DNA of 32,000 nucleotides, taken from NCBI RefSeq assembly GCF_000011465.1, contig NC_005072.1, positions 1,110,001 through 1,142,000 of the forward strand. The letters run 5' to 3'. The translations under genes were made by a program, and so were the position numbers. Below the pieces are notes generated by a model, which saw nothing but the letters and a program-made list of their open reading frames with translations, was not told the origin of the DNA and did no database searches. This DNA is from Prochlorococcus marinus subsp. pastoris str. CCMP1986. Its GTDB lineage: Bacteria > Cyanobacteriota > Cyanobacteriia > PCC-6307 > Cyanobiaceae. Each line of letters begins with the position of its first letter. The first letter of the stretch is position 1. Of this stretch, positions 1 through 32,000 are shown in pieces.

Positions 1-70
1 AAAAGGAATTGACAGAAAGAGTGAGCCAGCTCTAGAAATGCCAGATATTGATTAACTCTAATCAATTTTC

Positions 71-99
71 AAAAGACCCTTTTTAAGGGTCTTTTTTTT
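71..99. terminator. Bidirectional rho-independent terminator hairpin at the maf 3' end
   Basis: AAAAGACCCTT / AAGGGTCTTTT forms a 10-11 bp perfect stem (71-81 with 85-95) around a 3-nt loop. A T-run follows at 92-99 on the + strand, and the A-run at 71-74 gives a T-run on the - strand. It sits directly at the maf stop codon (98-100) and downstream of a short open frame entering from the left edge. Confidence 0.75.
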
Positions 100-724
100 A
101 TGGGAAAATTCCTTCCTTAATAAGACTCTTTCTAAGCCATGGCAAACTTAAACCCATTACATTACTAAAACAACCATCTATCCTTTCGATATATTTACCT
201 CCCTTGCCCTCTAAAGCAAATCCTCCAGCACAATATAAAGGTTCAAGAGAGTCAACATAATTTTTTATCTCTTCATCTTGCAATTTAGAAAAATATACTT
301 TAGAACTTACTGTTTTTTTAATTTTCTTTGTCACTTTTAGTATTTTTGAACTTGAGTCAAAAGTACTAAAAAGTAATGTATGTCCTGTATGGAGAAAACC
401 AAATTCTCCAGACATTTGTGACCATCTTCTATATGCCTCATCTTTATCTGATGGTTTTCCGAAAGGTCTTCCATTAAATTCGAATATTGAATCACAACCA
501 AGAATTTCTACAGAACTATAATTAAACTTTTCTGGTAAGTCTATTTCTTGGATATTAAGAGCAATCCTACTAGCTTTTTGAAAAGACAATTCGAGAGTTA
601 AATTAGATATATCTTTCTCTTTTACTAAAGCTTCATCAAAATTACTTGATATTTGAATAAATTCGATTTGAGAATTTTCTAGTAATTTCTTTCTAGATTG
701 AGAAGCAGAGGCTAGAATTAACAC
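98..724 (-). CDS. maf: Maf-like nucleotide pyrophosphatase / septum formation protein
   Basis: 208 aa. The N-terminus [14 protein letters not shown] and the overall layout are typical of the Maf family. GTG start (reverse complement of 722-724). Confidence 0.8.
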
Positions 725-790
725 AAATTTTTTATCGAATTATAATTCAATTTACTTATTAATAAATTACAAGATTAATATAAATTACTA

Positions 791-2320
791 ATGGAATTAA
801 TAGAAAAACTACAACCTATTAAAAAGCCCTTAATGGTTTTAGGTACATCTAGCGGGGCAGGTAAATCTTTAACAGTTACGGCCATTGGCAGGATTCTTAA
901 AAATTCAGGAGAAGAACCAATACCTTTTAAGGGTCAAAATATGAGTAACAATGCATGGGTCGACTGGAATGGCGGAGAGATGGCATTTTCTCAAGCTTTA
1001 CAAGCATTTGCTTGCGGGATAATTCCTTCTTCGGAGATGAATCCTATCCTATTAAAACCACAAGGTAATTCAACTAGTGAAGTCATTCATTTAGGGAAAA
1101 GTAAGGGTATTACAACAGCAAAAGATTACTACAAAGATTGGTTTTTCCCAGGATGGGGAGTAATAAAAAAAAGTTTGAATTCAATATATGAACGATACCC
1201 AAATTGTCGTTTAATTATTGAGGGGGCAGGAAGTCCTGTAGAGATGAATTTAATTCACAGAGACCTTACGAACTTAAGAGTTGCAAAGTATTTAAACGCG
1301 AATTGCATTTTAGTAACTGATATCGAAAGAGGAGGCGTATTTGCTCAAATAATAGGAACTCTTGAGTTAATGAAACCAGATGAGAGAAAGCTTATTAAAG
1401 GCATATTAATAAATAGATTTAGAGGGGACCTTTCATTATTTGAAGAAGGTAAAAAATGGATAGAAAACAAAACAAAAATCCCTGTTTTAGGAATAATTCC
1501 TTGGTTAGATGATAAATTCCCTCCAGAGGATTCTTTAGATTTATTAGAAAAAAAATCATCTTTAACCAACCCTGAATTAAAGGTTGGAATTATAAAATTG
1601 CCATCTATAAGTAACTTTTCAGATTTTGATCCATTAGAAAATGAAGAATCAATATTAATCAAATGGGTAATGGAATCTCAAAATTTAAATCAATATGATT
1701 TTCTTATTATTCCTGGAAGTAAACAGACTATTAAAGATCAAAAATTTCTTAGAGATTCTGGTCTATCAGAAGATATAAAAAATTATTCAACGAATAAAGG
1801 TAATATTTTTGGAATTTGCGGAGGTTTACAAATGTTAGGGACAATTCTTGAAGACCCATTTTTTAAAGAAGGATCAAAAATCAATTGTGAGAAATCAATC
1901 AATGGAATTGGATTACTCCCTTTAAAAACAACTTTCTTTCAAAAAAAGATAACAAGGCAAATAAATTCTGAGTCAATTTGGCCGCAGGTAACAGAAATCA
2001 ACGGGTTTGAGATACATAACGGAGTAACTGAATTAGATAACAGTCAAGATACTTTTAAAATAAAACCCATTTTTAAGGATTTAGATCTTGGGTGGTATAA
2101 AGAAAATATTCAAGGAGGGACTATTGCAGGTACATATATTCATGGAATCTTTGAAAATGATGACTGGCGAGATCACTATTTAAATTTAATTAGAAAAGGG
2201 AAAAACTTACCTTTATTAAAAAAGAGAACAAGATCTTATAAAATGAAACGGGAAAACATTATTGATAATCTCGCAAATGAATTTAAAAAAAATTTTAATA
2301 TTTCATCATTGTTAAATTGA
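791..2320 (+). CDS. cobQ: Cobyric acid synthase
   Basis: 509 aa. Has an N-terminal P-loop-like GTSSGAGKS. The C-terminal glutamine amidotransferase domain carries the ICGGLQMLG nucleophile motif and YIHG. Confidence 0.9.
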   Translation: MELIEKLQPIKKPLMVLGTSSGAGKSLTVTAIGRILKNSGEEPIPFKGQNMSNNAWVDWNGGEMAFSQALQAFACGIIPSSEMNPILLKPQGNSTSEVIHLGKSKGITTAKDYYKDWFFPGWGVIKKSLNSIYERYPNCRLIIEGAGSPVEMNLIHRDLTNLRVAKYLNANCILVTDIERGGVFAQIIGTLELMKPDERKLIKGILINRFRGDLSLFEEGKKWIENKTKIPVLGIIPWLDDKFPPEDSLDLLEKKSSLTNPELKVGIIKLPSISNFSDFDPLENEESILIKWVMESQNLNQYDFLIIPGSKQTIKDQKFLRDSGLSEDIKNYSTNKGNIFGICGGLQMLGTILEDPFFKEGSKINCEKSINGIGLLPLKTTFFQKKITRQINSESIWPQVTEINGFEIHNGVTELDNSQDTFKIKPIFKDLDLGWYKENIQGGTIAGTYIHGIFENDDWRDHYLNLIRKGKNLPLLKKRTRSYKMKRENIIDNLANEFKKNFNISSLLN

Positions 2321-2568
2321 AACAATCAAAAATTAAAATTATATGGCCAAATAACATTACGACAATTGTAAACGAAGGTGATGATTGGTTTTCTGCAGCA
2401 GAGGTAGCAGGAATAGAAATCCCAACTGGATGTCTAACAGGTAGTTGTGGTGCCTGTGAAATAGATGTTAATGGAGAAACAGTTAGAGCTTGTATAAGCA
2501 ATATTCAAAGTGAAACAGATTGTTCATTAAGCGTTGCTTTTACTACCGATCCCTTTTGGGAAAATTAA
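2317..2568 (+). CDS. Small stand-alone 2Fe-2S ferredoxin-like protein
   Basis: 83 aa with Cys at 39/44/47/59 (C-x4-C-x2-C-x11-C, CLTGSCGACEIDVNGETVRAC). TTG start overlaps the cobQ stop (TTGA at 2317-2320). There is no in-frame ATG anywhere in the ORF. Confidence 0.7.
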   Translation: MKQSKIKIIWPNNITTIVNEGDDWFSAAEVAGIEIPTGCLTGSCGACEIDVNGETVRACISNIQSETDCSLSVAFTTDPFWEN

Positions 2569-2580
2569 ATTATTAATTCT

Positions 2581-4389
2581 TTAGTATAAAAAATTTAATT
2601 TAAAACCAATTCGATATTCGTTATCTTCAAGAATTTGTCCGATGTCCTGTATACCGACTGCATTGGAATAATATAAATCAATTGATTTTCCTGGTTTTAG
2701 AGAATACCTTAATGCTAATGAGGAATTAAAATCTGAATCATTTTTAAATGAAGTATTTATTTCAGGGATAAGTTGCAAATTATCAAATAAATTTATGTAA
2801 CTTGAAAGTCCTAACCCCCCAAAACTGTCCACACCACTAAAAAAATATTTAGGACTTAAATTAAAGGCTAACTTATCATTTAAGCTAAAAGTATTTATCA
2901 ATTCACTGAATAGGTAACCTTGATTAGTATCATCATTTCTTCCAACCGATGTCCTAACTGTCATCCAAAAAAGGTCATCTTTTTGAGGGCTAAATATTAA
3001 TAATTTCCCTCCTAATCTGTAATTAAGATTATTTTCACTTAAGTAAGTTGAATATAAAGTTGAAATATTATTATCATTAAAACGACCAATATTGAGAAAC
3101 TCTAGTTGAAATATATTTGACAACGAATAACCATAAAATCCAAACAAATTTCCCTTAGAGTCATAATTAAGATTAATTTGTGAAGTTCCAGCTTTAGGTA
3201 TCAGTGCATTATTAACTGTAATTCCGCCATAACTAATCAATTTCTCTCTATCATTTAAGGGTTCAAGAAGAGTATCTTCTCCATATGGTTTATATATAAG
3301 ATTTGCAGAATAAAGTGGCTTATTATCTGAGGGAATAGTAAGTAATCCTGTAGATGGAGTCGAACCGTATGAGTTCGATAATTTACCTTCAATTCCAATC
3401 TTAGGATTGATATCCCATCCCAACCCTATACTATATATTGGTTTTCTAGAGTACTTCAGTTCACTATCAAAATAATTATTGCCAGGGCCTAATGGAGTTG
3501 TATATGAGAAAAGAAGATCAACATCTTCAGCAATATCTAAAACAAAGCCACTTCCAACATAAAAATTATTTTCATAAGCATTTTTACCAATTCCTTTTGA
3601 GCCTAGTTTCTCAGGTAAAAAAGTGATTCCAGGAACTATTACAACTGCCAATTTATCATTAAAATTTTTCGAAAAGGGTAAAGAAAAAGCTCCAATTATA
3701 TTTTCAAATTTATCTTTACCATATGAATTATTCTCTTGATTATATATACTTTTTGTATTTTCAGATCCACTAGCTTGCCTCCAATATTCAAGAGTAGATA
3801 CCATTGATAGACCCAAGATATTTTCATTCTCTTCTAATAATTTTTTCTTAAATGAAAAAGCATAATTTTGCCAATGATAATTACTTAGTTGTCCATCAAT
3901 TAAGTTGTATAAATTATCATCCGCTTCAGAAAAATAAATTGAGATAAGGGAAGAATTTGAGAGCCCATAATCAAAAACAAATGATGGATTTTGTTGCCCA
4001 GTACCACCAGATACACCCCCATCAAAAGATGATTTCCATCTAACTGAAGTTTGAAAATCTCCATAGTCAAGAAAATTGTTAAGAGGTAAATATGGTTCAA
4101 TTTCAAGAATAGAAGGATTTGATTTTAGTTTAGAATTATAAATATTTTCATCTCTATAATTCTCAGTTTTTTTTACTTTAGAACTTTCCTCATTATTATT
4201 TTGAAAATAACTTTTATCATCCTTATAGTATTTCCAAATAATCTTTTTCAAATCATTTGAATTTTTTTCTTGTATTTTTTCCCATTTAATCTTTTTTGTT
4301 TCAGACGATTCTTTTGTATATTTATCTGCTAAGACACTAACGAAATTTAATAATTGACTAAATATAAATAAATAAAATACCAACCTCAT
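2581..4389 (-). CDS. Putative outer-membrane beta-barrel protein (porin-like), family not recognised
   Basis: 602 aa. N-terminal signal-peptide-like MRLVFYLFIFSQLLNFVSVLA is followed by a ~100-aa K/E/N-rich region. The rest is a long G/S/N/Y-rich region with alternating hydrophobic pattern and a C-terminal aromatic end (KLNFLY). Confidence 0.55.
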   Translation of the reverse strand: MRLVFYLFIFSQLLNFVSVLADKYTKESSETKKIKWEKIQEKNSNDLKKIIWKYYKDDKSYFQNNNEESSKVKKTENYRDENIYNSKLKSNPSILEIEPYLPLNNFLDYGDFQTSVRWKSSFDGGVSGGTGQQNPSFVFDYGLSNSSLISIYFSEADDNLYNLIDGQLSNYHWQNYAFSFKKKLLEENENILGLSMVSTLEYWRQASGSENTKSIYNQENNSYGKDKFENIIGAFSLPFSKNFNDKLAVVIVPGITFLPEKLGSKGIGKNAYENNFYVGSGFVLDIAEDVDLLFSYTTPLGPGNNYFDSELKYSRKPIYSIGLGWDINPKIGIEGKLSNSYGSTPSTGLLTIPSDNKPLYSANLIYKPYGEDTLLEPLNDREKLISYGGITVNNALIPKAGTSQINLNYDSKGNLFGFYGYSLSNIFQLEFLNIGRFNDNNISTLYSTYLSENNLNYRLGGKLLIFSPQKDDLFWMTVRTSVGRNDDTNQGYLFSELINTFSLNDKLAFNLSPKYFFSGVDSFGGLGLSSYINLFDNLQLIPEINTSFKNDSDFNSSLALRYSLKPGKSIDLYYSNAVGIQDIGQILEDNEYRIGFKLNFLY

Positions 4390-4686
4390 TTAAAAAATTC
4401 TTTAATTTATCTAATTAACTTTTCAATAATACTACTAGGAAGACAGTTTTCAATTCTATAAGATAATAATAGGAATGAAAAAAGAGTATTGGACAACTAA
4501 TGGAGAAGGAATGTAATCATTATAATGATGGATTAGATCCATCAGAAGAATATTTAAGAAAGAAGAAAAAAGGTAATGATGATGATACCTATTTCCCTCC
4601 AGAAGAATCAGAATCGCCACATTATTAAGAGCGTAAGAAAATTTATTGACAGGTTCTTTAAAATTAAAAAAAATCAAAATTTAAAT

Positions 4687-5091
4687 ATGACTGAACAAAG
4701 GAAAATAGAGAAATTTGGAGTCGGGAATTTATACCCTGACATTCATCCACCAGAGTTTTCATTCTTTAAAGAAAAATGTATAGATGTAGCACTTGGATAT
4801 GATGATGGTTTTACTTTCACTCCTAAATTTGGGAATTTTAAAGAAACTGAAGATATTTTTGATTACCTAAAACAATATCTTGAAGATAAAGAATTAGAAA
4901 AATTAGATATTCGTTTTGATACTTTAAAAACTTGTATATACCAAATAAATCCTGAGACATTAGAACTTGGAGAATTATTGGAATGTGAAGGAAGTGATGT
5001 TGAATATTTTGAATGGAATAAAAAAACTAAAAGTATTGATGAGGTTGATTCAAATTCACTAAGTGATGAAGAAGAAGAATATTTTCACTAA
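4687..5091 (+). CDS. Acidic hypothetical protein, first gene of the islet cassette; C-terminus possibly truncated by a 1-nt frame shift
   Basis: The ORF track opens at 4576, but the first 37 codons read like AT-rich non-coding translation, so I prefer the ATG at 4687 (MTEQRKIEKFGV...). The protein is strongly acidic (D/E-rich tail SDEEEEYFH). No family recognised. See findings for the duplication and frame shift at 5056-5153. Confidence 0.5.
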   Translation: MTEQRKIEKFGVGNLYPDIHPPEFSFFKEKCIDVALGYDDGFTFTPKFGNFKETEDIFDYLKQYLEDKELEKLDIRFDTLKTCIYQINPETLELGELLECEGSDVEYFEWNKKTKSIDEVDSNSLSDEEEEYFH

Positions 5092-5113
5092 GTGATGATA
5101 ATTCATATTTTCC
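5056..5113 (+). repeat. Imperfect tandem duplication with 29-nt period at the 3' end of the acidic islet gene
   Basis: TCACTAAGTGATGA occurs at 5056-5069 and again at 5085-5098. Both copies continue to a TATTTT element. They encode SLSDEEEEYF (gene frame) and SLSDDNSYFP (shifted frame). Confidence 0.8.
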
Positions 5114-5149
5114 TTCAGAAGAAATAGAGCAAGTTGAGGCACTATCGAA

Positions 5150-5353
5150 ATGAATAAAGAACATAATTATGTAGGATTGTTATTAAATTACATTGTTTTG
5201 AAGGAAGAGATGGAAGTGATCTTTTATTTACATAATCCCTATCCAGATTGCTTAAAAATCCCAGATATACTGAAACAAAGGTTTCCTAGTGATTACAAAA
5301 GCATAGTTGTAAATTCTTTGGATAATTTCAAAAAGTATGGAGCAAAACGTTGA
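5150..5353 (+). CDS. Hypothetical 67-aa protein (islet cassette gene 2)
   Basis: ATG start. The ORF is open for 67 codons in AT-rich DNA. Its stop (TGA 5351-5353) overlaps the TTG start of the next ORF. No family recognised. Confidence 0.45.
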   Translation: MNKEHNYVGLLLNYIVLKEEMEVIFYLHNPYPDCLKIPDILKQRFPSDYKSIVVNSLDNFKKYGAKR

Positions 5354-5532
5354 GCACTAAATGGGATAACACTTCATGGCAGAAAGAGTTCTTGAATATG
5401 AAGTCACATTCGCCATCAGATGCAAAACTCTTAATAGGAGGTGTAAAAGGATTTAAAGATGCTTGGCGTTTAGGTGTTCTACATGTGGAATACGAAAGAT
5501 TGAAGAAAATACAAGAGCAGCAGCAACAATGA
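5350..5532 (+). CDS. Hypothetical 60-aa protein (islet cassette gene 3)
   Basis: TTG start in a TTGA overlap with the preceding stop; an alternative ATG lies at 5398. The TTG start is supported because the W-x-KE-F-L motif shared with the next ORF lies upstream of that ATG. Ends in a poly-Q tail (QEQQQQ). Confidence 0.4.
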   Translation: MSTKWDNTSWQKEFLNMKSHSPSDAKLLIGGVKGFKDAWRLGVLHVEYERLKKIQEQQQQ

Positions 5533-5684
5533 AAGAAAAAATAGATTGGAAGAAAGAGTTATTAGAAAGTGGAAGATTCAACGATAAATTCTCTAGGAAT
5601 TTATTAGAAAACGGAGCAAAGAACTATATGCAAGAAATCTATATGGGATATATGTATAACAGGTGGAGGAAAATTAGAGATTGA
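5529..5684 (+). CDS. Hypothetical 51-aa protein (islet cassette gene 4), apparent paralogue of gene 3
   Basis: The ATG at 5529 forms an ATGA overlap with the stop of the previous ORF (5530-5532). The ORF track start at 5463 (TTG) would overlap the previous ORF by 70 nt. Sequence: MKEKIDWKKELLESG...RWRKIRD. Confidence 0.4.
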   Translation: MKEKIDWKKELLESGRFNDKFSRNLLENGAKNYMQEIYMGYMYNRWRKIRD

Positions 5685-5690
5685 ATATCT

Positions 5691-5958
5691 ACCACACCTC
5701 CAAAAGTAGTCCAACACATCATTCTTTCCTTCAATAGATTAAGTTGGTGTCATCTGAATCGAACCCAAATCGTAATGGTATTTCGTTCCACCATATAGGG
5801 AATTTTATACCACACAATTTTAAAGGTAAACCACATTTATCCACCACATTTTATTGCTAGTTATAGTGTTAATTTCAAATTAGCAATATAAACTTTTAAA
5901 TCTATAATTAATCAACCATCCTTTATTAGCATGCATTTTGGAGGATTAATTACCACAA
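5691..5958. repeat. Cluster of five exact ACCACA hexamers (plus one ACCATA) in non-coding DNA next to tRNA-Ser
   Basis: Exact ACCACA at 5691, 5809, 5830, 5843 and 5953, and ACCATA at 5790. The central three share the extended context ACCACAYWTTT. Confidence 0.7.
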
Positions 5959-5986
5959 CAAAAGGTATAAGAATCTAAAAATTAAC

Positions 5987-6071
5987 GGAGAGGGTGGGAT
6001 TCGAACCCACGAACAGTCTCCCGTTAAACGATTTCGAATCGTTCGCTTTCGACCACTCAGCCACCTCTCCA
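5987..6071 (-). tRNA. tRNA-Ser (anticodon CGA)
   Basis: The reverse complement folds as a cloverleaf. Acceptor stem is GGAGAGG/CCUCUCC with discriminator G. Anticodon stem is AACGA/UCGUU with loop UUCGAAA (anticodon CGA). There is a long variable arm, a T stem GUGGG/CCCAC with loop UUCGAAU, and no encoded CCA. Confidence 0.93.
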
Positions 6072-6121
6072 TAAATAAATAATATATAAAATTTATAAAT
6101 TCGTTTTTTTATATCTTCTAA

Positions 6122-7144
6122 TTAATTCCAACCTACTTCTTTCATTATTTCTATTGCCTTACTATTGAATTTCCCAAGTTCTTTTATAGTCACATTATCT
6201 GGAGTGAAATCTCCAAATTTACTAACAATTCTATTTTGGCTTGATTCCTTCAAGGGGTGCTCATAAGTTTTATTAGCTAAACCTTGACTACCTTCACTAG
6301 AAGCTAAATATTCAAGTAGTTTAATAGCCTCAGTCTTGTTTTCTGCATATTTATATACGCCCCCAGCAGTGATATTTACATGAGCAGGATTTGGTATTAT
6401 TAATTTTATTTTTTCTGCTAAAGAGGCATCTCTTGGACCTTTAACGCCATCAAGCATCCTTGCGACATAATAATGATTAACGATTCCAATACCGCACGTT
6501 CCCAGCCCTACAGCTCTTATTAATGAAGAATCTCCAGAAAAATAGGGAGTGGAGACATTTGATATCAAACCCTTAAGCCAAATTTTTGTTTGACCAACAC
6601 CTTTCTTTGCTATTTGATTAGAAACCAAAGATTGATTATAAGGACTTTTTCTATTTCTTAGACATACTTTTCCTTTAAAAGAAGGATTGGTTAGATCCTC
6701 AAAATTTTTGATTTTTGTAATATCCACAATATCCGGATTTGAGATGATTACCCTTAATCTCCTAGTAAGGCCAAACCATTTATTTCTAGGATCTCTCAAA
6801 TTGTTTGGAACGCTATTTTCTAGAAAATTTGAATTAATTTTTTGAAATAAATTTGCCTTTGATGCATTTTCAATTATTGCTGCATCAACAAGAATTACTA
6901 AATCAGCCTGAGAATTTTTACCCTCTCTTTTTAAGCGCTCAATTATAGCTTTTCCATCTGTTTCTATATATCTAACTTTGATGCCAGTTTGTTCTTGAAA
7001 TTTTTGATAAACCTCTTTATCTGTATTGTAATGCCTTCCTGAATAGACCTTCACTTCTTTTTCAGTCGAATTAACAGGTATATTTGTATTAAACAAGAAA
7101 GTAAGAGTTAAAGCTGAATAAAAAAGTCTTTTTAGTTTTTGCAC
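6122..7144 (-). CDS. idiA: Periplasmic Fe(III)-binding protein of an ABC transporter (IdiA/FutA/AfuA family)
   Basis: 340 aa. Signal peptide, then KVYSGRHYNTDKEVYQKFQEQTGIKVRY..., typical of FutA/IdiA iron-binding proteins. Confidence 0.88.
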   Translation of the reverse strand: MQKLKRLFYSALTLTFLFNTNIPVNSTEKEVKVYSGRHYNTDKEVYQKFQEQTGIKVRYIETDGKAIIERLKREGKNSQADLVILVDAAIIENASKANLFQKINSNFLENSVPNNLRDPRNKWFGLTRRLRVIISNPDIVDITKIKNFEDLTNPSFKGKVCLRNRKSPYNQSLVSNQIAKKGVGQTKIWLKGLISNVSTPYFSGDSSLIRAVGLGTCGIGIVNHYYVARMLDGVKGPRDASLAEKIKLIIPNPAHVNITAGGVYKYAENKTEAIKLLEYLASSEGSQGLANKTYEHPLKESSQNRIVSKFGDFTPDNVTIKELGKFNSKAIEIMKEVGWN

Positions 7145-7158
7145 TTTTATAAAATAGT

Positions 7159-7189
7159 ATCTATGGTTACTTTATATAAAACCATAGAT
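7159..7189. promoter_or_regulatory. Perfect 10-bp inverted repeat 15 nt upstream of the idiA start codon
   Basis: ATCTATGGTT (7159-7168) and AACCATAGAT (7180-7189) are separated by 11 nt. The site lies between the glyQ stop (7277) and the idiA start (7144), both on the - strand. Confidence 0.5.
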
Positions 7190-7276
7190 CAAGAATCCTA
7201 AAAGAAATTTCCTACACATAACCTTGTATCAATTAATACATAATTACTCATTTTTTTTAAATTAATCTCTAAATTT

Positions 7277-8146
7277 TTATTTTTTCACTAATGGGAAATT
7301 CATCAACTCCCTCTCTTTTATCCATGAAGTGGCAACTTCTCTAGCAAGTTTCCTAATTTTTTCTATATATTGAGCTCGATCTGTCACCGAGATCACGCCT
7401 CTAGCATCCAACAAATTAAAGCAATGACTGCATTTTAAAACAAAATCTAGAGCTGGATAAGTAAGATCTTTTTCAATTAAAGAGTTAGCTTCTTCTTGAT
7501 AGATGGCAAATAATTTTCGCATGTTTTCAGGATTTGAATTACTAAAATTAAAAGAACATTGGTTTTTTTCGAATTGAAGCCAAATATCACTGTAATTAAT
7601 ATCTTTATTCCAATTTAAATCCCAAATGCTTTCTTTATCTTGCAAAAACATTGCAATTCTCTCTAATCCATAAGTTATTTCGATAGGTATTGGATTGCAA
7701 TCTATTCCTCCACATTGTTGAAAATAAGTAAATTGTGTAACTTCCATTCCATCTAACCAAACTTCCCAGCCTACTCCCCAGGCTCCTAGGGTAGGAGACT
7801 CCCAATTGTCCTCTACAAACCTTATATCATGATCTTTGGGATTTATCCCTAAGAATTCAAGAGAAGTTAGATATTTTTCTTGTATTTCATCTGGTGATGG
7901 TTTAATAATTACTTGGTATTGAAAATAATGTTGAGCCCTATTTGGATTATCTCCAAATCTTCCATCAGTAGGTCTTCTGCATGGTTCAGCATAAGCAACA
8001 CTCCATGGTTCTGGTCCGATAGCCCTAAGGAAAGTATGTGGATTCATAGTTCCAGCACCTTTTTCTGTGTCATAAGGTTGCATAATCAAACAACCTTCTT
8101 CAGACCAAAATTTATTTAAGTTTTGAATTATATCCTGAAAATACAT
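7277..8146 (-). CDS. glyQ: Glycyl-tRNA synthetase alpha subunit
   Basis: 289 aa. [19 protein letters not shown]...[26 protein letters not shown] is a near-canonical GlyQ sequence. Confidence 0.95.
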
Positions 8147-8242
8147 CGAATTAAAATTTTTAAAAATTTAGAGCGGCACCAATGAACATAATAACAAAGT
8201 TGTAAGAAAAGAAATATTTTTGACAATGGTACAAATGAGATT

Positions 8243-8632
8243 TTAAATACAGAAAAAATCTAATGGCAATGGCCCAAAAGTATTAGATTCTTCTGCATCT
8301 TCATCAAATTGGCAAGTTATTAAAATTCCTTCTCCCAGACCATTTTCAGATCTAACAAAAACATTACCAGTTTTTTGGTTACCTTTTAAAAAAACACTTC
8401 CATCAGCATGAAGGGAATCTAAATTACCAAATTTTATTGAGGAATATTTATTAGAAATTGATTGCAATGCTTCAATAGCTTTAGTATCAGAAGGTGCCAT
8501 TATCCCTATTGTTATCCAATCGGCATTAAAAATATTAGTTTCTAGTTCTCCTAATAGTTTTTTTACTTGACTGCTGCTTAATTGCGGAGCAGTTCTAAGA
8601 CTGTTTAAATCAACTAATTTATTTATTTCCAT
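8243..8632 (-). CDS. Conserved-looking hypothetical protein (129 aa)
   Basis: Clean ORF co-directional with and 26 nt downstream of the MIF-like gene. No family recognised with confidence. Confidence 0.6.
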   Translation of the reverse strand: MEINKLVDLNSLRTAPQLSSSQVKKLLGELETNIFNADWITIGIMAPSDTKAIEALQSISNKYSSIKFGNLDSLHADGSVFLKGNQKTGNVFVRSENGLGEGILITCQFDEDAEESNTFGPLPLDFFCI

Positions 8633-8658
8633 TTAATTAATACCTAAAATAATAATTA

Positions 8659-8991
8659 TTAAGCAAAGGTTCTTCCATTCCACCCCCACATCTCAGCAGG
8701 AACGTCTTCAAAACAAATATAAATTTTATCTAAAGGGACTCCAATCTTTTCATAAATAAAATTACATATAGGTTTTGCCATCTCTGAGGGACTTAGGGAA
8801 CCTATTGACTTTATTTCTAAATAGCAGCAAAGGCTTTCATCATCGAAATACATTTCGCAATTATCATCTAATTTAGCCATAACAAATCTTTTTGATTTAT
8901 TTGTCAAAGACGAAACTAATATTGAGATTTCTTCAAGTAATTTTTTCTTGTCCTCAATTTTTGCTGAAGTAGAAACATTAATATAAGGCAT
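8659..8991 (-). CDS. MIF / tautomerase-superfamily protein (macrophage migration inhibitory factor homologue)
   Basis: 110 aa. Catalytic-type Pro right after the initiator Met (MPYINVST...). The C-terminus EMWGWNGRTFA parallels the MIF ending VGWNNSTFA. Confidence 0.8.
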   Translation of the reverse strand: MPYINVSTSAKIEDKKKLLEEISILVSSLTNKSKRFVMAKLDDNCEMYFDDESLCCYLEIKSIGSLSPSEMAKPICNFIYEKIGVPLDKIYICFEDVPAEMWGWNGRTFA

Positions 8992-8993
8992 AT

Positions 8994-9164
8994 TTATGCA
9001 GCTAAATTATCTTTTTGAAAATCATTTTGCAGATTAAAAGATTTATTTTTTAAAACTTTTTTTGATGAAAGATATGCCATATCGTATTGACTAATTCCGT
9101 TTTTATATGGATTGAAAAGAGCACTTTTAGATCTACTTTTTTTACTCTTTTTAAATAAAATCAT
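8994..9164 (-). CDS. Unlisted 56-aa basic ORF immediately upstream of the MIF-like gene
   Basis: Hand translation of the - strand gives MILFKKSKKSRSKSALFNPYKNGISQYDMAYLSSKKVLKNKSFNLQNDFQKDNLAA*. ATG at 9162-9164 and TAA at 8994-8996, only 2 nt before the MIF start. It falls below the 60-aa cut-off of the ORF track. Confidence 0.3.
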   Translation of the reverse strand: MILFKKSKKSRSKSALFNPYKNGISQYDMAYLSSKKVLKNKSFNLQNDFQKDNLAA

Positions 9165-9309
9165 TTTAATTAAATTGATATTTAATAATTTAACTTTTTT
9201 TGAATAGATGTCTAGCTTTTTTAAAAATCTTTAATTAACTAAATGCTAAATATATTTTAAATCACAATATGAATATCTATTTACTAAATTTATAGTACCT
9301 CTCAAAATA

Positions 9310-9954
9310 ATGGTCTTGGAAGTTTTAAATAATTATCAAAGAAAAAAACTTGATGAGAGCAATGATGAAGAATTTTATTCTGACCCAAAATTTGTTTATC
9401 ATTTAGATGCAAACTTCAGGCAATATTTATCCAATGTTTATAAAAATGAAATTGCAGATGATTCAACTGTCCTTGATTTAATGTCCAGTTGGGATAGTTA
9501 TTTACCAAAAGAGAAAACATATAAAAAAGTTATTGGGCATGGATTAAACAAACAAGAACTCGAAAAAAACAAAATTTTTGATTCTTATTGGAAACAAAAT
9601 TTCAATTTAAATCAAGAGATTCCTCTAGAAAGTGGAACGGTTGATTATTGTTTAATGGTGGCAGCCTGGCAATATTTACAATATCCAGAAAATTTAACCA
9701 AGGAAATCGCAAGAATTTTGAGTAATCAGGGCAAGATTATGATTGCTTTTTCAAATAGAGCATTTTGGCATAAGGCTCCTAATATATGGACTTCATCTAC
9801 TGAAGAAGAGAGAATCAAATATGTAAGAAAAGTATTAATCACAAACGGATTTAATGAACCAAAAATCATTAAAAAGTTTAATGAAACTTCTCTTAATATT
9901 TTTAATTTTTTAAATAAAGATCCTTTTTATTGTTTAATTGCGACTAAGGAATAA
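9310..9954 (+). CDS. Class-I SAM-dependent methyltransferase-like protein
   Basis: 214 aa. A motif-I-like VLDLMSSWDSYLP and a downstream DYCLMVAAWQYLQYPENLTKEIARILSNQGKIMIAF segment resemble the methyltransferase fold. The assignment is tentative. Confidence 0.5.
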   Translation: MVLEVLNNYQRKKLDESNDEEFYSDPKFVYHLDANFRQYLSNVYKNEIADDSTVLDLMSSWDSYLPKEKTYKKVIGHGLNKQELEKNKIFDSYWKQNFNLNQEIPLESGTVDYCLMVAAWQYLQYPENLTKEIARILSNQGKIMIAFSNRAFWHKAPNIWTSSTEEERIKYVRKVLITNGFNEPKIIKKFNETSLNIFNFLNKDPFYCLIATKE

Positions 9955-10063
9955 ATTGTTCCTTTACTGCAGTGGAAGACAAAGGTAATGAAAAGCTAAT
10001 AATTAAAAATCCATAGCCATACTTTTGAATTGTTACTAATATTGGGTAGTTTAAAAATTTTCA

Positions 10064-10309
10064 ATGGGATCTAAAAGAGAAAAATATCCTGAAAAATGTC
10101 CATGGGATCTAGGTCCTAATCAAGATTTAGCAAAAGAAGAAAATTGGACACTAAGATTAGGGGAGGCAAATGTATGTTTTAGCAAAAACAAATTAGATGC
10201 TAATTACTTTCATGTAATTAGTAATGAAAATGAAGAGCAAATTCTTGCTTTCAGAGCTAGGCTTCTTTATCAGAAATTACTTGATAAAGGATTTAGATTA
10301 GTAGAGTAA
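10064..10309 (+). CDS. Hypothetical 81-aa protein
   Basis: ATG-initiated ORF in its own intergenic slot. No family recognised. Confidence 0.45.
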   Translation: MGSKREKYPEKCPWDLGPNQDLAKEENWTLRLGEANVCFSKNKLDANYFHVISNENEEQILAFRARLLYQKLLDKGFRLVE

Positions 10310-10320
10310 AAAGTGAGCCA

Positions 10321-10971
10321 CTAGCCCAATAAACTTAGATCCTCAAAAATAAACTCTTGTATATCTTCTTCTTGATTTTTATTTAAGTATTTTATAGATC
10401 TTGAATTAAGTATCCAAATGTCTTGAGAACCAATATTAATAAATCTATCCTCATATTCCAACTTCAAAGAATTAGCTTTAAGAGTATTAGGATCAATTTG
10501 TTGGCTAGTATATTTTTTACTTAGGAATCCATTCCCAGTATCGAAGAATTCTTGAACAAAAATTTCTATGATTATTCCGTGGATTTTTCTATAAACCATA
10601 TTTATACAATTATTTTTGACACGATATTTATCACCCTCACTTTTACCGGAAACCATCATTTCAATTCCACTCTCTGAATCTTTAATTAAATTAAAATTGT
10701 TTTTCGAGTGAATTTCTTTAAATTCTCTTTTTACCCTATGGATAGACACTTCGAATAATTGTGAGGATATACTTTTAACTATTTTTTGATCATCAATATT
10801 GTGGATTTCAGGTTTAAAATCTTTCCCTAAAACAAAACTACCTTTATAGGTATCACTATTCACGGAGAAAATACATTTACCTTTATAACCACTAAATTTA
10901 CTATCCCACGTATATCTTCTTTCATAAGCATTTTTAAAAAGTTCTTTGCAGTTTATTTCTGTTAAATACAT
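10321..10971 (-). CDS. Hypothetical 216-aa protein
   Basis: Clean ORF with ATG start, convergent with the 10064 ORF and downstream of isiB on the same strand. No family recognised. Confidence 0.6.
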   Translation of the reverse strand: MYLTEINCKELFKNAYERRYTWDSKFSGYKGKCIFSVNSDTYKGSFVLGKDFKPEIHNIDDQKIVKSISSQLFEVSIHRVKREFKEIHSKNNFNLIKDSESGIEMMVSGKSEGDKYRVKNNCINMVYRKIHGIIIEIFVQEFFDTGNGFLSKKYTSQQIDPNTLKANSLKLEYEDRFINIGSQDIWILNSRSIKYLNKNQEEDIQEFIFEDLSLLG

Positions 10972-11028
10972 TATTTAATAAGTAATAATAATCATATTAC
11001 AAAGAAAAAAACAAATATCTTAAAAGAT

Positions 11029-11553
11029 TTATCCCAATGAAGGAATTTCGCCCTTTAATTGAGAAGCCCATGTTTCTAGACGAGAGTCTGTTAAATCAGA
11101 TTCACTATCTTCATCAAGTGGTAACCCACAAAAGCTTTCACCCATTACACTCTTTGACTCATCAAACGTATAAGAAGATTTGTTAACATAGCCAACCATT
11201 TCAGCACCTGCTTTTTTGAAATAACTATGTAATTCTTCCATTGCATCGCAATAGTTTTCTGTATAGGTAGATGAATCCCCTAAACCAAAAATGGCTACTT
11301 TTTTTCCTGACAAACTAAGTTCCCCAATATCCTCTAATATTGAGTCCCAAGCAGTTCCAGACCTTTCCTCATCTGCTCCAGTATTCCATGTAGGAATACC
11401 ACAAATTATTCCATCAAGGCCTTCGAATTCCGAAAGATCATCAACATCGGAAACATCCTTAGGTGATTCTGCTGAAGAAATAAAGTTGTGAAGACGATCA
11501 GCTACGTCTTCAGTTTTTCCGGTTGTAGTTGCGTAATAAATTCCTACGGTCAT
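11029..11553 (-). CDS. isiB: Long-chain flavodoxin
   Basis: 174 aa. The FMN-binding N-terminus is VGIYYATTTGKTEDVADRL, with PTWNTG and FGLGDS motifs. Confidence 0.92.
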   Translation of the reverse strand: MTVGIYYATTTGKTEDVADRLHNFISSAESPKDVSDVDDLSEFEGLDGIICGIPTWNTGADEERSGTAWDSILEDIGELSLSGKKVAIFGLGDSSTYTENYCDAMEELHSYFKKAGAEMVGYVNKSSYTFDESKSVMGESFCGLPLDEDSESDLTDSRLETWASQLKGEIPSLG

Positions 11554-11693
11554 AACTTCAAAATGTTTATATTAAAATAATAAAATTAAAATACGATAAA
11601 TTAATTTTTATAAAAACTTTTTCATGTATATTTTTATACAAATTAACGTAAAAAAATCTATCCCTAGCAATTTAACCTGATCAGAATCTAATA

Positions 11694-12428
11694 ATGCTCA
11701 GTAATAATCAAAAAACTAATCTCAATAAGCTGATTGAAGATTTTAATTTTTTAAGTTCAAAAAAATATAAATTAATTGTTTTATTGGGCCTGCTGGGTGA
11801 TTTTGATAGTTTTGAATACGCAATAAATTTGAAAAATTTTATAAACAATACTCAAAATAAAGAAATAGATATTTTTGCAATAGCAATTGGTAACAAAATC
11901 GGTAAAGAAAAATTTTGCAAATTTACAGGATTTCCTAATAAGAATTTAGAAGTAGTTTACGATAATAAAATTCACGAGGACCTTAAGGTTTCAAACGGTA
12001 TTGATATTGGACTGGGAGGTTGGATCAATATGTTACTGATGTTATCAGGAATAAACTCGTTAAAAACGATTAAAGAGGTTATCAGAGGTTATACAGGTGA
12101 TAGGAAATCAAAACAAATTTTCTCTGACGAGGATCAAATAAATTTCTTTAATTTGATAAAATTTTCTGGAATATTCTTCAAATATACTTGTGGTGATGGT
12201 TATTTAAGGCCTTTTGAATTGGCTACTTACAGATTAACTAACATGTTGGAAATTCTTCAAAACTGGAATGACTATATTCTTGATAATAAATATCTTCCTC
12301 AAAGGGGTGCTTCCTTTCTTTTAGATGATAAAGACCAAATTATTTACAACTATTTTTCAAATGATGTGCTTGGGTATTCTTCTAAAATGGAAGATCCCTT
12401 AGCTTTTTTATCTGAGAAATGTAGATAA
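11694..12428 (+). CDS. Thioredoxin-fold, AhpC/TSA(peroxiredoxin)-like protein lacking the redox cysteines
   Basis: 244 aa. KLIVLLGLLGDFDSFEYAINL occupies the position where peroxiredoxin-like proteins carry G-C-x-x-C. The call is tentative and based on motif resemblance only. Confidence 0.4.
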   Translation: MLSNNQKTNLNKLIEDFNFLSSKKYKLIVLLGLLGDFDSFEYAINLKNFINNTQNKEIDIFAIAIGNKIGKEKFCKFTGFPNKNLEVVYDNKIHEDLKVSNGIDIGLGGWINMLLMLSGINSLKTIKEVIRGYTGDRKSKQIFSDEDQINFFNLIKFSGIFFKYTCGDGYLRPFELATYRLTNMLEILQNWNDYILDNKYLPQRGASFLLDDKDQIIYNYFSNDVLGYSSKMEDPLAFLSEKCR

Positions 12429-12700
12429 TGAATTCTTTAAATATTGAGTTTTTCGGATACTTTGCAGCAATCTTAACCACAGTTGCTTTTCTCCCACAGT
12501 TAATTAAAACTTTAAAGACTAAAAAAGCTGAAGACGTCTCTTTGGTTACCTTAATAATGTTTATATGCGGAGTAGGGTCTTGGATTATTTATGGATACAA
12601 AATATCTTCATTACCAATTTTAATGGCGAACATTATCACTTTAATACTTAATTTATTTATTTTAATTTCAAAAATATATTATTCCCGAAATATTAGATAG
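12428..12700 (+). CDS. SemiSWEET / PQ-loop family 3-TM transporter
   Basis: 90 aa with three predicted TM helices and the PQ motif (VAFLPQLIKTLKTKKAEDVS). It closely resembles bacterial SemiSWEETs. The start overlaps the upstream stop (TAATG at 12426-12430). Confidence 0.8.
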   Translation: MNSLNIEFFGYFAAILTTVAFLPQLIKTLKTKKAEDVSLVTLIMFICGVGSWIIYGYKISSLPILMANIITLILNLFILISKIYYSRNIR

Positions 12701-12795
12701 TGATAATTAATTAATCTAAAAGTATTAATTTGCCCTAAAACTGCCCGTAAAACATTTAAATAAAGCCTAATATAAATCAAATAACAAATTAAGTC

Positions 12796-13020
12796 TTGAA
12801 ATCTTCTAAATGCTGGGTTTGGTTTAAAGGAAGCCTTAATGAAGGGGGATATTGGAAAGAGGGTTTTAGTTGCACCTTTGATGAAAAACCTGGAATATTA
12901 ATAGAAAGCCCATCATACGTAACATGTAGAGTCCCAAATTGGCGTGTCCTTACAAAAGAGCCTGAAGATTTAAAAAAGACACCCTTGATTCCAGAAAATG
13001 CAATTTGGAAAATAATTTAA
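12796..13020 (+). CDS. Hypothetical Trp-rich 74-aa protein
   Basis: The ORF opens right after an in-frame TAA at 12790-12792. The only near-canonical start is TTG at 12796, and there is no in-frame ATG. No family recognised. Confidence 0.4.
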   Translation: MKSSKCWVWFKGSLNEGGYWKEGFSCTFDEKPGILIESPSYVTCRVPNWRVLTKEPEDLKKTPLIPENAIWKII

Positions 13021-13128
13021 ATTAAATAAAAAATATATATTCATCACATAACTCCTAAAAAGGTAGGATTATTTTATTAAAAATAAATTAATACTATTTA
13101 CAATCTTTTTATAAATATTATTCCTTTC

Positions 13129-14007
13129 TTGATTTTAGGTTTTTTTATTGGAAAAAGAAAACCTAAACTATCAGCACTTATCGCTTTACCCCTAATTAAG
13201 TATGGTATTCCGTTGAGTGTAATGGGCCTCTTATTAAAAGAAGGAATTGATCTAGATTTAATTAAAACTGCTTTAATTGCTTTTCTATCAATTGGATTTT
13301 TAATAATTCTAATTAATTACTTATCAATATTTAAAACAAGACTACCTAATTACTCTTTACAATTAGCTGGTTTAATAGGTAACACTTCATTTCTAGGGAT
13401 CCCAATTGCATTAGCCCTCCTTCCCACAAGTACTATTAATTTTACGATAGGATTTGATTTAGGAACAACTCTATTTGCTTGGATATTTGGGCCTTTCTTT
13501 CTAAAAAAGAGGATAAACACTAATACAAATCTTAATTTCAATGAACTTTTAAAAGCAATACTAAATAGCCCTGCCTCAAGAGGAATAGTAGGTGTTCTGA
13601 TTGTATATCTTTTAGGATTGGAAAAATTTTTAGGAGATTATTTGTGGATCCCAGCAAGAATAGTAATAGTACTAGCGATAGTTGTTGTTGGAACAAGACT
13701 AGGAATAATCACAAATAGCAAAACTAAATTTTTTAATTTGAATAAAGGGATTAAATATTCAATAATTTTAAAATTATTAATTTTCCCTCTATTTATATTT
13801 GTTTTTAGCAAGATCTTGGGCTTTAACTTAAACGAGACTTCAGCAGTGGTTCTTCAGGCAGGAACACCATCAGCTGTATCAACAATCTTGTTGGCTGAAG
13901 CTTATAAAACAAATCAAAAGATTGCAGCTACAATTCTTTTTACAACAACATTAATTTCAATTATTACGATTCCTGTTCTGGCAAATTTGATAAAAACTTT
14001 TCAATAA
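13129..14007 (+). CDS. Auxin-efflux-carrier (AEC) family permease
   Basis: 292 aa from TTG, multi-TM, with the C-terminal AEC-like motif LQAGTPSAVSTILLAEAY. The open frame extends upstream to 13087 and encodes the rest of TM1 (see finding). Confidence 0.75.
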   Translation: MILGFFIGKRKPKLSALIALPLIKYGIPLSVMGLLLKEGIDLDLIKTALIAFLSIGFLIILINYLSIFKTRLPNYSLQLAGLIGNTSFLGIPIALALLPTSTINFTIGFDLGTTLFAWIFGPFFLKKRINTNTNLNFNELLKAILNSPASRGIVGVLIVYLLGLEKFLGDYLWIPARIVIVLAIVVVGTRLGIITNSKTKFFNLNKGIKYSIILKLLIFPLFIFVFSKILGFNLNETSAVVLQAGTPSAVSTILLAEAYKTNQKIAATILFTTTLISIITIPVLANLIKTFQ

Positions 14008-14069
14008 CCTCAGAAATAACCCTTTAAATAAGTAGATATATTCATTCAATCAACATATTTGCTGATTAT

Positions 14070-14096
14070 TGTAAATAATATATCCGGATATTTACA
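14070..14096. promoter_or_regulatory. Inverted repeat upstream of the RHH-like ORF
   Basis: TGTAAATA (14070-14077) and TATTTACA (14089-14096) flank an inner palindrome ATATCCGGATAT (14080-14091). The repeat ends 22 nt before the ATG at 14118. Confidence 0.35.
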
Positions 14097-14117
14097 TAAT
14101 GTCTTAAGATTTATAGT

Positions 14118-14369
14118 ATGAAGTCAGTAAATCCTAAAAATGAATATATCCCTCTAGATCTTAAAATCTCTGTAAGAAGAGATACTTTACGACTCATTTC
14201 AGAAATGGCTCGTGATATGGGGATTAGTATCAATGAGGTTTTCAGTTTTTTGGCGGAGGATTCTGTCATAGATTTAGAATTATTAGATAATTTAAATAAT
14301 GTCGAAATTCCAAATAAATGTAGTTTGGATGACCTAAAGAATGAAATGCTTAAAAAAAAGCTTTGTTAA
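14118..14369 (+). CDS. Small ribbon-helix-helix-like protein (83 aa)
   Basis: A beta-strand-like ISVRRDTL followed by LRLISEMARDMGISINEVFSFL fits the RHH (CopG/Arc-like) pattern. The stop overlaps the convergent GT39 stop by 4 nt. Confidence 0.4.
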   Translation: MKSVNPKNEYIPLDLKISVRRDTLRLISEMARDMGISINEVFSFLAEDSVIDLELLDNLNNVEIPNKCSLDDLKNEMLKKKLC

Positions 14370-16171
14370 AATTTTTCCACTTTTTTATTTCTCCAGTTAG
14401 CTTCAAAACCGTTACTCAGTAAATTAGTTGCTTGAGCATTTAAATCACTTTTTTTGATCCTCCATAGATTATAAATTCCATGAACACCTAGTTTTTGATG
14501 ACTAATATTTGACCAATGTTTCTCAATAGATGAATATTTATCTATGACAACCAAAAAGGATTCATTATCGTAATTAGGTTTGTCTTGAAAATTAATCCTT
14601 CTATCAAAGGTCAATCTCTCGGATAAATTAATTACCCCTTCTGCATCTCTAGATTCATAAAAAACTATCTGTTTTGAGTAGAAATGTAATGATGGTTTTC
14701 TTATTCCAATCATTGCAAGAGTTTCACCACCCTGTCGAGTATTTAAAATTTGCTTAGAGATATTTCGTAAAGGTAATTGTCTAGATGTATCTCCTAATTT
14801 CCTTATTGGTGGCATCAAAACAGTTTGTCCAAGCAATAGTAATAATTGTAGATAAAGAAAAATATTATGAGATCTAAAAACAAATAAAACAATTCCCACG
14901 AAAGCAAAAGCAAAGAAAAACAATTTTGCTTTAAAAATTATTCCGGTACTCAATAAGTTTGATGCAAGATTTGGCATTTCAGGATCATTTATCGTGTTCA
15001 ACCAAATATTTGATAAAAAGAACGCTATTGATAACCCAAACAGAATAAAAAGATTAATAATCCACAAAGAAGAAAAGGTTTTTTTTTGATTTCTAAGCTT
15101 CAAATAACTATAACTTGTCAGAATTGCTACAGCTGGCATGGCAGGAAGCCAGTAGCTCGGCAGCTTTGTTGCAGAAATACTAAAAAAAATAAAAACAGAA
15201 CCAAGCCAACATAAACAATAAATAAATAAACTTTCTGAAGGGGTGTAATCTTTTTTAAAACTAGTTTTTAAATCTTTAAAAGCCTCAAATATTCCGTGAA
15301 ATAAAAAAGGTGTAAATGGTAATGATCCTATAATCATTACGTATAAAAAGAACCAAATAGGTTCTGCATGATTATTAACTACGGATGTATATCTCTGGAA
15401 ATTATGATACCCAAAAAAACTATCCCAAAAAGGTCTCCCTTCCTTTATTAACTCTAAAACATACCAAGGCAGGCTTAATAAAACTGTAATTAATAAACCT
15501 CTTTTAGGTTTTATTTTGTCAAGTAAATCCCTCCAATCTTTTTGGATGGATAAAAAAGATGCAATAGTCAATGATGCAAGGACAAAGGCTACTGGTCCTT
15601 TGGTTAAAATTGCAAGCCCCAGAAAAAACCATGGAGAGATACAATTTTCCTTTTTATTACTAGCCATTCTTCTCCAAAACAAAAGAAGGCTTATCCCTAA
15701 ATTCCCGCATAAGAGTGCATCACTTACGGCAGTTCTGCTCCATACAATTAATAGTGGAGACAAGGCAAAGCTCAAAGATGCCACTATCGGAGTAGATAAT
15801 TTTCTATCTCCTTTTTGAGGCCAACAGTATATTGTATCTCCAATCATTAGCATTAAAAATAAGGAAGCCAATGCTGAAGGAAGTCTTGCTGAAATTGTTC
15901 CAAGGCTGTCCCACACCTCGTTTTTCGGTAAGGAATAGAACAAGCCCATTAGCCAATAAATAAGAGGTGGTTTATCAAATCGGAAAATACCATTTACTTT
16001 TGGAGTTAACCAATCGCCAGATTCGCTCATTGCCTTCCCTGCGGCAGCAAAAAGGGGAGGAGTTTCATCTACTAATCCTGTAGAGCCTAAACCTAAAAGA
16101 AAAATTATTATTCCAAAAACCAAAACTACTAAAAAAGTTAGTAGCCTTTCTTTAGACTTAAGAAGAATCAT
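14366..16171 (-). CDS. GT39/GT83-type (ArnT / PMT-like) membrane glycosyltransferase
   Basis: 601 aa with about 12 TM helices. The N-terminal loop is DETPPLFAAAGKAM...RFDKPPLIYW, typical of ArnT/dolichyl-phosphate-mannose transferase-like enzymes. A C-terminal soluble domain follows. Confidence 0.75.
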   Translation of the reverse strand: MILLKSKERLLTFLVVLVFGIIIFLLGLGSTGLVDETPPLFAAAGKAMSESGDWLTPKVNGIFRFDKPPLIYWLMGLFYSLPKNEVWDSLGTISARLPSALASLFLMLMIGDTIYCWPQKGDRKLSTPIVASLSFALSPLLIVWSRTAVSDALLCGNLGISLLLFWRRMASNKKENCISPWFFLGLAILTKGPVAFVLASLTIASFLSIQKDWRDLLDKIKPKRGLLITVLLSLPWYVLELIKEGRPFWDSFFGYHNFQRYTSVVNNHAEPIWFFLYVMIIGSLPFTPFLFHGIFEAFKDLKTSFKKDYTPSESLFIYCLCWLGSVFIFFSISATKLPSYWLPAMPAVAILTSYSYLKLRNQKKTFSSLWIINLFILFGLSIAFFLSNIWLNTINDPEMPNLASNLLSTGIIFKAKLFFFAFAFVGIVLFVFRSHNIFLYLQLLLLLGQTVLMPPIRKLGDTSRQLPLRNISKQILNTRQGGETLAMIGIRKPSLHFYSKQIVFYESRDAEGVINLSERLTFDRRINFQDKPNYDNESFLVVIDKYSSIEKHWSNISHQKLGVHGIYNLWRIKKSDLNAQATNLLSNGFEANWRNKKVEKF

Positions 16172-17262
16172 TTAATATAAATTTGTGTTTGATATTCTTT
16201 AATAACTTTATTAAGCCAATTCACTACTTTACCAGCAAATATATTTGAAGAAGCATTACTATCTACCCATTCTCTACAATTTTTCCGGTCAATCTTATTA
16301 ATGATTTTCAAGTAATTAAGAAGGCTTTTCTTATCATCAGGTTTTGCTAAGTAACCTGTTTTACCATGCTGGATAATTTCACTTGGCCCTCCCCTTTTGT
16401 ATGCCACAACAGGTACTCCACAGGCTAATGCTTCAACTACTACATTTCCATAAGCTTCGTTCCATTTGGGAGTATTAAGTAAAGCTCTACAAGTTCCAAG
16501 TTCTTTCTGTAACTTATCAGTTTCTACAAAACCCTTCCATTCTATAATCCCTGGAGAAAATAATTTTTCTATTTTTAATGCATATGACTCATCTTGAACA
16601 ATTCCCCAAACCTTAAGTTTTTCGCCAAGAGCATTAGCCACATACACTGCATCCTCTAAACCTTTTTCAGGGGCTACTCTTCCTACCCAACCAAGAGGAC
16701 CATTTTTACAATCTTGAAATATATAATTACTTAAATTAAATCCATTCCCAATAACAATTGGATTTTCAATAAAAGGATAATCAGATGCTTGTATCTTTGA
16801 ATGAAAAGCAAAGTTATTAGGAAATTTGGAATAAACTTTTGAAATTAAATTTCTTATAACAAAACTTTCGGAACCCATACTAATAATATGAGCAATTGGA
16901 ATGTTTAAATTTAGAGTCATCCAAATTGGTAGCCAATCGTAAGATAAATTCAAAATAATATCTGCTTTCTTTCCAATATCTATTGCCTTTTCAATCATTC
17001 CTGATAAAAGTGAATTATCAGGAATACTTACTGACGAATAATAATCTTGATGTTGCCAACTTTTTTGCTCTTTTCCTTCTACAAAATGTAATTTTGCTTT
17101 TTTACTAACTTCAAACAATTTAGAGTTATTTGGGGCCACTACGTCAACTGTATGACCTTTTACAATCAAGCCAGCAACTAAAGAGTTTAGAGTAAGCTCA
17201 ACTCCACCGCCTTTACCACTTCCTAAAAAACCAATAGGGGTACTAATTAAAACTATATGCAT
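16168..17262 (-). CDS. GT-B fold glycosyltransferase (group 1 / GT4-like)
   Basis: 364 aa with the C-terminal motif EAYGNVVVEALACGVPVVAYKRGGPSEII. Its stop overlaps the start of the GT39-like gene by 4 nt. Confidence 0.8.
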   Translation of the reverse strand: MHIVLISTPIGFLGSGKGGGVELTLNSLVAGLIVKGHTVDVVAPNNSKLFEVSKKAKLHFVEGKEQKSWQHQDYYSSVSIPDNSLLSGMIEKAIDIGKKADIILNLSYDWLPIWMTLNLNIPIAHIISMGSESFVIRNLISKVYSKFPNNFAFHSKIQASDYPFIENPIVIGNGFNLSNYIFQDCKNGPLGWVGRVAPEKGLEDAVYVANALGEKLKVWGIVQDESYALKIEKLFSPGIIEWKGFVETDKLQKELGTCRALLNTPKWNEAYGNVVVEALACGVPVVAYKRGGPSEIIQHGKTGYLAKPDDKKSLLNYLKIINKIDRKNCREWVDSNASSNIFAGKVVNWLNKVIKEYQTQIYIK

Positions 17263-17291
17263 TCTTTAAAAACTATTTTCCTATTGACTTA

Positions 17292-18233
17292 CTAAATATT
17301 AGTCTTAGTATTTGAAAATTCCCATATAGACTTTCTCTGGCTGACAAAGAAAACTGATATTAGGACAAAAACCACTCCTATCCATTGAACGATTGTTAAT
17401 CTTTCATTTAGGTAAACACCACCACTGAGGAGCGCAAATATTGGAGTTAAAAATGCAAGAGTGCTAAATCCTGTTATTTCTTTATTATTCGCAAAATAGA
17501 AAAATAAACCATATGCCAAAGCGCCCCCAAAGATACTTGCAAATGACATCAGTCCCCAATCAAATATTGACCAATTTGGTATCAATTGAAAATTTGTTTG
17601 TAAGCAATGTTTTATAATAAGAGGGACACTACCCAAAACCATATGCCATCCAGTTACTGCAACAGGATCACTTTTAGTACATGTAAATCTTATCAAAATT
17701 GTTCCAAGTGCCATTGCTAGAGAGGCTCCAAGCATCCATAATTCTCCTACATTAAATGCGATGTCAATAATACTCTTATCAGACATTAGCCACCAACTCT
17801 CCAAAAGTTCTTTTGGAACTCCTAAAAAAATTATTCCACCTAAGCCAAAAAGTAACCCTAACCATCCAATTGGATTAATTAAATTACCAAAAATCGCTCT
17901 TGCTAAGAGTGCTACAATCAAAGGCTGAGAATCAATCAAAACAGAGCCAAGACCTGCACCTGTCTTAGATATCCCATATGTTAAAAATAATTGAAAAAAA
18001 GTTGCGTCTACGATTGTAAAAACCAAAAACCATTTCAAATCACACTTATAAATTTTTAAATCTCTTTTTAATAAATATGTTGTAATAAGAACAAGGATCC
18101 CGGCAGGTAGAAGTCTTAATGAAGCGACAAACTCAGGGCCAGCACTAGAGACTAGAGGGGTCATAGCTGCCATTGAAGTCCCCCAGAGAGCAAAAGGGAG
18201 TATCATTAAAAACCAATTTAGGATTGAATTCAT
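17292..18233 (-). CDS. EamA/DMT-superfamily transporter
   Basis: 313 aa with ten predicted TM helices arranged as two EamA-like halves. Confidence 0.75.
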   Translation of the reverse strand: MNSILNWFLMILPFALWGTSMAAMTPLVSSAGPEFVASLRLLPAGILVLITTYLLKRDLKIYKCDLKWFLVFTIVDATFFQLFLTYGISKTGAGLGSVLIDSQPLIVALLARAIFGNLINPIGWLGLLFGLGGIIFLGVPKELLESWWLMSDKSIIDIAFNVGELWMLGASLAMALGTILIRFTCTKSDPVAVTGWHMVLGSVPLIIKHCLQTNFQLIPNWSIFDWGLMSFASIFGGALAYGLFFYFANNKEITGFSTLAFLTPIFALLSGGVYLNERLTIVQWIGVVFVLISVFFVSQRKSIWEFSNTKTNI

Positions 18234-18271
18234 TAGTTCTGCTGATAGTCTTTTTAAAGTAGATTTATGAT

Positions 18272-19096
18272 TTGTACCTTAAAAGAATGATTTGGCCTTT
18301 TAGACGTAAGTCAAAAAAAAGAATGGCTCGTATAGTAATTGATGAGCCAATAACAAGTTCAACAAGAGTTTCTGTCCTTAAAGCTCTAAAACAAATTGAG
18401 GATAGAGAATTCCCTGCATTAATACTTAGAATCGACTCCCCTGGAGGTACCGTCGGCGATAGTCAAGAAATATACTCTGCTATTAAAAGACTTAAAGAGA
18501 AAGGTTGTAAAGTCGTCGCAAGTTTTGGAAACATATCAGCTTCCGGTGGAGTATATATCGGTGTAGCCTCCGACAAAATTGTAGCGAACCCAGGAACTAT
18601 AACGGGTTCGATTGGGGTAATAATAAGAGGAAATAATTTATCTGAACTTTTGAATAAAATTGGTATTAAGTTTGAGACGGTAAAAAGCGGAATTTATAAA
18701 GATATTCTTTCCCCAGATAAGCCTTTAAGTAAGGAAGGGAGAGAACTTTTACAAGGATTAATCAATGAGAGTTACAAACAATTCACTGAGGCTGTATCTG
18801 AAGGTAGAAATTTACTTGTAGACGATGTAAAGAAATTTGCTGATGGAAGAATCTTTACTGGAACACAAGCAAAAGATCTTGGATTAGTTGACAAGATTGG
18901 AGATGAGTTTGTTGCAAGGGAGCTTGCAGCAGAGATGGTAAATATCGATCCAAAAATACAACCGGTAACTTTTGGTAAGAAGAAAAAGAAAATATTAGGG
19001 CTTATACCAGGGAGTAGAATTGTAGAAAAAATTATTCATAATATATTTTTTGAAGTAAATTCATCTAATAAAATACTTTGGTTATATAAACCTTAA
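18272..19096 (+). CDS. sppA: Signal peptide peptidase SppA (36K type)
   Basis: 274 aa with ILRIDSPGGTVGDS and SASGGVYIG motifs. The TTG start is at 18272, and the ATG at 18287 is an equally plausible start. Confidence 0.85.
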   Translation: MYLKRMIWPFRRKSKKRMARIVIDEPITSSTRVSVLKALKQIEDREFPALILRIDSPGGTVGDSQEIYSAIKRLKEKGCKVVASFGNISASGGVYIGVASDKIVANPGTITGSIGVIIRGNNLSELLNKIGIKFETVKSGIYKDILSPDKPLSKEGRELLQGLINESYKQFTEAVSEGRNLLVDDVKKFADGRIFTGTQAKDLGLVDKIGDEFVARELAAEMVNIDPKIQPVTFGKKKKKILGLIPGSRIVEKIIHNIFFEVNSSNKILWLYKP

Positions 19097-19103
19097 ATCC
19101 GTT

Positions 19104-19487
19104 ATGATTGAAAAATTTGAAGGAAATTACCAATTAACAATCATAAGAGGGGCTACGAATGCAAAAGATAATTCTGTAAAAGAAATCGAGAGTGCTGTAG
19201 TTGAATTAATCGAAGAATTAATTACAAGAAATAATATCGTTGTAAATAATTTGTTATCAATTACATTTACTGTGACAAATGATTTAGATGCATGTTTTCC
19301 TGCTTCCATTGCAAGAAAATGTAAAAGTCTTGATTCAGTAGCGTTCTTAGACTGCCAACAAATGTACGTTCCAAATGATATTGATTTTTGCATTAGATTA
19401 ATGGCACAAGTTTTGTTACCTGCGGATCAAACTGTTAATCATCCTTATTTAAGATGCGCTTCAAAATTAAGGGCTGATAGATGTTAA
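19104..19487 (+). CDS. aroH: Monofunctional chorismate mutase, AroH class
   Basis: 127 aa. IRGATNAKDNS...ELIEELITRNN...SITFTVTNDLDACFPA parallels Bacillus AroH. Confidence 0.85.
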   Translation: MIEKFEGNYQLTIIRGATNAKDNSVKEIESAVVELIEELITRNNIVVNNLLSITFTVTNDLDACFPASIARKCKSLDSVAFLDCQQMYVPNDIDFCIRLMAQVLLPADQTVNHPYLRCASKLRADRC

Positions 19488-19552
19488 TCTTATTAAAACA
19501 ATTCTCTCTATAAACTCGATAGTTAAATAACCAATCATCTATTTATCTAAAC

Positions 19553-20128
19553 ATGATGTTTAACAAACAAAAAAAATTAATTTTAAATTTAAAAATTTTA
19601 AAGCTGCTATTTTTTTCACCTTTGTTGATTTCAATTCCATTTTATCTTGGGAATAGTGATGCAAAGGCAGGATTAGAATTTCAATGGGATCAAGATTCAG
19701 GATATAGAAGATTAAAGTGGTTCCAAAAAGAAAACAAAAAAAGATTTAGAAATACAATCTTTTTCTTTTTAAGACCTTCTGATAGGCAAGCAAATCTTCT
19801 TAAAATTACATTAAACATTCCCAAAACATTCGATTCAACTCTTAAGGATAAAGTAAGTTTTTGTAAGGTAAAAATAGGAGGCTTTGAAGGTCGTACCAAA
19901 TGTATAGAAGATATTCCTGCAGATGTAGATATAAATGAAGATAATTCATCACTAGATATATATCCTTATAGCCCAATCCCTTCAAATAAAGATAGTTACG
20001 CGATTGTTTTTAAAAAAATATCTAATCCTAAAAAGTCTGGTCTTAAGCAATTCCATTCTTATGGTCAGTATGCTCAAAAGAATACCTCTTCAAGATATTT
20101 AGGAAGCTGGACTATAGTGATCGATTAA
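19553..20128 (+). CDS. Secreted or membrane-anchored hypothetical protein (191 aa)
   Basis: The N-terminal hydrophobic segment LKLLFFSPLLISIPFYLG looks like a signal or anchor sequence. No family recognised with confidence. Confidence 0.6.
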   Translation: MMFNKQKKLILNLKILKLLFFSPLLISIPFYLGNSDAKAGLEFQWDQDSGYRRLKWFQKENKKRFRNTIFFFLRPSDRQANLLKITLNIPKTFDSTLKDKVSFCKVKIGGFEGRTKCIEDIPADVDINEDNSSLDIYPYSPIPSNKDSYAIVFKKISNPKKSGLKQFHSYGQYAQKNTSSRYLGSWTIVID

Positions 20129-20158
20129 GTGATAAATTAATAAAGGATAATAAAAAAA

Positions 20159-20296
20159 ATGACAAAAAGAACATTCGGCGGAACATCAAGGAAAAGAAAA
20201 CGTGTATCTGGTTTTAGAGTAAGAATGCGTTCTCATACAGGAAGAAGAGTTATTAAAAGCAGAAGAAAAAGAGGTAGAGAGAGAATAGCAGTTTAA
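20159..20296 (+). CDS. rpmH: 50S ribosomal protein L34
   Basis: Hand-translated 45 aa: [45 protein letters not shown]. It is absent from the ORF track because of its size. Canonical position upstream of rnpA. Confidence 0.95.
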
Positions 20297-20306
20297 CTAT
20301 TTTTTT

Positions 20307-20696
20307 ATGATGGCCTTGCCCAAAGCTATGCGTTTAAAAGGTCATAGGACTTTTGATTATATTCATAAAAATTCTGTTAAATATTATGGGAAGTTAATTA
20401 CTTTCAAAATAGCAAGAGCAAATCCAAAAATTCTCATGTCCCATAATAATGTTCATAGTTTAAATAATTTTAAAGTTGCCATATCTATAAGTAAGAAAGT
20501 ATCAAAAAAAGCAGTAGAAAGAAATAAACTTAGGAGAATATTGCAGGATTCTTTATTAAAAAATTTCAGCCTGCAGAATAACCACAAACCTTATTGGTTA
20601 CTTGTTAACCTTAAAGCTGGTAATTTCTACAATGATAAGATAAATCTATTGGAGGAATTTCAATACCTAATTTTTAAGTCAGGTTTATTTAAATGA
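20307..20696 (+). CDS. rnpA: RNase P protein component
   Basis: 129 aa, basic, starting LPKAMRLKGHRTFDYI..., with KAVERNKLRRIL. Follows rpmH. Confidence 0.85.
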   Translation: MMALPKAMRLKGHRTFDYIHKNSVKYYGKLITFKIARANPKILMSHNNVHSLNNFKVAISISKKVSKKAVERNKLRRILQDSLLKNFSLQNNHKPYWLLVNLKAGNFYNDKINLLEEFQYLIFKSGLFK

Positions 20697-21106
20697 TTAA
20701 CATTAATGAAGAATCGTTTTATGAGGGTGGCCCAGCTCGAAGTGATTTAATAATCAATTTATTTGCTGGTCTAACTCTTCTTGGTCTTCCATTCACATTT
20801 GCTGCAATAGTAAGAGCTTTATGGTTAAGATATAAAATTACCAATAAAAGAATAACTATTGATGGGGGATGGTTTGGCAAAAATAAAACTCAGGTATCTT
20901 TAAGCAATATTGAAGAGATAAGATCTATCCCGAGAGGATTTGGATCTTATGGAGACATGGTTTTAATACTCAACGATGGCTCTAAAGTTGAAATGAAATC
21001 TTTACCTTTATTTAGAGAAAAACAAAAGTTTATTGAGGAAAATATGGTTAAAAGATCACAAACATTAAATCTTAATGAGGTTGAGGGATTTGCTACTAAA
21101 TCTTGA
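20693..21106 (+). CDS. Membrane-anchored PH-domain (bPH/YdbS-like) protein
   Basis: 137 aa. A TM hairpin is followed by YKITNKRITIDGGWFGKNKTQVSLSNIEEI, typical of bacterial PH domains. ATGA overlap with rnpA. Confidence 0.6.
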   Translation: MININEESFYEGGPARSDLIINLFAGLTLLGLPFTFAAIVRALWLRYKITNKRITIDGGWFGKNKTQVSLSNIEEIRSIPRGFGSYGDMVLILNDGSKVEMKSLPLFREKQKFIEENMVKRSQTLNLNEVEGFATKS

Positions 21107-21178
21107 TTAAATTAATTACAAAAGTTTTATTATCCTGTAAAATAAAGTGTCAAATAAATTCAATTCTTCTTTAATATC

Positions 21179-22318
21179 GTGATCGGGTTCATTTCAGAAA
21201 AATTATTAATCCCGATTCTAGATTTTTTCTACGGGTTAGTCCCTAGTTATGGTTTGGCCATTGTTGCATTAACAGTCGTAATTAGAATAGCTCTATTCCC
21301 GCTAAGCGCAGGTTCTATTAGAAGCGCTAGGAGGATGAAAATAGCACAACCTGTAATGCAAAAGAGGCAAGCAGAAATAAAGTCTAAATTTTCAAGTGAT
21401 CCAAAGAAACAGCAAGAAGAATTGGGCAAATTAATGAATGAATTTGGTAGTCCTCTAGCAGGATGTTTACCTTTAATAGTTCAAATGCCTGTTTTATTTG
21501 CATTATTTGCAACTTTAAGAGGATCACCTTTCGCAGATGTCCCATACAACATAAATTTAAAAGTTCTACCACAAGATCAAATTGCCGCTATTGACCCGAA
21601 GCCATATAAATCCCCGAGACATTCAATATTTGTAACAGAAAAATCCCATTTTCCTGTCATTGCTACCCTTCCTAACGGTACAAAATTGGGTTCTGAAGAA
21701 TCAGTTAAGATAAACTTGCAGACAACAAATGGGAACAACTATTCTGAAGTACTATCAAATTATGATAATGGTTCAAGATTTCTTCCTACTTGGACAGTGT
21801 CAAAAGGTTCAGAAAACATTAAAGTTTCTCAAGACGGATTAGTTACCGCAATCAAGCCAGGGGATGCAACAATTGAAGCTAAAATACCTGGATTAGCGGC
21901 AAAAAGCGGGTTTTTGTTTATTAAAGCACTTGGACAGGTTGGGTTTTATGTAGACGGTTCAATCAATTGGGATATAGCTACTTTAGTTGGAGCTTTCGGT
22001 TTAACCTTGCTTCTCTCACAAGTTTTATCTAGTCAAGGGATGCCTTCAAACGCGCAACAATCTACTGCTAATAAAATTACTCCTGTAATGATTACGGGTA
22101 TGTTTTTGTTTTTTCCTTTACCAGCTGGAGTATTACTTTATATGGTTGTAGCGAACATATTCCAGGCGTTTCAGACTTTTCTGCTAAACAAAGAAGCTCT
22201 TCCAGCAAACTTACAAAAAATTCTTGATGATCAATTAACAGGCAAAAATAAAGTAATACCCTCTACTGCCAACATCTCAGATAAAAGATTACCATTTGAA
22301 CCTAATAACAAAAAATAG
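21179..22318 (+). CDS. yidC: Membrane protein insertase YidC/Oxa1/Alb3 family
   Basis: 379 aa with GTG start. [19 protein letters not shown], a coiled hairpin, [16 protein letters not shown] and [15 protein letters not shown] are YidC core helices. There is a long insert between the core helices (see finding). Confidence 0.88.
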
Positions 22319-22338
22319 TTTTTCTTTTTAGATAGATA

Positions 22339-23805
22339 ATGGATTCTTGGAGTAGAAATTTCGAATTACTTATAAACTCCAGAACTCCTTTAATTTGGAT
22401 AAGAACAAAAGAAGAAGAAAGATTATACAAAGTTATTGATAAATCATGTAAAAAATTAAATATTAAAAGATTCGTATCTTGGGATTGTGTTAATGGCATC
22501 AAAGGAGTATTAAATGAAAATGGCAAATTTTCGAACAATCCGCTGGGAGTTCTTAATTGGATAAAGGCACAAACGTCTGAAATACCTACAATTTTATTGG
22601 TAAGAGATTTTCATAAATTTTATGATGATCCATCTATCAGTAGAACAATAAAAGAATTATCATCTTCACTTAGAGAAACGAACAATAACCTAATTCTTAG
22701 TTCACATATATTGCCATCATCTGAAGAACTTGATGATTTAATTACAATACTCAACTTACCTCTACCTGATTTAAGTGAATTGACAGCTCTTATAAAAAAA
22801 ATTGCTTTTAATACTGATTCTGATTTAAGCGAACAAGACCTAAACGAGCTTGCAATAGCTTCAAGTGGATTAAGCGAAATAAAAGTTAAGCAAGTAACAG
22901 CAAAAGCACTCGCTCAAAGAGGAAAAATAAGTAAATTTGATATCAAAGATATTCTTGAAGAGAAAAAACAGGTTATTGCTAGAAGTGAAATATTAGAATT
23001 TTGTGAAAGTAAGTCAAGTCAAAATGATATTGGAGGTTTGAAATTATTAAAAACTTGGCTTAAACAAAGATATAGAGCTTTTTCAAAAGAAGCCCAAGAA
23101 TACGGATTGCCAATTCCTAAAGGTGTCTTATTAGTTGGGCCACAAGGAACTGGGAAATCTTTAACAGCCAAATCAATTTCTGAAAGCTGGTCGATGCCTC
23201 TTCTTAGACTTGATGTCGGTAGATTATTTTCAAGTCTTGTAGGGTCAAGTGAGGCAAGAACAAGAGAGACAATTTCAAGAGCAGAAGCAATGTCACCATG
23301 CATCCTATGGATTGATGAAATTGATAAGGGATTTGGTGGAGATGCTAGAAGTGATGGAGGAACTAGTCAAAGAGTTTTAGCTAGTTTGCTAACTTGGATG
23401 GCAGAAAAAGAATCAGCAGTATTTGTAATTGCTACCGCTAATGCTATCGATAAGCTCCCAGCAGAATTATTGAGGAAAGGTAGATTTGATGAAATATTTT
23501 TTCTTGATTTACCAAATTCTGAAGAAAGATTGAGCATTCTTGATTTGCACCTTAAGAAAAGGAGACCTAGCTATAGTTTTCCTCTTTCAACAATAATTGA
23601 TCGAACAGATGGATATTCAGGAGCGGAACTTGAGCAAGCAGTTATAGAGGGTATGCACTTTTCATTCTCTGAAAATAGAGAATTAATGGAAAAAGATTTA
23701 ATTAAAGCTGTTTCTGAATTAGTGCCGTTATCACGCACAGCTAAAGAGCAAATAGATTTATTAAAAGAATGGTCTTCTACAGGCCGAGCTCGTTCTGCAT
23801 CTTAG
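22339..23805 (+). CDS. ycf46: AAA+ ATPase, Ycf46-like
   Basis: 488 aa. The N-terminal LLINSRTPLIWIRTKEEER...SWDCVNG pattern matches Ycf46. The C-terminal AAA module has Walker A GPQGTGKS, Walker B ILWIDEID and second-region-of-homology residues. Confidence 0.7.
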   Translation: MDSWSRNFELLINSRTPLIWIRTKEEERLYKVIDKSCKKLNIKRFVSWDCVNGIKGVLNENGKFSNNPLGVLNWIKAQTSEIPTILLVRDFHKFYDDPSISRTIKELSSSLRETNNNLILSSHILPSSEELDDLITILNLPLPDLSELTALIKKIAFNTDSDLSEQDLNELAIASSGLSEIKVKQVTAKALAQRGKISKFDIKDILEEKKQVIARSEILEFCESKSSQNDIGGLKLLKTWLKQRYRAFSKEAQEYGLPIPKGVLLVGPQGTGKSLTAKSISESWSMPLLRLDVGRLFSSLVGSSEARTRETISRAEAMSPCILWIDEIDKGFGGDARSDGGTSQRVLASLLTWMAEKESAVFVIATANAIDKLPAELLRKGRFDEIFFLDLPNSEERLSILDLHLKKRRPSYSFPLSTIIDRTDGYSGAELEQAVIEGMHFSFSENRELMEKDLIKAVSELVPLSRTAKEQIDLLKEWSSTGRARSAS

Positions 23806-23929
23806 TTTCTTTTTAATTTAAAAATGTAAATTAAGTTAGTAATCTATGTATTTAATTAATTTTTCATCAAAAAGCTCTGATAATGATTTGAGATAAACTA
23901 TCTTATTAAGATATGAAAAATTAAAAAGA

Positions 23930-25204
23930 GTGTTAGATCAAAAATTAATAAGAGAAAATCCAACATTTGTAGAAGATAATTTATCCTTAAGAGGTAAAGT
24001 TTATGATATAGCTCGCATACGTGAACTAAGTTTAGAGAGAAAAGAAATTGACACCGAAATATCAAGTCTGCAATCAGAAAGTAAAAAATTAAGCAAAATA
24101 ATTGGCCAAGAAATAAGAAATTCTAATATTAATTCTAAGGAACTCAATGAATTAAAAGATAAGGGAAATAAATACAGAATAAAAGTTTCTGAATTTGAAG
24201 AACAAAAAAGAATTCTAGACAAACAACTTCAAGATGAAATATCAAAATTACCTAATTTACCAAGTAAAGATGCACCTCTTGGAGAAAATGAAAATAATAA
24301 TATTCAAATTAAAGAATGGGGAGATCCTCTAACAAAAGATAATCTCAAAGCTCACTGGGAGATAGGTGAAAATTTAAATCTATTTGATTCCGTAAAGTCA
24401 ACCAAAATTTCAAAAAGTCGTTTTATTACCCTTACAGGAAATGGAGCAAGGTTGGAGAGGGCTCTAGTTAATTTCATGCTAGATGTTCATTCAAATAACG
24501 GGTACTTAGAATTAATGCCTCCAGCTTTAGTTAATTCAGAAAGTCTTCAAGGATCTGGCCAACTTCCAAAATTTTCAAATGAAAGTTTTAAGTGTGCTAA
24601 TGACGATTTATGGCTCTCTCCAACAGCAGAAGTTCCTCTGACTGCTTTTCATAAAAATGAGATTATTGATCCAAAAATTTTGCCTTTAAAGTATGTAGCT
24701 TACAGCCCTTGTTTTAGAAGAGAAGCGGGTAGTTATGGAAGGGATACAAAAGGATTAATAAGACTTCATCAATTTAATAAGGTTGAATTATATTGGTTTT
24801 GTCATCCAAATAAATCACTAGAGGCTCATAAAGAGATAACGGCAGATGCAGAAAGTATCCTAAAAAAGCTCAACTTGCCCTACAGATCAGTAGATATTTG
24901 CACTGGAGATTTAGGTTTTTCTTCTAGCAGAACTTTCGATCTTGAAGTTTGGCTGCCGAGCAGTCAATGTTATAGAGAAATATCTAGTTGCAGTAATTGC
25001 CTAGACTTTCAAGCTCGTAGATCATCAATAAGAACAAAAATTGATAAGAAAACTTCTTATATCCACACTTTAAATGGAAGTGGTTTAGCTATTGGAAGAA
25101 CAATGGCAGCAATTCTTGAAAACGGCCAACAACTTGATGGAAGTGTAAAAATTCCTGATGCTCTTGTTCCATACTTTGGATCATCTTTCATAAAAACTAC
25201 CTAA
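23930..25204 (+). CDS. serS: Seryl-tRNA synthetase
   Basis: 424 aa with GTG start. [11 protein letters not shown], a coiled-coil arm and class-II motifs ([16 protein letters not shown]). Confidence 0.95.
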
Positions 25205-25213
25205 TATAAAATA

Positions 25214-26293
25214 ATGAATGTTTTAACCTCAATAACTGTACTAGGATTTCTTATTTTCTTTCATGAATTGGGTCATTTTCTAGCTGCAATATTCCAAGGA
25301 ATTTACGTTGACGGTTTTTCTATTGGATTTGGTCCTTCAATAATACAAAAAAAATATAAGGGTATCACTTACTCTTTTAGAGCCTTTCCTTTAGGAGGAT
25401 TTGTTTCCTTCCCTGATGAAGAAATCAATAACATTGACCCAGAAGACCCAAACCTTTTAAAGAATAGGCCAATAATCCAAAGAGTAATTGTAATATCTGC
25501 TGGAGTATTTGCTAACTTACTTCTTGCTTATACAATTCTAATTTTAAATGTAACTACTATTGGAATTCCCTTTGATCCAGAACCAGGGATTTTAGTTTTG
25601 GCAACTCAACCAGAAAAAGCTGCTTTTAAAGCCGGTTTAGAAGCTGGGGATAAAATATTAAAAATAGATGACAATGTATTAGGTGTTGGTGATCAAGCAG
25701 TAGCGTCTCTGGTAGAAAGAATCCAAAGTTCATCAGAAGAATCAATACCAATTGAAATTGAGAGAGAGAACTCATATCAAAAATTAACTCTAATTCCTCA
25801 AAATATTGATGGGAAAGGGACCATTGGAGCTCAGTTACAACCAAATATTAAAAAAGAAACAAAAAAAACCAAAAATATTAATGAACTTTTTCAATACACT
25901 AATAATGAGTTTTCATCCCTTTTAATAAAAACAATCCAAGGTTATAAAGGACTAATTACAAATTTCTCATCAACAGCTCAACAATTAAGTGGGCCAGTGA
26001 AAATTGTTGAAATTGGAGCTCAGTTATCAGAGCAAGGTGGTACTGGAATATTATTATTTGCTGCATTGATATCTATAAATTTGGCTGTTCTGAACTCTCT
26101 TCCTCTACCACTTCTTGATGGAGGTCAACTTGTATTTACTCTTATTGAAGGATTAAGAGGAAAACCCGTCCCAGTTAAAATTCAAATAGCCGTAACTCAA
26201 TCAAGCTTTTTTCTTTTGGTAGGACTAAGCGTTTTATTAATAATTAGAGATACTAGTCAATTACTCATAGTTCAAAGATTTCTTAATCAATAA
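25214..26293 (+). CDS. rseP: Site-2 protease, M50 family (RseP-like) with PDZ domain
   Basis: 359 aa with HELGH zinc motif at the N-terminus, a central PDZ-like AGLEAGDKILKIDD, and a C-terminal NLAVLNSLPLPLLDGG. Confidence 0.85.
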   Translation: MNVLTSITVLGFLIFFHELGHFLAAIFQGIYVDGFSIGFGPSIIQKKYKGITYSFRAFPLGGFVSFPDEEINNIDPEDPNLLKNRPIIQRVIVISAGVFANLLLAYTILILNVTTIGIPFDPEPGILVLATQPEKAAFKAGLEAGDKILKIDDNVLGVGDQAVASLVERIQSSSEESIPIEIERENSYQKLTLIPQNIDGKGTIGAQLQPNIKKETKKTKNINELFQYTNNEFSSLLIKTIQGYKGLITNFSSTAQQLSGPVKIVEIGAQLSEQGGTGILLFAALISINLAVLNSLPLPLLDGGQLVFTLIEGLRGKPVPVKIQIAVTQSSFFLLVGLSVLLIIRDTSQLLIVQRFLNQ

Positions 26294-26358
26294 CTTATTT
26301 TTTTATTTTTGATAGTTCAGCTGTTAATATAATATATATGTTTTGAAGAAAAATTTTA

Positions 26359-26661
26359 ATGGCTAAAAAATCAATGATTGCTAGAGAAGTTAAACGTAAA
26401 AAACTAGTAAAAAAATATGCTACCAAGAGGAAATCATTATTAGATGAATTTAATGCTGCTAAAGATCCTATGGAAAGATTAGAAATACATAGAAAGATAC
26501 AAGGACTTCCAAGGAACTCAGCTCCCACAAGAGTTAGGAATAGATGTTGGGCTACAGGTAAACCAAGAGGTGTGTATAGAGATTTTGGATTATGCAGAAA
26601 TCAGTTAAGGCTAAGAGCTCATAATGGGGAATTACCTGGAGTAGTAAAATCTAGCTGGTAA
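26359..26661 (+). CDS. rpsN: 30S ribosomal protein S14
   Basis: 100 aa: [17 protein letters not shown]...[25 protein letters not shown]...LPGVVKSSW. Confidence 0.95.
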
Positions 26662-26851
26662 TTAAAAAAATATTGTAGATTTTAAGATATTCACTATTTC
26701 TTATATTTTAGAAAAAACCTAGTTATTCCAATCGATTAAAGTTGATAACCAGACTATCAACAGAATTATTTTAAAACCTTATTTAATAAATCTCTCAATA
26801 TGTACCTACGAGATGTAAGAATAAATTATGTATAGAATTATAATTTAAAAA

Positions 26852-29017
26852 GTGGAAGGAAAAAATACGTCGATCACGTTTGACGGACGAGAGATACGAC
26901 TAACTACAGGACTATATGCTCCTCAAGCTGGTGGAGCTGTAATGATTGAATGTGGAGACACATCTTTATTAGTCACAGCAACAAAAACAACGAAAAAGCA
27001 AGCTGCAGACTTTCTCCCTCTAATATGTGATTATGAGGAAAAGTTGTATGCTGCCGGAAGAATTCCAGGCGGGTTCATGAGAAGAGAGGGCAGACCTCCT
27101 GAAAGAGCAACATTAATAGCAAGGTTAATAGATAGACCAATGAGGCCTCTTTTCCCATCTTGGATGAGAGATGAGATACAAATAGTTGCTTCTTGCCTTT
27201 CCCTTGATGAAAGGGTACCTGCAGATGTTCTAGGCGTAACAGGAGCCTCAATTGCAACCTTGTTAGCAGAAATACCATTCTACGGACCAATGGCTGCTGT
27301 AAGAGTAGGGCTAATAGGAGATGACTTTATTTTAAATCCAAGCTACAGAGAAATAGAAAAAGGTGATTTAGATATTGTTGTGGCAGGATCTCCAGAGGGA
27401 ATTGTGATGATTGAGGCAGGTGCCAATCAACTTTCGGAACAAGATACTATTGAGGCCATAGATTTCGGTTATGAGGCTGTAAGCGAACTAATTAAAGCTC
27501 AAGAAAATCTTCTTAAAGACTTAGGAATAAAACAGGTTAAGCCTTTAGAACCAGAAGAAGATAAAGCATTAGCAACATATTTAGAGAAAAACTGTACTAA
27601 GCCAATTGATCTAATCTTAAAGAAATTTGATCAATCTAAAGAAGAGAGAGATCTTGAATTAGATAAAATAGAACTTGAAGTGCAAACAAAAATTGATTCA
27701 CTTAAAGATGATAATCAATTAAAAGTTCTTACTTCAGAGAATGAAAAACTAATACATTCTGACTTCAAAAAGTTAACCAAAAAATTAATGAGGTCACAAA
27801 TAATTAATGAAGGAAAAAGAGTTGATGGAAGAGATCTTGACGAAGTTAGAAAAATATCAGCATCTGCTGGAATACTTCCGAAAAGAGTTCACGGGTCTGC
27901 ATTATTTCAAAGAGGTTTAACACAAGTATTATCTACTACAACACTTGGAACTCCTAGTGATGCTCAAGAGATGGATGATCTAAACCCAAGTACTGAGAAA
28001 ACTTATTTGCATCATTATAATTTCCCTCCTTACTCAGTTGGAGAGACTAGACCAATGAGAACTCCTGGGAGAAGAGAGATAGGTCATGGTGCACTAGCAG
28101 AAAGAGCAATAACTCCCGTATTACCAGGTAAAGAGACTTTTCCATATGTCTTAAGAGTAGTCAGTGAAGTACTGAGCTCCAATGGATCCACCTCTATGGG
28201 ATCAGTATGTGGAAGTACACTTTCATTACTTGACGCTGGAGTTCCCCTCAAGGCTCCAGTAAGTGGTACTGCAATGGGTTTAATTAAAGAGGGTAAAGAG
28301 GTCAGAATCCTTACAGATATTCAGGGAATTGAGGATTTTCTTGGAGATATGGACTTCAAAGTGGCTGGCACTGAGAAAGGTATCACTGCTCTACAAATGG
28401 ATATGAAAATTACGGGCTTACCCGTTTCTGTAATTTCTGATGCAATCAAAAAAGCCCGACCAGCAAGATTACATATTCTTGAAAAAATGCAAGAGGCCAT
28501 TGATAAACCTCAAGAATCATTGTCACCACATGCTCCAAGGCTTTTAAGTTTTAGGATTGATCCAGAACTTATAGGTACTGTTATCGGTCCGGGAGGGAGA
28601 ACTATTAAAGGAATTACTGAAAGAACTAATACAAAAATAGATATTGAAGACGGAGGAATCGTAACTATTGCTTCTCATGACGGCGCTGCAGCTGAAGAAG
28701 CTCAAAAGATAATAGAGGGTTTAACTCGAAAAGTACACGAAGGAGAGATCTTTCCAGGTGTTGTTACAAGGATCATTCCAATAGGTGCTTTTGTTGAAAT
28801 CCTTCCAGGGAAAGAAGGGATGGTGCATATTTCTCAATTATCTGAAGCAAGAGTTGAGAGAGTTGAAGATGTGGTTAGACAGGGAGATGAGGTGACAGTT
28901 AGAGTTCGTGAAATTGATAGCAGAGGAAGGATTAATCTCACATTAAGAGGTGTAGCTCAGAACGGAGGGATGTCATATCCAGAACCTACTCCTACACCTG
29001 TTGCTCCTCTTAATTAA
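26852..29017 (+). CDS. pnp: Polynucleotide phosphorylase
   Basis: 721 aa with GTG start. Two RNase PH domains, a KH domain ([15 protein letters not shown]) and an S1 domain ([33 protein letters not shown]). Confidence 0.95.
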
Positions 29018-29951
29018 TTCTTAAAGGGTATATATCGTATTTTTTGATAATTTCCTTAATTTCAGTACATATATCTTTATGAGTATTGATATTACTGGAT
29101 GCAACGATGATACCCCCTTGCTCGAAATTTGATTTCCCGTAAATAAGTTCTTGATTATCTAAATTTGTAATTACTCCTCCTGCTGTTTTTAAAATAGCTT
29201 CTGGTGCAGCAAAATCCCAATCTTTAGGGGAGCTTTTCCCCATTAGGCTCAAACTTATATAAATATCGCTTTCTCCTCTGATGATTGATGCGATCTTACA
29301 GCCTATACTTCCCATTGTAATTACTTTATAAAAATCAATTTTTTGAATTAATTTTTTTATTATTTCATTTCTATGATTTTTACTTGTTACTAAACTCATA
29401 TCTTTAAGACTTTTGTTTGTAGATAAATTGGGTTTAATTTTTGATCCATCTTTTTTTTCTCCCCAAACTTTTTCTCCATCCGTAATCCATAATTCATCTT
29501 TATCTGGTATTAAAACAATTCCAATATATGGCTTATTCTTATAATTTAAAGCTAGATGCATTGCATAGTTCCCTGTCCCTTGAATAAAATCCTTAGTCCC
29601 ATCAAGAGGGTCAAGAACCCAAATCCAATCAGCATTATTATTACAACTTTCAGAGGTTAATTTTACGTTTTCCTCACTTAAAATTTCCCAATTAATGTCT
29701 TTATATTTTTCATTAATTCTTTTAATGATTACCTCATTAACTTTTAAATCTGCCTTTGTTACTGGATCATCTAAATTATCATTTTTTAGTATATTGCTTT
29801 TGTTGTTTGAATCTTTTACTATTTTAGAGTAATAAATTAAGGTTTCATAAGCTTCCCAGCTAAAAGCCCGTAAATCATCGATAAGATTTTCAAGATAAAC
29901 ACCAGAGGGTAATTTAATCACTAAATGAATATTAAACAACCATCTTCTCAT
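29010..29951 (-). CDS. cysQ: Inositol-monophosphatase-family phosphatase, CysQ-like 3'(2'),5'-bisphosphate nucleotidase
   Basis: 313 aa with [12 protein letters not shown] and [10 protein letters not shown] motifs. The annotated ATG overlaps rsmI by 27 nt; a GTG at 29919-29921 is an alternative start. Confidence 0.7.
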
Positions 29952-30788
29952 AAAAATCCAGAACCTGAAAGTAGCGTTTTATATATTGTTGGTACGCCCA
30001 TAGGGAATTTAAGTGATTTATCCTCAAGAGCAATAAATATTTTAAAAAATGTTTCTTTAATTGCATGCGAAGATACTAGACAAACAAAAAAAATAATGAA
30101 CAAATTCGAATTCACAAATAATCTTATAAGCTTCAATAAGCATAATTCTTTAAAAAAAATCCCAAGAATAATTAATGATCTAAACTCAGGAAAATCGGTA
30201 GCCTTAGTCAGTGATGCTGGGATGCCAAGTATTTGTGATCCTGGGGAGGATCTTGTTAAGAATGTTAGGTCGAATGGATCAAATATAATTTGTATCCCGG
30301 GACCATGCGCAGCTCTTACTGCCCTTGTATCAAGTGGTTTGCCTTCTTCTAAATTTATATTTGAAGGTTTTCTTCCAAAAAAAAAGTCACAAAGAGAAAA
30401 AATTCTTTTTGAAATCAGTAAAAATGAAAAGACTACAATTATTTATGAATCTCCTCATCGCCTAAAGAAATTACTGAATGAACTAAAAATTTATTGCGGT
30501 GGCGAAAGAGAAATTCAAGTCTCCCGAGAACTAACAAAAAAGTTTGAAGAACATATTGGTAATGATATTAATAACGTAATAAAAACTTTTCAAGAAAAAG
30601 AGGTAATAGGTGAGTTAACTATAGTTATTAAGGGAATCAAGAAAGAAAGCAACTTATTAATTAACAAATCAGATTTAAAAAAAGAGCTTAACGAATTAAT
30701 TAAGGCCGGATTAAGCTTATCAGCCGCATCAAAATACTTAGCAAAAAAACATGGAATTAAAAAAAGCGAAACTTATAATTTGAATTAA
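29925..30788 (+). CDS. rsmI: 16S rRNA (cytidine-2'-O)-methyltransferase RsmI
   Basis: 287 aa. LYIVGTPIGNLSDLSSRAINIL, ACEDTR and SDAGMPSICDPG are hallmarks of the RsmI / tetrapyrrole-methylase fold. Confidence 0.88.
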   Translation: MNIKQPSSHKNPEPESSVLYIVGTPIGNLSDLSSRAINILKNVSLIACEDTRQTKKIMNKFEFTNNLISFNKHNSLKKIPRIINDLNSGKSVALVSDAGMPSICDPGEDLVKNVRSNGSNIICIPGPCAALTALVSSGLPSSKFIFEGFLPKKKSQREKILFEISKNEKTTIIYESPHRLKKLLNELKIYCGGEREIQVSRELTKKFEEHIGNDINNVIKTFQEKEVIGELTIVIKGIKKESNLLINKSDLKKELNELIKAGLSLSAASKYLAKKHGIKKSETYNLN

Positions 30789-30809
30789 TATTTATATAAA
30801 TAAAAGAAT

Positions 30810-31028
30810 ATGCCTCTTCGATTAAAAAACTTAGTTTTCAACGTAACATTCAATTCTTGTTTGTTTTTAATATTAATAATTGGTATTCAAAATAGTTCAA
30901 AGAAAAGTAGTATTAATTTGTTGATAGATGAAACAGTAAATTTACCAATTAGTTTTATTATTGGATCAAGTTTCATAAGCGGATCTATTATTGGAAGTAT
31001 CCTAAGTTCAAATTCCGGTAATAAATAA
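30810..31028 (+). CDS. Small two-TM membrane protein (72 aa)
   Basis: Two hydrophobic segments (CLFLILIIGI and ISFIIGSSFISGSIIGSIL). ATG start 21 nt after rsmI. No family recognised. Confidence 0.5.
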   Translation: MPLRLKNLVFNVTFNSCLFLILIIGIQNSSKKSSINLLIDETVNLPISFIIGSSFISGSIIGSILSSNSGNK

Positions 31029-31031
31029 TAA

Positions 31032-31688
31032 TTAAAGCGCTATTAATTTTTCAGAACTTACAATCCTTGAAATTCCGCGAGATCGCAAAATAGGTGCAAC
31101 TATTCTGAAAACATCTGTATTTGGAACCTTAATTACTTTTTGTTCCTTATTACAAAATCTCTTTGCAATTTTTAAATCAAAAAATATTGAAATAGTTTTT
31201 CTATTTAAATCATCAATTGGAAGAAAACTCCATTCTGGATAATCTTTTAATAGTTTTATTTCTAACTCAATTTTTTTATCAACTATCATATAAACCAAAT
31301 CTGGTAATTTAATTTCTGAAATTGACACTGATGATAAATCTTTTTGTTTTTCAGGCAGTTCATCAAGTAAAGGAGGAACCTCACAGAAAGATTGTACGAA
31401 AAAGCTCTCATTAGCACTATAGGTATCAATATCTTTCTTATTTTCTTCCTCACTAAAAGAATCTGTTTTTCTGAAATTAGTTCCACCTATAGTTTTTTTT
31501 GTTTGACTAGAAAAGGATATTTTTTTTTTAAATTTCTTAAAATCAATTTCTCCAAAAATTATCTTTAACTGTCTTGTTATTGTTTGTTGTGAAAATTGAA
31601 AACTTTTAGATATTTCCTGAATTGAATTGCCTTGAATAAATAAATCTTTTATTTGTTTTTTTTGTAGTTCAGAAACTTTCTTGGACAC
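31032..31688 (-). CDS. Hypothetical protein with N-terminal helix-turn-helix
   Basis: 218 aa. LQKKQIKDLFIQGNSIQEISKSFQFSQQTITRQLK looks like a sigma-70 region 4 / resolvase-type HTH. The C-terminal ~100 aa are unrecognised. Confidence 0.55.
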   Translation of the reverse strand: MSKKVSELQKKQIKDLFIQGNSIQEISKSFQFSQQTITRQLKIIFGEIDFKKFKKKISFSSQTKKTIGGTNFRKTDSFSEEENKKDIDTYSANESFFVQSFCEVPPLLDELPEKQKDLSSVSISEIKLPDLVYMIVDKKIELEIKLLKDYPEWSFLPIDDLNRKTISIFFDLKIAKRFCNKEQKVIKVPNTDVFRIVAPILRSRGISRIVSSEKLIAL

Positions 31689-31785
31689 AAAATTTAATAT
31701 GGATTAATTTTTATTTTACTATATAAAATTATGCTAAATTTAAAAAAAAATCAACTCAGACTTAAAAGTGAAATAGTTTAAAAAT

Positions 31786-32000
31786 ATGATAAATAATTTA
31801 AAATCAGATTTAAAATTGCAGCCTGTAATTTTATCAGGAGGAAAGGGTTCAAGACTTTGGCCTTTATCTAGAGAATGTTATCCAAAACAATATTTAGAAT
31901 TATATGAGGGAAATAAGTTTTCGTTATTGCAGAATACTTTTTTAAGACTAAATCTCTTAGATAACTTAGAGCCTCCAATAATAATTTGTAATGAATCACA
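31786..32000 (+). CDS. manC: Mannose-1-phosphate guanylyltransferase-like nucleotidyltransferase (5' partial, runs off the window)
   Basis: Hand translation gives MINNLKSDLKLQPVILSGGKGSRLWPLSRECYPKQYL.... The G-G-x-G-x-R-L-W-P-L-S signature is typical of ManC/CpsB-type enzymes. Confidence 0.75.
   Translation, partial: MINNLKSDLKLQPVILSGGKGSRLWPLSRECYPKQYLELYEGNKFSLLQNTFLRLNLLDNLEPPIIICNES

What the first reader, a model, noticed from the sequence alone, without database searches (positions are those of the whole stretch)
4390..5986. Islet abutting tRNA-Ser(CGA): a compact cassette of unrecognisable small proteins chained by stop/start overlaps
The 1.6 kb between the outer-membrane-protein gene and the 3' end of tRNA-Ser(CGA) is the only part of the window that does not read as core cyanobacterial genome. 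It holds four short + strand ORFs at 4687-5091, 5150-5353, 5350-5532 and 5529-5684. Consecutive genes overlap as TTGA (5350-5353) and ATGA (5529-5532). A third ATGA link (5150-5153) appears if the 1-nt frame shift at ~5085 is undone. That degree of translational coupling argues for one functional unit rather than random ORFs. I recognise no product: one strongly acidic 134-aa protein, one 67-aa protein, and two paralogous 50-60-aa basic/aromatic proteins. A 300-nt repeat-rich non-coding arm follows. In Prochlorococcus, 3' ends of tRNA genes are established hotspots for horizontally acquired, often phage-derived material. Acidic small proteins in such places can be DNA mimics, anti-restriction factors or immunity proteins, but applying that to this cassette is pure speculation.
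Basis: partly seen in the sequence, partly recalled or inferred. Interest (0 to 1): 0.7.

Follow-up and report, generated by a model that had tools for sequence, protein, structure and literature searches.

The report
Phage-derived small-gene cassette at tRNA-Ser islet
The region is a known hypervariable "islet" of Prochlorococcus MED4 beside a tRNA-Ser gene; it carries four real, transcribed small genes of phage ancestry plus the scars of repeated DNA insertions, and what the genes do is still unknown.

Summary
The window is Prochlorococcus MED4, genome positions 1,110,001-1,142,000. All ORF coordinates, the TTGA and ATGA overlaps and tRNA-Ser(CGA) are confirmed. The proposed frameshift in ORF A is not supported.

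The segment is already labelled "genomic islet 5". ORF A is PMM1163 and ORF D is PMED4_13271. Published dRNA-seq places + strand TSSs at window 4472, 5277 and 5437, so this is not one simple polycistron.

All four genes are under purifying selection. A-B-C-D recurs as a block with the same spacing in at least five other genomes and at two different chromosomal sites. A also occurs alone or with other partners, and C-D or D occur without A.

C and D are diverged paralogs. Both are homologous to a small ORF conserved in at least 88 T4-like cyanomyophage records just upstream of uvsY. C-D fusions exist.

A is acidic (pI 4.3). Its confident predicted beta-rich fold has no Foldseek match, and it has relatives in viral contigs.

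The 300-nt arm is an att-site scar. It has strand-specific CCAC repeats and a decayed copy of the tRNA 3' end. In relatives the tRNA's last 10 nt recur 18 times, always downstream and on the same strand. The same islet elsewhere holds restriction-modification systems.

Verdict: a phage-derived accessory cassette in a tRNA-seeded islet, a new member of a known kind. Biochemical function is unresolved.

The parts
2581..4389 (-). Outer-membrane-protein-like gene (602 aa); distal, also variable part of the islet
   Evidence: Absent in L038, internally deleted in L035/L036, fragmentary or at varying distance in L001-L033
4440..4472 (+). Promoter-like site (AAGACA-16-GATAAT, 4440-4467) and published primary TSS at 4472 (genome 1114472) for PMM1163
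   Evidence: Consensus scan. TSSAR tables of Read et al. 2017: '107 nt upstream of gene PMM1163'. The block shared with L038 starts at 4447
4500..4628 (+). PMM1967 (42 aa, acidic): a recurrent 'junction' sequence or small ORF found next to att arms and cassette borders
   Evidence: CAP16472. 11 copies align at 82% identity, with in-frame indels in two copies, but three copies are broken (1-nt deletions or no ATG). Copies lie beside tRNA-proximal arms in L005, after D in L041/L005/L016, and inverted in L040
4590..4607 (+). Junction motif TAYTTYCCTYCAGAAGAA, copy 1 (inside PMM1967)
   Evidence: Two copies in the window against 0.03 expected
4687..5091 (+). ORF A = PMM1163 (annotated from about 4579; true start 4687): 134-aa acidic protein with an acidic tail
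   Evidence: 62 homologs. Conserved start and stop. dN/dS 0.08-0.68, mostly below 0.4. Small family, 28 representatives in 1.84 billion. AF2 pLDDT 84, beta-rich. No Foldseek match. Relatives in viral contigs
5106..5123 (+). Junction motif, copy 2, in the A-B spacer (the supposed 'frameshifted tail')
5150..5353 (+). ORF B (CAP16473): 67-aa basic protein, found only in Prochlorococcus and marine metagenomes
   Evidence: 229 clusters, length conserved at 67 aa. dN/dS 0.16-0.73 in 14 of 15 pairs and 1.02 in the closest pair. No phage or family hit
5277..5277 (+). Published internal ('orphan') TSS inside B, 73 nt before the C start
   Evidence: Read et al. 2017, Suppl. Tables 9-11
5350..5532 (+). 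ORF C (CAP16474): 60-aa basic protein, homolog of the cyanomyophage ORF upstream of uvsY
   Evidence: phrog_16908 at 3.7e-6. tblastn hits to S-SSM4 and P-SSM3. hhalign probability 98%, E=1.6e-13. dN/dS 0.11-0.68
5437..5437 (+). Published internal TSS inside C, 92 nt before the D start; seen in all four conditions
   Evidence: Read et al. 2017, Suppl. Tables 8-11. Agrees with the array transcript 5464-5769 of Steglich et al. 2008
5529..5684 (+). ORF D (PMED4_13271 / CAP16475): 51 aa, a truncated form of a 76-aa protein that is a full-length homolog of the phage ORF
   Evidence: dN/dS 0.05-0.26
5685..5751 (+). Remnant of an older att arm (CCACACC, CCAACACATC) ending in a decayed att core (TTAAGTTGGTGTC, about 5738-5751)
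   Evidence: Alignment with L003 (ACGGAGAGGGTGTC) and L038 (TTAAGAGGGTGTC)
5746..5984 (+). About 240-nt att arm with strand-specific CCAC[AC] repeats, bounded by the decayed core and the tRNA 3' end
   Evidence: 78-82% identical arms abut the tRNA in L003 and L022, and abut a displaced tRNA-end copy in L038. Repeat density is the window maximum
5985..6071 (-). tRNA-Ser(CGA); its 3' end is the integration core
   Evidence: ARAGORN and Rfam. 18 extra same-strand downstream copies of its last 10 nt in 14 of 33 related loci, none upstream or on the other strand

Best explanation
The segment is the tRNA-proximal part of MED4's 'genomic islet 5', a small hypervariable region built by repeated site-specific insertion at the 3' end of tRNA-Ser(CGA) and reshuffled by recombination at a recurrent junction sequence (PMM1967-like).

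It has two layers. Next to the tRNA is a ~240-nt att-arm scar. Behind that lies an older module, PMM1967-A-B-C-D.

A to D are genuine, selected, transcribed protein genes of phage ancestry. C and D are duplicated, diverged copies of a small basic protein that almost all T4-like cyanomyophages encode just upstream of uvsY. They probably act together as a pair. A belongs to a small family of acidic-tailed beta-rich proteins that is also found in arrays of small genes on uncultured viral contigs.

Inferred, not shown: the cassette is accessory cargo that acts in phage-host or mobile-element conflict. The most likely version is that the host-encoded C/D pair imitates or interferes with the phage protein's role during infection, with A as an acidic binding partner or inhibitor.

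Shown: anatomy, mobility, selection, transcription, homologies. Inferred: the direction (defence or exploitation) and the molecular targets.
For: Identity and literature:
- D = PMED4_13271 at genome 1115529..1115684, labelled 'genomic islet 5', with a transcript at 1115464..1115769.
- PMM1163 has a primary TSS at 1114472, and there are internal TSSs at 1115277 and 1115437.

Hypervariability:
- In 33 idiA-anchored loci the tRNA-to-cbiA distance ranges from 1.1 to 9 kb with different cargo.

att evidence:
- ACCCTCTCCG occurs 18 times downstream on the same strand in 14 of 33 loci, and 0 times upstream or on the other strand in about 600 kb.
- The arms share one architecture: junction motif, CCAC-type repeats, then the AACGGAGAGGGTG core.
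- L038 carries cassette + arm + a 12-nt tRNA end + an inserted methyltransferase + the intact tRNA.

Mobility:
- The cassette is 87-91% identical in L038, L040 and L041, against flanks of 71-79% in L041.
- A second locus (L040) lies beside PD-(D/E)XK, T5orf172 and SRA-HNH genes.

Real genes:
- dN/dS is mostly 0.05-0.5 and lengths are conserved.
- Start/stop overlaps are conserved.

Phage ancestry:
- C and D both hit PHROGs.
- The related phage ORF is present in 88 phage records.
- The long form of D hits the same phage locus.
- hhalign supports both relationships.
- The A family is in IMG/VR contigs next to a DNA methyltransferase, sharing [phrog_685 46-aa]-[X]-[A] synteny with marine contigs.
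- The GIY-YIG gene after A in type-2 loci is phrog_5356.

Pairing of C and D:
- Fusions P0348, P0350 and P0351 exist.

Conflict context:
- Type I R-M (L005) and IceA-like endonuclease + C5 methyltransferase (L033) occupy the same islet in other strains.
Against: - No biochemical function is demonstrated. No Pfam, NCBIfam, PADLOC or PDB match exists for any of the four proteins.
- No integrase was found at this tRNA in the window or in the 33 loci, so integration is inferred only from scars.
- tRNA-Ser(CGA) is not among the seven island tRNAs listed in the tycheposon preprint, which lists Ser(tga).
- In the window itself the second att core is decayed rather than exact.
- A and B have no homolog in cultured phages.
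- The defence-island context is guilt by association.
- MED4's D is truncated relative to the common 76-aa form.
- PMM1163 does not appear in the 'top 50% expression' tables of Read et al..
Confidence: 0.6

Rival explanations
1. Establishment or anti-restriction module of a mobile element. A is an acidic DNA-mimic-like inhibitor of host nucleases, and B-D are small accessory factors. They are encoded at the att-proximal end so that they are expressed on entry into a new cell.
For: A has pI 4.3, net charge -19 and an acidic tail. The viral A homolog lies two small genes downstream of a DNA methyltransferase. A neighbours nucleases (GIY-YIG, PD-(D/E)XK) in type-2 loci and in L040. R-M systems occupy the same islet elsewhere. 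The cassette abuts the att arm.
Against: There is no sequence or fold similarity to Ocr, ArdA or any PADLOC/Pfam family. The predicted fold is beta-rich. The PD-(D/E)XK gene belongs to a 1,497-member cluster and may simply be a neighbouring common gene. Adjacency is to both sides of it, which is consistent with mere position.
Confidence: 0.15
2. C and D are recombination-directionality or arm-binding factors (excisionase-like) for an integrase that targets tRNA-Ser(CGA). They would bind the CCAC-type repeats of the arm.
For: They are small, basic proteins. D is the last gene before the junction motif, arm and att core in the window, L038, L041, L005 and L016. The arm repeats are strand-specific and dense.
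Against: Their closest relatives are in at least 88 T4-like cyanomyophage records, none of which was seen to carry an integration module. The family has about 3,950 clusters. No integrase is nearby. There is no Xis or HTH Pfam hit. The D-arm linkage reduces to two ancestral configurations, so it may be simple inheritance.
Confidence: 0.1
3. Toxin-antitoxin or addiction module that stabilises the islet, with acidic A as antitoxin and basic B/C/D as toxin(s).
For: The pattern is acidic plus small basic proteins, overlapping genes and an island location.
Against: There are no TA family hits. C-D or D occur without A (L016, L005), and A occurs without B-D (L035, L050, type-2 loci). The C/D-related ORF has no A relative in the phage collection.
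Confidence: 0.07
4. Decaying, functionless relics of past insertions: ORFs kept only by recency.
For: MED4's D is truncated. D is interrupted in L034. PMM1967 is broken in 3 of 11 copies. The att core is decayed.
Against: dN/dS is well below 1 across pairs with dS up to 1.3. Lengths and overlaps are conserved. There are three mapped TSSs and an array-detected transcript. Metagenomic clusters are very large: the C cluster has 6,970 members.
Confidence: 0.05

Closest known systems
Prochlorococcus tRNA-seeded genomic islands, and the tycheposon accretion model (Hackl et al., bioRxiv 10.1101/2020.12.28.424599)
   Same: The region sits at the 3' end of a full-length tRNA. Partial tRNA copies separate successive insertions. 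Variability is highest next to the tRNA. The cargo includes defence and surface genes.
   Different: The tRNA is Ser(CGA), which is not one of the seven listed (the preprint lists Ser(tga)). The islet is only 1-9 kb. No integrase, replication module or other tycheposon hallmark gene was found at this site.
MED4 'genomic islet 5' / PMED4_13271 (Steglich et al. 2008, PMC2518516, Tables S2, S5, S6)
   Same: It is the same locus. ORF D is the published new small ORF with an array-detected transcript.
   Different: The paper lists it only as a hypothetical ORF. It does not report the phage homology of C/D, the block structure, the att scars or the second locus. Its three 'phage-related' new ORFs are other genes.
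Conserved small cyanomyophage ORF upstream of uvsY (phrog_16908 / phrog_869; overlaps the 3' half of T4-GC 410)
   Same: C and D share the W-x2-E-x-L ... LL-x2-G-x-K ... motif pattern. The 76-aa form of D matches the phage ORF end to end.
   Different: The host has two tandem, overlapping, diverged copies. C lacks the C-terminal segment and MED4's D is truncated. The host genes sit in an islet, not next to recombination genes. The function of the phage protein is itself unknown.
Acidic DNA-mimic anti-restriction proteins (Ocr, ArdA)
   Same: Strong negative charge and an association with mobile DNA and with R-M or nuclease neighbourhoods.
   Different: There is no sequence or structural similarity. 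The predicted fold is beta-rich with one helix.
Type II toxin-antitoxin modules
   Same: Small, overlapping genes for acidic and basic proteins within a mobile region.
   Different: There are no family hits, and the components occur independently of each other.

Membership tests
tRNA-seeded genomic island/islet (accretion by site-specific integration) | Abuts the 3' end of a full-length tRNA gene | tested here: met
   tRNA-Ser(CGA) is at 5985-6071 (-) and the cassette lies on its 3' side
tRNA-seeded genomic island/islet (accretion by site-specific integration) | Gene content differs between related strains while the flanks are conserved | tested here: met
   In 33 loci glyQ-idiA-tRNA is conserved but the downstream content and length (1.1-9 kb) vary
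tRNA-seeded genomic island/islet (accretion by site-specific integration) | Direct partial copies of the tRNA 3' end inside the island | tested here: met
   18 same-strand downstream copies in 14 of 33 loci, none elsewhere. In the window itself only a decayed copy remains, at about 5738-5751
Tycheposon (Hackl et al.) | Element-encoded tyrosine (or large serine) recombinase | tested here: not met
   No integrase-sized ORF with a recombinase domain was found in the window's islet or among the variable ORFs of the 33 loci that were scanned
Tycheposon (Hackl et al.) | Integration at one of the seven described tRNA/tmRNA genes | tested here: not met
   The preprint lists Pro(tgg), Ser(tga), Ala(ggc), Thr(ggt), Arg(tct), Met(cat) and tmRNA. 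The tRNA here is Ser(cga)
Tycheposon (Hackl et al.) | Replication module (primase/helicase/polymerase) | tested here: not met
   None in the window's islet
Cyanomyophage uvsY-upstream small ORF family (phrog_16908/phrog_869) | Significant profile match over most of the protein | tested here: met
   C 3.7e-6 and D 3.8e-5 against phrog_16908. hhalign C E=1.6e-13 and D E=1.6e-5. The 76-aa D form against P-TIM68 gives 2e-10
Cyanomyophage uvsY-upstream small ORF family (phrog_16908/phrog_869) | Genomic position between gp3 and uvsY in a T4-like phage | tested here: not met
   The host copies lie in a chromosomal islet
Single operon by translational coupling | Stop/start overlaps conserved in orthologs | tested here: met
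   The B/C and C/D overlaps are conserved in L034, L038, L040 and L041. The A-B spacer is 58 nt
Single operon by translational coupling | One transcript from one promoter | tested here: not met
   Published TSSs lie at 4472, 5277 and 5437. The array detected only the D region
DNA-mimic anti-restriction proteins (Ocr/ArdA) | Sequence or fold similarity to a known mimic | tested here: not met
DNA-mimic anti-restriction proteins (Ocr/ArdA) | Inhibition of restriction enzymes | not testable with these tools
   Needs biochemistry
Type II toxin-antitoxin | Match to known toxin or antitoxin families, and obligate co-occurrence | tested here: not met
   No hits. The components occur separately

The most novel reading that the evidence does not exclude
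The tandem C/D pair is a host-domesticated decoy, or dominant-negative copy, of a near-universal cyanomyophage protein that is mis-annotated in several deposited phage genomes and sits beside uvsY. Together with acidic protein A it would form a new small anti-phage (or phage-exploited) module that moves between defence-type islets. In parallel, tRNA-Ser(CGA) would be an eighth, previously unlisted integration hotspot with its own CCAC-repeat arm type.
Probability: 0.15. Interest if true: 0.7.

Novelty: new member of a known kind. Interest (0 to 1): 0.42.

Why it matters
Prochlorococcus islands are where most of its flexible, phage-related biology resides, and nearly all of their small genes are uncharacterised. 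This case gives several concrete handles:
- a conserved, transcribed four-gene block;
- two host genes traceable to one specific, near-universal cyanomyophage ORF next to the recombination mediator gene uvsY;
- natural C-D fusions that point to a two-part protein;
- a clear set of att scars at a tRNA that the tycheposon preprint does not list among its island seeds.

If the C/D pair modulates infection, it would link a phage core-region protein of unknown role to a host counterpart. If it does not, the locus remains a tidy example of how small islets accrete and shuffle cargo.

Tried and rejected
- Frameshift in A: rejected. The stop and tail are identical in all 8 orthologs of the close clade.
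- Compositional anomaly: none. GC is 0.24-0.35, like the flanks.
- Rfam on 4300-6200: only the tRNA.
- Pfam, NCBIfam and PADLOC on A-D: nothing significant.
- PDB profile searches for the A and C/D families: nothing.
- First AF2 run on A with a shallow alignment: pLDDT 40, unusable. A second run with distant homologs gave pLDDT 84.
- blastn of the islet against phages: no match.
- Single-protein scans of viral contigs with A, B and C: no relatives.
- tblastn of A, B and the distant A relative P0249 against cultured phages: nothing.
- Scan of viral contigs with the tRNA 3' end to find attP-bearing elements: unspecific hits from unrelated viruses, a dead end.
- Idea that the N-terminal domain of phage T4-GC 410 is a third C/D-like domain: rejected by hhalign.
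- Idea that A and C/D come from one phage region: no C/D-like ORF on the viral contigs that carry A.
- Literature searches for PMM1967, PMM1162-1166 and PMED4_13241-13271 in main texts: nothing useful.
Full report
**Identity of the window.** Exact look-ups show that the small ORFs are those of Prochlorococcus marinus MED4 (CCMP1986). ORF 4500-4628 is PMM1967 (CAP16472). ORF B is CAP16473 and ORF C is CAP16474. ORF D (5529-5684) matches PMED4_13271 / CAP16475.1, published at genome 1115529..1115684. The window is therefore MED4 positions 1,110,001-1,142,000. A published TSS table places PMM1163 107 nt downstream of 1114472, which makes ORF A equal to PMM1163, annotated from an upstream ATG. The supplementary tables of Steglich et al. 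2008 label the locus 'genomic islet 5'.

**Observation check.** The four ORFs, the TTGA and ATGA overlaps and tRNA-Ser(CGA) at 5985-6071 (-) are all present as described. A is acidic (pI 4.3, net charge -19). B, C and D are basic. The arm at 5685-5984 carries 7 CCAC[AC] motifs, all on the + strand, and is the densest 300-nt stretch in the window.

The proposed 1-nt frameshift near 5085 is not supported. The tail ...EEEEYFH and the stop codon are identical in the 8 close orthologs. The sequence that follows is a second, degenerate copy of a junction motif also present inside PMM1967 (TAYTTYCCTYCAGAAGAA at 4590 and 5106; 0.03 expected by chance). GC content does not differ from the flanks.

**Are these real genes?** All four are under purifying selection.
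- Pairwise dN/dS is 0.08-0.68 for A (mostly below 0.4) and 0.16-0.73 for B, with one very close pair at 1.0.
- It is 0.11-0.68 for C and 0.05-0.26 for D, with dS up to 1.3.
- Lengths are conserved. B is 67 aa in nearly all of the 120 listed clusters, out of 229 found.
- The B/C and C/D overlaps are retained in orthologs; C starts with ATG in most.

Transcription is documented.
- Steglich et al. detected a transcript at window 5464-5769 on arrays.
- The dRNA-seq TSS tables of Read et al. 2017 list + strand TSSs at 4472, 5277 and 5437.
- TSS 4472 is the primary TSS for PMM1163 and lies 5 nt after a GATAAT -10 box found.
- TSS 5277 lies inside B, 73 nt before the C start.
- TSS 5437 lies inside C, 92 nt before the D start, and was seen in all four conditions.
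- The cassette is therefore expressed, but from nested promoters rather than as one simple polycistron.

PMM1967 is less secure. Its 11 copies are 82% identical, and two of them carry in-frame indels, which suggests coding. Three copies are broken by 1-nt deletions or lack an ATG.

**Is it an islet?** Using idiA as an anchor I retrieved 33 loci from related Prochlorococcus genomes. glyQ-idiA-tRNA-Ser is conserved, but what follows differs almost everywhere. The distance from the tRNA to the next core gene (cbiA) ranges from 1.1 to 9 kb.

Cargo found in this position in other strains:
- a complete type I restriction-modification system (L005);
- a helicase with an IceA-like endonuclease and a C5 methyltransferase (L033);
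- 2OG-Fe(II) oxygenases;
- a polysaccharide lyase;
- a TPR protein;
- sugar and surface-modification enzymes.

No integrase was found. Only 2 of the 33 loci hold pieces of the cassette: C-D in L016, and PMM1967 plus D in L005.

**Integration scars.** The last 10 nt of the tRNA (ACCCTCTCCG) recur 18 times in 14 of the 33 loci. Every copy is downstream of the tRNA and on the same strand. There are none upstream or on the opposite strand in about 600 kb.

Aligning the regions that precede these copies reveals a common architecture: a PMM1967-like 3' motif, then CCAC-type repeats (CCACCACAT, tandem CCACCAACACAT, or CCCCACACTACA), then about 100 nt, then the core AACGGAGAGGGTG.

The window's arm (5746-5984) is 78-82% identical to arms that abut the tRNA in L003 and L022. 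Its far end carries a decayed core. The sequence is intact in L003 (ACGGAGAGGGTGTC), partly decayed in L038 (TTAAGAGGGTGTC), and further decayed in the window (TTAAGTTGGTGTC at about 5738-5751).

In L038 the order is cassette, arm, a 12-nt tRNA end, an inserted methyltransferase gene, and then the intact tRNA. This is what serial insertion at the tRNA predicts. It matches the accretion model of the tycheposon preprint, which however lists Ser(tga), not Ser(cga), among its seven island tRNAs.

**The cassette as a mobile block.** PMM1967-A-B-C-D occurs with the same spacing in five further places:
- L038/L039 and L041 (same locus);
- L048 (same locus, D not detected);
- L034 (beside the tRNA, idiA missing, polysaccharide-synthesis-type genes upstream);
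- L040, which is a different chromosomal site. There it lies after a response regulator, a DUF7326 gene and a Cas4-like PD-(D/E)XK gene, and is followed by T5orf172 and SRA-HNH genes.

In L041 the cassette is 90.7% identical to MED4 while the flanks are 71-79%.

The block can also be split.
- A with PMM1967 stands alone in L035/L036, and A alone in L050.
- In a second clade (58-67% identity) A sits after two divergently oriented small genes. It is followed either by a GIY-YIG protein (phrog_5356) plus the PD-(D/E)XK gene, or by other genes.
- A 210-aa metagenomic protein (P0055) joins the first ~70 residues of A to an unrelated C-terminal part with a D..(D/E)xK-like motif, possibly from a PD-(D/E)XK neighbour; this part was not scanned.
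- PMM1967-like copies mark borders: next to the tRNA after the R-M operon in L005, as fragments after D in L041, L005 and L016, and as an inverted copy in L040.
- I infer that this sequence serves as a patch of homology for cassette shuffling.

**What the proteins are: C and D.**
- Both hit phrog_16908 and phrog_869.
- By tblastn, C matches S-SSM4, S-SSM6b and P-SSM3.
- The P-SSM3 ORF finds 88 cyanomyophage records.
- The common 76-aa form of D matches the same phage locus, for example P-TIM68 at 2e-10.
- hhalign of the phage ORF gives C probability 98% (E=1.6e-13) and D probability 79% (E=1.6e-5). C against D directly gives E=7.7e-4.
- The family has about 3,950 clusters at 90% identity, all small proteins, and none of the 120 listed carries a Pfam domain.
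- Natural C-D fusions of 136, 138 and 114 aa with different junctions, and a C/D chimera, exist. The fusions argue that the two act together.
- MED4's D (51 aa) lacks the conserved C-terminal segment.

**What the proteins are: A.**
- A belongs to a very small family: 28 representatives at E<=1e-3 among 1.84 billion.
- All members carry acidic tails.
- With distant members added to the alignment, AF2 gave pLDDT 84 and pTM 0.74. The model has about nine strands, one helix and a disordered tail.
- Foldseek found nothing in the PDB or BFVD.
- Relatives at 41% identity lie on IMG/VR viral contigs, in an array of small overlapping genes after a DNA methyltransferase.
- The order [46-aa phrog_685]-[X]-[A] is shared between that viral contig and marine contigs L053 and L058.

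**What the proteins are: B.** B has no relatives outside Prochlorococcus-type sequences.

**How it most likely works.**

Shown:
- the region is a tRNA-seeded islet built from layered insertions;
- the cassette is a mobile, selected, transcribed block;
- C and D derive from a specific cyanomyophage gene, and A from phage-type gene arrays.

Inferred: the proteins act in phage-host or mobile-element conflict. The support is their phage ancestry, the restriction-type cargo at both loci, and their position at the att-proximal end. My preferred version is that C/D form a pair that imitates or interferes with the phage protein encoded next to uvsY, with A as an acidic partner or inhibitor. I give this specific version roughly one chance in three.

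Rivals:
- Anti-restriction or establishment module (0.15).
- Excisionase-like arm binders (0.10). This is weakened because the family is near-universal in T4-like cyanomyophages, in which no integration module was seen.
- Toxin-antitoxin (0.07). This is weakened because the components occur independently of each other.
- Inert relics (0.05). This is contradicted by selection and transcription.

**Comparison and novelty.** The locus is already known as a MED4 islet, and D as an expressed small ORF. The kind of locus is well described: tRNA-anchored islands with phage-related cargo.

New here:
- the block structure and the second locus;
- the homology of C/D to the phage ORF;
- the C-D fusions;
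- the A family with its predicted fold and viral relatives;
- the att-arm anatomy at a tRNA that is not on the published list.

I rate it a new member of a known kind, of moderate interest. Function remains the open question.

Noticed in passing
L042:2914-3219, L043:2986-3246, L065:2477-2737, L066:2474-2746 (phages S-SSM4, P-SSM3, P-SSM4, P-RSM4): The phage homolog of C/D is an ORF of 80-90 aa with its own ATG. It lies in the +1 frame over the 3' half of the annotated gene T4-GC 410, just upstream of uvsY. In the one pair compared by eye (P-SSM3 against P-RSM4) it is more conserved than the annotated frame (43/47 against 36/47 identical). The deposited annotations probably miss a real gene, or there is dual coding.
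   Followed up: partly
window 2581-4389; L035:5696-5794; L038: The 602-aa outer-membrane-protein gene is itself variable. It is absent in L038, reduced to a C-terminal fragment in L035/L036 and fragmentary in L011, L020, L027 and L041.
   Followed up: partly
L035 (GCA_003211315.1): The segment from tRNA-Ser to DUF1824 (idiA, glyQ) is inverted relative to MED4. PMM1967 and A are left next to the ferredoxin-like gene, and B-D are missing.
   Followed up: no
L005:11497-17271 and L033:11166-17091: The same islet holds a complete type I R-M system (HsdR/S/M) in one strain. In another it holds a helicase, an IceA-like endonuclease and a C5 cytosine methyltransferase. In L005 a partial tRNA-Ser copy lies beyond the system; in L033 one of the two copies lies inside the segment.
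   Followed up: partly
L040:10768-10911 (-): An inverted PMM1967-like copy forms a 47-aa ORF that overlaps by 8 nt the stop of a 524-aa gene of unknown function. Together with the direct copy at 6350-6475 it brackets the cassette plus the T5orf172 and SRA-HNH genes.
   Followed up: no
P0255 (5,152-aa metagenomic protein): A giant protein with nine stretches that match profile positions 16-57 of the A family (the YPD..PPEF..FTFTP region). It suggests that this half of A is a repeat-capable module.
   Followed up: no
L038, L041, L035 against L001-L033: idiA comes in two very different forms, about 94% and 65-69% amino-acid identity to MED4, while neighbouring glyQ stays near 90% in L001-L033. 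idiA itself may be subject to allelic replacement next to the islet.
   Followed up: no
window 5880-5908 (+): A strong promoter-like site (TTAGCA-17-TATAAT) inside the arm points into the tRNA antisense strand. No TSS was listed there in the tables consulted.
   Followed up: no
L034:6843-6863: In this genome D carries an early stop (MKEDIN*), and C has lost its stop and reads on to 74 aa. This is an example of local decay of the C/D junction.
   Followed up: partly
L044:7155-7298 (-) and L044:1342-1770 (+): One unannotated contig of many small ORFs (origin not established) encodes both a distant A relative and a relative (39% identity) of the 57-aa protein that replaces D in L040.
   Followed up: no
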